Shown here piece by piece: positions 1 to 64,000 of a stretch of 64,000 nucleotides of DNA. The notes below the pieces were generated by a model. It did no database searches. It saw only the letters and a program-made list of their open reading frames with translations, and was not told the DNA's origin. The DNA lies in the NCBI RefSeq assembly GCF_054482595.1, contig NZ_CM137008.1. One strand, written 5' to 3'. Numbering within the stretch: the first letter of the stretch is position 1; every line of letters starts with the position of its first letter. The position numbers and the translations under genes are program-made.

Positions 1-1
1 G

Positions 2-1168
2 AACTACTCCGTCAGCCATAATGGGCGTTGGGATTACGGCACCAGCGAACTGAAATACTACGGTGAGAAAGTCGAGAACAAAAACCCTGGCAACAGCAGC
101 CCGATAACTTCCGAAAGCAATACGGTCGACGGCAAATACACCTTGCCGCTGACGGCGATTAATCAGTTTCTCACGGTTGGCGGTGAATGGCGTCACGACA
201 AACTTAGTGATGCGGTGAACCTGACCGGGGGAACCAGCTCCAAAACGTCTGCCAGCCAGTACGCGCTGTTTGTGGAAGATGAATGGCGGATCTTCGAGCC
301 GCTGGCGCTGACGACCGGCGTACGTATGGACGATCATGAAACCTACGGTGAACACTGGAGTCCGCGTGCCTACCTGGTTTATAACGCCACCGACACCGTA
401 ACGGTGAAAGGGGGCTGGGCGACGGCATTTAAAGCACCTTCTCTGTTGCAACTTAGCCCTGACTGGACGAGCAATTCCTGCCGTGGCGCATGTAAGATTG
501 TGGGTAGCCCGGATCTGAAACCAGAAACCAGCGAAAGTTGGGAGCTGGGGCTTTACTACATGGGCGAAGAAGGCTGGCTGGAAGGGGTTGAATCCAGCGT
601 TACCGTTTTCCGTAACGATGTGAAAGATCGTATCAGCATCAGCCGTACGTCTGACGTCAATGCTGCACCAGGCTACCAAAACTTTGTCGGTTTTGAGACG
701 GGCGCTAACGGACGGCGCATACCGGTATTTAGCTACTACAACGTTAACAAAGCTCGTATTCAGGGCGTGGAAACCGAACTGAAAATTCCGTTCAACGATG
801 AATGGAAACTGTCGATCAACTACACCTACAACGATGGTCGTGATGTCAGCAACGGCGAAAACAAACCGCTATCCGATCTGCCGTTCCATACTGCTAACGG
901 TACGCTGGACTGGAAACCGCTGGCGCTGGAAGACTGGTCATTCTATGTTTCTGGTCACTATACCGGGCAGAAACGCGCCGACAGCGCGACGGCTAAAACA
1001 CCGGGCGGTTATACCATCTGGAATACCGGCGCGGCCTGGCAGGTGACTAAAGACGTCAAACTGCGCGCAGGCGTGCTGAACCTTGGCGACAAGGATCTCA
1101 GTCGTGACGACTACAGCTATAACGAAGACGGACGTCGTTACTTTATGGCAGTGGATTATCGCTTCTGA
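2..1168 (+). CDS. cirA: TonB-dependent outer-membrane receptor CirA (catecholate siderophore / colicin Ia-Ib receptor), 5'-truncated by window edge
   Basis: Frame of ORF 143..1168 stays open back to nt 2; C-terminus ...MAVDYRF is the typical TonB-dependent receptor terminal Phe; sequence recognised as CirA. Confidence 0.9.
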
Positions 1169-1177
1169 TGAGAAGAT

Positions 1178-1193
1178 GCCCGGCGAACCGGGC
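1178..1193. terminator. GC hairpin (gcccgg-cgaa-ccgggc) between convergent cirA and yeiG; weak U-tract
   Basis: 6-bp perfect stem with 4-nt loop read directly; no strong T-run on either side, so termination efficiency uncertain. Confidence 0.35.
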
Positions 1194-1199
1194 GGACTT

Positions 1200-2069
<870 letters not shown>

Positions 2070-2293
2070 TCATCATACCGTTTATTCAATGTGCTGTGAG
2101 TAACTTTCACTTCCGTATTTGCATAACGATGTTTTAACATCTGCTGATGAAAGGCAGCGGCAATTACAATAATTATCGCTGTGAATACTGGATTATGTGC
2201 GCCGCCTCACGCACAATAATCAGGCTGTAAATCAGCTTAATAACTTTGCCCCCACGCAGGGCGGAGGCGTCACACCTGCAGGAGAAATCATAA

Positions 2294-2962
2294 ATGCCAT
2301 CACTCAGTAAAGAAGCGGCCCTGGTTCATGAAGCGTTAGTTGCGCGAGGACTGGAAACACCGCTGCGCCCGCCCGTGCATGAAATGGATAACGAAACGCG
2401 CAAAAGCCTTATTGCTGGTCATATGACCGAAATCATGCAGCTGCTGAATCTCGACCTGGCTGATGACAGTTTGATGGAAACGCCGCATCGCATCGCTAAA
2501 ATGTATGTCGATGAAATTTTCTCCGGTCTGGATTACGCCAATTTCCCGAAAATCACCCTCATTGAAAACAAAATGAAGGTCGATGAAATGGTCACCGTGC
2601 GCGATATCACTCTGACCAGTACCTGTGAACACCATTTTGTCACTATCGATGGCAAAGCGACGGTAGCCTATATCCCGAAAGATTCGGTGATCGGCCTGTC
2701 GAAAATTAACCGCATCGTGCAGTTCTTTGCCCAGCGCCCGCAGGTGCAGGAACGTCTGACTCAGCAAATCCTCATTGCGCTGCAAACGCTGCTGGGGACC
2801 AATAACGTGGCTGTCTCCATCGACGCGGTGCATTACTGCGTGAAAGCGCGTGGCATCCGCGATGCAACCAGTGCCACGACAACGACCTCTCTTGGTGGAT
2901 TGTTCAAATCCAGTCAGAATACGCGCCACGAGTTTCTGCGCGCTGTGCGTCATCACAACTGA
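2294..2962 (+). CDS. folE: GTP cyclohydrolase I
   Basis: 222-aa ORF recognised as FolE (…STCEHHFV… active-site region). Confidence 0.95.
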
Positions 2963-2978
2963 TTAAAAGGCAGGAACC

Positions 2979-4136
2979 ATGGAGCGCAACGTCACGCTCG
3001 ATTTTGTTCGCGGCGTCGCCATTCTGGGGATCCTGCTATTAAACATCAGCGCCTTTGGGCTACCAAAGGCGGCTTATCTCAATCCCGCCTGGTACGGTGC
3101 TATTACGCCGCAGGATGCATGGACCTGGGCATTTCTCGATCTCATCGGCCAGGTGAAATTCCTCACGCTTTTTGCGCTGCTGTTTGGTGCTGGCCTGCAA
3201 ATGTTGCTGCCCCGTGGCAGACGCTGGATCCAGTCGCGGTTAACGCTGTTAGTCTTGTTGGGCTTTATTCACGGTTTATTGTTCTGGGACGGCGATATTC
3301 TGCTGGCTTACGGGCTGGTGGGCTTAATCTGCTGGCGGCTGGTGCGCGATGCGCCATCGGTAAAAAGCCTGTTTAATACAGGCGTCATGCTTTATCTGGT
3401 GGGGCTTGGCGTTTTGCTGTTATTGGGGTTGATTTCCGACAGCCAGACCAGCCGCGCCTGGACGCCGGATGCATCGGCTATTTTGTATGAAAAATACTGG
3501 AAGCTTCACGGCGGCGTTGAAGCGATCAGTAATCGTGCCGATGGTGTTGGCAACAGTTTACTGGCACTGGGCGCACAGTATGGCTGGCAACTGGCAGGGA
3601 TGATGCTCATTGGTGCGGCGCTGATGCGCAGCGGCTGGCTGAAAGGGCAATTCAGCTTACGTCACTATCGTCGTACTGGTTTTGTGCTGGTGGCGATTGG
3701 GGTGACCATTAACCTTCCTGCCATCGCCCTGCAATGGCAGCTGGACTGGGCGTATCGCTGGTGTGCCTTCTTACTTCAAATGCCGCGGGAACTGAGTGCG
3801 CCGTTTCAGGCGATTGGCTATGCGTCGCTGTTTTATGGCTTCTGGCCGCAATTGAGCCGCTTTAAGCTGGTGCTTGCGATCGCCTGCGTCGGACGGATGG
3901 CGCTGACCAACTATCTATTGCAAACGCTGATTTGTACCACGCTTTTTTACCACCTCGGTTTGTTTATGCAGTTTGACCGTCTGGGATTGCTGGCGTTTGT
4001 TATTCCGGTATGGCTGGCGAATATCCTCTTCTCTGTTATCTGGCTGCGTTACTTCCGCCAGGGGCCGGTGGAATGGCTCTGGCGTCAGTTAACTTTGCGT
4101 GCTGCCGGACCGGCAATATCTAAAACATCAAGATAA
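2979..4136 (+). CDS. yeiB: DUF418-family inner-membrane protein
   Basis: 385-aa polytopic membrane ORF 17 nt downstream of folE; recognised as YeiB. Confidence 0.85.
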   Translation: MERNVTLDFVRGVAILGILLLNISAFGLPKAAYLNPAWYGAITPQDAWTWAFLDLIGQVKFLTLFALLFGAGLQMLLPRGRRWIQSRLTLLVLLGFIHGLLFWDGDILLAYGLVGLICWRLVRDAPSVKSLFNTGVMLYLVGLGVLLLLGLISDSQTSRAWTPDASAILYEKYWKLHGGVEAISNRADGVGNSLLALGAQYGWQLAGMMLIGAALMRSGWLKGQFSLRHYRRTGFVLVAIGVTINLPAIALQWQLDWAYRWCAFLLQMPRELSAPFQAIGYASLFYGFWPQLSRFKLVLAIACVGRMALTNYLLQTLICTTLFYHLGLFMQFDRLGLLAFVIPVWLANILFSVIWLRYFRQGPVEWLWRQLTLRAAGPAISKTSR

Positions 4137-4165
4137 CGATCTGGATCACATTCGTTAACAAAACG

Positions 4166-4183
4166 GCTGTAACCGTTTCCATT
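4166..4183 (+). promoter_or_regulatory. Candidate GalR/GalS operator upstream of galS (gctgtaaccgtttccat)
   Basis: Resembles gal operator half-sites (GTGTAAnCG…); galS is recalled to be autoregulated. Match is partial. Confidence 0.4.
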
Positions 4184-4185
4184 GC

Positions 4186-4201
4186 TGTGACTCGATTCAC
4201 G
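4186..4201 (+). promoter_or_regulatory. CRP-binding site candidate (TGTGA-ctcgat-TCACg) in galS promoter
   Basis: 9/10 match to TGTGA-N6-TCACA consensus read directly; about 80 nt upstream of galS ATG. Confidence 0.5.
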
Positions 4202-4277
4202 AAGTCCTGTATTCAGTGCTGACAAAATAGCCGCCAGCAAGCAGTCATTTACTGCAATCTCATAACAGGTAGTGAAT

Positions 4278-5318
4278 ATGATCACCATTCGTGATGTAGC
4301 GCGTCAGGCTGGCGTCTCTGTGGCAACGGTTTCCCGGGTGCTCAATAACAGCACGCTGGTCAGTGCCGACACGCGTGAAGCAGTAATGAAAGCCGTGAGT
4401 GAGCTGGATTATCGGCCAAACGCCAATGCCCAGGCGCTGGCAACTCAGGTTAGCGACACCATTGGCGTGGTGGTGATGGACGTTTCTGATGCGTTTTTCG
4501 GCGCGCTGGTAAAAGCGGTGGATCTGGTCGCCCAGCAGCATCAGAAATACGTGCTAATCGGCAATAGCTATCATGAAGCGGAAAAAGAACGTCACGCCAT
4601 TGAGGTGTTAATTCGCCAGCGTTGTAATGCATTGATTGTTCACTCAAAAGCATTGAGTGACGATGAACTGGCGCAATTTATGGATAACATTCCCGGTATG
4701 GTGTTAATCAACCGCGTTGTGCCGGGGTACGCCCATCGTTGCGTTTGCCTGGATAATCTCAGCGGTGCCCGAATGGCGACGCGCATGTTGCTGAATAACG
4801 GTCATCAACGTATTGGTTATCTTTCTTCCAGCCACGGCATTGAAGATGACGCCATGCGTAAAGCAGGCTGGATGAGTGCGTTGAAAGAGCAGGATATTAT
4901 TCCGCCGGAAAGCTGGATTGGCACTGGTACGCCGGACATGCCGGGCGGTGAGGCGGCGATGGTTGAACTGCTGGGGCGCAATCTACAACTTACCGCTGTA
5001 TTTGCTTATAACGACAATATGGCTGCTGGCGCACTGACAGCATTAAAAGATAATGGTATTGCGATTCCGTTACATCTCTCAATCATCGGTTTCGATGATA
5101 TTCCCATCGCCCGTTACACCGACCCGCAATTAACGACCGTGCGTTATCCCATTGCTTCAATGGCTAAATTAGCCACCGAACTGGCCTTGCAGGGGGCAGC
5201 AGGCAATATTGATCCTCGTGCCAGCCACTGTTTTATGCCGACGTTAGTGCGTCGTCATTCTGTCGCAACGCGCCAGAATGCGGCGGCGATCACTAACTCA
5301 ACAAATCAGGCGATGTAA
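4278..5318 (+). CDS. galS: Galactose isorepressor GalS (LacI/GalR family)
   Basis: Track ORF starts at GTG 4272; ATG at 4278 gives the 346-aa [14 protein letters not shown]… HTH protein recognised as GalS. Confidence 0.9.
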
Positions 5319-5330
5319 CCGCTTTCAATC

Positions 5331-5346
5331 TGTGAGTGATTTCACA
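5331..5346 (+). promoter_or_regulatory. Perfect CRP consensus site (TGTGA-gtgatt-TCACA) in galS-mglB intergenic region
   Basis: Exact consensus palindrome read directly; mgl is a known CRP-activated operon, but the site lies ~250 nt upstream of mglB ATG so promoter assignment is uncertain. Confidence 0.45.
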
Positions 5347-5597
5347 GTATCTTAACAATGTGATAGCTATGATTGCACCGTTTTAACGTTGTAACCCGTA
5401 TGTAACAGTGAATAATCACTTTCACCGAGGTAATAGCGTCATAACAACAATTAAAGCCGTTTTCTGGAGCGTTACCGGGCATGGAAGAACGAATTTTAAA
5501 AAGTGAGCTTCGGCGTTCAGTAACACTTCATTAACTCTACTGCCCCGCCGAGCATTTATCTCAAGCACTACCCTGCATAAGAAAAACCGGAGATACC

Positions 5598-6596
5598 ATG
5601 AATAAGAAGGTGTTAACCCTGTCTGCTGTGATGGCCAGCATGTTATTCGGTGCCGCTGCACACGCTGCTGATACTCGCATTGGTGTAACAATCTATAAGT
5701 ACGACGATAACTTTATGTCTGTGGTGCGCAAGGCTATTGAGCAGGATGCGAAAGCCGCGCCAGATGTTCAGCTGCTGATGAATGATTCTCAGAATGACCA
5801 GTCCAAGCAGAACGATCAGATCGACGTATTGCTGGCGAAAGGGGTGAAGGCACTGGCAATCAACCTGGTTGACCCGGCAGCTGCGGGTACGGTGATTGAG
5901 AAAGCGCGTGGGCAAAACGTGCCGGTGGTTTTCTTTAACAAAGAACCGTCTCGTAAGGCGCTGGATAGCTACGACAAAGCCTACTACGTTGGCACTGACT
6001 CCAAAGAGTCCGGCATTATTCAGGGCGATTTGATTGCTAAACACTGGGCGGCGAATCAGGGTTGGGATCTGAACAAAGACGGTCAGATTCAGTTCGTACT
6101 GCTGAAAGGTGAACCGGGCCATCCGGATGCAGAAGCACGTACCACTTACGTGATTAAAGAATTGAACGATAAAGGCATCAAAACTGAACAGTTACAGTTA
6201 GATACCGCAATGTGGGACACCGCTCAGGCGAAAGATAAGATGGACGCCTGGCTGTCTGGCCCGAACGCCAACAAAATCGAAGTGGTTATCGCCAACAACG
6301 ATGCGATGGCAATGGGCGCGGTAGAAGCACTGAAAGCACACAACAAGTCCAGCATTCCGGTGTTTGGCGTCGATGCGCTGCCAGAAGCGCTGGCGCTGGT
6401 GAAATCCGGTGCACTGGCGGGCACCGTACTGAACGATGCTAACAACCAGGCGAAAGCGACCTTTGATCTGGCGAAAAACCTGGCCGATGGCAAAGGTGCG
6501 GCTGATGGCACCAACTGGAAAATCGACAACAAAGTGGTCCGCGTACCTTATGTTGGCGTAGATAAAGACAACCTGGCTGAATTCAGCAAGAAATAA
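5598..6596 (+). CDS. mglB: Periplasmic D-galactose/D-glucose-binding protein
   Basis: 332-aa ORF with signal peptide (…[12 protein letters not shown]); recognised as MglB. Confidence 0.95.
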
Positions 6597-6604
6597 GACT
6601 GATT

Positions 6605-6635
6605 GGGCGCAGTCGTTTACTGCGCCCTTATTGTA
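6605..6635 (+). terminator. Intra-operon hairpin/partial terminator between mglB and mglA
   Basis: gggcgca…tgcgccc 7-bp stem followed by ttattgtat; position fits differential expression of binding protein versus transporter. Confidence 0.45.
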
Positions 6636-6656
6636 TGGCCAACAAGGTAAAATTAT

Positions 6657-8177
6657 ATGGTCAGCTCAACGACTCCGTCTTCCGGGGAATACTTGTTGGA
6701 AATGAGCGGTATCAACAAGTCCTTTCCTGGTGTTAAGGCACTTGATAACGTTAATTTAAAAGTCCGGCCACATTCTATCCATGCATTAATGGGGGAAAAC
6801 GGCGCAGGAAAATCAACATTATTAAAATGCCTGTTTGGTATTTATCAAAAAGACTCCGGCACCATTTTATTCCAGGGTAAAGAGATCGATTTCCATTCTG
6901 CCAAAGAAGCACTGGAAAATGGTATTTCGATGGTACACCAGGAGTTAAACCTGGTATTACAACGTTCGGTGATGGATAACATGTGGCTGGGGCGATATCC
7001 CACCAAAGGCATGTTTGTCGATCAGGACAAAATGTACCGCGAAACCAAAGCGATTTTTGATGAACTGGATATTGATATCGATCCGCGTGCGCGCGTCGGC
7101 ACATTATCTGTTTCGCAAATGCAGATGATCGAAATCGCCAAAGCGTTTTCCTATAACGCGAAAATTGTAATTATGGATGAACCGACTTCTTCGTTAACCG
7201 AAAAAGAGGTCAATCATCTGTTCACTATTATTCGTAAATTAAAAGAGCGCGGCTGCGGTATTGTTTATATCTCGCATAAAATGGAAGAAATCTTCCAGTT
7301 ATGTGATGAAGTTACCGTATTGCGCGACGGTCAGTGGATCGCCACCGAACCGCTGGCAGGGCTGACGATGGACAAGATTATCGCCATGATGGTTGGGCGT
7401 TCTCTTAACCAGCGTTTTCCTGACAAAGAAAACAAGCCGGGCGAAGTCATCCTCGAGGTGCGTAACCTGACGTCACTGCGCCAGCCGTCGATTCGCGATG
7501 TCTCGTTTGATCTGCATAAAGGGGAGATCCTCGGTATTGCCGGTCTGGTGGGGGCGAAACGTACCGATATTGTTGAGACGTTATTTGGTATTCGCGAGAA
7601 ATCGGCTGGCACCATTACGTTGCACGGCAAAAAGATCAATAACCATAATGCCAATGAAGCCATAAACCACGGATTTGCTCTGGTAACTGAGGAGCGCCGC
7701 TCAACGGGAATTTATGCCTATCTGGATATCGGTTTTAACTCGTTAATTTCCAATATTCGCAACTACAAAAATAAAGTTGGTTTACTGGATAACTCGCGGA
7801 TGAAAAGCGATACCCAGTGGGTGATTGATTCGATGCGGGTAAAAACACCGGGGCATCGGACGCAAATTGGTTCGCTCTCAGGTGGTAATCAGCAAAAGGT
7901 GATTATTGGGCGCTGGCTACTAACGCAACCGGAAATATTAATGCTCGATGAACCGACGCGCGGTATTGATGTCGGGGCGAAGTTTGAGATCTATCAGTTA
8001 ATTGCCGAACTGGCGAAGAAAGGCAAAGGGATTATTATTATCTCCTCTGAAATGCCTGAGTTGTTAGGGATAACAGACCGTATTCTGGTCATGAGCAATG
8101 GTCTCGTTTCCGGAATTGTCGACACAAAAACAACAACGCAAAACGAAATTCTGCGTCTTGCGTCTTTGCACCTTTAA
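6657..8177 (+). CDS. mglA: Galactose/methyl-galactoside ABC transporter ATP-binding protein (duplicated ABC domains)
   Basis: 506-aa ORF with two Walker A motifs (GENGAGKST, and a second ABC half); recognised as MglA. Confidence 0.95.
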
Positions 8178-8192
8178 GATTAGGGGCTTCCC

Positions 8193-9203
8193 ATGAGTGC
8201 GTTAAATAAGAAAAGTTTTCTTACTTACCTGAAAGAGGGCGGTATTTACGTCGTTCTTTTAGTTTTGCTGGCGATTATTATTTTCCAGGACCCAACATTT
8301 TTAAGTCTGTTGAACTTAAGTAATATTCTCACCCAGTCATCGGTGCGTATTATTATCGCGCTCGGTGTGGCAGGGTTAATTGTCACCCAGGGGACCGACC
8401 TTTCTGCGGGGCGTCAAGTAGGGCTGGCGGCAGTGGTGGCAGCGACATTATTGCAGTCCATGGATAACGCCAACAAAGTGTTCCCGGAAATGGCGACGAT
8501 GCCGATTGCGCTGGTTATTCTGATTGTCTGTGCCATTGGTGCGGTGATCGGTTTGATCAACGGTCTGATTATCGCTTATCTCAACGTGACGCCGTTCATT
8601 ACCACGCTCGGCACGATGATCATCGTCTATGGCATCAACTCGCTCTATTACGACTTTGTCGGGGCGTCGCCAATTTCTGGTTTTGACAGTGGCTTCTCTA
8701 CCTTTGCTCAGGGCTTTGTCGCGTTGGGGAGTTTCCGTCTCTCTTACATCACTTTCTACGCGTTGATTGCGGTGGCGTTCGTCTGGGTGTTGTGGAACAA
8801 AACCCGCTTCGGTAAGAACATTTTTGCCATTGGCGGTAACCCGGAAGCGGCAAAAGTATCTGGTGTCAATGTCGGCCTGAACCTGCTGATGATCTACGCG
8901 TTGTCTGGCGTGTTCTATGCCTTTGGCGGGATGTTAGAAGCCGGACGTATCGGCTCTGCCACCAACAACCTCGGCTTTATGTATGAGCTGGATGCTATCG
9001 CGGCGTGCGTGGTAGGCGGTGTATCGTTCAGCGGCGGTGTGGGGACGGTGATTGGTGTGGTTACCGGGGTAATTATTTTTACCGTCATCAACTATGGCCT
9101 GACGTATATCGGCGTAAACCCATACTGGCAGTACATCATCAAAGGGGCGATTATTATCTTCGCCGTGGCGCTGGATTCACTGAAATACGCGCGTAAGAAG
9201 TGA
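8193..9203 (+). CDS. mglC: Galactose/methyl-galactoside ABC transporter permease
   Basis: 336-aa hydrophobic ORF following mglA; recognised as MglC. Confidence 0.95.
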   Translation: MSALNKKSFLTYLKEGGIYVVLLVLLAIIIFQDPTFLSLLNLSNILTQSSVRIIIALGVAGLIVTQGTDLSAGRQVGLAAVVAATLLQSMDNANKVFPEMATMPIALVILIVCAIGAVIGLINGLIIAYLNVTPFITTLGTMIIVYGINSLYYDFVGASPISGFDSGFSTFAQGFVALGSFRLSYITFYALIAVAFVWVLWNKTRFGKNIFAIGGNPEAAKVSGVNVGLNLLMIYALSGVFYAFGGMLEAGRIGSATNNLGFMYELDAIAACVVGGVSFSGGVGTVIGVVTGVIIFTVINYGLTYIGVNPYWQYIIKGAIIIFAVALDSLKYARKK

Positions 9204-9217
9204 TGTGATTGTGGGTA

Positions 9218-9262
9218 TTGCCGGATGCGCCGCATCCGGCAATCGGTGCCAAATGCCGGATG
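9218..9262. repeat. REP-like palindromic unit(s) between convergent mglC and preA
   Basis: gccggatgcgccgcatccggc palindrome plus second gccggatgcg copy, typical REP core. Confidence 0.5.
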
Positions 9263-9273
9263 CGTCTCTGGTT

Positions 9274-10509
9274 TTACAACGTTACCGGGTGTTCTTTCTC
9301 GCCTTTCTTAAACTTCACTTCCCCGAGCTCAATACAACCCACCGGGCAGACGTGACCACAAAGCAGACAACCCACACATTTCTCGGTATTACAATGCGGT
9401 GTGCGGGTTTTCTCGCTCCATTCCATCGCCTGGTGACCGCCGTCGTAACAGGAAATATAACAGCGTCCACAGCCAACACATTTATCAAGATTGATACGGG
9501 GATAGACAATATAACTGCGGTCTAAATCTTCCGCCGGGACAATATTGTTATTCGCCAGACCTACCATCTCCTGCAACGAATCAAATCCCTGATCGGCGAG
9601 ATAATGCGACAACCCGCTCGCCATATCTTCCACTATCCGATACCCGTACTGCATAATGCCGGTGGTGACCTGTAACGTTGCTGCGCCGAGCAATAAAAAC
9701 TCCGCCGCATCCTCCCAGGTTTCAATGCCGCCGATACCGCTGATTGGGAAATCGCGCAGTTCTGGATGGGTGCGCATTTGCTGAATGAAGCGCAGGGCGA
9801 TCGGTTTTACCGCTTTACCGGAATATCCGGAAATACTCGATTTTCCGTTAACGATCGGCATACCGATTTTCTGATTAAGATCGATATTGGTGATGGATTT
9901 AACGGTGTTAATCGCCGCAATGCCATCTGCGCCGCCGCGCTTCGCCGCCAGCGCCACTTCGCACATATCACCGATATTCGGCGTCATCTTCGCCAGCATT
10001 GGCAGCGTGGAACCCCGTTTCACTGCCCGACAATATTTTTCTACTAGCTCCGGGCTTTGCCCGACATCGCTACCCATCGCATGAGAAGTCATTTGCGGAC
10101 AGGAGAAGTTACACTCGATCATATCCGCGCCAGCTTCTTGCACCAGGCGCGCCAGCTCCTCCCATTGCTGCTCATTTTCCCCCATGATCGAAGCGATCAA
10201 TACTTTGTCCGGGTAATCTTCCTTCAGCCGACGCAGGGCGGCCAGATTCTCTTCCAACGGATGTTCAGCAATCTGCTCCATATTTTTGAAGCCGATAAAA
10301 CCGGTATCTTCTTTCACCAGATGATCAAAACGCGGCGAGACTTCGTTGGCGATAAAAAAGCCGATCGTTTTAAACACCACACCGCCCCAACCTGTGTCGT
10401 AGGCTTTGGCACACATCTCATAGCAGTTGCCTACCGGCGAAGAAGAGAGGCAGAACGGGTTGGGAAACTTCACGCCGCAAAAAGTAATCGAAAGATCTTT
10501 CGTTAACAT
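9274..10509 (-). CDS. preA: NAD-dependent dihydropyrimidine dehydrogenase subunit PreA (DHOD-like, with 4Fe-4S ferredoxin domain)
   Basis: Track ORF begins at TTG 10515; ATG at 10509 gives the 411-aa [15 protein letters not shown]… protein; C-terminal CxxCxxCxxxCP ferredoxin motifs. Confidence 0.9.
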
Positions 10510-11741
10510 GAGCAAGCTCCCTCTAAATAGTGATGAATCGCCTCGGCGGCTTCTTTCCCGGTTTTCACGGCATAGACCACGGTTTTGTCACCCTCAACAA
10601 TATCGCCAGCAGCAAAGACTTGCGGATCGCGGGTCTGATAATTTTGTGTTTTGATGGTGTTACGCTGCGGCTCTAACTTCGCAAAGGCATCCAGTCTGGC
10701 ATGCTGACCGACGGCGAGAATAATTTTATCTGCCGCCATCGTCAGTTCGCCCGATAACCGTACATGCTTAAACGTGACTTTATTGCCTTCCACGGCTACT
10801 GGCGTGAATCCATCGATGATCGAAACGCCCAGCTCCCGGGCGCTGGCAAACTCTTTTTCGCTTGCCGGAAACTCATCTAACTCTTCACGCGCTATGCAGG
10901 TTACCGCCTGACAGCCGAGAACTTTCAGCGTGCTGGCTACGTCCATCGCGACATCACCGCCGCCGATAATTAATGCGCTTTGTGGAATGCTGATATCGCC
11001 TTGCGCCTGTCGTGCACGTAGCAGGAAGTCGACGGCAATCTCAACGTCGCTATGCTCAAACAGCGGTAGCCCGGAACCGCTTGATAACCCCACGGTGACC
11101 AGTACCGCGCGGTTTTCCGCTTTCAGTTGCTCCAGGGTGAGTGTTTTACCGATTTCGTTATTGCACTTAATGGTCACGCCCATTTTTTCAATACGGGCGA
11201 TCTCTGCATCCAGCACTGATTGCGGTAACCGGAATTGCGGAATACCGTTACGCAACCAGCCACCGGGGTGCGCTTCTTTCTCATAAATCGTGACGTCATA
11301 ACCCTGGTTTGTCAGTGTCACACTGGCCTGCAATCCGGCAGGACCTGCGCCAATAATCGCGACTTTGCCGAGCGTTTTAGTACCAGGCTGATAAATTTCC
11401 ATCCCGGTTTGTTGTTCAAAATCAGTAACAAAACGCTGTAAGCGGCCGATATCAATGGGAGCATCAACACCGGCACGGGTACAACCGCTTTGGCATAATT
11501 TCTCCGTCGGGCACACTCTGGCACAAACGGCACCGAGGGCATTATTTTCGCGAATTGTCTCGGCAGCGCCTTTAAAATTACGAAAGTAGATTGAGCGAAT
11601 AAATTTCCCCGGATCGGTCTGTGCCGGGCAAGCCTGACTACAGGGAGCGTCGTGACATAATAAACAGCGAGAGGCTTCTTTAATCGCCAGTAAAGGCGTA
11701 AAAGCCGGAGTGAGTTCATCCAGATAATTTTGTTGCGGCAT
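10503..11741 (-). CDS. preT: NAD-dependent dihydropyrimidine dehydrogenase subunit PreT (FAD/NAD-binding, GltD-like)
   Basis: 412-aa ORF with GAGPAG dinucleotide-binding motif; stop overlaps preA start by 7 nt (coupled). Confidence 0.9.
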
Positions 11742-11934
11742 GTGATCTTCCTTAATGCTATGAGTAATTAAGGCGAACGCTAAATAAATATTGCGTGCTG
11801 ATATTAAGGCTATGCGCGTGGGGAAATTTAAACTGTGAAAGGATTCACAAATAGCTGCGGTTCAGAATGTTATATCCGCAGCTTATTGAGTGAAGTAATA
11901 ATTATTCTCAATAATTAACAGAAAAGAGAAAATA

Positions 11935-13930
<1,996 letters not shown>

Positions 13931-14059
13931 GGCGTTGCCTCATAATCATGTAATGGGATAACAGTTTACGAACCCGTTATGGCTTTATATGTGATCTGAA
14001 TCTCATTAATTATGCAACGCGTGAAACTTACATCAAAAATGCGCGACGCATCGCAAATT

Positions 14060-15186
<1,127 letters not shown>

Positions 15187-15388
15187 TTAATTCGTAAAAC
15201 GTGCTACCGATCACATTAAGAAATCAGCGCTTATTTTTTCGCTCCCCGGTATTACGCAATGAGCAGCGAACTCAGGCATACATCAAGCATAGAGAGGGAT
15301 TGCAGTTTGCAGCAATCCCTCTTTGCAGACCTTTAATCCGCTGACCATAGGCGCTAACATAGCGCCTCATTTTTTTGCGGGTGATGAT

Positions 15389-16339
15389 ATGCGTGTGTTA
15401 CTGGCACCGATGGAGGGTGTGCTTGACTCTCTGGTGCGTGAATTGCTGACCGAAGTTAACGACTACGATCTGTGCATCACCGAGTTTGTCCGCGTGGTGG
15501 ATCAACTGCTGCCGGTAAAAGTCTTTCATCGCATTTGCCCTGAGTTACAAAACGCCAGCCGGACACCATCCGGTACGCTGGTGCGCGTTCAGTTGTTAGG
15601 TCAGTTCCCACAATGGCTGGCAGAGAACGCCGCCCGTGCGGTGGAGTTAGGTTCCTGGGGCGTGGATCTCAATTGCGGCTGCCCGTCGAAAACGGTTAAC
15701 GGTAGCGGCGGCGGGGCGACGTTACTCAAAGATCCTGAACTCATCTACCAGGGGGCAAAAGCGATGCGTGAAGCTGTACCGGCGCATTTGCCCGTCAGCG
15801 TGAAAGTGCGTCTGGGCTGGGACAGCGGTGAGAAGAAATTTGAAATCGCCGATGCGGTTCAACAGGCTGGTGCTACGGAGCTGGTGGTGCATGGACGGAC
15901 AAAAGAGCAGGGTTACCGCGCGGAGCATATTGACTGGCAGGCGATTGGTGAGATTCGCCAGCGGCTGAATATTCCGGTGATTGCCAACGGTGAAATCTGG
16001 GACTGGCAGAGCGCGCAACAATGCATGGCGATCAGCGGCTGCGACGCAGTGATGATTGGTCGCGGGGCGCTCAATATTCCCAACCTGAGCCGGGTGGTAA
16101 AATATAACGAACCGCGAATGCCGTGGCCGGAGGTGGTTGCTTTGCTGCAAAAATATACCCGTCTGGAAAAGCAGGGCGATACCGGGTTATATCACGTAGC
16201 GCGGATTAAACAGTGGTTGAGTTATTTGCGTAAAGAATACGATGAAGCAACGGAATTATTTCAGCATGTTCGGGTGTTGAATAATTCCCATGATATTGCA
16301 AGGGCTATTCAGGCAATTGATATCGATAAGCTGCGATAA
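15389..16339 (+). CDS. dusC: tRNA-dihydrouridine(16) synthase
   Basis: ATG at 15389 gives the 316-aa [14 protein letters not shown]… Dus-family TIM-barrel protein; track ORF starts upstream. Confidence 0.9.
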
Positions 16340-16450
16340 TAGTGGAATCGCAGTTTATCAGAGACAATGAATCGCTTATTCAGCTTCATCATCTTGTTGC
16401 GCTCCTTTCATGAGCTAAGCCACATATTGCCACTGGCGCAAGGAGCGCGC

Positions 16451-16640
16451 AGGGGGAGGACAATCGCCTCCTCCCCCTGCACCCCCGGGCTCTGGCGAAC
16501 AAAATCGCCGCTGCGCGGTACCTTCAGCTTATCCCCTTCGGCTACCGGGTCGGGCGCGAGGTAACGTCCTTGTAAGACGCGCCCTCAGCCCACATCCATG
16601 TGGGCTGCCCCGGCCTTCGGGGAACGCTTCAGCGATTTTG
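16451..16640. repeat. Cluster of GC-rich perfect palindromes in dusC-yohP intergenic region
   Basis: cagggggagga-N8-tcctccccctg (11-bp arms), ggcgcg-N19-cgcgcc, cagcccacat-cc-atgtgggctg (10-bp arms) and ccccg-gcctt-cgggg, all read directly; not a canonical REP or ERIC sequence. Confidence 0.4.
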
Positions 16641-16726
16641 ACGCCACCAACACCGGAGCTGTTTGCAAATCAAGTACACAAAATATCTAGTTCCTGACCT
16701 GACAACTTATATGCCATATCTGATTT

Positions 16727-16810
16727 TTAAAATATCATCTTAAATACGCCAGTCACCACCAGTAGCCCAATCAGGAAAATAATCAATACAGCCCAGAGTA
16801 TAATTTTCAT
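16727..16810 (-). CDS. yohP: 27-aa small membrane protein YohP (MKIILWAVLIIFLIGLLVVTGVFKMIF)
   Basis: Not in ORF track (below length cutoff); found by reverse-complement reading; sequence recognised as YohP. Confidence 0.8.
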   Translation of the reverse strand: MKIILWAVLIIFLIGLLVVTGVFKMIF

Positions 16811-17033
16811 TGGCGTTCCTTTATTTGTGAGTGCTGAATAAGTATAGGAAAAAACGAAGCCCTTTGCCGTTATCCATAAACGATTAAGATAAATCGGAGA
16901 ATATCATTCACTTAGTGTATATTTTTCTGGATATGTCGTTTTATTGCTACTGATGTATTGCCACGCGAAACTAAAAAATATATCGCAACACACGGTAATC
17001 TCCGCGCACCTTTTCTTACCTGATTATTCCCCC

Positions 17034-18470
17034 ATGAATCGTGATTCCTTTTATCCAGCCATCGCCTGTTTTCCGCTGTTACTGATGCTGGCCGGGTGTG
17101 CGCCTATGCATGAAACCCGCCAGGCGTTAAGCCAGCAAACGCCCGCTGCACAAGTTGACACCGCATTACCCACGGCGCTGAAAAATGGTTGGCCAGACAG
17201 CCAATGGTGGCTGGAGTATCACGATAATCAACTCACTTCATTAATTAACAATGCACTACAGAACGCACCGGATATGCAGGTGGCTGAACAGCGCATTCAG
17301 CTAGCTGAAGCCCAGGCGAAGGCAATTGCCACTCAGGATGGTCCGCAGATCGACTTTTCTGCGGATATGGAGCGGCAAAAAATGTCGGCAGAAGGGCTAA
17401 TGGGGCCGTTTGCTCTGAACGATCCGGCCGCAGGTACGACCGGTCCGTGGTACACCAACGGAACTTTTGGCTTAACGGCGGGCTGGCATCTCGATATCTG
17501 GGGAAAGAATCGGGCGGAGGTTACTGCCCGCCTGGGTACGGTTAAAGCACGGGCGGCGGAACGCGAGCAAACCCGCCAATTGCTGGCTGGCAGCGTAGCC
17601 CGCCTGTACTGGGAGTGGCAAACCCAGGCGGCGTTAAACACTGTCTTGCAGCAAATCGAAAAAGAGCAGAACACCATTATCGCGACCGATCGCCAGCTAT
17701 ATCAGAACGGGATTACTTCTTCAGTTGAAGGTGTGGAAACCGATATTAATGCCAGCAAAACCCGGCAGCAGCTCAACGATGTCGCGGGGAAAATGAAAAT
17801 TATTGAGGCACGGTTAAGCGCACTTACAAATCACCAGACAAAGTCATTGAAGCTTAAACCGGTCGCGTTGCCGAAAGTGGCAAGCCAGCTTCCTGATGAA
17901 CTGGGGTACTCCTTACTGGCCCGGCGGGCAGATTTGCAGGCGGCGCACTGGTACGTTGAGTCATCGCTAAGCACCATTGATGCGGCAAAAGCGGCATTTT
18001 ATCCTGACATCAACCTGATGGCCTTCCTGCAACAGGATGCGTTGCATTTAAGCGATCTGTTCCGTCATTCCGCGCAGCAAATGGGCGTTACGGCAGGCCT
18101 GACGCTACCCATTTTCGATAGTGGTCGTCTTAACGCCAACCTCGATATCGCAAAAGCCGAAAGCAACTTGTCTATCGCCAGCTACAACAAAGCGGTGGTT
18201 GAAGCGGTGAATGACGTGGCGCGGGCAGCCAGTCAGGTTCAGACACTGGCGGAGAAAAACCAGCATCAGGCGCAAATTGAGCGCGATGCCTTGCGTGTGG
18301 TAGGTCTTGCGCAGGCCCGCTTTAACGCGGGCATCATTGCTGGTTCCCGCGTCAGCGAAGCCAGAATCCCCGCGCTGCGTGAGCGGGCCAATGGCCTGTT
18401 ATTGCAAGGGCAGTGGCTGGATGCCTCCATTCAACTCACTGGTGCGTTGGGCGGGGGTTACAAACGCTGA
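17034..18470 (+). CDS. mdtQ: Outer-membrane efflux lipoprotein (OMF / NodT family), intact
   Basis: ATG at 17034 gives a 478-aa protein with lipobox LLMLAGC; track ORF starts upstream. Recalled as a pseudogene in K-12; intact here. Confidence 0.85.
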   Translation: MNRDSFYPAIACFPLLLMLAGCAPMHETRQALSQQTPAAQVDTALPTALKNGWPDSQWWLEYHDNQLTSLINNALQNAPDMQVAEQRIQLAEAQAKAIATQDGPQIDFSADMERQKMSAEGLMGPFALNDPAAGTTGPWYTNGTFGLTAGWHLDIWGKNRAEVTARLGTVKARAAEREQTRQLLAGSVARLYWEWQTQAALNTVLQQIEKEQNTIIATDRQLYQNGITSSVEGVETDINASKTRQQLNDVAGKMKIIEARLSALTNHQTKSLKLKPVALPKVASQLPDELGYSLLARRADLQAAHWYVESSLSTIDAAKAAFYPDINLMAFLQQDALHLSDLFRHSAQQMGVTAGLTLPIFDSGRLNANLDIAKAESNLSIASYNKAVVEAVNDVARAASQVQTLAEKNQHQAQIERDALRVVGLAQARFNAGIIAGSRVSEARIPALRERANGLLLQGQWLDASIQLTGALGGGYKR

Positions 18471-18522
18471 TGATATGTGACTTCTATACTTAACGTTTAT
18501 TCAGCGTTAAGTGGAGAACTCG

Positions 18523-19284
18523 ATGGCACAGGTAGCGATTATTACCGCCTCCGATTCGGGGATCGGCAAAGAGTGCGCGTTATTACTGGCGCAGCAAGGG
18601 TTTGATATTGGCATTACCTGGCACTCAGATGAAGAAGGGGCAAAAGATACCGCGCGTGAGGTAGTTAGCCACGGCGTACGTGCGGAGATTGTGCAGCTGG
18701 ATCTCGGTAAACTGCCAGAAGGTGCGCAGGCGCTGGAGAAACTCATTCAACGGCTGGGGCGTATTGATGTGCTGGTGAATAATGCGGGCGCAATGACCAA
18801 AGCGCCGTTTCTTGATATGGCTTTCTATGAGTGGCGCAAGATTTTTACCGTTGATGTCGATGGTGCATTTTTATGCTCGCAAATTGCTGCCCGCCAGATG
18901 GTGAAACAAGGGCAGGGTGGTCGCATCATCAACATTACGTCGGTACATGAACATACGCCGCTGCCGGATGCCAGCGGCTACACAGCCGCTAAACATGCGC
19001 TCGGTGGGTTAACCAAAGCAATGGCGCTGGAGTTGGTCAGGCATAAGATTTTGGTGAACGCAGTCGCACCTGGGGCGATCGCTACGCCAATGAACGGCAT
19101 GGATGATAGCGACGTGAAGCCCGACGCGGAGCCTTCGATTCCTCTGCGGCGTTTTGGCGCAACGCATGAGATTGCCAGCCTGGTGGCGTGGCTTTGTTCG
19201 GAGGGTGCAAATTACACCACCGGGCAGTCGTTGATAGTGGATGGCGGCTTTATGTTGGCGAATCCGCAGTTCAACCCAGAATAG
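18523..19284 (+). CDS. yohF: Short-chain dehydrogenase/reductase (SDR)
   Basis: ATG at 18523 gives 253-aa protein with TASDSGIGKE cofactor-binding motif and YTAAK catalytic motif. Confidence 0.9.
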   Translation: MAQVAIITASDSGIGKECALLLAQQGFDIGITWHSDEEGAKDTAREVVSHGVRAEIVQLDLGKLPEGAQALEKLIQRLGRIDVLVNNAGAMTKAPFLDMAFYEWRKIFTVDVDGAFLCSQIAARQMVKQGQGGRIINITSVHEHTPLPDASGYTAAKHALGGLTKAMALELVRHKILVNAVAPGAIATPMNGMDDSDVKPDAEPSIPLRRFGATHEIASLVAWLCSEGANYTTGQSLIVDGGFMLANPQFNPE

Positions 19285-19324
19285 CGCAGTGAGGTGCGTG
19301 GTTATTTCAATGGGTAAAATTTTG

Positions 19325-19406
19325 GTAGACATGATAAGACGCACAAGCGCCGCATCAGGCATGGTGCACCGGATGTCGGATGCGGTACGCACGCCTTATC
19401 CAGAGC
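19325..19406. repeat. BIME: two REP units in yohF-yohD intergenic region
   Basis: gtagacatgataagacgcacaagcgccgcatcaggc and ccggatgtcggatgcggtacgcacgccttatcc both match REP consensus. Confidence 0.6.
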
Positions 19407-19413
19407 AATGTTT

Positions 19414-19992
19414 TTACGCCTGATTATCCGGCTTTTTCTTCCCGCGCCGTTTCAGCCACCAGCGCACGCCTACCACCAGAACCACGACCAGAATCAACCA
19501 GACCCAGTGCTTCAAATGCTGGTCGAGATTGTGCAACCACGGCGCAATCACCTGACCACCAGCGTAACCGATAGTGGTAAAAATCAACGCCCAGGCAAAT
19601 GCGCCGAGAATATTCAGCGGCAGAAAGATTTTCGGCGGCAGCTGGCTGGCACCAATCAGCGTCGGGCCAATCACCCGAAAGCCATACATAAAGCGCGTAC
19701 CAATGACAAACAGATACGGATGGCGTTGGATCAGTTTCTGCGCCCGCTCAATTTTATCCTGATGTTTCGAGAAACGGCGTAACAGCTTGCCGCCAAACCG
19801 CCGCCCGCACAGATAGAGCACCTGGTCGCCAATCATGCCGCCAAGCGCTACAGAAAGTACCACCAGCGGGAACTTTAATAGCCCCTGATGCGCCGCAACG
19901 CCTCCCAGCAAAGTCACGGTTTCACCTTCCGCCAGGCTACCGATCACCAGCGCGGCATAACCATATTGTGAGATGAGTGTATTGAGATCCAT
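19414..19992 (-). CDS. yohD: DedA-family inner-membrane protein
   Basis: ATG at 19992 gives 192-aa MDLNTLISQYGYAALVIGSLAEGE… protein; track ORF starts upstream. Confidence 0.85.
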   Translation of the reverse strand: MDLNTLISQYGYAALVIGSLAEGETVTLLGGVAAHQGLLKFPLVVLSVALGGMIGDQVLYLCGRRFGGKLLRRFSKHQDKIERAQKLIQRHPYLFVIGTRFMYGFRVIGPTLIGASQLPPKIFLPLNILGAFAWALIFTTIGYAGGQVIAPWLHNLDQHLKHWVWLILVVVLVVGVRWWLKRRGKKKPDNQA

Positions 19993-20161
19993 AGGCCAGT
20001 CTGTCTCCCTTTGGTTGCCTGTAAGCATACACCCTGGAAATCATTCACGCTGAAAAAGGACGTACATCAGACGGTGCAAATTACATGAGCGAACAAAAAA
20101 TAATCACAAGCTGACTTATACTTGAACTGTCAGGTTCATGAACTCACAACAAGGGGGCGGT

Positions 20162-20749
20162 ATGAGCCATGTCTGGGGACTGTTTTCCCATCCCGATCGT
20201 GAAATGCAGGTGATTAATCGCGAAAACGAAACGATTTCTCACCATTACACCCACCACGTTTTGCTGATGGCGGCGATTCCGGTGATTTGCGCCTTCATTG
20301 GCACTACACAGATTGGCTGGAATTTTGGCGATGGCACTATCCTGAAGTTATCCTGGTTTACCGGACTGGCGCTGGCTGTCTTGTTTTACGGCGTTATGCT
20401 GGCTGGGGTTGCGGTGATGGGGCGGGTCATCTGGTGGATGGCGCGTAATTACCCGCAGCGTCCGTCACTTGCGCACTGCATGGTCTTCGCGGGCTACGTT
20501 GCAACTCCGCTGTTTTTAAGCGGTCTGGTGGCGCTTTATCCGCTGGTCTGGTTGTGTGCGCTGGTCGGCACGGTGGCACTGTTTTACACCGGTTACCTGC
20601 TTTACCTTGGTATTCCGAGCTTCCTGAATATCAACAAAGAGGAAGGCCTTAGCTTCTCCAGTTCGACGCTGGCGATTGGCGTGCTGGTACTGGAAGTGCT
20701 GCTCGCCCTAACCGTTATACTATGGGGCTACGGTTATCGTTTGTTCTAG
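20162..20749 (+). CDS. yohC: Yip1-family inner-membrane protein
   Basis: ATG at 20162 gives 195-aa MSHVWGLFSHPDREMQ… protein. Confidence 0.85.
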   Translation: MSHVWGLFSHPDREMQVINRENETISHHYTHHVLLMAAIPVICAFIGTTQIGWNFGDGTILKLSWFTGLALAVLFYGVMLAGVAVMGRVIWWMARNYPQRPSLAHCMVFAGYVATPLFLSGLVALYPLVWLCALVGTVALFYTGYLLYLGIPSFLNINKEEGLSFSSSTLAIGVLVLEVLLALTVILWGYGYRLF

Positions 20750-20922
20750 AAAGTTCTTTGACGTTGCATTGCTGGCGTAAATGTCAGCAATGCAGCATTT
20801 CCTCACGATTCTCCTTTGACGATCGCACTTTTTGCTCGTTATGATGGCGTCGCTAGCCTCAGTAAATCCTTACTCCGGCGGTGCGCAACCCGTGCGCGTG
20901 AACCACTATCTGAATGCTCATC

Positions 20923-21855
20923 ATGCCGAAATTTCGAGTTTCTTTATTTAGCCTGGCCCTTATGCTGGCTGTGCCTTTTGCACCGCAGGCCGTTGCGAAA
21001 ACGGCAGCAGCTACCACCGCTTCACAACCGGAAATTGCCTCCGGTAGCGCGATGATTGTTGATCTGAATACCAACAAAGTGATCTATTCGAACCACCCGG
21101 ATCTGGTGCGTCCGATTGCGTCTATCAGCAAATTAATGACCGCGATGGTTGTGCTGGATGCACGACTGCCGCTGGATGAAAAACTAAAAGTGGATATCAG
21201 CCAGACGCCGGAGATGAAAGGGGTCTATTCGCGCGTACGACTGAACAGCGAAATCAGCCGTAAAGATATGCTGTTGCTGGCGCTGATGTCTTCAGAAAAC
21301 CGCGCGGCGGCAAGCCTTGCGCACCATTATCCCGGTGGTTACAAAGCCTTTATTAAGGCGATGAATGCGAAAGCGAAATCGCTCGGAATGAACAACACGC
21401 GCTTTGTTGAACCGACCGGATTGTCGGTGCATAACGTTTCAACTGCCCGTGACTTAACCAAACTGCTCATTGCCAGCAAACAATATCCGTTGATCGGTCA
21501 GTTAAGTACTACCCGGGAAGATATGGCAACCTTCTCTAACCCGACGTATACGCTGCCGTTCCGCAATACTAACCATCTGGTGTATCGCGATAACTGGAAT
21601 ATTCAGTTAACCAAAACGGGCTTTACCAATGCGGCGGGCCATTGTCTGGTGATGCGTACGGTTATCAATAATAAACCGGTAGCGCTGGTAGTGATGGACG
21701 CGTTTGGCAAATATACCCATTTTGCCGATGCCAGCCGCCTGCGTACCTGGATTGAGACCGGTAAAGTGATGCCTGTTCCGGCAGCAGCGTTAAGCTATAA
21801 AAAACAAAAAGCCGCCCAAATGGCGGCGGCGGGGCAGACGGCACAGAACGATTGA
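20923..21855 (+). CDS. pbpG: D-alanyl-D-alanine endopeptidase PBP7
   Basis: ATG at 20923 gives 310-aa protein with signal peptide and SISK (SxxK) active-site motif. Confidence 0.9.
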
Positions 21856-21860
21856 GTGAA

Positions 21861-21896
21861 TTACGGATGGCGATACTCTGCCATCCGTAATTTTTA
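21861..21896. terminator. Bidirectional Rho-independent terminator between convergent pbpG and dld
   Basis: ttacggatggc…gccatccgtaa 11-bp stem followed by TTTTT on plus strand; A-rich on other side. Confidence 0.7.
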
Positions 21897-23609
21897 CTCC
21901 ACTTCCTGCCAGTTTTTCCGCTTACTGGTTTTACCGATCCCCGGATTCATACTGTTGGTCGGATCGTTCTCGCGATAAAACTTCTGCAACGTCTCCGGTG
22001 CTTTATACAAATGACCGACGTTATGTTCGGCAGGGTATTGCGCGCCGCGCTGCTGTAGCAGTTCCAGCATCTGTTCTTTCAACGCATGCACATCCACGCC
22101 TTTTTTAACGATGTAATCCTGATGGAAGACATAGCACATAAAATGGCCGTAATAGAGCTTGTGCACCAGCTGGCTGTCGATCTCCGGCGGTAAATGCTCA
22201 TACCACTCGGTGTCGTTACGCCGCAGAGCGATATCCAGCGCCAGAATGTCTTCGACTTCATCGGAATGCACCGCCTGATAACGAATTGCTGCGCCCGCAG
22301 CGGCGAAACGGTGTAAAAACGCTTTGCTGCCTTCCTCCGGCGTACAGACAAAGAAATCGCCTTCGGCCTGTTTGAAATAATCCACCAGCCACGATTTGGC
22401 TTCGCCCACGCCATCGCCCGCCATTTTTAACAGCAGATGATGCTCGTATTTATCGCGCCAGTTTTTCATGCGCGGCGGTAAATGGCTGGGGAACAGGTGA
22501 CCGAATTTTTGCATCGCACGGTCAGTAAAATGCGGACGGAAGAATTTCACTTTCTCCAGCATCGCATCGGTGCGTCCCTTGAGATTAAAGAAGAACGGCA
22601 TCTTATCGGTGCCTAACTTATCAATCATCAGGAAGGTGTCTTTGCCGTATTTTTCCGCAATATCGTAGATATCCCGGTGCATATATTCCCCGGCAACCGG
22701 CAGATTTTCGAAGTTAGCCAGAATATGACGGCGGATTTCGGTCAGCACTTCCGGCTGGTTGGTGCCGATATAAAACACCTGCTGATTTTTTTCCGCTTCG
22801 AAGGTATCAAGACGTACTGCAAAGACGGCCAGCTTCCCGGCGCAACCAGAAGATTCAAATAACCGATCCGGATCGGCGTTATAACGTGCGGGCGTGTCGG
22901 CTTCAATATCACGAACGCGGTGGACATAGTCATAATCGTGGGCGTGACGACCATCGTGACGCACATCGTCATCTTTGATGCGATCGTCATCCAGCTTGCT
23001 AAGGATCTGCTCCGGCGTTTCGCCCAGATCAATCCCCAGGTGGTTAACCAACGTCAGCTTGCCGTTTTCATCTATGCGTGCGAATAACGACATTTCGGTA
23101 TACGCCGGGCCACGTTGCACCAGCGAGCCGCCTGAGTTGTTACAAATACCGCCGATGACCGATGCGCCAATGCACGATGAACCAATCACCGAGTGCGGTT
23201 CGCGTCCCAGCGGTTTGAGGGCTTTTTCCAGCGAATAAAGCGTGGTGCCCGGATAGGCCAGCACCTGTTCGCCCTTGCCGAGAACGTGCAGCTTGTCGAG
23301 ACGCAGGGTGCTGATGATCACGATATCGCGATCATAATCGTTACCGTTTGGCGTCGATCCTTCGGTCAGGCCTGTATTGGCAGCCTGCATCAGAATAATT
23401 TTGTCGGCGGTGACGCAGGCTTTCAGCACCCGCCACAATTCCAGTAGTGAGCCAGGGAAAACGACAGCCAGCGCGTCGCCCTGACCAGAACGGAAGCCCT
23501 TGCGATAGCGGGCCGTTTTTGCGGGATCGGTGAGCAGGTGTGAATGACCGACCAGACGGGCAAGTTCATTCAAAAAGGCTTTATTATCAGTTGTTGTCAT
23601 GGAAGACAT
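21894..23609 (-). CDS. dld: FAD-dependent D-lactate dehydrogenase (membrane-associated)
   Basis: ATG at 23609 gives 571-aa MSSMTTTDNKAFLNEL… protein recognised as Dld; track ORF starts upstream. Confidence 0.9.
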   Translation of the reverse strand: MSSMTTTDNKAFLNELARLVGHSHLLTDPAKTARYRKGFRSGQGDALAVVFPGSLLELWRVLKACVTADKIILMQAANTGLTEGSTPNGNDYDRDIVIISTLRLDKLHVLGKGEQVLAYPGTTLYSLEKALKPLGREPHSVIGSSCIGASVIGGICNNSGGSLVQRGPAYTEMSLFARIDENGKLTLVNHLGIDLGETPEQILSKLDDDRIKDDDVRHDGRHAHDYDYVHRVRDIEADTPARYNADPDRLFESSGCAGKLAVFAVRLDTFEAEKNQQVFYIGTNQPEVLTEIRRHILANFENLPVAGEYMHRDIYDIAEKYGKDTFLMIDKLGTDKMPFFFNLKGRTDAMLEKVKFFRPHFTDRAMQKFGHLFPSHLPPRMKNWRDKYEHHLLLKMAGDGVGEAKSWLVDYFKQAEGDFFVCTPEEGSKAFLHRFAAAGAAIRYQAVHSDEVEDILALDIALRRNDTEWYEHLPPEIDSQLVHKLYYGHFMCYVFHQDYIVKKGVDVHALKEQMLELLQQRGAQYPAEHNVGHLYKAPETLQKFYRENDPTNSMNPGIGKTSKRKNWQEVE

Positions 23610-23804
23610 TTTCCACTCCTTGTGGTGGCGAAAAAATATCACAAACTAGAATAGCGCCTTGTATGACAATTCAGCGAGTGAATATTTTGAAAATTCAGAC
23701 AATAAACTGAGCATTCTTTTTCTCTCTCCATCATGCTTATGGCAAACTACGGTTTTTGCACCATTTTCGCTGCCACGTCGGGCAACAAAGGAAGAAAAAT
23801 CCAT

Positions 23805-26102
23805 ATGAAATGGCTATGTTCAGTAGGAATCGCGGTGAGTCTGGCCCTGCAGCCAGCACTGGCGGATGATTTATTCGGTAACCATCCATTAACGCCTGAA
23901 GCGCGGGATGCGTTCGTCACCGAACTGCTTAAGAAAATGACAGTTGATGAGAAAATTGGTCAGCTGCGCTTAATCAGCGTCGGCCCGGATAACCCGAAAG
24001 AGGCGATCCGCGAGATGATCAAAGACGGTCAGGTTGGGGCGATTTTCAACACCGTAACCCGTCAGGATATCCGCGCCATGCAGGATCAGGTGATGGAATT
24101 AAGCCGCCTGAAAATTCCTCTTTTCTTTGCTTACGACGTGCTGCACGGTCAGCGCACGGTGTTCCCGATTAGCCTCGGTCTGGCCTCGTCTTTTAACCTC
24201 GATGCAGTAAAAACGGTCGGACGTGTCTCTGCTTATGAAGCGGCAGATGATGGCCTGAATATGACCTGGGCACCGATGGTCGATGTCTCGCGCGATCCGC
24301 GCTGGGGACGTGCTTCCGAAGGTTTTGGCGAAGATACGTATCTCACCTCAATAATGGGTAAAACCATGGTGGAAGCGATGCAGGGTAAAAGCCCGGCAGA
24401 TCGCTACTCAGTGATGACCAGCGTCAAACACTTTGCCGCATACGGTGCGGTAGAAGGCGGTAAAGAGTACAACACCGTCGATATGAGTCCGCAGCGCCTG
24501 TTTAATGATTATATGCCGCCGTACAAAGCGGGGCTGGACGCAGGCAGCGGCGCGGTGATGGTGGCGCTGAACTCGCTGAACGGCACGCCAGCCACCTCCG
24601 ATTCCTGGCTGCTGAAAGATGTTCTGCGCGACCAGTGGGGTTTTAAAGGCATCACCGTTTCCGATCACGGTGCAATCAAAGAGCTGATTAAACATGGCAC
24701 GGCGGCAGATCCGGAAGATGCGGTGCGCGTGGCGTTGAAATCCGGAATCAACATGAGCATGAGCGACGAGTACTACTCGAAGTATCTGCCTGGGTTGATT
24801 AAATCCGGTAAAGTGACGATGGCAGAGCTGGACGATGCTGCCCGCCATGTACTGAACGTTAAATATGATATGGGGTTGTTTAACGACCCATACAGCCATC
24901 TCGGTCCGAAAGAGTCTGACCCGGTGGATACCAATGCCGAAAGCCGCTTGCACCGCAAAGAAGCGCGTGAAGTGGCGCGTGAAAGCCTGGTGTTGCTGAA
25001 AAACCGTCTCGAAACGTTACCGCTGAAAAAATCCGCAACCATTGCGGTGGTTGGCCCGCTGGCAGACAGCAAGCGTGACGTGATGGGAAGCTGGTCGGCG
25101 GCAGGTGTTGCAGATCAATCCGTGACCGTGCTGACCGGGATTAAAAATGCCGTCGGTGAAAACGGTAAAGTGCTGTATGCCAAAGGGGCGAACGTTACCA
25201 GTGACAAAGGCATTATCGATTTCCTGAATCAGTATGAAGAAGCGGTCAAAGTCGATCCGCGTTCGCCGCAAGAGATGATTGATGAAGCGGTGCAGACGGC
25301 GAAACAATCTGATGTGGTGGTGGCTGTAGTCGGTGAAGCACAGGGGATGGCGCACGAGGCCTCCAGCCGTACCGATATTACTATTCCGCAAAGCCAACGT
25401 GACTTGATTGCGGCGCTGAAAGCCACCGGTAAACCGCTGGTGCTGGTGCTGATGAACGGGCGTCCGCTGGCGCTGGTGAAAGAAGATCAGCAGGCTGATG
25501 CGATTCTGGAAACCTGGTTTGCGGGGACTGAAGGCGGTAATGCAATTGCCGATGTGTTGTTTGGCGATTACAACCCGTCCGGCAAGCTGCCGATGTCCTT
25601 CCCGCGTTCTGTCGGGCAGATCCCGGTGTACTACAGCCATCTGAACACCGGTCGTCCGTATAATGCCGACAAGCCGAACAAATACACTTCGCGTTATTTT
25701 GATGAAGCTAACGGGGCGCTTTATCCGTTCGGCTATGGTCTGAGCTATACCACTTTCACCGTCTCTGATGTGAAACTTTCTGCGCCGACCATGAAGCGTG
25801 ACGGCAAAGTGACGGCCAGCGTGCAGGTGACGAACACCGGTAAACGCGAAGGGGCCACGGTAGTGCAGATGTACTTGCAGGATGTGACGGCTTCCATGAG
25901 TCGTCCGGTGAAACAGCTGAAAGGCTTTGAGAAAATCACCCTGAAACCGGGCGAAACTCAGACCGTTAGCTTCCCGATTGATATCGAGGCGCTGAAGTTC
26001 TGGAATCAACAGATGAAATATGACGCCGAGCCTGGCAAGTTCAATGTCTTTATCGGCACTGATTCCGCACGCGTTAAGAAAGGCGAGTTTGAGTTGCTGT
26101 AA
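23805..26102 (+). CDS. bglX: Periplasmic beta-glucosidase (GH3)
   Basis: ATG at 23805 gives 765-aa signal-peptide protein MKWLCSVGIAVSLALQPALA…; recognised as BglX. Confidence 0.95.
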   Translation: MKWLCSVGIAVSLALQPALADDLFGNHPLTPEARDAFVTELLKKMTVDEKIGQLRLISVGPDNPKEAIREMIKDGQVGAIFNTVTRQDIRAMQDQVMELSRLKIPLFFAYDVLHGQRTVFPISLGLASSFNLDAVKTVGRVSAYEAADDGLNMTWAPMVDVSRDPRWGRASEGFGEDTYLTSIMGKTMVEAMQGKSPADRYSVMTSVKHFAAYGAVEGGKEYNTVDMSPQRLFNDYMPPYKAGLDAGSGAVMVALNSLNGTPATSDSWLLKDVLRDQWGFKGITVSDHGAIKELIKHGTAADPEDAVRVALKSGINMSMSDEYYSKYLPGLIKSGKVTMAELDDAARHVLNVKYDMGLFNDPYSHLGPKESDPVDTNAESRLHRKEAREVARESLVLLKNRLETLPLKKSATIAVVGPLADSKRDVMGSWSAAGVADQSVTVLTGIKNAVGENGKVLYAKGANVTSDKGIIDFLNQYEEAVKVDPRSPQEMIDEAVQTAKQSDVVVAVVGEAQGMAHEASSRTDITIPQSQRDLIAALKATGKPLVLVLMNGRPLALVKEDQQADAILETWFAGTEGGNAIADVLFGDYNPSGKLPMSFPRSVGQIPVYYSHLNTGRPYNADKPNKYTSRYFDEANGALYPFGYGLSYTTFTVSDVKLSAPTMKRDGKVTASVQVTNTGKREGATVVQMYLQDVTASMSRPVKQLKGFEKITLKPGETQTVSFPIDIEALKFWNQQMKYDAEPGKFNVFIGTDSARVKKGEFELL

Positions 26103-26112
26103 TGCTTTAGTA

Positions 26113-26135
26113 AGGGCGCGACGTTTGCGCCCTTT
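26113..26135 (+). terminator. bglX Rho-independent terminator
   Basis: agggcgcgacgtttgcgccct hairpin followed by ttgcctgatg T-rich tail. Confidence 0.55.
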
Positions 26136-26176
26136 GCCTGATGTTCATATCTTAACTTGCTGAATTTTCGCCCTTT

Positions 26177-26213
26177 GTAGGCCGGATAAGGCGCTCGCGC
26201 CGCATCCGGCAGG
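26177..26213. repeat. REP element downstream of bglX
   Basis: gtaggccggataaggcgctcgcgccgcatccggca is a near-consensus REP. Confidence 0.7.
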
Positions 26214-26353
26214 AAACGCCGGACCGAATATGCCTCTTAAGTATTTATCTGATTCTGCAACTGAATCCGTCCGCTCAGGCTAACTCTGTCATTATCAACT
26301 ATGCTTTTCTCTTAATTCGCTGAAAACAACAGTAAAAGAATGAGGAAAGCATC

Positions 26354-27271
26354 ATGCCACTCTCAAAGGTCTGGGCAGGTTCACTGGTTATGTTGGCAGC
26401 CGTGAGCCTGCCGCTACAGGCAGCTTCTCCCGTTAAAGTCGGTTCAAAAATCGATACCGAAGGCGCGCTGCTCGGCAATATCATTTTGCAAGTACTCGAA
26501 AGCCACGGCGTACCGACGGTGAATAAAGTGCAACTCGGAACGACTCCTGTGGTGCGCGGGGCGATTACTTCCGGTGAACTGGATATCTATCCGGAATATA
26601 CCGGCAATGGCGCTTTCTTCTTTAAAGATGAAAACGATGCGGCATGGAAAAACGCGCAGCAAGGTTACGAGAAAGTCAAAAAACTCGATGCAGAGCAAAA
26701 CAAGTTAATCTGGCTGACGCCTGCACCGGCGAATAACACCTGGACCATCGCCGTGCGTCAGGATGTGGCAGAGAAAAACAAACTCACTTCGCTTGCCGAT
26801 CTCGGTCGTTATCTGAAAGAGGGCGGCACCTTCAAACTGGCAGCCTCGGCAGAGTTTATCGAACGCGCCGATGCGTTACCCGCGTTTGAAAAAGCCTACG
26901 ACTTTAAACTCGATCAGGATCAGTTACTGTCACTGGCTGGCGGCGACACGGCGGTAACGATTAAAGCCGCTGCCCAACAAACTTCTGGCGTTAATGCCGC
27001 AATGGCTTACGGCACTGACGGTCCGGTCGCGGCGCTGGGGCTGCAAACCTTAAGCGATCCGCAAGGCGTGCAACCTATCTACGCGCCTGCACCAGTGGTG
27101 CGTGAATCGGTGTTGAAGGAGTATCCGCAAATGGCACAGTGGCTACAGCCAGTCTTCGCCAGCCTCGATGAAAAAACATTGCAGCAACTGAATGCCAGCA
27201 TTGCAGTTGAAGGACTGGATGCCAAAAAAGTGGCTGCCGACTACCTGAAACAAAAAGGGTGGACGAAGTAA
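26354..27271 (+). CDS. osmF: Periplasmic glycine-betaine-binding protein of osmoprotectant ABC transporter
   Basis: 305-aa ORF with signal peptide; first gene of osmF-yehYXW cluster. Confidence 0.9.
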   Translation: MPLSKVWAGSLVMLAAVSLPLQAASPVKVGSKIDTEGALLGNIILQVLESHGVPTVNKVQLGTTPVVRGAITSGELDIYPEYTGNGAFFFKDENDAAWKNAQQGYEKVKKLDAEQNKLIWLTPAPANNTWTIAVRQDVAEKNKLTSLADLGRYLKEGGTFKLAASAEFIERADALPAFEKAYDFKLDQDQLLSLAGGDTAVTIKAAAQQTSGVNAAMAYGTDGPVAALGLQTLSDPQGVQPIYAPAPVVRESVLKEYPQMAQWLQPVFASLDEKTLQQLNASIAVEGLDAKKVAADYLKQKGWTK

Positions 27272-27277
27272 TTTCCC

Positions 27278-28435
27278 GTGACTTATCTACGTATCAATCC
27301 TGTTCTGGCGCTGCTGCTGTTGCTGACGGCAATCGCAGCGGCGCTGCCGTTTATCAGTTACGCGCCTAATCGTTTAGTCTCGGGTGAAGGGCGACATCTC
27401 TGGCAGCTGTGGCCGCAAACGATTTGGATGCTGGTGGGCGTTGGTTGCGCCTGGCTGACAGCCTGTTTTATTCCCGCTAAAAAAGGCAGCATTTTTGCAC
27501 TCATTCTGGCGCAATTCGTCTTCGTATTGCTGGTGTGGGGAGCAGGAAAGGCGGCGACCCAACTGGCGCAAAATGGCAGTGCGCTGGCGCGTACCAGCCT
27601 CGGCAGTGGTTTCTGGCTGGCTGCGGCGCTGGCATTGCTGGCCTGTAGCGATGCCATCCGCCGAATCTCCACGCATCCGCTGTGGCGCTGGTTGTTGCAT
27701 ATGCAGATTGCCATTATTCCGCTGTGGTTGCTGTACTCCGGCACGCTTAACGATCTCTCACTAATGAAAGAATACGCCAACCGTCAGGATGTGTTTGACG
27801 ACGCGCTGGCACAACATCTGACGTTGCTGTTTGGTGCGGTGCTGCCTGCGTTAGTGATTGGTGTGCCGTTGGGCATCTGGTGCTACTTTTCCACTGCGCG
27901 GCAGGGGGCAATTTTTTCTCTGCTCAATGTCATTCAGACCGTGCCTTCGGTGGCGCTCTTTGGCCTGCTGATTGCGCCGCTTGCCGGACTGGTTACGGCC
28001 TTTCCGTGGCTGGGGAAGTTCGGCATAGCAGGAACCGGAATGACACCCGCACTGATTGCGCTGGTGCTCTATGCCTTGCTGCCGCTGGTGCGCGGCGTGG
28101 TAGTAGGCTTGAACCAGATCCCGCGCGATGTGCTGGAGAGCGCCAGAGCGATGGGGATGAGCGGGGCGCAGCGATTCCTGCATGTTCAGTTACCGCTGGC
28201 GTTACCGGTATTTCTGCGCAGCCTGCGGGTGGTGATGGTGCAAACTGTAGGCATGGCGGTGATTGCGGCGTTAATCGGCGCAGGCGGTTTTGGTGCGCTG
28301 GTTTTCCAGGGGCTGCTAAGCAGCGCCATTGATTTAGTGTTGCTGGGGGTGATCCCGGTAATTGTTCTGGCGGTGCTGATCGATGCGCTGTTCGATTTAC
28401 TTATCGCACTGTTGAAGGTGAAACGTAATGATTGA
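27278..28435 (+). CDS. yehY: ABC transporter permease (osmoprotectant uptake)
   Basis: 385-aa hydrophobic ORF, GTG start 6 nt after osmF stop. Confidence 0.85.
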
Positions 28436-29354
28436 ATTTAGCCATGTCAGCAAACTGTTCGGCGCACAAAAAGCCGTTAACGATCTCAATCTCAATTTTC
28501 AGGAAGGGAGTTTTTCGGTGCTGATTGGCACATCTGGTTCCGGCAAATCCACCACCCTGAAAATGATTAACCGCCTGGTGGAACATGACAGCGGAGAGAT
28601 CCGCTTTGCCGGAGAAGAAATTCGCTCGCTGCCAGTACTGGAGTTGCGCCGCCGTATGGGCTATGCCATTCAATCTATTGGCCTGTTTCCCCACTGGAGC
28701 GTGGCGCAAAACATTGCCACCGTGCCGCAATTACAAAAATGGTCGCGGGCGAGGATTGACGATCGTATCGACGAATTAATGGCGCTACTGGGGCTGGAGT
28801 CAAATTTACGTGAGCGTTATCCACATCAGCTTTCCGGTGGTCAGCAGCAACGTGTGGGAGTGGCGCGCGCACTGGCTGCCGATCCGCAAGTCTTACTGAT
28901 GGATGAACCTTTTGGCGCACTGGACCCGGTAACGCGCGGCGCGTTGCAACAAGAGATGACGCGCATTCACCGTTTGCTGGGGCGCACTATTGTGCTGGTC
29001 ACTCATGATATTGATGAGGCGCTACGGCTGGCAGAACATCTGGTATTGATGGATCACGGTGAAGTGGTGCAGCAGGGGAATCCGCTGACGATGCTGACTC
29101 GTCCGGCGAATGATTTTGTCCGCCAGTTTTTTGGACGTAGTGAACTGGGTGTGCGCCTGCTTTCGTTACGTAGTGTGGTGGATTACGTGCGTCGCGAAGA
29201 ACGAGCAGAAGGTGAGGCACTGGCAGAAGAGATGACGCTACGCGATGCGCTCTCTCTGTTTGTCGCGCGGGGATGCGAGGTGCTGCCGGTGGTGAACACG
29301 CAGGGCCAGCCTTGCGGCACGCTGCATTTTCAGGATCTGCTGGTGGAGGCGTAA
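28428..29354 (+). CDS. yehX: ABC transporter ATP-binding protein with C-terminal CBS domain
   Basis: 308-aa ORF with Walker [10 protein letters not shown] and LSGGQQQRV signature; start overlaps yehY by 8 nt. Confidence 0.9.
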
Positions 29355-29358
29355 GCGT

Positions 29359-30090
29359 ATGAAGATGTTGCGCGATCCGCTGTTCTGGCTCATTGCTTTG
29401 TTTGTGGCACTGATTTTCTGGCTGCCTTACAGCCAGCCGCTGTTTGCTGCCTTGTTCCCACAACTGCCACGACCCGTTTATCAGCAAGAAAGTTTTGCAG
29501 CTCTGGCACTGGCTCATTTCTGGCTGGTGGGAATTTCGAGTTTGTTTGCGGTGATCATTGGTACTGGTGCCGGAATTGCTGTCACTCGCCCGTGGGGCGC
29601 GGAATTTCGCCCACTGGTGGAAACTATTGCCGCCGTTGGACAGACTTTTCCGCCCGTCGCGGTGCTGGCGATCGCCGTTCCGGTGATCGGGTTTGGTCTG
29701 CAACCAGCGATTATCGCCTTGATCCTTTACGGTGTGCTGCCCGTCCTGCAGGCGACACTTGCCGGGCTGGGAGCGATTGATGCCAGCGTGACAGAAGTTG
29801 CGAAAGGTATGGGAATGAGTCGAGGTCAGCGACTGCGTAAGGTCGAGCTACCGCTGGCGGCTCCGGTGATTCTGGCGGGCGTGCGAACTTCGGTGATTAT
29901 CAACATTGGTACGGCGACGATCGCCTCAACGGTAGGGGCCAACACGCTGGGTACGCCCATCATCATCGGGCTTAGCGGATTTAATACCGCGTATGTGATC
30001 CAGGGGGCGTTACTGGTGGCACTGGCGGCGATCATCGCAGACCGCCTGTTTGAAAGGCTGGTGCAGGCGCTTAGCCAGCACGCAAAATAA
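29359..30090 (+). CDS. yehW: ABC transporter permease (osmoprotectant uptake)
   Basis: 243-aa hydrophobic ORF immediately after yehX. Confidence 0.9.
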
Positions 30091-30178
30091 AGGTATAACC
30101 TGCGAGCATGACGCCACCAATTCCGCCTAACGCCATAAACAGGAACAGGGCGATGACCCCAATTTTAGCTATGCGCAT
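30071..30178 (-). CDS. yohO: 35-aa small membrane protein YohO ([35 protein letters not shown])
   Basis: Not in ORF track; found on reverse strand; its last 20 nt overlap the 3' end of convergent yehW; sequence recognised as YohO. Confidence 0.75.
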
Positions 30179-30237
30179 AATGCACTCCTTATGTTAACGA
30201 AAGGATTGTACAGTAAAGCGCATTTGTTAACGAATCA

Positions 30238-30969
30238 TTAAATGCCGAGTGGGAAAATATCATAGCCTTGTTCTTGCCAACTGGTGAGTTGCTGCTGTTG
30301 GGCGGAGGTTCGATTTTCACCGCACCACACCAGCAATGTACGGCCTTCGAACAGTTCAGGGCGTAGTTGATTGAGCGAGTGGGCGAGGACATCAATGCGC
30401 CATCCTTGTTGACTGGCAATCCAGCCCTCCAGCCACAGACGGGTGGTATCCTGAATATTCCAGCCAACCACCAGCGCATCTTTACCCTGTTTTTTACGTG
30501 CCGAAGCCAGACAAATGGCGATGTAGTTGATCAGTACGCCGTCGAGGATCGCCAGCAGCGCCTGGAGAGTCGGTTGTTGGCACTGAAGCCGTCGGCGCAG
30601 AGGAATAAACAAATGCGTGGTGAGCGTCTGGGCGGGGTAATCCTGACCGCGCTCTTTGATCCACGTTCGCAGGCTATGCAGATTGCCGCTTTGCAAGTAA
30701 GTCAGTAATGTTTCTTGCTGATCGCGCCAGCCGTTCTGCACATCAACATTTTCATTACTGAGCAGCATTTTAACTTTGCTGACCTGCACGCCGTTGTCGA
30801 TCCAGCGTTTGATCTCGCGGATCCGGTCAATATCGGCATCGTTGAACAGCCGATGACCGCCGTCTGTCCGTTGCGGTTTCAGCAATCCGTAACGCCTCTG
30901 CCACGCGCGTAACGTGACAGGGTTAATATCACAAAGCAACGCCACTTCACCAATTGTGTAAAGCGCCAT
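30238..30969 (-). CDS. mlrA: MerR-family transcriptional regulator MlrA (activator of csgD / curli)
   Basis: 243-aa ORF with N-terminal MerR HTH (MALYTIGEVALLCDINPVTLRAWQRRYGLL). Confidence 0.9.
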   Translation of the reverse strand: MALYTIGEVALLCDINPVTLRAWQRRYGLLKPQRTDGGHRLFNDADIDRIREIKRWIDNGVQVSKVKMLLSNENVDVQNGWRDQQETLLTYLQSGNLHSLRTWIKERGQDYPAQTLTTHLFIPLRRRLQCQQPTLQALLAILDGVLINYIAICLASARKKQGKDALVVGWNIQDTTRLWLEGWIASQQGWRIDVLAHSLNQLRPELFEGRTLLVWCGENRTSAQQQQLTSWQEQGYDIFPLGI

Positions 30970-31190
30970 CGTCTCACCCTTGCTCGCGAGGTCCCGGTTT
31001 AACTTTAGACGCAGTTTTGCGAACCAGGTAGTTTTGCCCGTTTTTTGTGCATTTATAGGGTGATTTTATTTTTGCCAGGCGATTTTGAGTGATCGTACTC
31101 ACGAATTCTCATTTTTCTGCAAGAGTTCAAAGAAAGTTAAACGCAGGCAATGTATGTTACGCGTTTTAAAGGGAAGTGTGGTTTGCGGGT

Positions 31191-32876
31191 ATGTACGATT
31201 TTAATCTGGTGTTGCTGCTGCTTCAGCAGATGTGCGTTTTTTTAGTCATTGCATGGTTAATGAGTAAAACGCCATTATTCATACCGTTAATGCAGGTCAC
31301 GGTTCGTCTGCCGCATAAGTTTCTCTGCTACATCGTCTTTTCCATCTTCTGCATCATGGGCACCTGGTTTGGGTTGCACATTGACGATTCTATTGCCAAT
31401 ACCCGTGCGATAGGCGCGGTAATGGGCGGCTTACTCGGCGGTCCGGTCGTCGGTGGGCTGGTTGGCCTGACCGGCGGGTTACATCGATATTCGATGGGGG
31501 GCATGACCGCGCTAAGTTGCATGATCTCGACCATCGTTGAAGGATTACTCGGTGGCCTGGTACACAGCATCCTGATCCGCCGCGGGCGCACTGATAAAGT
31601 CTTTAACCCCATTACCGCCGGTGCCGTCACGTTCGTCGCTGAAATGGTGCAAATGTTGATCATCCTGGCGATCGCCCGACCTTATGAAGATGCGGTGCGT
31701 CTGGTGAGTAATATTGCTGCGCCAATGATGGTCACCAATACCGTCGGCGCGGCGCTGTTTATGCGTATATTGCTCGATAAACGCGCGATGTTTGAAAAAT
31801 ACACTTCAGCTTTTTCTGCCACTGCGCTGAAAGTGGCGGCCTCGACGGAAGGCATTTTGCGCCAGGGGTTTAACGAAGTGAACAGCATGAAAGTGGCACA
31901 GGTGCTGTATCAGGAGCTGGATATTGGTGCAGTCGCGATTACCGATCGAGAGAAATTGCTGGCCTTTACCGGAATTGGTGACGACCACCATTTACCCGGC
32001 AAACCGATTTCTTCGACTTACACCTTAAAAGCGATTGAAACCGGTGAAGTGGTCTACGCTGATGGCAACGAAGTACCTTATCGTTGCTCTTTGCATCCGC
32101 AATGCAAACTGGGGTCGACGCTGGTAATTCCGTTGCGTGGCGAAAATCAGCGGGTGATGGGTACCATCAAATTGTATGAAGCCAAAAACCGTTTATTCAG
32201 TTCAATCAACCGCACGCTGGGCGAGGGGATTGCGCAACTGCTTTCGGCGCAGATCCTCGCCGGGCAATATGAGCGGCAAAAAGCGATGCTCACCCAGTCA
32301 GAGATCAAACTGCTTCACGCCCAGGTGAACCCCCATTTTTTGTTTAATGCGCTTAACACCATTAAAGCGGTGATCCGTCGCGACAGCGAACAGGCCAGCC
32401 AGCTGGTGCAGTATCTTTCCACTTTTTTCCGCAAAAACTTAAAGCGGCCTTCGGAGTTTGTTACTCTCGCCGACGAAATTGAACATGTGAACGCTTATCT
32501 GCAAATTGAAAAGGCGCGCTTCCAGTCGCGGTTGCAGGTCAACATTGCTATTCCGCAAGAATTATCCCAGCAGCAATTGCCCGCGTTTACCCTGCAACCG
32601 ATAGTGGAAAACGCCATTAAACATGGGACATCACAACTGCTGGATACAGGGCGAGTGGCAATCAGCGCCAGACGTGAGGGGCAACATTTAATGCTGGAGA
32701 TCGAAGACAATGCCGGTTTGTATCAACCGGTAACCAATGCCAGTGGGCTGGGGATGAATCTGGTGGATAAGCGTTTACGTGAACGGTTTGGCGATGACTA
32801 TGGGATAAGCGTCGCCTGTGAGCCTGATAGTTACACCCGAATAACGTTACGACTACCATGGAGGGACGAGGCATGA
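31191..32876 (+). CDS. btsS: LytS-type sensor histidine kinase BtsS (pyruvate-responsive)
   Basis: ATG at 31191 gives 561-aa protein with 5TM-Lyt membrane domain, GAF region and histidine-kinase core (…[10 protein letters not shown]…). Confidence 0.9.
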
Positions 32877-33592
32877 TTAAAGTCTTAATTGTCGATGATG
32901 AACCGTTAGCACGGGAGAACCTGCGCGTATTTTTGCAGGAGCAGAGCGATATTGAAATCGTTGGAGAGTGTTCAAACGCCGTGGAAGGGATCGGCGCGGT
33001 GCATAAACTGCGCCCGGATGTGCTGTTTCTCGATATCCAGATGCCGCGCATCAGTGGTCTGGAAATGGTGGGGATGCTTGACCCGGAACATCGCCCGTAT
33101 ATCGTTTTTCTCACCGCGTTTGACGAATACGCTATTAAAGCCTTTGAAGAACATGCCTTTGATTATCTGCTGAAGCCAATTGATGAAGCGCGACTGGAGA
33201 AAACGCTGGCGCGTTTGCGTCAGGAACGCAGCAAGCAGGATGTTTCGCTGTTACCGGAAAATCAACAGGCGCTGAAATTTATCCCTTGTACGGGGCATAG
33301 TCGGATTTATTTGCTGCAAATGAAAGATGTGGCATTTGTCAGCAGTCGGATGAGCGGTGTCTACGTTACCAGCCACGAAGGGAAAGAGGGCTTTACCGAA
33401 TTGACATTACGTACCCTGGAAAGTCGTACACCACTACTGCGCTGCCATCGTCAGTATCTGGTTAACCTCGCGCATTTACAGGAGATTCGTCTGGAAGATA
33501 ACGGCCAGGCCGAGTTGATTTTGCGTAATGGCTTAACCGTGCCGGTCAGCCGCCGTTATCTGAAAAGCTTAAAAGAGGCGATTGGCCTGTAA
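32873..33592 (+). CDS. btsR: LytTR-family response regulator BtsR
   Basis: ATG at 32873 overlaps btsS stop (ATGA); 239-aa REC + LytTR protein [16 protein letters not shown]…. Confidence 0.9.
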
Positions 33593-33638
33593 AAGACTGC
33601 TAAAATGGCTTTTTGCCTCATCAACACCTGAAGGCCTC

Positions 33639-34109
33639 ATGCTAAGTAACGATATTCTGCGCAGCGTGCGCTACATTTTGAAAGCCAATAACAATGACCT
33701 GGTGCGTATTCTGGCGTTGGGTAATGTCGAAGCCACCACGGAACAGATCGCCGTCTGGCTACGTAAAGAAGACGAAGAGGGTTTTCAGCGTTGTCCGGAC
33801 ATTGTTTTGTCGTCATTCCTCAATGGCCTGATTTATGAAAAACGCGGCAAGGATGAGTCTGCTCCGGCACTGGAGCCGGAACGTCGCATTAATAACAACA
33901 TCGTGCTGAAAAAATTACGCATCGCGTTTTCGCTGAAAACCGATGACATTCTGGCGATCCTCACCGAACAGCAGTTCCGCGTTTCGATGCCGGAAATTAC
34001 GGCGATGATGCGTGCACCGGATCATAAAAATTTCCGCGAATGCGGCGATCAATTTTTACGTTATTTTCTGCGTGGACTGGCAGCGCGCCAGCATGTGAAG
34101 AAAAGCTAA
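33639..34109 (+). CDS. yehS: DUF1456-family protein
   Basis: ATG at 33639 gives 156-aa MLSNDILRSVRYILK… protein; track ORF begins at upstream TTG. Confidence 0.8.
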   Translation: MLSNDILRSVRYILKANNNDLVRILALGNVEATTEQIAVWLRKEDEEGFQRCPDIVLSSFLNGLIYEKRGKDESAPALEPERRINNNIVLKKLRIAFSLKTDDILAILTEQQFRVSMPEITAMMRAPDHKNFRECGDQFLRYFLRGLAARQHVKKS

Positions 34110-34118
34110 GACGGGTAT

Positions 34119-34143
34119 GGCGGCCATGCGAAACATGGCCGCC
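34119..34143. terminator. Hairpin between convergent yehS and yehR
   Basis: ggcggccatg-cgaaa-catggccgcc 10-bp perfect stem; flanking T/A runs modest. Confidence 0.5.
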
Positions 34144-34149
34144 GACAGA

Positions 34150-34611
34150 TTATTTCACTTCTTTAAAACCAGCGGCTTTCATCACCAGTTCCATTTGCGC
34201 CATAGTGATACCTTTTTTGGCATCTTCAGCAGAAACGTTGATTCCTGAAATACCCTGCAGGGCTTTAAAATCTACTTTTTCCATATCGATAGTCACGTTT
34301 TCCTGCGCGTAGGTATCGGTATAGGTTAATTTTTCTTCAACACCCGCGATGTTTTTGTATTTGGCGCTTAACGGCTCAAGTGTCTTGGCAGCATCTTCTT
34401 TGGTGGTTGCACCAATGGAGGCAAATTGAATTTTGGTTTCAGAAGATTGCTTAAGCACCTTGTCACCTTTGTAGACATAGGTAATGGCAATTTCAGTGCC
34501 GTTCAGATTGGCGCTGAATTTCTTCGATTCTTCTTTGTCACCGCAGCCAGCAAGAGAGAAAACCAGAACAGATGCAACAACAAGGGAAAACAGCTTATTG
34601 AAAGCCTTCAT
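34150..34611 (-). CDS. yehR: Lipoprotein, DUF1307 family
   Basis: ATG at 34611 gives 153-aa protein with lipobox (…FSLAGCGDKEE). Confidence 0.85.
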   Translation of the reverse strand: MKAFNKLFSLVVASVLVFSLAGCGDKEESKKFSANLNGTEIAITYVYKGDKVLKQSSETKIQFASIGATTKEDAAKTLEPLSAKYKNIAGVEEKLTYTDTYAQENVTIDMEKVDFKALQGISGINVSAEDAKKGITMAQMELVMKAAGFKEVK

Positions 34612-34735
34612 GTAAAACTCCATTTTATTTAATCAAGGAACTGGTGACTCTCACCAGGGGCTATATAGGATATGCCTAATACCGTGGCGTGAGCAGTCCG
34701 GAACTGGAGTAGAACTCTTAGTAAAAAGCACTATT

Positions 34736-36736
34736 TCATCCTTGTTGCTGAAGCATAGGGAATAATTGTTCGCACAGCAAAACACCGTTATTCATTGTTT
34801 CTACCCGTGCCTCGCTTTCTGTATTACGAAATTGTCCCAACACATGTGCCAGCCGATAAAAACCCACCGCGGTGAGGTCATTCGCCAGCAACTCTGCCTG
34901 ACCAATAGCACTCTGTTCCTGATAGCGCCAGCCGTTATGGAGCAGTTGAATAAGTAATGCCTGGCAGCGCATCAGCAACTGATGAGCAGTAGACGGCACA
35001 GGCAGAACGCTGGCAGAAGGTAGCGGTGCCACAGGCGCAGTTTCTGCGTCCAGCGCCCAGGCACGAGTCTTTGTCATCATTACCTGTGGTTCCAGTGTCA
35101 ATTGCCCATCAACAAAACTGACAAAGCCAGAAACCAGACACACGGGGTCGTCTGTTTGTTGCAAAAGCGCCGCCATGCGTTCAACGGCATAAGGCGCGCT
35201 GGCTGAGGCTGGCAGTGATAACGTCAGCTGATTATCTTCACCTTCGCCGCTGATTACCTGCGCATCCAGCGTTTGGCGGCTGCTATCCCAACCTAGTGAA
35301 ATACACTCAGCGACCGGCAGAATAAATAAGTTATCGACCTGATTAAGAGGCCGTATGCAGGCGGGGGGACGCTGGCGTAAATATTCCCGCAAAGCCACAA
35401 TGCCCGGCTGGCGCAACGGCGCGCTCAACATTTGCCAGGCATCTGGCGACAGTGGAACAACACTACTCAAGCGGTTACGGGTCGCGAACAGCAGTTCGCC
35501 TTCGGCACTGCGACGCGCTGCTTGTGAAACAATTTGCCCACCTGCCAGTGCGCCAGCCTGAAAACTAAACAGCCGACGTTTTGCCGCGGGAGCGTTTTCT
35601 TGTTCGCTTCTCGGCCAACTACGCGAAAGATGCAAAATACTGCCGGTGTCGGGATCGGTAAACCAGATGCGTAAACCATAATGCTCAATATCCTGCCAGC
35701 AACGCATACCTAAAGACACCAGCCGCAGATGATCAAGCTTTGCTTCTCCGGCAATGCCAGAGCCAACGACCGTGCGCCACGGCACAGGAGGAACTTCACC
35801 AACACTGTCGCGCCGGGCCATCTCTTGTGCGCAATTTAATCGACTGTTTAATGCCGCAAGCTGACGTAAGCATTCTCCGGCATGATAGTGGCTGGCGCGG
35901 GCGTGGAAGGCATCAACGCTGGCGCGCAGTTGCCGTAGCGATTCACTCACCCAGCGCCAGTTGCAGGCCTCTGCCGCCTGCAATGCGCGGTTGAAAGCGG
36001 CCTCGTAGTGAATAAGCGGCTGGCTGATGCCGCTCAGCCATAATGCCTGGCTTAGTTGTTGAACATATTGACGACACGTTTTGCCTTCTTCGCTGGCAAA
36101 CGGATCGTCAGATGATGTGACGTGTTCGCTGCGCATCTGCCAGATTAAATGAGTAAATTCCGCTTGCTGAGTTTTTGCCTGGACAAAGGCCTGTACTGCC
36201 AGTACGACATGTTCGCAAAGTGTGCCTTCAATACAATCACAACGGGCGAAACGAATGCTGCTACGGGAATAAAAACGCACATCGCTCATCGGTAAGCGGG
36301 CAGAGGGAATTTCGCCCGGCGTACAGAACAACTCAATGGTGATGCCTTTAGCGACCAGCGCCTGTGCGCGTTTGCGGGTGGTATCGGGCAGGGTAGCCAG
36401 TTCTTCCAGCCAGATTGCCGGATCCCACTCTTCTTCTTTTTCCGTGGGCTGGACGGTGGCACAAAGTCGTTGATAACTTAACACCAGCATCACGCGATGA
36501 CGGCACATGCCGCTGGCCCCGCAGCTGCACTGAGCCTCTTTCAGTGCCTGGCTGTTCGCCAGCTGGGTACGGACACCGTCACTGAAGGTGGCGATTAAAG
36601 CGCCGTTCTCATGGCTGATCTCCGGGACGTTGCCATTTTCCAGTTCCTTAAGACTGCGCTTAACAAAACCGGCATTGCTTAACGCTGTCAGGGCCTGCGG
36701 TGTCAGTTCTAATAATTCCGGACGTAGTGAATTCAT
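34736..36736 (-). CDS. yehQ: SWIM zinc-finger protein (two CxCx5CxH motifs), last gene of yehLMPQ operon
   Basis: Start chosen at ATG 36736, which forms ATGA overlap with yehP stop (track ORF extends to 36760); motifs CSCGASGMCRH and CDCIEGTLCEH read directly. Exact start uncertain. Confidence 0.8.
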   Translation of the reverse strand: MNSLRPELLELTPQALTALSNAGFVKRSLKELENGNVPEISHENGALIATFSDGVRTQLANSQALKEAQCSCGASGMCRHRVMLVLSYQRLCATVQPTEKEEEWDPAIWLEELATLPDTTRKRAQALVAKGITIELFCTPGEIPSARLPMSDVRFYSRSSIRFARCDCIEGTLCEHVVLAVQAFVQAKTQQAEFTHLIWQMRSEHVTSSDDPFASEEGKTCRQYVQQLSQALWLSGISQPLIHYEAAFNRALQAAEACNWRWVSESLRQLRASVDAFHARASHYHAGECLRQLAALNSRLNCAQEMARRDSVGEVPPVPWRTVVGSGIAGEAKLDHLRLVSLGMRCWQDIEHYGLRIWFTDPDTGSILHLSRSWPRSEQENAPAAKRRLFSFQAGALAGGQIVSQAARRSAEGELLFATRNRLSSVVPLSPDAWQMLSAPLRQPGIVALREYLRQRPPACIRPLNQVDNLFILPVAECISLGWDSSRQTLDAQVISGEGEDNQLTLSLPASASAPYAVERMAALLQQTDDPVCLVSGFVSFVDGQLTLEPQVMMTKTRAWALDAETAPVAPLPSASVLPVPSTAHQLLMRCQALLIQLLHNGWRYQEQSAIGQAELLANDLTAVGFYRLAHVLGQFRNTESEARVETMNNGVLLCEQLFPMLQQQG

Positions 36737-37869
36737 GACTGAAGATTCTCCGCAAGCCATGATGCCAGCTCGCCCGGTGTCATGGCGGCTATTTGTGCGC
36801 CGACATTTACCAGCACCTGGGCCGTATCGTGGTCATAGCAAGGTGTTGCGGTGCTATCGAGCGCCGCCAGTCCCAGCACTTTGATGCCGCTCTGGACACA
36901 CTTTTTCACCTGATGCGTCAGTAATGATGATGAACCCCCTTCGTAAAAATCGCTCACGAGGATAATGACGCTTTTCGCTGGTTGTTCAATAAGTTGCCGA
37001 CCATATTCCACGGCACTGGCGATATTGGTTCCGCCGCCTAATTGCACTTTCATTAATAACTCTACCGGATCGGCAACGTCTGCCGTGAGATCAACCACGC
37101 TGGTGTCAAACGCCACCAGATGGGTACGAATGCCGGGTAACTGCCATAAACAGGCCGCCATCACCGCAGAGTGGATCACCGAATCGACCATCGAGCCGCT
37201 TTGATCAACCAGTAAGACCAGTTGCCATTGTTCGCTTTGGCGTTTAATGCGGCTGTTAAAGCGGGGGGATTCGATATACAACTTGCCGTGTTGCGGGTGC
37301 CAGTGTTGCAGGTTGGCGCGCAGAGTACTTTTGAAATCAAAGTTTCGCGCCAGTGGAATAAATGAGCGGCGACGGCGATCGCGGACACCAGAAAAAGCCT
37401 GACGAACTTCCTTTGCCAGTCGAGCCATAATTTCTTCAACAACCTGGCGCACTATCCGGCGGGCGGCAGCCAGTACTTCGGGATTCATCAGATGTTTGGT
37501 GTGCAAAACGGCGCGTAGCAGGCTTTCAGAAGGCTGCATACGTTCCAGCACGTCGAGATTCGTCACCACATCTTCAATGCCATAGCGCAGTACGGCATCG
37601 CTTTCCAGCCGCTCAATCACCTGTTGCGGAAACAGCGTGTGAATACTGTTGATCCACTCAGGGGGGGTGAGATTTGAGCCACCTAATCCACCGGAGCGTT
37701 CACCACGCTGGAGCCGTTCAGGATCGCGCCCATACAGCCACTCCAGCGCGTGGTCTATCTGCCGGGCGTTGTCATCCAGCCCACAAAGCGTCGTTTCTGC
37801 CGCTTCGCCAAGAATTAATCGCCAGCGTTGTAGCTCACGGGTGGTCAGAAGATCGTTCAGTTCAGACAT
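36733..37869 (-). CDS. yehP: von Willebrand factor A (vWA) domain protein with MIDAS motif
   Basis: ATG at 37869 (MSELNDLLTTRELQRWRL…, 378 aa) overlaps yehM stop by 8 nt; MIDAS DQSGSM…GGT…SDF read directly; track ORF extends further upstream inside yehM. Confidence 0.85.
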   Translation of the reverse strand: MSELNDLLTTRELQRWRLILGEAAETTLCGLDDNARQIDHALEWLYGRDPERLQRGERSGGLGGSNLTPPEWINSIHTLFPQQVIERLESDAVLRYGIEDVVTNLDVLERMQPSESLLRAVLHTKHLMNPEVLAAARRIVRQVVEEIMARLAKEVRQAFSGVRDRRRRSFIPLARNFDFKSTLRANLQHWHPQHGKLYIESPRFNSRIKRQSEQWQLVLLVDQSGSMVDSVIHSAVMAACLWQLPGIRTHLVAFDTSVVDLTADVADPVELLMKVQLGGGTNIASAVEYGRQLIEQPAKSVIILVSDFYEGGSSSLLTHQVKKCVQSGIKVLGLAALDSTATPCYDHDTAQVLVNVGAQIAAMTPGELASWLAENLQS

Positions 37870-40141
37870 GGAAAACTCCCCAGTTTTGCAGCGATGCCAG
37901 TGCCTGCTGTTCGAGTTGTTGATGATGTGCAATGGCTTGTGGTGGACAATGCAACGGCATTTGCAGCGCCGAAACGGGAAGTTGCGCCAGTTGATAATGC
38001 TCAAGCACCTGATGCGCCAGCGTCCCGCGTTCTCGTGGTGGTAGCCAGGCCATCGCCGCGCGTAAATCGGGCAGGGCATTGATAAAATTGGCATCACTCA
38101 GTTGATTTAAATGACTGCTGAAACCGGCGATAAATGCCGGCTGACAGGCCAGTTGATGACGGGCTAATGCCAGCAAACCGTGCAGCGCTTCGCCGGATTG
38201 TGCCGGGGATAACTGCGCCAGCATCGTCAGCGCCGCTTCGGCACTGGCGTTGGGATGTTCCAGACGCATCAGTGCGCCAAGAGCCGCGCCGCGATCCAGC
38301 GCCGGGGCATGGATTGCCTGACTGCGTCGCTCCAGTAAGGCTACCGCCGCAGAAAGAGAAATGCCGGGGAGCTGCACACCGCTATGCAGATCGCGCAGGA
38401 TATGACACAACGCTTGCCAGCTATGCAGGTGAGCGTGAAACTCCTTTTCATCCGGTCTGCCGTTGGATTCACACAGCCACAGCGTGCGATCGATAGCCGC
38501 GCATAACGTCGTTTGTAATATCTGCGCGCCTTGCATACCGCTAATTTCATCCAGCCGCCATAAGGCATATAGCACTTCCAGCGCCTGGCCCATTTCGGCA
38601 AATTGATTTTCCTGGGCTATTAATAATGTGAGTTGTTCCAGTAATTGTTGACTGAAGGACGCCAGACCCGCTAACGCTGCCTGGCTAAGACATGTGGTGA
38701 TACTGCCGATTCCACCCGCGTCCAGCATATCGGCTTCTAATTTATGGCGTGCGGCTTCCTGGAGTGTGGCACCAAAGCAGGCGGCCTCAATCAATGCCGC
38801 ATGCTGGCTAAGCGGGCGGGTTAATTTCCAGCGTTCTTCACCGTTGCCTGCAAGTGTCAGTGTGCTTCCCTGCTGGCGTACAATCCCTGGGATCTCCAGT
38901 ATTGCCAGCCGATGTAACACCTGACTTTGCGCTAGTCCATTGGGGTTAAAGCGATTTAAGGTAAGCTCCGCCGGAAGAGAGATTGCGGTACGTTCCAGTT
39001 CGCAGGTGACATCTTTTGGCAGAGGCGGTTGTGGCGTAGAAGGGGCAAGTTTACCGAATCCGTCACCCGCTAATGTGTCTATCAACGTTAGCAGAATCGG
39101 ATCGGTGTCGGGATGAATAACTCCGCGATAGCTCCACGGCAACGGCGCGTTCAGGGCTTCTTTAATCAGCGAGCCTGCTATGGCATCCAGCCAGTCAGTG
39201 CGTAACGGTAGTTTATGTCCGCGCAACTGTGCCAGCGCCATCGCATGCAGATGAGCGGCAGCCATATCCGCGGTCGAAGCAGGCAAGTGGTGTTGGCGCA
39301 AACGGGTAAGAACCGTTTTTAGCAGTTGTTCTCCCGCCTGCTGTAAGCCCCACTGCCAGCACCAGCTTTGCCAGACCGGGGCAGGCATTCCTGAAAGGTA
39401 TCCTGCCAGCACATCAAGGCGCTTTTCACTGTAGGGTGTGAGATAACAACCTGTAACGGCATCTGCCAGCGAGGGCAATTCTGGCTTGTTAATGTCCTGC
39501 GGGCATTCGCGCCACATTTTTGCCAGTGCCGGAGCGTGCCAGCCACCGCAGACGACTAACACGTCGCCATTATTTTGCTGCACCGCCCATGCAATCCAGC
39601 GAGCCATAAAGGCTTCGCGCTGACGATTGAGTGCATCGCCGGGGAAATCGCCCCGCAGTTGGGCAAAATAGTGCGCCAGTGCAGAGGGTAATGCAGTTTG
39701 CTGGCTTTCATCTTCGAACAAGTGATCCCACAGGGTATCGCTGTTATCCATGCGGGTGGCACGCAGCAGCAAGGTCTGGCTTTCCTCTTGCGTATCAGGC
39801 GAATCGTCCTCTTCTTCACTCTGTGCCCAGCAAGGCAAATCGATGAAGTAAGTTTGTGCCTGAATACGACGAGCGGCTTGTAGCGCCTGCCACTCCGGCG
39901 AAAATTCAGCAAATGGCGTCCAGGCACCACGCCCGGGGGCTGCACCGTCCTGATACTGGCAATAACTGTAAATAGCTACCGGAAGCTGGTGGGCTAAAAA
40001 CAGTTCGTCTACCCGGTCATTAAAATCAGCCGGGCCTTCAATCAACACGTATCGTGGCCGCTGGCTTTCGATTAACGATTTCACCAGCCGGGCGCAGGCC
40101 GGACTATGATGCCGGATGCCGACAATTAACGGCTCGCTCAT
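37862..40141 (-). CDS. yehM: Large protein of unknown function (YehM family)
   Basis: ATG at 40141 (MSEPLIVGIRHHSPACARL…, 759 aa) lies 10 nt after yehL stop; the track's 815-aa version would overlap yehL. Confidence 0.85.
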   Translation of the reverse strand: MSEPLIVGIRHHSPACARLVKSLIESQRPRYVLIEGPADFNDRVDELFLAHQLPVAIYSYCQYQDGAAPGRGAWTPFAEFSPEWQALQAARRIQAQTYFIDLPCWAQSEEEDDSPDTQEESQTLLLRATRMDNSDTLWDHLFEDESQQTALPSALAHYFAQLRGDFPGDALNRQREAFMARWIAWAVQQNNGDVLVVCGGWHAPALAKMWRECPQDINKPELPSLADAVTGCYLTPYSEKRLDVLAGYLSGMPAPVWQSWCWQWGLQQAGEQLLKTVLTRLRQHHLPASTADMAAAHLHAMALAQLRGHKLPLRTDWLDAIAGSLIKEALNAPLPWSYRGVIHPDTDPILLTLIDTLAGDGFGKLAPSTPQPPLPKDVTCELERTAISLPAELTLNRFNPNGLAQSQVLHRLAILEIPGIVRQQGSTLTLAGNGEERWKLTRPLSQHAALIEAACFGATLQEAARHKLEADMLDAGGIGSITTCLSQAALAGLASFSQQLLEQLTLLIAQENQFAEMGQALEVLYALWRLDEISGMQGAQILQTTLCAAIDRTLWLCESNGRPDEKEFHAHLHSWQALCHILRDLHSGVQLPGISLSAAVALLERRSQAIHAPALDRGAALGALMRLEHPNASAEAALTMLAQLSPAQSGEALHGLLALARHQLACQPAFIAGFSSHLNQLSDANFINALPDLRAAMAWLPPRERGTLAHQVLEHYQLAQLPVSALQMPLHCPPQAIAHHQQLEQQALASLQNWGVFHV

Positions 40142-40151
40142 GCATCTTTCC

Positions 40152-41240
40152 TCACGGCAGGCGGTGGCGGGCTTGATAATAAGCCTGCCAGTGAGCTTCT
40201 TTATGTGTGGCGACACGCTGTTCGAAGTAACGGCGCAGACGAGCGCGATCTTCTTCGTTATCTTTGACGATGGTTCCGGCAATGCAGTCCACCAGATCGG
40301 CTGGCTCACCTGCGCGATTCGCTAAAAACCAGGCGCGGACGCCCACGGCGTGGGCCACGTTCACGGCTTCAGCGGTGGACATAATCGCTGTTAGTGTATC
40401 CATTGACGTTTTCTTTTCGCCGTTGGCACGCAGATCGCGGAAGGTGCGGACCAGTAACTCCAGTACCGCGTCAGGCACTTTATGCGGAATACCGCTATGG
40501 GCCAGCAAACGCGCCGAAGCACTGGCGACAAGCTCCAGCTCCTGGGCGAAATCCATAATCGGAAAGACAGTTTCAAAATCGAAGCGACGCTTTAGCGCAG
40601 CACTCATTTCATTGACGCCGCGATCGCGGGTATTGGCAGTGGCAATAATATTAAAGCCTTCTCGCGCATAGAGCTGACTGGCTTCACCAGTGAGTTCCGG
40701 CACCGTCATCACCCTGTCAGAAAGCATACCTAACAGACAGTCTTGCACTTCCAGCGGTGTACGCGTTATCTCTTCAAAACGGACGATTTTGCCGTCGCGC
40801 ATTCCCTGGTAAAGCGGGGCAGGGACCAGCGCTTCCGTTGATGGACCATGATTGATAAGCAGGGCGTAGTTCCAGCCGTACTTGATTTGATCTTCGGTAG
40901 TAGATGCGCCGCCCTGGATGGTTAACCCGGCATCGCCGCTAATAGCGGTTACCAGTAATTCAGACAGGAGAGATTTTGCGGTGCCAGGTTCCCCCACCAA
41001 CATCAAACCGCGTCCGGTGGCAAGAGTGACTAACATACGTTCGACAGCGGAGGGACTAATCACCACTTTACGGCTAATATTTTGCGCGCTATCGCCAAGG
41101 ATAAAAGCACGGGCCGCAGGCAAACTTAACTGCCAACCGGGCGGGCAAGGTGCGTTATCATTTTGTTTTAATTTTGCCAGTTCATCGGCGTATAACACAG
41201 CAGCAGGCGGACGCTGCAGATGATTATTCTGCGGTGACAT
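40152..41240 (-). CDS. yehL: MoxR-like AAA+ ATPase
   Basis: ATG at 41240 (MSPQNNHLQRPP…, 362 aa); Walker A GEPGTAKS, sensor-1-like ATANT read directly. Confidence 0.85.
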   Translation of the reverse strand: MSPQNNHLQRPPAAVLYADELAKLKQNDNAPCPPGWQLSLPAARAFILGDSAQNISRKVVISPSAVERMLVTLATGRGLMLVGEPGTAKSLLSELLVTAISGDAGLTIQGGASTTEDQIKYGWNYALLINHGPSTEALVPAPLYQGMRDGKIVRFEEITRTPLEVQDCLLGMLSDRVMTVPELTGEASQLYAREGFNIIATANTRDRGVNEMSAALKRRFDFETVFPIMDFAQELELVASASARLLAHSGIPHKVPDAVLELLVRTFRDLRANGEKKTSMDTLTAIMSTAEAVNVAHAVGVRAWFLANRAGEPADLVDCIAGTIVKDNEEDRARLRRYFEQRVATHKEAHWQAYYQARHRLP

Positions 41241-41351
41241 ATATTCATCCCTGAAATGTATTAATGAAATAAACGATATTTTACGCGCAATAAATGTTTG
41301 GCTCATTAGTTGTTTGAGCGAAAAATATCTGGAAAGCAGATCACAGTAAAT

Positions 41352-41434
41352 AAAAAAACCTGCTGGTGAGGCAGGTTCTTTTATTTACTATTTTCAGGCC
41401 TAACACCACAGCCTGTGCAACATCGTGTTCCAAC
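41352..41434 (-). ncRNA. orzO: Antisense sRNA antitoxin of the first zor toxin copy (OrzO/OrzP type)
   Basis: Minus-strand sigma70 promoter (-35 TTGCAA 41469..41464, 17-nt spacer, -10 TATAAT 41446..41441); terminator hairpin cctgctggtgaggcagg (41359-41375) followed by U7 on minus strand; 5' 19 nt complementary to the toxin leader. O versus P copy assignment is from memory and uncertain. Confidence 0.55.
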
Positions 41435-41440
41435 GAACGA

Positions 41441-41491
41441 ATTATAACCACGGCTGGACCCCGTTGCAATTAAGATAATGAGATTTATAAT
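41441..41491. promoter_or_regulatory. Back-to-back divergent promoters of sRNA and toxin mRNA sharing one palindromic -35 hexamer
   Basis: Plus strand: -35 TTGCAA 41464-41469, 16-nt spacer, -10 TATAAT 41486-41491; minus strand uses the same TTGCAA with -10 TATAAT at 41446..41441. Confidence 0.5.
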
Positions 41492-41672
41492 CCAGACCGT
41501 TGGGACGTTGCGCCGGATCGAACCTATTTCAAGTCCTGGCTACCGGACGGGTGGTGCTTCAGGTGGTGCCCTGAGCCGGAGTGCAACATCGTGGTCCAAC
41601 ATACGTAAACCAGTATTGACAGGCAGTGTAAGGGTAAGGTGCTGGTGTTGCGCTCCTTAATAAGGAGAGCGG

Positions 41673-41762
41673 ATGGACTCGCTGACACAAAAGTTAACCG
41701 TGCTCATTGCTGTACTGGAGCTATTAGTAGCTCTGTTACGGTTGATTGATTTGTTGAAGTAA
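41673..41762 (+). CDS. zorO: Type I toxin, 29 aa (MDSLTQKLTVLIAVLELLVALLRLIDLLK), ZorO/ZorP family
   Basis: Not in ORF track; AAGGAG Shine-Dalgarno 5 nt upstream; ~175-nt leader from predicted TSS; sequence recognised as Zor toxin. Which copy is zorO and which zorP is not certain. Confidence 0.8.
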   Translation: MDSLTQKLTVLIAVLELLVALLRLIDLLK

Positions 41763-41784
41763 CGGGCAAATTGAAACGCATCTA

Positions 41785-41812
41785 AGGGGGAAAACCGCTT
41801 CCCCCTTTAATA
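41785..41812 (+). terminator. Rho-independent terminator of first zor toxin gene
   Basis: gggggaaaaccgcttccccc hairpin followed by TTTAATAAAAT. Confidence 0.6.
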
Positions 41813-41961
41813 AAATGATTACTGTTTTTATTAATTCATCATATAACTCATTTTTATTTATAAATTCATCGATTTTATATTCAACGCACCATTTGACCGG
41901 GATGTGAATATTTATGGTGGGCTATTGGCAAAAAATATCTGGAAAGTAGATCGCAGAAAAT

Positions 41962-42042
41962 AAAAAAACCTGCTGGTGAGGCAGGTTCTTTTATTTACTA
42001 CAGTGACGCTAACTTGCTGATTGTGCAACATTTCGTACCAAC
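41962..42042 (-). ncRNA. orzP: Antisense sRNA antitoxin of the second zor toxin copy
   Basis: Same architecture as copy 1: -10 TATAAT at 42054..42049, -35 TTGCAA 42076..42071, terminator hairpin 41969-41985 with U-run; 5' 18 nt complementary to cognate leader (42190-42207). Confidence 0.55.
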
Positions 42043-42048
42043 GAATAA

Positions 42049-42099
42049 ATTATAACCATATCCACACTCCATTGCAATTCAGTGAGTGAGATTTATAAT
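42049..42099. promoter_or_regulatory. Second copy of the divergent sRNA/toxin promoter pair with shared palindromic -35
   Basis: TTGCAA 42071-42076 flanked by TATAAT on plus strand (42094-42099) and on minus strand (42054..42049). Confidence 0.5.
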
Positions 42100-42280
42100 C
42101 CTGCCCGTTGGGAGGTTGTGCCGGATCGGACCAATTTTAAGTCCTGGCTGCCGGACGGGTGGTGCCGCAGGCGGTGCCCTGATCCGGAGAGCAACGTTTC
42201 GTACCAACATACGTAAACCAGTATCGACAGGCAGTGTAAGGGTAAGGTGCTGGTGTTGCGCTCCTTAATAAGGAGAGCGG

Positions 42281-42370
42281 ATGGACACGCTGACACAAAA
42301 GTTAACCGTGCTCATTGCCGTACTGGAGTTATTAGTGGCTCTGTTACGGTTGATTGATTTGTTGAAGTAA
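42281..42370 (+). CDS. zorP: Type I toxin, 29 aa (MDTLTQKLTVLIAVLELLVALLRLIDLLK), ZorO/ZorP family
   Basis: Not in ORF track; second tandem copy 608 bp downstream of the first; differs by Ser3Thr; AAGGAG SD present. Confidence 0.8.
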   Translation: MDTLTQKLTVLIAVLELLVALLRLIDLLK

Positions 42371-42393
42371 CGGGCAAATTGAAACGCATCTAA

Positions 42394-42418
42394 GGGGGAA
42401 TACCGTTCCCCCCTTTAA
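42394..42418 (+). terminator. Rho-independent terminator of second zor toxin gene
   Basis: gggggaataccgttcccccc hairpin followed by TTTAAG. Confidence 0.55.
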
Positions 42419-42479
42419 GAAAGCTATACTCGTCATACTTCAAGTTGCATGTGCTGCGACTTTAATTATCTAGAGTATA

Positions 42480-42797
42480 TTATTCTATTTCTTGGTTGAA
42501 TATATTCTGTAGTTTACGATTAAAAATTGCTATTACAGTTTCAGGTGATTCACCTCGTAATTTCCGCTCATCAATACACTCATCTCTTATATAAATCAAC
42601 GCATCATTTATTAGCGGGTCAGCATCTTCTCGATCACGTTGATGAAATGTTGAACGTAGCCGGAATCGCTCCAGTCGATAGACGGAACCTGTAAATAATT
42701 CAGAGCATTTATGGATCTCAAGTCTGAAGGAAAACGGATCTTCAGGTACAGGGACCTCATAATCGTAAATAGCAACCAGCTCTTTTTGCACGATCAT
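42480..42797 (-). CDS. yehK: Small protein of unknown function
   Basis: 105-aa ORF 61 nt downstream of yehI on the same strand; recognised as YehK. Confidence 0.75.
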   Translation of the reverse strand: MIVQKELVAIYDYEVPVPEDPFSFRLEIHKCSELFTGSVYRLERFRLRSTFHQRDREDADPLINDALIYIRDECIDERKLRGESPETVIAIFNRKLQNIFNQEIE

Positions 42798-42858
42798 CGC
42801 TTTCCCCGCTGGTAAGTCGTGTTGATAACGGGCAGTTGCATCAATGCCCGCTGTGTTT

Positions 42859-45800
42859 TTAATGGAAAATGACGTCAGGTGCGCTTAACGCCTCACTCAA
42901 ATTAAACACATCAAGTTCGGCAAAAGTGACGGATTTATTGTCACGGTACACTCGAAGAGAACGGAAGCTCATTAACGCTTTGCTATCAACATTGTAGTGG
43001 TTAAAACCGGGTGAAAACTTAAGGACCAGCCGGTACTCGCCCAGGTCATAGACAAATGCATCCTCATAGCCTGACTCCCAGCCTTTGTATCGCATTCCCA
43101 TAAGCTGCCCAACGGTAGCGGATTTACCTTCCCAGCGAGTCAGGCTGTTACTGGTTGACTCGTCAGGTGTGAGCAGCACCGTGCGCCGCGCCAACTGGCG
43201 AAAAGGCGGCATAATTTCGTAATCGGCAAAAAGCTGTGCAAATTCACTGCGCATTTCTACTGTCATTTCTAACGGGTGGGCAATGCCAATCAGAGCGTCC
43301 GCAGGCAGGTCAATTGGCTCATCTTGCGCATTGCAGAACTCCCCCTCTGCGGCCACACGAAAGGCGTTGAGTAAACAACGCGGTTCATTTGCCGGATAAG
43401 CCCCCCATATTAATCGCTGGGTAACCAGACGGGTAAAGGGATGATTAACAAACAGAGAATGAAAATCTGCCAGCGACCAGCGTCGGGTGGTACGTAGGGC
43501 CGTTTCAAGACGCGGGAGCAGGTTTTTGCTCACCTGAGTAGCATCTTTTTTTAGCCCTTTTAGTCGGGCCAGTGCCTCGGGCGCTTTCAGTTGATCGTCA
43601 TCGGCACGCAACCGGGGAACACTTTTCTGGCGAACGTTTTGTTGATCAAAGATAACCGGGTTGAGGTTTTCATCGAAGCGAACGGTAAACTGCCGGGGAC
43701 CAAAATCAAAAATCAACGCCTGCGGATCATCAAGACCTAGTGTTGGGACTAATCTGTCCGCTAACTCTTCCTGGCTTAGCCCGCGATTTTCTGCGACCAC
43801 CTGAAGAAATTCCGCTGCGTTTTCACGTAATGAAGAGGATTTCGCCCGTTGTGATACATGATGCAGCTGTATCAGCGCCATATCATTATTCATCAAGGTA
43901 AGTATATTCAGACCAATGACAGCACGGGCAGATTTGCCTTCTTGTGGCCAGGCGAGGATCTGTGTCGTCAGATCCCGAGCCGTGCTTTCGTCACCAAAGA
44001 GACTTAACGCCAGAAATGCCCAGTTGTCTTTTGCGGGGGCACCAGCTTGTTGCCACGCAGTGAAGAGATCCCAGGCAAAAGCGGCCAGCGTTTGTGGCTG
44101 GCAAAACGTTTTCAGTTGTTCCAGACCGCTATAAAAACGTCCGCCCTGGGTAAAGCGCAGCATTTCGCCGATAATTTCCAGAGCGTCATCGGTAACAGGC
44201 TGATTATTAGTGATAAGTCGCGGCCTGGACCACATTGCCGGATGCCAGAAATCAGGGGCTTTTGGAATGCGTGCCGGGTAAATGTCCATTGGACCCTGTT
44301 TCAGTAAATGCTCCAGGGCAGGCCATACATCTGTACGCTGCCAGCGGTTTGCCACGGTTTGCAGCAATTCACCATGTCCCTGTTCGTAAAGTAAACGCAG
44401 GGCAAGTAATGCAGCTTCGCTATTATCGCTGGATTTGGTGAAGACAAGAGGGATAAGTGCAGTAGCCGTATGTTCCGGCCAATGTAAAATCCACTGGCGA
44501 GCCAGATCACGCTGCACCGCGAAACGTCGCCAGACGCGGGCAACGGGCAGGGCCAGTTCTGTTGCGCCAAAATTTAAAATTAACGGAAATGTTTCTTTTG
44601 GACGATGTAAAAAAGCCAACATCAGACCTGGTAGCGCATCCAACCCGAGGATACTGAGAAAATAGTCCTCACCCGCGAACAGATGTTTTTTCTCATTGAT
44701 ACGCAGCCAGAAGGTCAAAGCCATCTCACGCGGCAACTGTGCCAATAAATACAGGTTCCAGACACTCTTTTCCGGACGATAACGTGAGTAGTTGTCATTT
44801 TCCCATATGTTAATTAACGCTTCTATGTGACCGCTGCGGAGCGCCTGTTCTGCTAATTGTGCTTCCGGGGAGTTCCAGCCATTCAGGATCTCTTCAACCC
44901 GCCCCTGGTAGTAATGCCACTGAACAATGAGTGAATTGCGTGCAGCATCCAGTTTTCCGGGGAGTATATAATTCAGAAACAGCCATACATCATCCCCAAA
45001 ACCCAGTTCCTGTAATACAACTCGCCCACTTTTTTGTTCCATGCGTTCCGCAAGAGATTCCGTGCTGAAATAACGGGCAGACTCAGTGGAGGCAAGCCAC
45101 TCTTGTTCGCCTGGTTGCCAGTAAACTTGCGGGGTTAATTCGAGCGGTGCCAAATCAAGACGTGGAGCTGTCATTTTTTTCTTACTACGCCACGGTGGTG
45201 AAACGAGGATTTCAGGCAGATTGCTGTTATCGGTGCCATCAATAACCGGTTTGGGCGGTGCCAATAAATAACTATTCAGTACTGCCCGGGCTTGAGTACT
45301 TAACCACTGCATCACCTCTTCTGCCAGTTGTGGCTGCGATGCCATCAGCGTTTGTAACAGCGTACGCCAGTATTCATCGCGTGCTTTTTGCTGGGCAGGC
45401 AGCTTTTTGTCTTCGATGATTGGATAACCAAGGCGGGCTGGTGGTTCTTTTAACGCCAGCAGTTCTGCCAGTGCCGCGAGCGTCGCGTGGGGGAAGTTTT
45501 TACTGTATTTAGCCACACGTTGCAGGCTGGGTTTGTTTTTATCAGCCACCAGTAGCAAGGTGTGGATGACCTGCGGATGGTTAATTTGTACCAACAGACT
45601 GCCGCAATCTTCTTTATGGGCATACATCGCGAGGCGCGGAATGGCTGCCAGTCCTTGTTCGCGCAAAAGGGCGGCGCAGGCCGCGTAGCCGAAGTGGTTT
45701 TTTTGTGACATGTAGCTGGCTTCGCGATCGCTAAATACGTCCAGGCCCCAGTATCGTTCGAGTTTTTTTACCGCCGTATTATCAGTAGCAACGACCTTTA

Positions 45801-46491
45801 ACCACTCCTTTGAATGGAGACTTGACCGGGAGCTTTCAAGACTGGCGAGTTCATTGGCTATTTCAGGCTTTTCCGGGAGGATCAGCGCAATAAAAGGACG
45901 GCGAATTTTGGGTATTCCTGGCAGTGCGGCAATGAGTTTATCGGCACAACGCTGCCAGCAACTTTCCTCTGCCAGCGACAGATGCTTACGCAAACGGAGA
46001 TCGAAATCGTTATAGGTCGCGGAGCCATAACCGTAGCCATAGTCCTCGTCCTGATACTGCAAAGTGACGACCAGTGAATCACTCTCATAACGCCGCGCAA
46101 TGCACTGACGCGCCATCACTACATCCGTCGCATATTCCAGCCCCTCTTGTTGGACGATTTCGTCGAGCAACTGTTGGCTGTCATTTTGCGCGATACAGGC
46201 TAGCGCCGCCATTGTCCGGGCCGGGATTGAGGGTTTGTGTTCGCCGATCAAGTTGATGGCCTGCGTGATGGCGGACTGCCACTCCAGTGAAAAATTTTCA
46301 TAACGCCAGACAATGTTTTTTTTCTTCTCAGCTTTTTGTAGCAATTCATCACCCAGTGTCTGAATGATGCTTTCAGTGATAACAGGCACTGGTTCGCCCG
46401 GCCAATTGCGATGGCTGAGTGGTGTTTTACCCTTTTTATATTTCAGTTCCAGTTGGGCGTTATCAGCCAGCCACGGTAATTCCTTGTCCAT
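42859..46491 (-). CDS. yehI: Giant DUF4132-family protein (1210 aa), paralog of MolR without the N-terminal WGR domain
   Basis: C-terminal ~450 aa strongly similar to the two upstream paralogs (e.g. AWDLFTAW…GAPAK…NWAF; LADYE…PPFRQL); recognised as YehI. Confidence 0.9.
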   Translation of the reverse strand: MDKELPWLADNAQLELKYKKGKTPLSHRNWPGEPVPVITESIIQTLGDELLQKAEKKKNIVWRYENFSLEWQSAITQAINLIGEHKPSIPARTMAALACIAQNDSQQLLDEIVQQEGLEYATDVVMARQCIARRYESDSLVVTLQYQDEDYGYGYGSATYNDFDLRLRKHLSLAEESCWQRCADKLIAALPGIPKIRRPFIALILPEKPEIANELASLESSRSSLHSKEWLKVVATDNTAVKKLERYWGLDVFSDREASYMSQKNHFGYAACAALLREQGLAAIPRLAMYAHKEDCGSLLVQINHPQVIHTLLLVADKNKPSLQRVAKYSKNFPHATLAALAELLALKEPPARLGYPIIEDKKLPAQQKARDEYWRTLLQTLMASQPQLAEEVMQWLSTQARAVLNSYLLAPPKPVIDGTDNSNLPEILVSPPWRSKKKMTAPRLDLAPLELTPQVYWQPGEQEWLASTESARYFSTESLAERMEQKSGRVVLQELGFGDDVWLFLNYILPGKLDAARNSLIVQWHYYQGRVEEILNGWNSPEAQLAEQALRSGHIEALINIWENDNYSRYRPEKSVWNLYLLAQLPREMALTFWLRINEKKHLFAGEDYFLSILGLDALPGLMLAFLHRPKETFPLILNFGATELALPVARVWRRFAVQRDLARQWILHWPEHTATALIPLVFTKSSDNSEAALLALRLLYEQGHGELLQTVANRWQRTDVWPALEHLLKQGPMDIYPARIPKAPDFWHPAMWSRPRLITNNQPVTDDALEIIGEMLRFTQGGRFYSGLEQLKTFCQPQTLAAFAWDLFTAWQQAGAPAKDNWAFLALSLFGDESTARDLTTQILAWPQEGKSARAVIGLNILTLMNNDMALIQLHHVSQRAKSSSLRENAAEFLQVVAENRGLSQEELADRLVPTLGLDDPQALIFDFGPRQFTVRFDENLNPVIFDQQNVRQKSVPRLRADDDQLKAPEALARLKGLKKDATQVSKNLLPRLETALRTTRRWSLADFHSLFVNHPFTRLVTQRLIWGAYPANEPRCLLNAFRVAAEGEFCNAQDEPIDLPADALIGIAHPLEMTVEMRSEFAQLFADYEIMPPFRQLARRTVLLTPDESTSNSLTRWEGKSATVGQLMGMRYKGWESGYEDAFVYDLGEYRLVLKFSPGFNHYNVDSKALMSFRSLRVYRDNKSVTFAELDVFNLSEALSAPDVIFH

Positions 46492-46500
46492 GCTCTTTCC

Positions 46501-49500
46501 TTATTCAAACAGGGCTTCAATATCGTTAATTAGCTCGCTGGCGGTGATGGCATCGAGTACGGAGAGCTGCGCTTCCTGTGTTGAATTACTCCCCCAGCCA
46601 TAGCTTTCCGCTTTGCCTTCCCATAGCCACTGCTTGCTTAAGAGTTGCTCGGCACTCAGTTCGGCTGGCGACATGCCTACCGCAAAGCCTTCATCGATTT
46701 CCATGATTAACGACCAGCGGCCCAGAGGTTTGATCATCCAGCCGATCCAGCCTCCATCCTGTGGTTCGCCCTTTATCCAGCCTTTATTCGCCAGCCCCAT
46801 TACCCGACCGCTCGGGCATTTTCTGCCTGCCCAGCGGGTCAGTTCGCTGGCATTGCGCTCGGTTTCTGTCAGGGCGTAACTGTTACGGTCGAGCTGGCGG
46901 AACGGCGGTAGCAGTTCGTAGTCGGCAAAAAGCTGCCCAAATGCGGCGGCATCCGTCGGTGATATTTCCAGAACGTGAGGAATACCAACAGAGATATCGC
47001 CTTCCGGCAGGGTGAAAAGATCATCGTCAGCGGTGCTGTAGCTGTTATCTTCCGCTACCCGGAAACAGGCCAGTAGCTGGTTTTCGGCGCTATAAACGCC
47101 CCAAATCAGACGGCGGGTTAAGTGGCGAACTAGCGGATGCTCAACCAGGAAGAGCTGAAAGTTATCCGGTGACCAGCGGCGACGCAGGCACATGGCGGAT
47201 TCCAGCCTTGCTACCTGCTGGGCGGCGACGGTACGCGCATCTTTTTTCAGCAGTTTGTAGCGGTTAACAGCATCGTTCGCCTGTGATTCATCATCGCTTT
47301 TGTTTGGTTTGGGCAGGTCTTTCAGACGGCTGCCAGAAACATCACGCACAAACGGTTTTAAGGTTTCATCAAAGCTGACGGTGAACTGGCGTGAGCCGAA
47401 ATCCAGCAGCAACGAACCGTTATCATCCAGACCGAGATCCGGTGCTAACCGATCTTCAAGCTCTGCCACCGTGAGTTCGCGGCTTTCGGCAATGTCGGCA
47501 ATTTTTTCTTTTGCCCGCTCCTGTAATGCTTTGAATTTCAGTTTCTGGGCAATACCGTTAAGCTGCATCAGGGCGATATCACTACCGATAGCGGCGAGAA
47601 TATCCAACCCAACGGTGGCGCGTTTATGCTGGGATTCACCAGGCCAGGCGCGTATTAATGGCGTCAGTTTGCGGGCGGTGTCATCGTTACCAAGAACGCC
47701 TAACGCAGTGAACGCCCAACTCTCTTTCGACGGTGCGCCCGCAGTCAGCCAGGCGGTAAACAGATCCCAGGCAAATTCAGCCAGTGAGTCGGCGGTACAG
47801 GCATCTTTCACCTGCAATAATCCCGGATACAGGGCCTCTTCCTGAGGGAAGCGGAGCATTTCACCGAGGTGCTGGAGTGCGCTATCTGGCAGTGATTGGG
47901 CGTTTGTATTTAATACCGGGCGCGTCCAGAGCGATGGCTGATAAAAGGCCGGAAGAGTGGGGATTTTTGTCGGGTGATTATCTAAGGGATCGAGCGCAAG
48001 CAGAGCGTTCACCGCGTCGGTTACTTCCGGCTGGTTATAACGCCGGGCGATTTCTTGCAGTAATGGCTGATGACCGTTTTCGGTAAGCATACGTAAGGCA
48101 GCGCGAGCGTTATCTTGTGCTTCACCGGCTTTGCCGAGCGCCGAAGGCAGCAGGCCGGTTATGGCGTGTTCCGGGTATTTTAGCAGCCAGCTACGGGCGT
48201 CTTGTCGTAGGGTTTTGAGTTTGTTGAAGGCGCGGGCAATGAATGGAGCCAATTCGACAGCCGCGAAATATTGTGCCACGGGAAGAGCTTCCTGCGGATA
48301 GCGAGATGCTGAGTGGATAAAACCTGTTAAACCAGCAAGTCGAAGATGCAACATTACTTGTTTTTCACCTGTATGTGGTTCTTTACTAAGGATATTCCAC
48401 ATCTCAATAGCTTTATTTATGGGTAAAACATGGAGTGAAGAAAGCTTCCATTCGCCCTGATAAGGGGCGTTATAGGACTTAAAAGCATCGATCAAAGTTA
48501 AATAATCTTCACGCTGCCAAGCATCCAACGCTATTTCTGGAATATCAATATAGCCTCTATGTTTGTTCCAATCCCAGCGGTCGAATCCCAGGGAATTCAG
48601 AAAACCTTTTTCTCCCTCTGCTTGCTGACGAGGTTGCCAATTATGCTGCACTTGTAGTCTTTTGCTTTTTGTTTCATTTATTGTACAGAAAGATTCCAGG
48701 GGTAATGGTGCTAAATCCAGCACTGGAGTCGGCGATTTTTTCTTTTTAGCCTGCCACGGCGGTGAGACTAATACGGCAGGCAGCATATCGGCGTTCGCAT
48801 AAACTGAAGGTTGTGTCAGTTGTTGCTGGCATGACTTAAGAACGGTAACTGTCGGGGCAGATAGCCAGGAGATCACCCGTTCTACTAATGTTGGTTGTGA
48901 GATAAGCATCGTCATTAGCATCATGCGCCAGCGCTTTTCATCTTTTTGTGCCAGAAGTTCTGCTAATGCCGCCAGCGCTGCATGTGGAAAGCGAACGAAA
49001 GCCTTTGTCATGCGATCGTGGCAACGCTTTCCCTGCTCACTTGCATGGATAAGTAGTGTAAGTGCTTGCGGGTGGTTGATATGCATCAACACTTCCCCAC
49101 ATGTGTCACCAGCAGCGTAAGGGGCAAAACGGGCCAACGCAGCGACACCTTGCTCCTTGAGTACTGTCGCACACCAGATTTTACCGCCGTAATAATCATC
49201 AAATACCTGCCCTGGCTGTCCTGGATAGTATTTCCCCAGTTCTGCCAATACCTGCTCGTCGGTGGTCGTCAGTTTTAGCCATTCCAGCGCATATACCCCT
49301 TTTTGTCCGCAAAGATGTCTGGCAATCTCATGAGCTACTTCTGGTTTTTCCGGCAACAATAGTGCGACCAGCGGCTGGTTCCAGGCGGGCATGTTTCCGA
49401 GAGCGGCAATCAGTTTGTCGGCGCAGCGCTGCCATACATCGTCATTTGCAAGTGAGAGATGCTTACGCAGGCGCATTTCAACCGAAGCGAAGCGTGACAG

Positions 49501-50259
49501 ATAGTCAGGCTGCTTGTTATCCGGGGTAAAAGTAATGAGGTGGGCATCATAATTCCAGTCAAATCGGATGAATTGCAATGCGATGACAACCTCAGTGGCA
49601 TATTCCAGACCACCTTCCTGGACAATTTGATCCATTAACTCTTCGTGATCGTTACGATTGAAGCCTTGCTCCAGCGCAACCAGTACCGCCAGAACCATCG
49701 GTAGTAGTGTGGTGCTAATCGGCGAGTCGATAAGGCCCACTGCTTGTGTAATCGCCTGCTGCCAGTCCAGTGAACAGGTGCTGTAATCGAAGGTGATCAC
49801 CTTTTTAAAACGCCGGTGAGTATTCGCGGAGACGGAGCGTAGCAGGGTTAATTCATTCTCCTTTGGCACAGGATCGCCAGGCCAGCGTCGATGACTTAGT
49901 GTGGTTGGCGCAACCTCTGTCGGTAAAATGATTTGGGCGTCGTCTGCCAGCCAGGGGAGGTGGTCTCCAGTCAATGCTGGTTTGTCTTGTGGCAAAGGGG
50001 CTATTTCAGGGCATTCGATAACCTGGGTGGGTACAGATGTCGGTGTCATCACGGATACTTCTTCTACGTAGCCCTTTTTTGTTTTCTCCGCAATCAGCTT
50101 CAGTTCCGCTTTTTCCGCCGCCGCAGCATCTGCAAAGCTTTTTACCTGACTTTGCCCGTTAGTGCCGACTTTACCCCAGGTTATATGCAGCTCGTTTCTC
50201 TGCTGCTCCACCGCCCAGAATTTATGTGATTTTTCGTCCTGATAAATATAGGTTTTCAT
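46501..50259 (-). CDS. molR: MolR-like giant protein (1252 aa): N-terminal WGR domain + C-terminal DUF4132
   Basis: N-terminus MKTYIYQDEKSHKFWAVEQQRNELHITWGKVGTNGQ… is a WGR domain; intact reading frame; 9 nt upstream of yehI. Which of the two copies corresponds to K-12 molR/yehH is unresolved. Confidence 0.85.
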   Translation of the reverse strand: MKTYIYQDEKSHKFWAVEQQRNELHITWGKVGTNGQSQVKSFADAAAAEKAELKLIAEKTKKGYVEEVSVMTPTSVPTQVIECPEIAPLPQDKPALTGDHLPWLADDAQIILPTEVAPTTLSHRRWPGDPVPKENELTLLRSVSANTHRRFKKVITFDYSTCSLDWQQAITQAVGLIDSPISTTLLPMVLAVLVALEQGFNRNDHEELMDQIVQEGGLEYATEVVIALQFIRFDWNYDAHLITFTPDNKQPDYLSRFASVEMRLRKHLSLANDDVWQRCADKLIAALGNMPAWNQPLVALLLPEKPEVAHEIARHLCGQKGVYALEWLKLTTTDEQVLAELGKYYPGQPGQVFDDYYGGKIWCATVLKEQGVAALARFAPYAAGDTCGEVLMHINHPQALTLLIHASEQGKRCHDRMTKAFVRFPHAALAALAELLAQKDEKRWRMMLMTMLISQPTLVERVISWLSAPTVTVLKSCQQQLTQPSVYANADMLPAVLVSPPWQAKKKKSPTPVLDLAPLPLESFCTINETKSKRLQVQHNWQPRQQAEGEKGFLNSLGFDRWDWNKHRGYIDIPEIALDAWQREDYLTLIDAFKSYNAPYQGEWKLSSLHVLPINKAIEMWNILSKEPHTGEKQVMLHLRLAGLTGFIHSASRYPQEALPVAQYFAAVELAPFIARAFNKLKTLRQDARSWLLKYPEHAITGLLPSALGKAGEAQDNARAALRMLTENGHQPLLQEIARRYNQPEVTDAVNALLALDPLDNHPTKIPTLPAFYQPSLWTRPVLNTNAQSLPDSALQHLGEMLRFPQEEALYPGLLQVKDACTADSLAEFAWDLFTAWLTAGAPSKESWAFTALGVLGNDDTARKLTPLIRAWPGESQHKRATVGLDILAAIGSDIALMQLNGIAQKLKFKALQERAKEKIADIAESRELTVAELEDRLAPDLGLDDNGSLLLDFGSRQFTVSFDETLKPFVRDVSGSRLKDLPKPNKSDDESQANDAVNRYKLLKKDARTVAAQQVARLESAMCLRRRWSPDNFQLFLVEHPLVRHLTRRLIWGVYSAENQLLACFRVAEDNSYSTADDDLFTLPEGDISVGIPHVLEISPTDAAAFGQLFADYELLPPFRQLDRNSYALTETERNASELTRWAGRKCPSGRVMGLANKGWIKGEPQDGGWIGWMIKPLGRWSLIMEIDEGFAVGMSPAELSAEQLLSKQWLWEGKAESYGWGSNSTQEAQLSVLDAITASELINDIEALFE

Positions 50260-50271
50260 TGTTAAATCCTT

Positions 50272-53200
50272 TTAATCAAACAGTGATTCAATGTCGTTAA
50301 TCAGCTCGCTGGCGGTGATGTCGTCGAGCATGGAGAAAGTGGGTGAGGATTGTTTACCATAGCGATCATAAGGGGCGGTGATTTTTACGCTTTCGACAGG
50401 CAGCAGGTCGCTATACCCCGTTTCGCCATAAATTAATGAAAAAGGTTCTGTTTCAAGTTCGAGAGCACCATAAGGGGTAGATTTGCGCATCGCATAGACG
50501 CTGCCGCTTTCTTCCAGACGTTGCCAGCCTCTGCGTTCCAGCCCGACAATGCGTCCGGCCTGGCAGAGACGTCCGTTCCAGCGTGACAATTCATGGACAT
50601 TACGTTCGTTATCAGCAAGGTGGTAACTACCACGTTCGAGCTGTTGGAAAGGGGGAAGCAGTTCGTAATCAACGTAAATTTGCCTGAATGCAGCGGCGGA
50701 TTCAGGGGGGATTTCCAGCACATGCGGTATACCGATGTTTCCTGCTGGCAGCGTGAATAACTCATCCTGCGCATCGCTGTAAGTGCTGTCTTCTGCCACG
50801 CGAAAACAGGTGATAAGAGCGTTTTCATCGTTATAAACCCCCCATAACAGCCGTCGGGTTAAGTGACGTACCAGCGGATGCTCCACCAGAAACAGGCGGA
50901 ACTGCTCTGCCGTCCAGCGTCTGCGCTGGCACATAGCCTGTTCCAGACGGGTAATTTGCTGGCTGGCGATAGCACGAACATCTTTTTTCAACTGTTTGAA
51001 GAGATTAACTGCGTCAGTTGCCAGTGTTTTATCATCGCTCTGGTTTGGCTTAGGTAAATCTTTCAGGACTTTGCCGTTTGCATCGCACACTACAGGTTTT
51101 AAGGTTTCGTCAAAACCAACGGTGAATTTGCGGGGGCCGAAATCCAGTATCAGCGAGCCACTGCTATCAAGCCCTAAATCCGGTGCCAGGCGATCTTCCA
51201 GTTCGGCCATTGTCAGTCCGCGATTTTCGGCGACCATATTGATTCTGTCGCTGGCATTTTCCTGTAATGCAACGAATTTAATCTTTTGCGCAATGCCATT
51301 AAGCAACATAAGCGCAATGTCGCTACCGATACTGGCTAACACATCCAGCCCGTAAACCGCGCGTTTATGCTGGGATTCACCCGGCCAGGCGCGGATGAGC
51401 GGGGTTAGTTTACGCGCGGTGTCGTCATTGCCTAGAATCCCCAGCGAGGTAAATGCCCAGTTCTCTTTTGCGGGTGCGCCTGCTTCTGTCCATGCCGTGT
51501 AGAGATCCCAGCCAAAGTCAGCCAGTGATTCGCGGGTGAAGGTCTCTTTGATGATCGCCAGCCCAGCGTAGGAGGTAATGTCGCGTGGAAAGCTCAACAT
51601 TGTGCCGAGGTGGCGCATAGCGTCATCTGGCAGAGGCAGGTTGTTACTTTTAAGCCGAGGTCTGCGCCATAAGGTGAACTGATAAAAGCCGGGCAGTGGG
51701 GCGATTTTTGCAGGATATTCTTCCAGTGGGGCGCTATCAAATAATGTTGCCAGCGCAGATAAAACATCAGGTTGATTATATCCTTGGGCGATTTCCTCAA
51801 TCGTTTCTCGCTGGTTTAATTTCACTAGCAGGAGGAGTGCCTGGCGGGCATATTCCCGATTTTGGCACGGTTTGCCCAGCGCCAAAGGCAGTAGCCCGGC
51901 GGCGGCATGGCGCGGGTTATTTGCCAGCCAATTAACGGCATCCTTGTAAGCTATTTTTTTCTGTAACCGCTGCGCCATTGGTAAGGCTAGTTCACTGGCT
52001 CCAATAAAAAGGGTGAATATCCACAGGCGTTGATGATCTCGTTGCAAGCAGGTCATAAACGCAGGAATGGCCGTACTACCAAAAACCGCCAGAATCTCTT
52101 TCTCACCTGAATATCGCTCCTCAATGATTATTTGGTTGAGAAATGAAATCGCCTGTTGTCCCGGTAAGTAACAAAGCGCAGATAGATTCCAGCTTTTGTT
52201 GGCATTGTTGTGATATTTCGCAAACTCAGCTTTTAGTGCTGGAAAATCAAAGCGCAACAAGGCATCAACAGCGCTTTGCGGTATATATTTTTTTTCATGT
52301 AAGTCATTTTCGCAATGCAGCCATTCATTAAAACCTAATTGCCAAAGGATTTGTTGTTCTGGTGTAAAAGGAATGAAAGATGTCTCCCAGCTTTCTTTTT
52401 CAATTAGTGGCAGAACGGTAAATAAGGTTTGCTGTGATGCCTGATATTGCGCAATTTCACTGAATCTGGATATGTCAGTATGACTGATTAACTCTGTAAT
52501 TCCTGGTGTGATATCCGTGACGGCAGGAATGGGAAGTACCGGTAAATCAAATACGGGTATGACATTCTTTTTCTTATTTATTACCCACGGTGGAGCGACA
52601 AGCAGCTCCGGCAACATATCCACAGTGGCATATTCACATTCTTCAGCTACTGGCAGCGGACGACATTCAGATAAGATGCCTGCCGCCTTAGCATTAACCC
52701 AGGGAATGACCTCGCATACTAACTCTGGCGTGGCGGTAATCAGTTTGACAAGCGCTTTACGCCACTCATTATTTTCATGTATTGCCAGCAAAGTAGCATA
52801 AGCGGCAATAGCCGCAGCGGGATGTTTTTGGCAGGCTTTGCTTAAGTATTCCAGGTGCTTTTTCTTGCCATTTACACCGAGGATCAGAATTTGAATCGCA
52901 TCCGGGTGATTCGTTTTCCATAGCCATTTGACAAGATCTTCAGCATTGGCGTGTATGTGAGTGAAAAGGTCCGTGTATTTTACGGGATAGTCGACAGGTA
53001 GCTTGAGAAGAATCCGGCTTACACCACGCATTCCATTATTTGCCAGCAACGTAGCCAGATATTTGCGGAAATCATTATATAGCGGTGGGAAACCATATTT
53101 TTCCTGGATGGCCAGGGCAACATCATCGCTTACCATCATACTTAACCAGGTCATCGCCGGAACGTTTTGGTCTGCATAACGTAGCGCCATAGCATTGGCA

Positions 53201-54072
53201 ATATCCGGGCATTCGGGGAGCAGTAACGCCGCAAAAGGTTGCCGTGCTGGGGATAGCGTCGGAATGGCGGCGAGTACTTTATCTACACAGCGTTGCCACT
53301 CATCTTCTGAAGCGAGTGAAAGATGATGACATAGACGTTGATGCCAACTCGGCAGCGATTCTGCTTTGTGATTAGGTGGAATGATGGTGGTTACTGCGCC
53401 TTTTACTGGTTTATATCTAAGTTGAAGAGCGAGAAGGGCAATTTCAACGGCACTTTCCAGACCACAGCGAATGACTAAGTCATCGACCAGTTCATCTGCA
53501 GAGTAAGAGTTCCAGAAACTCCAGAGCAATGCTGCATCAGATTGTGCACTCCCTGTCTGTTGATTACCCTGAACTCGCATTTGTAACTCAGCAAAAGCCT
53601 GCTGCCAGTTTTCTGGATAAGAACGGTAATTGTTGGCGGGATCATATGCCCTGGTGTTATTCGCGATGAGCTGCCATATTTGACCATCTTTGTGCAGATA
53701 ATTGATCTCTCTGGGGCGAGAGCGATGAGGAAAAGCAAATCGATTAATATCGTCAGTTAGCCGAATGACCGCATCATCAGCCAGCCAGGGGCGTTGGTTT
53801 TTACTCTCAGGGGAAGTTTCAACTTCAGGAGTGGCTTTGGTAATGGGGGGGATATGCACGTTTGCTGAAGCATTTTCCACATAGCCTTTTTTCGTTTTCT
53901 CTGCGATCAGCTTAAGCTCCGCTTTTGCCGCTGCCGCAGCATCCGCAAAACTTTTTATCTGGCTTTGCCCGTTAGTGCCGACTTTGCCCCAGTTGATATG
54001 CAGCTCGTTTCCCTGCTGCTCAACCGCCCAGAATTTATGTGATTTTTCGTCCTGATAGATAAAGTGTCTCAT
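50272..54072 (-). CDS. Second MolR-like giant protein (1266 aa): N-terminal WGR domain + C-terminal DUF4132
   Basis: N-terminus MRHFIYQDEKSHKFWAVEQQGNELHINWGKVGTNGQ… nearly identical to downstream paralog; 12 nt upstream of it. Confidence 0.85.
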   Translation of the reverse strand: MRHFIYQDEKSHKFWAVEQQGNELHINWGKVGTNGQSQIKSFADAAAAAKAELKLIAEKTKKGYVENASANVHIPPITKATPEVETSPESKNQRPWLADDAVIRLTDDINRFAFPHRSRPREINYLHKDGQIWQLIANNTRAYDPANNYRSYPENWQQAFAELQMRVQGNQQTGSAQSDAALLWSFWNSYSADELVDDLVIRCGLESAVEIALLALQLRYKPVKGAVTTIIPPNHKAESLPSWHQRLCHHLSLASEDEWQRCVDKVLAAIPTLSPARQPFAALLLPECPDIANAMALRYADQNVPAMTWLSMMVSDDVALAIQEKYGFPPLYNDFRKYLATLLANNGMRGVSRILLKLPVDYPVKYTDLFTHIHANAEDLVKWLWKTNHPDAIQILILGVNGKKKHLEYLSKACQKHPAAAIAAYATLLAIHENNEWRKALVKLITATPELVCEVIPWVNAKAAGILSECRPLPVAEECEYATVDMLPELLVAPPWVINKKKNVIPVFDLPVLPIPAVTDITPGITELISHTDISRFSEIAQYQASQQTLFTVLPLIEKESWETSFIPFTPEQQILWQLGFNEWLHCENDLHEKKYIPQSAVDALLRFDFPALKAEFAKYHNNANKSWNLSALCYLPGQQAISFLNQIIIEERYSGEKEILAVFGSTAIPAFMTCLQRDHQRLWIFTLFIGASELALPMAQRLQKKIAYKDAVNWLANNPRHAAAGLLPLALGKPCQNREYARQALLLLVKLNQRETIEEIAQGYNQPDVLSALATLFDSAPLEEYPAKIAPLPGFYQFTLWRRPRLKSNNLPLPDDAMRHLGTMLSFPRDITSYAGLAIIKETFTRESLADFGWDLYTAWTEAGAPAKENWAFTSLGILGNDDTARKLTPLIRAWPGESQHKRAVYGLDVLASIGSDIALMLLNGIAQKIKFVALQENASDRINMVAENRGLTMAELEDRLAPDLGLDSSGSLILDFGPRKFTVGFDETLKPVVCDANGKVLKDLPKPNQSDDKTLATDAVNLFKQLKKDVRAIASQQITRLEQAMCQRRRWTAEQFRLFLVEHPLVRHLTRRLLWGVYNDENALITCFRVAEDSTYSDAQDELFTLPAGNIGIPHVLEIPPESAAAFRQIYVDYELLPPFQQLERGSYHLADNERNVHELSRWNGRLCQAGRIVGLERRGWQRLEESGSVYAMRKSTPYGALELETEPFSLIYGETGYSDLLPVESVKITAPYDRYGKQSSPTFSMLDDITASELINDIESLFD

Positions 54073-54172
54073 TCTGCATCCCTGTAATTTTATCCAGTTG
54101 AATGCAGATGCTACCAGTATTTATGCGGGTTAGAGAGAGACAAAATCGTAAGAAAACAACTTTAGGAATTTA

Positions 54173-54201
54173 TAAAGAAAAGGCGCTGTCGATGCAGCGC
54201 C
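54173..54201 (-). terminator. metG terminator (minus strand)
   Basis: ggcgctg-tcgat-cagcgcc hairpin immediately after metG stop, followed on minus strand by TTTTCTTTAT. Confidence 0.55.
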
Positions 54202-54212
54202 TTGAAGGGGGA

Positions 54213-56246
54213 TTATTTCACCTGATGACCCGGTTTAGCACCGGCATCCGGGCTTAGCAGGAAAATATCTTTCCCGCCAGGACCGGCAGCCATCACCATG
54301 CCTTCAGAGATACCGAAGCGCATTTTACGTGGTGCCAAGTTAGCCACCATAATGGTGTGACGACCAATCAGTGCCTGCGGATCCGGGTAAGCAGAACGAA
54401 TGCCGGAGAAGACATTGCGTTTTTCACCGCCGAGATCCAGCGTCAGGCGCAGCAGTTTGTCAGAACCTTCAACAAACTCTGCGTTTTCAATCAGCGCCAC
54501 GCGCAGGTCAACTTTAGCGAAGTCGTCAAAGGTGATGGTTTCCTGAATCGGATCATCTGCCAGTGGGCCAGTAACTGGCGCGGCAGCTGCTTTCACTTCT
54601 TCTTTAGACGCTTCCACCAGTGCTTCAACCTGCTTCATATCGATGCGGTTATACAGCGCTTTGAACGGATTCACTTTGTGGCCCAGCAGCGGTTGCTGGA
54701 TACCATCCCAGGTCAGTTCCGTATTTAGGAATGCTTCTGCGCGCTCGGTCAGTTTCGGCAGTACCGGCTTCAGGTAAGTCATCAGCACGCGGAACAGGTT
54801 TATGCCCATCGAGCAAATTGCCTGCAGGTCAGCATCGCGGCCTTCCTGTTTCGCCACCACCCACGGAGCCTGTTCATCGACATAGCGGTTAGCCAGATCA
54901 GCCAGCGCCATAATTTCGCGCACTGCTTTACCAAATTCGCGGCTTTCCCACGCTTCACCAATCACTTCAGCGGCATCAGTGAAGGTTTTGTACAACTGCG
55001 GGTCAGCCAGTTCGCTTGCCAGCACGCCGTCAAAACGCTTATTAATAAAGCCTGCGTTGCGGGAGGCCAGGTTAACCACTTTGTTCACGATATCGGCATT
55101 CACACGCTGAACGAAATCTTCCAGGTTGAGATCGATATCATCAATGCGCGAAGAGAGTTTCGCAGTGTAGTAGTAACGCAGGCTGTCGGCGTCAAAATGA
55201 TTCAGCCAGGTGCTGGCTTTAATAAAGGTGCCGCGAGACTTGGACATCTTCGCACCGTTCACTGTCACATAGCCGTGAACAAACAAGTTGGTCGGCTTGC
55301 GGAAGTTGCTGCCTTCCAGCATTGCAGGCCAGAACAGGCTGTGGAAGTAAACAATATCTTTACCGATGAAGTGGTACAGCTCGGCGGTGGAGTCTTTCTT
55401 CCAGTATTCATCGAAGCTTACGCTGTCGCCGCGCTTATCGCACAGATTCTTGAAAGAACCCATGTAGCCAATCGGTGCGTCCAGCCAGACGTAGAAATAT
55501 TTGCCCGGCGCGTTCGGAATTTCAAAACCGAAGTACGGTGCGTCGCGGGAGATATCCCACTGTTGCAGGCCAGATTCAAACCACTCCTGCATTTTGTTTG
55601 CCACCTGCTCCTGCAACGCACCGCTGCGGGTCCATGCCTGCAACATTTCGCTGAAAGAGGGCAGATCAAAGAAGAAGTGTTCAGAATCACGCATTACCGG
55701 GGTAGCGCCAGAAACCACCGATTTCGGCTCGATCAGTTCAGTCGGGCTGTAGGTCGCGCCGCAGACTTCGCAGTTATCGCCGTATTGATCCGGGGATTTA
55801 CATTTCGGGCAGGTGCCTTTCACAAAACGGTCCGGCAGGAACATGCCTTTTTCCGGATCGTACAGCTGAGAGATGGTGCGGTTTTTAATAAAACCGTTTT
55901 CTTTCAAGCGAGTATAGATAAGCTCAGACAACTGGCGGTTCTCTTCGCTGTGCGTCGAGTGATAGTTGTCATAGCTGATGTTAAAGCCTGCGAAATCAGT
56001 CTGATGCTCCTGACTCATTTCGCCAATCATCTGCTCCGGGGTGATACCAAGCTGCTGAGCTTTCAGCATGATCGGTGTACCGTGGGCATCGTCGGCGCAG
56101 ATGAAGTTGACCTCGTGGCCGCGCATTCGCTGGTAACGGACCCAGACATCAGCCTGGATGTGCTCCAGCATATGGCCGAGGTGGATTGAGCCGTTAGCGT
56201 ACGGCAGTGCGCACGTCACCAGAATTTTCTTCGCGACTTGAGTCAT
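54213..56246 (-). CDS. metG: Methionyl-tRNA synthetase
   Basis: ATG at 56246 gives 677-aa [29 protein letters not shown]… with HIGH-type and KMSKS motifs; track ORF starts 3 codons upstream. Confidence 0.95.
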
Positions 56247-56377
56247 AGTAGGCATTACTTCTTAATAGTGAAAAGGGGTTAGATAGTACCAAATGGGAAA
56301 ATGTTAAGTAAGTACTTCTCTATATTCTTCAGGTAAACTATCAGCTGATGGTTTATCTATACAAAAAAGGAGTCGGG

Positions 56378-57487
56378 ATGAACGAACAATCCCAGGCCAA
56401 ATCACCAGAAGCCTTGCGCGCAATGGTCGCCGGGACACTGGCCAATTTTCAGCACCCAACCCTGAAGCATAACCTCACTACGCTGAAAGCGTTGCACCAT
56501 GTCGCCTGGATGGACGACACGTTGCATGTGGAACTGGTTATGCCATTCGTCTGGCATAGCGCGTTTGAAGAGTTAAAAGAGCAATGTAGCGCCGAACTGC
56601 TGCGTATCACCGGGGCGAAAGCTATCGACTGGAAACTGTCGCACAATATCGCCACCTTAAAACGCGTGAAGAATCAGCCGGGTATTAATGGCGTGAAGAA
56701 CATCATTGCGGTCAGTTCCGGTAAAGGCGGCGTGGGTAAATCCTCCACGGCGGTAAACCTGGCGCTGGCACTGGCGGCGGAAGGGGCGAAAGTCGGCATT
56801 CTGGACGCCGATATCTACGGCCCATCAATTCCCACCATGCTGGGCGCAGAAAATCAGCGTCCAACTTCGCCGGACGGTACCCATATGGCACCGATTATGT
56901 CTCATGGCCTGGCAACCAATTCAATTGGTTATCTGGTCACTGACGACAATGCGATGGTGTGGCGTGGACCGATGGCGAGCAAGGCGTTAATGCAGATGTT
57001 GCAGGAAACCTTGTGGCCGGATCTCGACTATCTGGTGCTTGATATGCCGCCAGGCACCGGTGACATTCAATTGACGCTGGCGCAAAACATTCCAGTAACT
57101 GGTGCAGTCGTGGTCACCACCCCGCAGGACATCGCGTTGATCGATGCGAAAAAAGGCATTGTGATGTTCGAGAAAGTCGAGGTTCCGGTGCTCGGTATTG
57201 TCGAGAACATGAGTGTGCATATTTGCAGTAACTGTGGTCACCATGAACCGATTTTCGGTACCGGTGGTGCAGAGAAACTGGCTGAAAAATACCATACACA
57301 GCTGCTGGGGCAGATGCCGTTACACATCTCCTTACGTGAGGATCTCGATAAAGGCACGCCAACGGTTATCAGCCGTCCGGAGAGCGAATTTACCGCTATC
57401 TACCGCCAGCTGGCTGACCGCGTTGCAGCTCAGCTCTACTGGCAGGGTGAAGTCATTCCAGGCGAGATTTCCTTCCGCGCGGTCTAA
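56378..57487 (+). CDS. apbC: Fe-S cluster carrier ATPase ApbC/Mrp
   Basis: ATG at 56378 gives 369-aa protein with deviant Walker A SGKGGVGKSS and CxxC motif (CSNCGH). Confidence 0.9.
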   Translation: MNEQSQAKSPEALRAMVAGTLANFQHPTLKHNLTTLKALHHVAWMDDTLHVELVMPFVWHSAFEELKEQCSAELLRITGAKAIDWKLSHNIATLKRVKNQPGINGVKNIIAVSSGKGGVGKSSTAVNLALALAAEGAKVGILDADIYGPSIPTMLGAENQRPTSPDGTHMAPIMSHGLATNSIGYLVTDDNAMVWRGPMASKALMQMLQETLWPDLDYLVLDMPPGTGDIQLTLAQNIPVTGAVVVTTPQDIALIDAKKGIVMFEKVEVPVLGIVENMSVHICSNCGHHEPIFGTGGAEKLAEKYHTQLLGQMPLHISLREDLDKGTPTVISRPESEFTAIYRQLADRVAAQLYWQGEVIPGEISFRAV

Positions 57488-57516
57488 CGCCTATTAACCA
57501 TTCTGGTTATTCTTCA

Positions 57517-57558
57517 TACACCGCAGAGATGTTATATTGATGCGGTGTATTTGTTTTT
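57517..57558 (+). terminator. apbC Rho-independent terminator
   Basis: acaccgca…tgcggtgt stem followed by ATTTGTTTTT. Confidence 0.65.
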
Positions 57559-57748
57559 GCCGCATTAATGAACACTTATTTAATACTGCGAATATTCTGC
57601 GGACCTTCGTCCGAAACTCTACAAAGTCGATTGATCGTACAGGCAATGCTTCATTATCATCCTTCGTGCTGTGTAGTGGATGTACAGCTATAGTTTGTTA
57701 TGCACTCATTCTATCCAGGCATAACCTTTACTACAGGGATAACGTTCA

Positions 57749-58030
57749 ATGAATAAGTATTGGCTGTCAGGAATTATTTTTCTTGCCTATGGATTGGCTT
57801 CTCCCGCGTTCTCTTCAGAGACTGCCACATTAACGATTAATGGCAGGATCAGTCCCCCAACATGCAGTATGGCTATGGTTAATAGTCAACCTCAACAGCA
57901 TTGTGGTCAGTTAACGTATAATGTCGATACCCGTCATCAGGTTTCTTCGCCCGTCAAAGGTGTAACGACAGAAGTGGTTGTTGCAGGTAGTGATAGCAAA
58001 CGTCGAATCGTGTTAAATCGCTACGATTAA
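57749..58030 (+). CDS. yehE: DUF2574-family secreted protein preceding yeh fimbrial genes
   Basis: 93-aa ORF with signal peptide (…LASPAFS/SE). Confidence 0.8.
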   Translation: MNKYWLSGIIFLAYGLASPAFSSETATLTINGRISPPTCSMAMVNSQPQQHCGQLTYNVDTRHQVSSPVKGVTTEVVVAGSDSKRRIVLNRYD

Positions 58031-58322
58031 TTTGGCAACCTGATTTTAATTGCATTTAGAAAGCCGAAATCATTTATATAAATGATTTCGGCTTTTTTAT
58101 TGATATCAACAATACCATTTACATAAATCTACATTAATTAATAGATGCGATAAATATTTAATGCTCTTAAGCATTTGTTGTAATTATATTGCAATGGTTA
58201 ATTTGTTTTAAATCAATAAAACAATATGTTTACATTGCGGTAACTTTTTTGATGTGAGAAATTTGTTTCCAAGAGATACAGACTCTTAACAACCAAAAAT
58301 AAATTTTATTAAGGAACATATT

Positions 58323-58865
58323 ATGAAACATTCAATCATTGCTGCCGCTGTCTTTTCTTCTTTTTTTATGAGCGCTGGAGTATTTGCTGCAGACGTTGAT
58401 ACCGGAACATTAACCATTAAAGGAAATATTGCAGAATCTCCGTGTAAATTCGAAGCGGGTGGTGATTCAGTAAGTATTAATATGCCAACTGTACCAACCA
58501 CTGTCTTTGAAGGTAAAGCTAAATATTCTACCTATGATGATGCAGTCGGTGTAACCAGCAGCATGTTAAAAATTAGCTGCCCGAAAGAAGTTGCTGGTGT
58601 AAAACTCTCGTTGATTACCAACGATAAAATAACTGGTAACGATAAGGCGATAGCCAGTAGCAACGATACTGTGGGTTACTATCTCTATTTAGGTGATAAC
58701 AGCGATGTCCTGGATGTTTCTGCACCTTTTAATATTGAGAGTTATAAAACAGCGGAAGGTCAATATGCTATTCCGTTTAAAGCAAAATACCTGAAACTGA
58801 CAGATAACTCAGTGCAATCAGGTGATGTATTATCTTCTCTGGTTATGCGTGTGGCGCAGGATTAA
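58323..58865 (+). CDS. yehD: Fimbrial major subunit (chaperone-usher pathway)
   Basis: 180-aa ORF with signal peptide, single Cys pair and C-terminal beta-strand typical of fimbrial subunits. Confidence 0.85.
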   Translation: MKHSIIAAAVFSSFFMSAGVFAADVDTGTLTIKGNIAESPCKFEAGGDSVSINMPTVPTTVFEGKAKYSTYDDAVGVTSSMLKISCPKEVAGVKLSLITNDKITGNDKAIASSNDTVGYYLYLGDNSDVLDVSAPFNIESYKTAEGQYAIPFKAKYLKLTDNSVQSGDVLSSLVMRVAQD

Positions 58866-58945
58866 TAAATAAAATTGCAAGTTTCTCCAGGTAATAAACA
58901 TGGCCGCTATCCCCATGGCGGCTTTTTAATTTAAGAGGCATTAAA

Positions 58946-59620
58946 ATGAAAGGATTATCATCTTTACTCATTTTTTCTATGGTCCTTCCTGCACATGCCG
59001 GAATTGTTATCTACGGGACGCGCATTATTTACCCGGCAGAAAATAAAGAAGTGATGGTGCAGTTGATGAACCAGGGAAACCGTTCTTCGCTGCTGCAGGC
59101 GTGGATTGATGATGGCGATACGTCATTACCACCAGAAAAAATTCAGGTTCCTTTCATGTTAACGCCACCAGTGGCAAAAATAGGGGCAAATTCCGGGCAG
59201 CAAGTAAAAATCAAAATTATGCCGAATAAACTGCCCACTAATAAAGAAAGCATTTTTTATCTGAATGTTCTGGATATTCCACCAAATAGTCCAGAACAAG
59301 AAGGTAAGAATGCACTGAAGTTTGCGATGCAAAACAGAATCAAATTGTTTTACCGGCCGGCGGGTATTGCTCCGGTAAATAAAGCGACCTTTAAAAAGTT
59401 ACTGGTAAATCGCAGTGGCAATGGATTGGTGATAAAAAATGACTCAGCTAATTGGGTGACGATTTCGGATGTCAAAGCTAATAATGTCAAAGTCAATTAT
59501 GAAACTATTATGATTGCCCCCTTAGAAAGTCAGAGTGTTAATGTCAAAAGTAATAATGCAAATAACTGGCATCTGACCATTATCGATGACCATGGCAACT
59601 ATATTAGTGACAAAATTTAA
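58946..59620 (+). CDS. yehC: Periplasmic fimbrial chaperone (PapD-like)
   Basis: 224-aa ORF with signal peptide; AAGAGG SD 7 nt upstream; an in-frame upstream extension has no ATG before the stop in this strain. Confidence 0.85.
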   Translation: MKGLSSLLIFSMVLPAHAGIVIYGTRIIYPAENKEVMVQLMNQGNRSSLLQAWIDDGDTSLPPEKIQVPFMLTPPVAKIGANSGQQVKIKIMPNKLPTNKESIFYLNVLDIPPNSPEQEGKNALKFAMQNRIKLFYRPAGIAPVNKATFKKLLVNRSGNGLVIKNDSANWVTISDVKANNVKVNYETIMIAPLESQSVNVKSNNANNWHLTIIDDHGNYISDKI

Positions 59621-59635
59621 TTGCAGGAACTGCCT

Positions 59636-62116
59636 ATGTTGAGAATGACCCCACTTGCATCAGCAATCGTAGCGTTATTGCTCGGCATTGAAGCTTATGC
59701 AGCTGAAGAAACCTTTGATACCCATTTTATGATAGGTGGAATGAAAGACCAGCAGGTTGCAAATATTCGTCTTGATGATAATCAACCCTTGCCGGGGCAG
59801 TATGACATCGATATTTATGTCAATAAGCAATGGCACGGGAAATATGAGATCATTGTTAAAGACAACCCGCAAGAAACATGTTTATCAAGGGAAATTATCA
59901 AGCGGTTAGGCATTAATAGCGATAACTTCGCCAGCGGTAAGCAATGTTTAACATTTGAGCAACTTGTTCAGGGTGGGAGCTATACCTGGGATATCGGGGT
60001 TTTTCGTCTCGATTTCAGTGTCCCGCAGGCCTGGGTGGAAGAACTGGAAAGTGGCTATGTTCCACCGGAAAACTGGGAGCGGGGTATTAATGCGTTTTAT
60101 ACCTCTTATTATGTGAGTCAGTATTACAGTGACTATAAAGCGTCGGGTAATAGTAAGAGTACATATGTACGTTTTAACAGCGGGTTAAATTTACTGGGGT
60201 GGCAACTGCATTCTGATGCCAGTTTCAGTAAAACAAATAACAATCCAGGGGCGTGGAAAAGCAATACCCTGTATCTGGAACGTGGATTTGCCCAACTTCT
60301 CGGCACGCTTCGCGTGGGTGATATGTACACATCAAGCGATATTTTTGATTCTGTTCGCTTCAGAGGTGTGCGGTTGTTTCGTGATATGCAGATGTTGCCT
60401 AACTCGAAACAAAATTTTACGCCACGGGTGCAGGGGATTGCTCAGAGTAACGCGCTGGTAACTATTGAACAGAACGGTTTTGTGGTTTATCAGAAAGAGG
60501 TTCCCCCTGGCCCGTTTGCAATTACAGATTTGCAGTTGGCCGGTGGTGGAGCAGATCTTGATGTCAGCGTGAAAGAGGCGGACGGTTCGGTAACCACCTA
60601 TCTGGTGCCTTATGCAGCCGTGCCAAATATGCTGCAACCCGGCGTGTCGAAATATGATTTTGCGGCGGGTCGTAGCCATATTGAAGGGGCGAGCAAACAA
60701 AGTGATTTTGTCCAGGCGGGTTATCAGTATGGTTTTAATAACTTATTGACGCTGTATGGTGGCTCGATGGTCGCGAATAATTATTACGCGTTCACTTTGG
60801 GGACTGGCTGGAATACACGCATTGGTGCCATTTCCGTCGATGCCACGAAGTCGCATAGTAAACAAGACAACGGCGATGTGTTTGACGGGCAAAGTTATCA
60901 AATTGCCTACAACAAATTTGTGAGCCAAACGTCGACGCGTTTTGGTCTGGCGGCCTGGCGTTATTCGTCGCGTGACTACCGGACATTTAACGATCACGTT
61001 TGGGCAAACAATAAAGATAATTATCGCCGTGATGAAAACGATGTCTATGACATTGCCGATTATTACCAGAATGATTTTGGTCGCAAAAATAGCTTTTCCG
61101 CCAATATGAGCCAGTCATTGCCAGAAGGTTGGGGTTCTGTGTCATTAAGTACGTTATGGCGAGATTACTGGGGGCGTAGCGGCAGTAGTAAGGATTATCA
61201 GTTGAGTTATTCCAACAACCTGCGACGGATAAGCTATACCCTCGCGGCAAGCCAGGCTTATGACGAGAATCATCATGAAGAGAAACGTTTTAATATTTTT
61301 ATATCGATTCCCTTTGATTGGGGTGATGACGTTTCGACGCCTCGTCGGCAAATATATATGTCTAACTCAACGACGTTTGATGATCAGGGGGTTGCCTCAA
61401 ATAATACGGGATTATCAGGAACAGTAGGGAGTCGGGATCAGTTCAATTATGGTGTCAACCTGAGTCATCAACATCAGGGAAATGAAACGACAGCTGGAGC
61501 GAATTTAACCTGGAACGCGCCGGTGGCAACAGTGAATGGCAGTTATAGTCAGTCGAGTACTTATCGACAGGCTGGAGCCAGTGTTTCAGGGGGCATTGTC
61601 GCCTGGTCGGGTGGCGTTAATCTGGCGAACCGTCTTTCCGAAACGTTTGCTGTGATGAATGCGCCAGGAATTAAAGATGCTTATGTCAATGGGCAAAAAT
61701 ATCGCACAACAAACCGTAATGGAGTGGTGGTATACGACGGAATGACACCTTATCGGGAAAATCACCTGATGCTGGATGTGTCGCAAAGCGATAGCGAAGC
61801 AGAATTACGTGGCAACCGGAAAATTGCCGCCTCTTATCGCGGCGCGGTTGTACTGGTTAATTTTGATACCGATCAGCGCAAGCCCTGGTTTATAAAAGCG
61901 TTAAGAGCGGATGGGCAACCATTAACGTTTGGTTATGAAGTCAATGATATCCATGGTCATAATATTGGCGTTGTCGGCCAGGGAAGTCAGTTATTTATTC
62001 GCACCAATGAAGTACCGCCATCGGTTAATGTAGCAATTGATAAGCAACAAGGACTTTCATGCACAATCACCTTCGGTAAAGAGATTGATGAAAGTAGGAA
62101 TTATATTTGCCAGTAA
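59636..62116 (+). CDS. yehB: Outer-membrane fimbrial usher
   Basis: ATG at 59636 gives 826-aa usher-family protein (MLRMTPLASAIVALLLG…). Confidence 0.9.
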   Translation: MLRMTPLASAIVALLLGIEAYAAEETFDTHFMIGGMKDQQVANIRLDDNQPLPGQYDIDIYVNKQWHGKYEIIVKDNPQETCLSREIIKRLGINSDNFASGKQCLTFEQLVQGGSYTWDIGVFRLDFSVPQAWVEELESGYVPPENWERGINAFYTSYYVSQYYSDYKASGNSKSTYVRFNSGLNLLGWQLHSDASFSKTNNNPGAWKSNTLYLERGFAQLLGTLRVGDMYTSSDIFDSVRFRGVRLFRDMQMLPNSKQNFTPRVQGIAQSNALVTIEQNGFVVYQKEVPPGPFAITDLQLAGGGADLDVSVKEADGSVTTYLVPYAAVPNMLQPGVSKYDFAAGRSHIEGASKQSDFVQAGYQYGFNNLLTLYGGSMVANNYYAFTLGTGWNTRIGAISVDATKSHSKQDNGDVFDGQSYQIAYNKFVSQTSTRFGLAAWRYSSRDYRTFNDHVWANNKDNYRRDENDVYDIADYYQNDFGRKNSFSANMSQSLPEGWGSVSLSTLWRDYWGRSGSSKDYQLSYSNNLRRISYTLAASQAYDENHHEEKRFNIFISIPFDWGDDVSTPRRQIYMSNSTTFDDQGVASNNTGLSGTVGSRDQFNYGVNLSHQHQGNETTAGANLTWNAPVATVNGSYSQSSTYRQAGASVSGGIVAWSGGVNLANRLSETFAVMNAPGIKDAYVNGQKYRTTNRNGVVVYDGMTPYRENHLMLDVSQSDSEAELRGNRKIAASYRGAVVLVNFDTDQRKPWFIKALRADGQPLTFGYEVNDIHGHNIGVVGQGSQLFIRTNEVPPSVNVAIDKQQGLSCTITFGKEIDESRNYICQ

Positions 62117-62129
62117 TAGTCAGGTGGTT

Positions 62130-63164
62130 ATGAATATTCGTATAATGTTATTTATAGTAATGATGATGGTTATGCCTGTGAGTTATGCTGCATGTTATGG
62201 CGAGTTGTCAGCACAGCATAATTTGGTTGTTCAGGGGGATTTTGCGCTAACTCAAAATCAAACAGCAACTCATACATATACTTTTAATGATACTTCTTGC
62301 GTCAGTACTAATACAGTAGCGCAGATAGACCCCTCGGATATTGTGATTGGACTCTATAATGACACCATCAAACTTAAGTTGCATTTTGAATGGGAGAAAA
62401 AAGGTAGCATCACGCTTTCAAATAACCAAACTAGTTTTACGAGTGGATATAATGTCACTGTGACATCGGCAGCGAGCGATGCCATAGTGAATTTGTCTGG
62501 TGGGGGAAGTGGATCTCTCATGATTAACAGTGTCGCGACATTAAGCAGTGCTTCATCATCTACTCGTTTGGCTGCTTTTTTACAATTTGCAGGTTGTTTT
62601 CTAGGCGGCACCTCATGGGATATCTGTGTGCAAAACTATAAAAATGCATTATCAAAAAATGCAGGTGTCTATTCCTTTAATCTGGCATTGTCATATAACC
62701 CGATAACAACGACCTGCAAACCTGATGATTTATTAATTACTTTAGAGAGTATTCCAATTTTACAATTACCAACCACAGGTAACAAAGCAACAATAAATAG
62801 CAAAAAAGGGGATATTATTCTGCGCTGTAAAAATTTATTAGGTCAGCAGAATCAAACATCACGGAAAATGCAGGTGTATTTATCAAGTTCTGACTTGTTA
62901 ACCAACAGCAACACAATACTGAAAGGTGCGGAAGATAATGGCGTAGGATTTATTCTTGAAAGTAATGGTTCGCCAGTCACACTTTTAAATATCACTAACA
63001 GCAGTAAAGGATACACAAATTTAAAAGAAATTGCGGCAAAGTCAAAACTTACAGATACAACGGTTTCAATTCCGATAACAGCCAGTTACTACGTCTACGA
63101 TACAAACAAAGTTAAATCTGGCGCACTGGAGGCAACCGCACTAATCAACGTGAAATACGACTAA
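62130..63164 (+). CDS. yehA: Fimbrial adhesin-like / minor subunit
   Basis: ATG at 62130 gives 344-aa signal-peptide protein; track ORF starts upstream inside yehB. Confidence 0.8.
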   Translation: MNIRIMLFIVMMMVMPVSYAACYGELSAQHNLVVQGDFALTQNQTATHTYTFNDTSCVSTNTVAQIDPSDIVIGLYNDTIKLKLHFEWEKKGSITLSNNQTSFTSGYNVTVTSAASDAIVNLSGGGSGSLMINSVATLSSASSSTRLAAFLQFAGCFLGGTSWDICVQNYKNALSKNAGVYSFNLALSYNPITTTCKPDDLLITLESIPILQLPTTGNKATINSKKGDIILRCKNLLGQQNQTSRKMQVYLSSSDLLTNSNTILKGAEDNGVGFILESNGSPVTLLNITNSSKGYTNLKEIAAKSKLTDTTVSIPITASYYVYDTNKVKSGALEATALINVKYD

Positions 63165-63219
63165 TAACAAGCAAGACGAGCAAGTGGCTAATAATAAAAA
63201 ATAACAAGGTGTCTGCATT

Positions 63220-63247
63220 GCCCCCTCATGATGAGGGGGCTTTTTTT
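63220..63247. terminator. Bidirectional terminator between convergent yehA and rcnB
   Basis: gccccctcat/gatgagggggc perfect hairpin followed by TTTTTTT; A-rich on opposite side. Confidence 0.75.
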
Positions 63248-63584
63248 AGCGATGATAAAAAATCTCACCGTCGTAGGCTTTAATGATTTTACCGTCGGTG
63301 TCGCTGATCAACACGTACGCGCCACCCATATAGGTCCAGTGGGTTCCGGCGTCAGGTGCGGGCAGGTTACGTAACTGCCACTGCTTAATGTTGTACTCAT
63401 CGGTTCGGTACATCTCTGGGACGGTATCACCTGGTTTGAAATGCTTAAAGTCAGCAATGAAACTACTTAACTCATACTTAGAAATTCCCGAGGTATTGGT
63501 CGAACCCGCGGTGGCTGGTGCGGCCCAGGCGGCACTGGTAACCAGCAAAAGCGCACCCAGCAACATCTTATTTTTAATGGTCAT
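63246..63584 (-). CDS. rcnB: Periplasmic Ni/Co homeostasis protein RcnB (YohN)
   Basis: ATG at 63584 gives 112-aa signal-peptide protein MTIKNKMLLGALLLVTSAAWA…; track ORF extends upstream. Confidence 0.85.
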   Translation of the reverse strand: MTIKNKMLLGALLLVTSAAWAAPATAGSTNTSGISKYELSSFIADFKHFKPGDTVPEMYRTDEYNIKQWQLRNLPAPDAGTHWTYMGGAYVLISDTDGKIIKAYDGEIFYHR

Positions 63585-63802
63585 AAACTCTCCACTTTGG
63601 GGATCTGTAATATCAGTCGCATATCTTTCCTGCCATACAATATAACTGACAAGCGATATTTTGTTAGTGATCCCATGATTTCGTAAAAAGTGTAAATGAA
63701 AGGATGCCCTAAAAGCATCCTTAGCGAGCAGAGAGTCAGCGGAAATAGCTGATTTAAGAATCATCCTGGGCTGAAGATAACATGCAAGCCTAAAGGATTG
63801 AG

Positions 63803-64000
63803 TTATCGCATTATGCCCATGAATCCATGTACGCCCATATACACACCAACTAAGCCAATCAACAGACTGGAAAAATAGGGGGCGCGTTTAGCGAGAGTGT
63901 TAAATCCGCTCCAGCGTTTTGCGACCTGCTGAACGCTGATTGCTGCGCCAACGCCTACGGTGACAAGCGTTAACGCCAGGCCAATGCTGAAACTGACGAC
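63803..64000 (-). CDS. rcnA: Ni/Co efflux protein RcnA, C-terminal 65 codons (5' end beyond window)
   Basis: Reverse-strand translation from window edge: VVSFSIGLALTLVTVGVGAAISVQQVAKRWSGFNTLAKRAPYFSSLLIGLVGVYMGVHGFMGIMR*; recognised as RcnA C-terminus. Confidence 0.8.
   Translation of the reverse strand, partial: VVSFSIGLALTLVTVGVGAAISVQQVAKRWSGFNTLAKRAPYFSSLLIGLVGVYMGVHGFMGIMR

Follow-up and report, generated by a model that had tools for sequence, protein, structure and literature searches.

The intact Yeh chaperone-usher fimbrial locus of an Escherichia coli strain, with a modular yehD control region, a yehE gene most likely transcribed on its own and a rare adhesin receptor-binding domain allele

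Yeh is a core-associated fimbria of Escherichia coli, equivalent to Stc of Salmonella and placed in the gamma4 clade of chaperone-usher systems in the literature. Surface filaments were assembled from the Yeh locus of O157:H7 Sakai, whose allele differs from the one described here, under an inducible promoter (PMC7098969), pectin binding has been published for the Yeh adhesin of another allele, and the receptor-binding domain (RBD) of the adhesin folds as a beta core with an alpha-helical flap (Tamadonfar et al., 2026). The yehDCBA genes belong to the H-NS regulon according to two ChIP data sets and were upregulated 3.6-fold when SlyA was overexpressed (PMC5797941), and the region between yehD and yehE is catalogued among the H-NS-bound 'promoter islands' (PMC3661553). 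The locus also lies within a silenced region of extended protein occupancy, and loss of this occupancy does not alone induce yehDCBA (bioRxiv 2024.06.20.599902), indicating that H-NS is not the sole control. Overexpression of BolA is likewise described as inducing yeh. Furthermore, yehDCBA is listed among the ArcA-repressed operons of K-12 with a value of 5.4 (-fold derepression in an arcA mutant; PMC3798270 supplement), and CsrA bound the yehD 5'UTR of EHEC in a gel shift (PMC11287998). All of this regulatory literature comes from K-12 or EHEC, lineages other than that of the present strain.

The window analysed here is a stretch of 64 kb of E. coli DNA, in which the region of interest was 100% identical to that of E. 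coli XH990; the locus was found in 5,423 of 5,426 complete E. coli genomes. The genes yehE, yehD, yehC, yehB and yehA, the last encoding the adhesin, are annotated in this order at 57488-63250, with apbC and rcnB as neighbours just as in K-12. Each of the five open reading frames is intact.

57488-57748, plus strand: apbC-yehE intergenic region, 261 bp, 39.8% GC, 98.5% identical to K-12
57516-57550, plus strand: likely apbC terminator, a hairpin followed by a T-rich run
57631-57660, plus strand: candidate yehE promoter, a weak sigma70-like site
57749-58030, plus strand: yehE, 93-aa DUF2574 protein with a signal peptide (Pfam PF10836)
58323-58865, plus strand: yehD, major fimbrial subunit of 180 aa (Pfam Fimbrial; PGAP annotation)
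58946-59620, plus strand: yehC, periplasmic PapD-like chaperone of 224 aa, ATG at 58946 after AAGAGG
59636-62116, plus strand: yehB, outer-membrane usher of 826 aa (Pfam PapC_N, Usher, PapC_C)
62130-63164, plus strand: yehA, two-domain tip adhesin of 344 aa, the RBD (62190-62710) followed by a pilin domain
63220-63247, plus strand: yehA terminator, just downstream of convergent rcnB, 9-bp GC-rich stem and T7

YehD matched Fimbrial (PF00419) at 31.2 bits against a cut-off of 25.6, YehC matched PapD_N (PF00345, E = 3.6e-41) and PapD_C (PF02753, E = 3.6e-9), YehB matched PF13954, PF00577 (E = 3.4e-195) and PF13953, and residues 189-344 of YehA matched Fimbrial at 77.8 bits. The two-domain PapD-like chaperone, the three-domain usher and the Fimbrial-domain pilins are those of a classical chaperone-usher operon, and the K-12 site between apbC and rcnB together with the high identity to K-12 identifies the locus as the Yeh orthologue. 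The preliminary description of this DNA, made from its letters alone, had reported a full subunit-chaperone-usher-adhesin set following apbC, and the five intact reading frames and their Pfam domains bear this out. The GC content of the operon (38-46%, compared with 50% for the window) gives it a horizontally acquired appearance, and the yehA terminator folds at -18.5 kcal/mol (z = -3.4). We therefore hold it very likely that the strain carries, in intact form, the chromosomal Yeh locus (gamma4, Stc-like) for a chaperone-usher fimbria, and that the regulatory model developed below is right as a whole. In its core the earlier reading was correct, and it agrees with earlier publications in taking yehDCBA as a cryptic chaperone-usher operon.

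The first gene of the cluster ends in a terminator of its own.

58059-58098, plus strand: yehE intrinsic terminator, perfect 16-18 bp stem, 4-nt loop, T6 tail

The stem starts about 28 nt past the yehE stop codon and the element folds at -23.5 kcal/mol (z = -7.2 compared with shuffles), a stable GC-containing stem-loop directly before a U-tract, as in rho-independent terminators. Compensatory changes occurred at three pairs among E. coli lineages, and 99% of the alignment cells were paired, a value reached by 0 of 500 shuffles. A search of Rfam with the locus returned only chance-level matches, in which models of eukaryotic miRNAs and snoRNAs fell on the palindrome of the yehE terminator, far below the gathering scores. 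This strong terminator had been passed over in the preliminary description. DUF2574 genes also adjoin four-gene Yeh-type operons in other genera; in the related loci, the DUF2574 gene is followed by its own hairpin and then by a spacer of about 270 bp and 29-31% GC, and hairpins of other sequence occupy the position of the yehE terminator in loci L006, L007, L008 and L010. In one related locus (L008/L009), the DUF2574 gene and the operon are divergently oriented. Because of the strong, covarying terminator before yehD and this divergent orientation, yehE is most likely a transcription unit of its own. We therefore take it as a gene that accompanies yehDCBA without belonging to the yehDCBA transcript. 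A five-gene operon yehEDCBA, with its promoter in the apbC-yehE spacer and the AT-rich spacer as an internal segment rather than the main promoter, would fit the shared orientation and the constant adjacency of yehE to the operon; one preprint indeed writes of the 'yehEDCBA operon' (bioRxiv 2024.06.20.599902), and the EHEC expression construct started at the yehE start codon (PMC7098969). However, such a transcript would have to pass a very stable terminator, every related locus carries a separate hairpin after its DUF2574 gene, that gene points away from the operon in L008/L009, the ArcA-P box and the conserved footprint described below sit between yehE and yehD, and the SlyA, ArcA and EHEC studies took yehD as the first gene (PMC5797941, PMC3798270, PMC11287998). 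We consider the five-gene operon improbable.

The YehE protein itself matched PF10836 over its full length (E = 4.1e-52, profile positions 1-93 of 93), and its mature form has only about 71 aa. Its N-terminal residues, about 45 in number, share homology with the corresponding part of the major pilin YehD (hhalign of the two families, 97% probability, residues 1-45). YehE has retained, along with the signal peptide, the N-terminal stretch of that pilin with its first cysteine, a stretch that we read, from sequence, as a possible donor-strand region. The full pilin domain is lacking, since YehE did not match PF00419. YehE also ends in the invariant sequence ...IVLNRYD, whose penultimate Tyr is shared with the pilin domain of the adhesin; hhalign of the YehE family against the YehA family gave no match, and the C-terminal likeness is thus one of a short motif only. 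When 1.84 billion representative proteins were searched with a profile of YehE, only 34 reached E <= 0.001, most of them about 90 aa in length or shorter fragments; a 181-aa pilin-like protein matched in its N-terminal part only. A few long repetitive proteins were also among the matches. Structure prediction with AlphaFold2 was unusable both for YehE (7-sequence alignment, pLDDT 43.8) and for a YehC-linker-YehE fusion (9 paired rows, pLDDT 51.9, chaperone N-domain below 50). The pilin-like N-terminus, the penultimate-Tyr tail and the cross-genus adjacency to the operon, kept even where the gene is inverted, suggest the tentative and rather unlikely idea that YehE is no bystander but a minimal client of the Yeh chaperone-usher machinery, derived from a pilin. 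Such a client could cap, anchor or inhibit growth of the Yeh fibre, or titrate the chaperone.

58031-58322, plus strand: yehE-yehD spacer, the yehD control region, 292 bp, 24.3% GC, 96.9% identical to K-12

The GC content of the spacer compares with 50.4% for the window, of which it is the lowest 292-bp stretch and the sole place where a 292-bp window drops to 30% GC or less. The extreme AT-richness reported earlier is thus well founded, and AT content far above average is what is expected of an H-NS-silenced promoter. The preliminary description also read phased A/T tracts into the spacer; if helically phased, such tracts could make silencing depend on intrinsic curvature. Seven A or T runs of at least 4 nt do occur in the spacer; however, they are unevenly spaced (gaps of 12, 27, 50 and 9 bp separate the last five), and no 10-11.5 bp periodicity emerged when four indicator types (covering AA/TT, A/T tracts and W content) were compared over three spans with 500 dinucleotide shuffles. 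Fourier power was below the shuffle mean in 12 of 12 tests, with 69-97% of the shuffles equalling or exceeding the observed value. Because the tracts are not phased, the curvature argument falls while the AT-richness stands, and we give curvature-dependent silencing very little chance. The high-affinity H-NS motif TCGATAAATT, allowing at most two mismatches, occurred three times in or near the spacer and 83 times in the window against about 64 expected, a result that does not discriminate because of the AT content. Silencing of a cryptic promoter by H-NS, as had been supposed, agrees with published binding over the yehD/yehE region of K-12 (PMC5797941, PMC3661553) and with repression in that strain, though not with H-NS acting alone, as ArcA and CsrA are also involved.

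The 3' part of the spacer is conserved across genera.

58183-58257, plus strand: phylogenetic footprint, candidate core promoter and operator, from an alignment of seven Yeh-type loci including other genera
58204-58246, plus strand: ArcA-P box, direct repeats at 11-bp spacing, 41 of 43 positions matching the K-12 site (PMC3798270 supplement)
58310-58322, plus strand: yehD Shine-Dalgarno (TAAGGA) and GGA motif in the 5'UTR, the stretch bound by CsrA in EHEC (PMC11287998), AAGGA invariant in the seven-locus alignment

The footprint, of about 75 bp, contains ATA(T/A)TGC, the inverted repeat TTGTTTTA-N6-TAAAACAA at 58203-58224 and TTTACATTGCGGTAAC at 58229-58244, and it falls on the ArcA-P operator that has been published for yehD. 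This conserved core is a further element that the earlier description did not contain. An ArcA-P box thus lies within the yehD control region of this strain and is conserved across genera in the alignment; in K-12, an ArcA ChIP-seq peak was seen at yehD in one replicate only, and yehD has no known transcription start site (PMC3798270 supplement). A sigma70 scan found as many promoter-like sites as in shuffled sequence and no convincing plus-strand promoter for yehD; the best sigma70-like site in the spacer faces the opposite way, and -35 and -10 elements could not be placed by eye inside the footprint. The match to the CsrA motif at 58310-58322 is partial in this strain, as judged by eye, and the fold of 58200-58325 (z = -1.3) gave no sign of a structured leader. 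We describe the spacer as modular, with the terminator followed by variable AT-rich filler, a cross-genus ArcA operator and the 5'UTR, and not as a curved element of phased A-tracts.

58902-58928, plus strand: yehD-yehC hairpin and T-tract, 9-bp stem and 4-nt loop, candidate partial terminator or 3' stabiliser

The stem-loop (58902-58923) has 9 pairs, folds at -13.3 kcal/mol and is followed by UUUUUAAUUU; with z = -1.9 compared with shuffles, it is by itself barely above chance. Its stem is conserved across seven E. coli lineages with a loop of 3 or 4 nt. Of the five distinct related loci scanned, four have a hairpin at this position, with none reported for L006. Of the weak hairpin with T5 noted earlier after yehD, the hairpin and T-tract were recovered, while a conserved 9-bp stem is not especially weak. 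Here the U-tract directly follows the stem as in an intrinsic terminator, but the O157-type allele keeps the stem without a T-tract, making simple intrinsic termination less likely as the conserved function. The hairpin might instead protect the 3' end of a processed yehD mRNA from exonucleases, an excess of subunit then arising from differential decay. A conserved stem here goes with a variable loop and a variable downstream tract, and the hairpin of L010/L011, like that of the O157-type allele, is not followed by a T-tract. Differential stability of the major-subunit mRNA is known in other fimbrial operons, such as pap. RT-PCR in EHEC showed a single transcript across the yeh locus, including the yehD-yehC junction (PMC11287998), which likewise suits a stabiliser. 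However, T4-5 AATTT directly after the stem, in this strain, in K-12 and in most aligned lineages, fits an intrinsic terminator, and a processing site in yehD mRNA has not been identified, leaving the stabiliser as the less likely of possible roles, though one to be kept in mind. With either role, it is plausible that the hairpin would set subunit stoichiometry, as the preliminary description proposed.

The same hairpin bears on the start of YehC, for which the preliminary description gave a longer annotated N-terminus in K-12. This difference is real in the reference annotation, where yehC has 720 nt (239 aa) in MG1655 (NC_000913.3), compared with 675 nt here and in PGAP records, and the exact K-12 form of the segment occurs in 1,881 of the 5,426 genomes. 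If 58900-58945 encoded a genuine 15-residue N-terminal extension, the hairpin would be incidental. However, the 15 codons start inside the hairpin and are out of frame in this strain, where an extra loop C shifts the frame and leads to TAA after 9 codons, and the extension is therefore probably an annotation artefact. The 4-nt loop is also found in APEC O2 and ETEC4079, a conserved AAGAGG precedes the ATG at 58946, which opens a typical signal peptide, PGAP gives 675 nt even in a K-12 derivative, and distant homologues begin at the equivalent Met, so that a genuine extension is scarcely credible.

62190-62710, plus strand: rare, deeply divergent RBD allele of yehA, from nucleotide identity against 5,426 genomes and dS

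Residues 21-193 of YehA aligned without gaps to PDB 9n4g ('YehD protein' RBD; E = 2e-79). The nucleotide sequence of the RBD is only about 75% identical to the allele of more than 4,500 genomes, and its own allele was present at 98% identity or more in only 23 of 5,426. For codons 1-193, dS was 0.97 and dN/dS 0.17, whereas the genes nearby had dS of 0.05-0.13. When proteins were searched with the RBD as query, the matches were all fragments of the common allele, with no donor lineage among them. A minor and rather unlikely possibility is that the rare RBD represents a third receptor specificity at the yeh locus, beside the common Yeh adhesin RBD and the unrelated RBD of O157:H7. Only about half of E. 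coli genomes are said in the literature to encode the Yeh adhesin gene. An allele such as the present one could be missed by gene-presence surveys with strict identity thresholds, and such missed divergent alleles might be relevant to that figure.

On the basis of these results, we propose the following scheme for the locus, in which the control described in K-12 and EHEC is assumed to hold in this strain. The small secreted DUF2574 protein YehE would be transcribed alone, with transcription stopping at 58059-58098, and yehDCBA would be transcribed from a promoter lying in about 220 bp of very AT-rich DNA 3' of that terminator. H-NS would cover and silence this DNA, and phosphorylated ArcA would bind the conserved core at 58204-58246 and repress yehDCBA anaerobically, both as demonstrated in K-12, and overproduction of SlyA or BolA would raise yehDCBA expression. 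CsrA would bind the yehD 5'UTR near the Shine-Dalgarno sequence, as demonstrated in EHEC. The hairpin and U-tract at 58902-58928 would, most likely, end some transcripts or stabilise their 3' end, thereby acting as a putative attenuator that yields major subunit in excess of the chaperone, usher and adhesin, and the remaining transcripts would run through to the terminator at 63220-63247.

Compared with known systems, the closest counterpart is K-12 yehDCBA (b2111-b2108) with yehE (b2112), which shares the site (flanked by metG-apbC and by rcnB), the gene order and the PGAP protein lengths. The two loci have identical yehE terminators, their ArcA boxes differ at two of 43 positions, and nucleotide identity is 96.9% over the control spacer and 97-98.7% over yehE, yehD, yehC and yehB (98.5% for yehB). 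In contrast, the receptor-binding half of yehA has about 75% nucleotide identity and the mature RBD (residues 21-193) about three-quarters protein identity, and the yehD-yehC loop has 4 nt here rather than 3, which closes the extended yehC reading frame of the K-12 annotation. The protein of PDB 9n4g, 'YehD' in UPEC naming (Tamadonfar et al., 2026), corresponds to K-12 YehA; both cysteine pairs are kept here, as well as S49, W143, Y150, N113, S162 and N164, which that study singles out, whereas roughly a quarter of the RBD residues differ, many of them in the described alpha-helical flap, and R151 is replaced by K. With the H-NS-bound promoter islands and cryptic fimbrial promoters of yad, sfm, elf/ycb and fim, the yeh locus shares a very AT-rich spacer upstream of a low-GC operon, and the K-12 counterpart of this spacer is on the published promoter-island list (PMC3661553). 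The yeh tract is, however, not featureless, having a 5' terminator and a cross-genus core of about 75 bp with a specific ArcA operator. Publications thus already cover the Yeh operon, both its H-NS silencing and its ArcA repression, and the structure of the adhesin, and the locus is ordinary save for its rare RBD allele. The details refined here are the modular spacer, the separately terminated companion gene yehE, a 239-aa YehC that is very probably 15 residues too long, and an adhesin RBD existing in at least one rare, anciently diverged allele. In other chaperone-usher operons, stem-loops lie between the major-subunit gene and the downstream genes, as in fimA-fimI and papA-papH. The yeh operon would resemble them in having a stable hairpin that directly follows the major-subunit gene and precedes those for assembly.

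The interval 57488-63250 carries a complete and intact Yeh fimbrial cluster. ORF listing and reading of the sequence gave the gene order metG (minus strand), apbC, five plus-strand ORFs and the convergent rcnB. Megablast matched the interval in 5,423 of 5,426 complete E. coli genomes, with a single match spanning at least 80% of the query in 5,221 of the matching genomes, and strain XH990 matched it at 100%. In both XH990 and a K-12 derivative, PGAP placed yehE, yehD, yehC, yehB and a fimbrial adhesin gene (yehA) between apbC and rcnB, and the MG1655 reference record was consistent with these genes and flanks. The name yehA is not assigned by PGAP to the window adhesin gene. The features of the interval, including the yehE-yehD spacer (58031-58322), are as follows.

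57516-57550: likely apbC terminator, 29 nt past the apbC stop codon (10-bp inverted repeat, 15-nt loop, then TTTGTTTTTG)
57749-58030, plus strand: yehE (Pfam DUF2574)
~58100-58180: variable AT-rich stretch, second part of the spacer
~58183-58257: conserved core, third part of the spacer, from alignment across Yeh-type loci
Fourth part of the spacer: yehD 5'UTR with an invariant AAGGA Shine-Dalgarno sequence
58323-58865, plus strand: yehD (Pfam Fimbrial)
58946-59620, plus strand: yehC (Pfam PapD_N and PapD_C)
59636-62116, plus strand: yehB (Pfam PapC_N, Usher and PapC_C)
62130-63164, plus strand: yehA (Pfam Fimbrial, in its C-terminal half)

The N-terminal half of YehA resembled the crystallised receptor-binding domain (RBD) of the Yeh adhesin (PDB 9n4g; E = 2e-79), and this match and the Pfam domains bear out the full subunit-chaperone-usher-adhesin set named in the preliminary description. 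That description was largely correct in what it observed and largely right in its reading, both being already known biology. One genome (hit H19, NZ_OZ546956.1) has IS1A inserted within its yeh cluster, a natural disruption of the operon.

The spacer is 292 bp long with 24.3% GC, against 50.4% for the window, and nowhere else in the 64 kb does a stretch of that length reach 30% GC or less, so that its extreme AT-richness, as first described, stands. The phasing of A/T tracts that had been ascribed to it was absent: spectral power at 10-11.5 bp, calculated for AA/TT dinucleotides, tract centres (two definitions) and W content over three spans, fell short of the average over 500 dinucleotide-preserving shuffles in each of the 12 tests. 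The proposal of H-NS silencing is supported by published K-12 work, including H-NS ChIP and expression in hns mutants. The yehDCBA genes form a cryptic chaperone-usher operon of the H-NS regulon, and SlyA overproduction increases their expression 3.6-fold (PMC5797941). As summarized in that paper, the regulon entry cites the ChIP data sets of Kahramanoglou and Oshima, and Korea et al. (2010) found yeh to be poorly expressed in the laboratory, functional from a constitutive promoter and repressed by H-NS. Furthermore, the yehD/yehE intergenic region is among 78 H-NS-bound 'promoter islands' (PMC3661553), and the yeh locus lies inside a silenced region of extended protein occupancy, the loss of which alone is insufficient to turn on yehDCBA (bioRxiv 2024.06.20.599902). 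ArcA-repressed operons include yehDCBA (value 5.4; PMC3798270), BolA overproduction raises yehD and yehC (PMC4337573), and in EHEC, where RT-PCR gave one transcript for the locus, the yehD 5'UTR is bound by CsrA (PMC11287998). H-NS is thus one input among several at the yeh locus.

The spacer is not uniform, being divided into four parts: a terminator, the variable AT-rich stretch, the conserved core and the 5'UTR. The core (~58183-58257), which contains an inverted repeat (TTGTTTTA-N6-TAAAACAA) and the motif TTTACATTGCGGTAAC, is kept within E. coli, in Yeh-type loci with only 28-45% identity in YehE and also in one locus at a different chromosomal site. An ArcA-P (phosphorylated ArcA) box has been placed at K-12 positions 2190321-2190363 and marked 'no TSS' (PMC3798270 supplement). 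Window positions 58204-58246 are the reverse complement of this box, identical at 41 of 43 positions, and form the centre of the core, which had been found independently by alignment. A putative conserved ArcA operator inside the AT-rich region is hence a correction to the preliminary description. A direct repeat with 28 bp spacing comprises ATTTGTTGTAA at 58173-58183 and ATTTGTTTTAA at 58201-58211; both copies are similar to ArcA half-sites (TGTTA), the second overlapping the 5' end of the box and the first lying just upstream of it. The top sigma70-like site of the spacer, a candidate only, is at 58183-58212 on the minus strand (TTTAAA-18-TATAAT, 10/12 matches) and faces leftwards, antisense to yehE, consistent with this region having been published as a 'promoter island'.

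The terminator at the 5' end of the spacer (58059-58098), absent from the preliminary description, has a perfect 16-18 bp stem, a T6 tail and a folding energy of -23.5 kcal/mol (z = -7.2). Across seven E. coli lineages, three pairs were altered on both sides and 99% of cells were paired, a level of pairing and covariation attained by 0 of 500 shuffles. Because this strong terminator follows yehE, the gene would be transcribed separately, and the comparative context is concordant. In four loci, distant DUF2574 genes immediately precede a four-gene Fimbrial-PapD-Usher-adhesin operon, with intervening spacers of 269-275 bp and 29-31% GC; in one related locus, L008/L009, the gene adjoins the operon in divergent orientation at another chromosomal site. 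Each DUF2574 gene in the related loci has a downstream hairpin, the sequences of which are unrelated. The sequence comparison thus argues that yehE is its own transcription unit, a conserved companion of Yeh-type operons rather than a cistron of yehDCBA.

The DUF2574 family is small, with 34 proteins at E <=0.001 among 1.84 billion representative proteins in a profile search, and in the window as at loci L006, L007, L008, L010 and L011 the family gene lies beside a four-gene Yeh-type operon, divergently once. Profile comparison indicated that residues 1-45 of YehE, comprising the signal peptide, a TATLTINGRI motif and the first cysteine, are homologous to the family of the major pilin YehD, to which they are common (97% probability, E = 9e-11); beyond residue 45, profile comparisons gave no match to YehD or YehA, and the C-terminal IVLNRYD is invariant. 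YehE might hypothetically be a pilin-derived client of the chaperone. At L004/L005 (1185-7001; ~6.2 Mb genome), a lone DUF2574 gene has no fimbrial operon nearby, and 5.8 kb beside it lacks any ORF >110 aa; a decayed operon is one possible identity of this stretch and an rRNA operon another. Five profile-search proteins of 1,000-2,600 aa (P0091, P0094, P0098, P0102 and P0104) matched the DUF2574 N-terminal motif region in 4-13 repeats and may be large repetitive adhesins reusing a similar strand motif.

The 'weak hairpin' reported after yehD is present at 58902-58923, with nine pairs including two G-U, a 4-nt loop and -13.3 kcal/mol, followed by UUUUUAAUUU. Its z-score is modest (-1.9), but it is conserved rather than merely weak. 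Across seven E. coli lineages, the stem is unchanged or better paired; in the O157-type allele, which lacks the T-tract, a G-U pair has become G-C. Of the five distinct related loci that were scanned, four have an unrelated hairpin at this position, and none was reported for L006. Transcripts in EHEC span the yehD-yehC junction (PMC11287998). The hairpin could act either in partial termination or in stabilising the 3' end, and we infer that in both cases YehD would be favoured relative to the assembly proteins, in line with the preliminary description. The longer annotated K-12 YehC N-terminus mentioned in the preliminary description was found in the MG1655 reference (NC_000913.3, b2110), where yehC is 45 nt longer, starts at an ATG within the left arm of this hairpin and encodes 239 aa, against 224 aa for the conserved ORF. 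Within the window segment 58900-58948, the hairpin loop has an additional C that shifts the extended frame into TAA; the 4-nt loop also occurs in two other lineages, in which the extended frame is likewise closed. The downstream ATG is preceded by a conserved AAGAGG, begins the signal peptide and is taken by PGAP even in the K-12 derivative. The exact K-12 form of this segment occurs in 1,881 of 5,426 genomes. An annotation artefact is the most likely explanation of the extension.

Although it leaves the verdict on the cluster unchanged, the RBD allele is the most unusual feature of the interval. Nucleotide identity to K-12 was 97.2-98.7% for apbC, yehE, yehD, yehC and yehB (dS 0.05-0.12), 84.9% for the whole of yehA (dS 0.48), 76% for yehA codons 1-193 encoding the signal peptide and RBD (dS 0.97, dN/dS 0.17) and 96% for its pilin domain (dS 0.13). 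Just 23 of the 5,426 complete genomes had the allele (62190-62710) at >=98% identity, these carriers coming from humans, poultry, pigs, baboon, otter, frog, deer and river water; the common allele, in >4,500 genomes, has ~75-77% nucleotide identity to it. The residues to which the structural paper draws attention (S49, W143, Y150, N113, S162 and N164) are retained in window YehA, and R151 is replaced by K. Such high synonymous divergence at a low dN/dS is indicative of an ancient allele imported by recombination, not of recent positive selection.

Published work treats Yeh as a core-associated fimbria of E. coli and the equivalent of Salmonella Stc (PMC3559732). It has been placed in the gamma4 clade, and structures of its pectin-binding adhesin have been solved (PMC12778044). 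In E. coli O157:H7 (Z1486; locus L015, 3655-7180), an operon only ~85% identical to that of the window occupies the same apbC-rcnB site. Its yehB carries an internal stop and is annotated as a pseudogene, and the RBD of its adhesin has an unrelated sequence; this adhesin may be the 'Yhl' adhesin of a 2026 structural paper.
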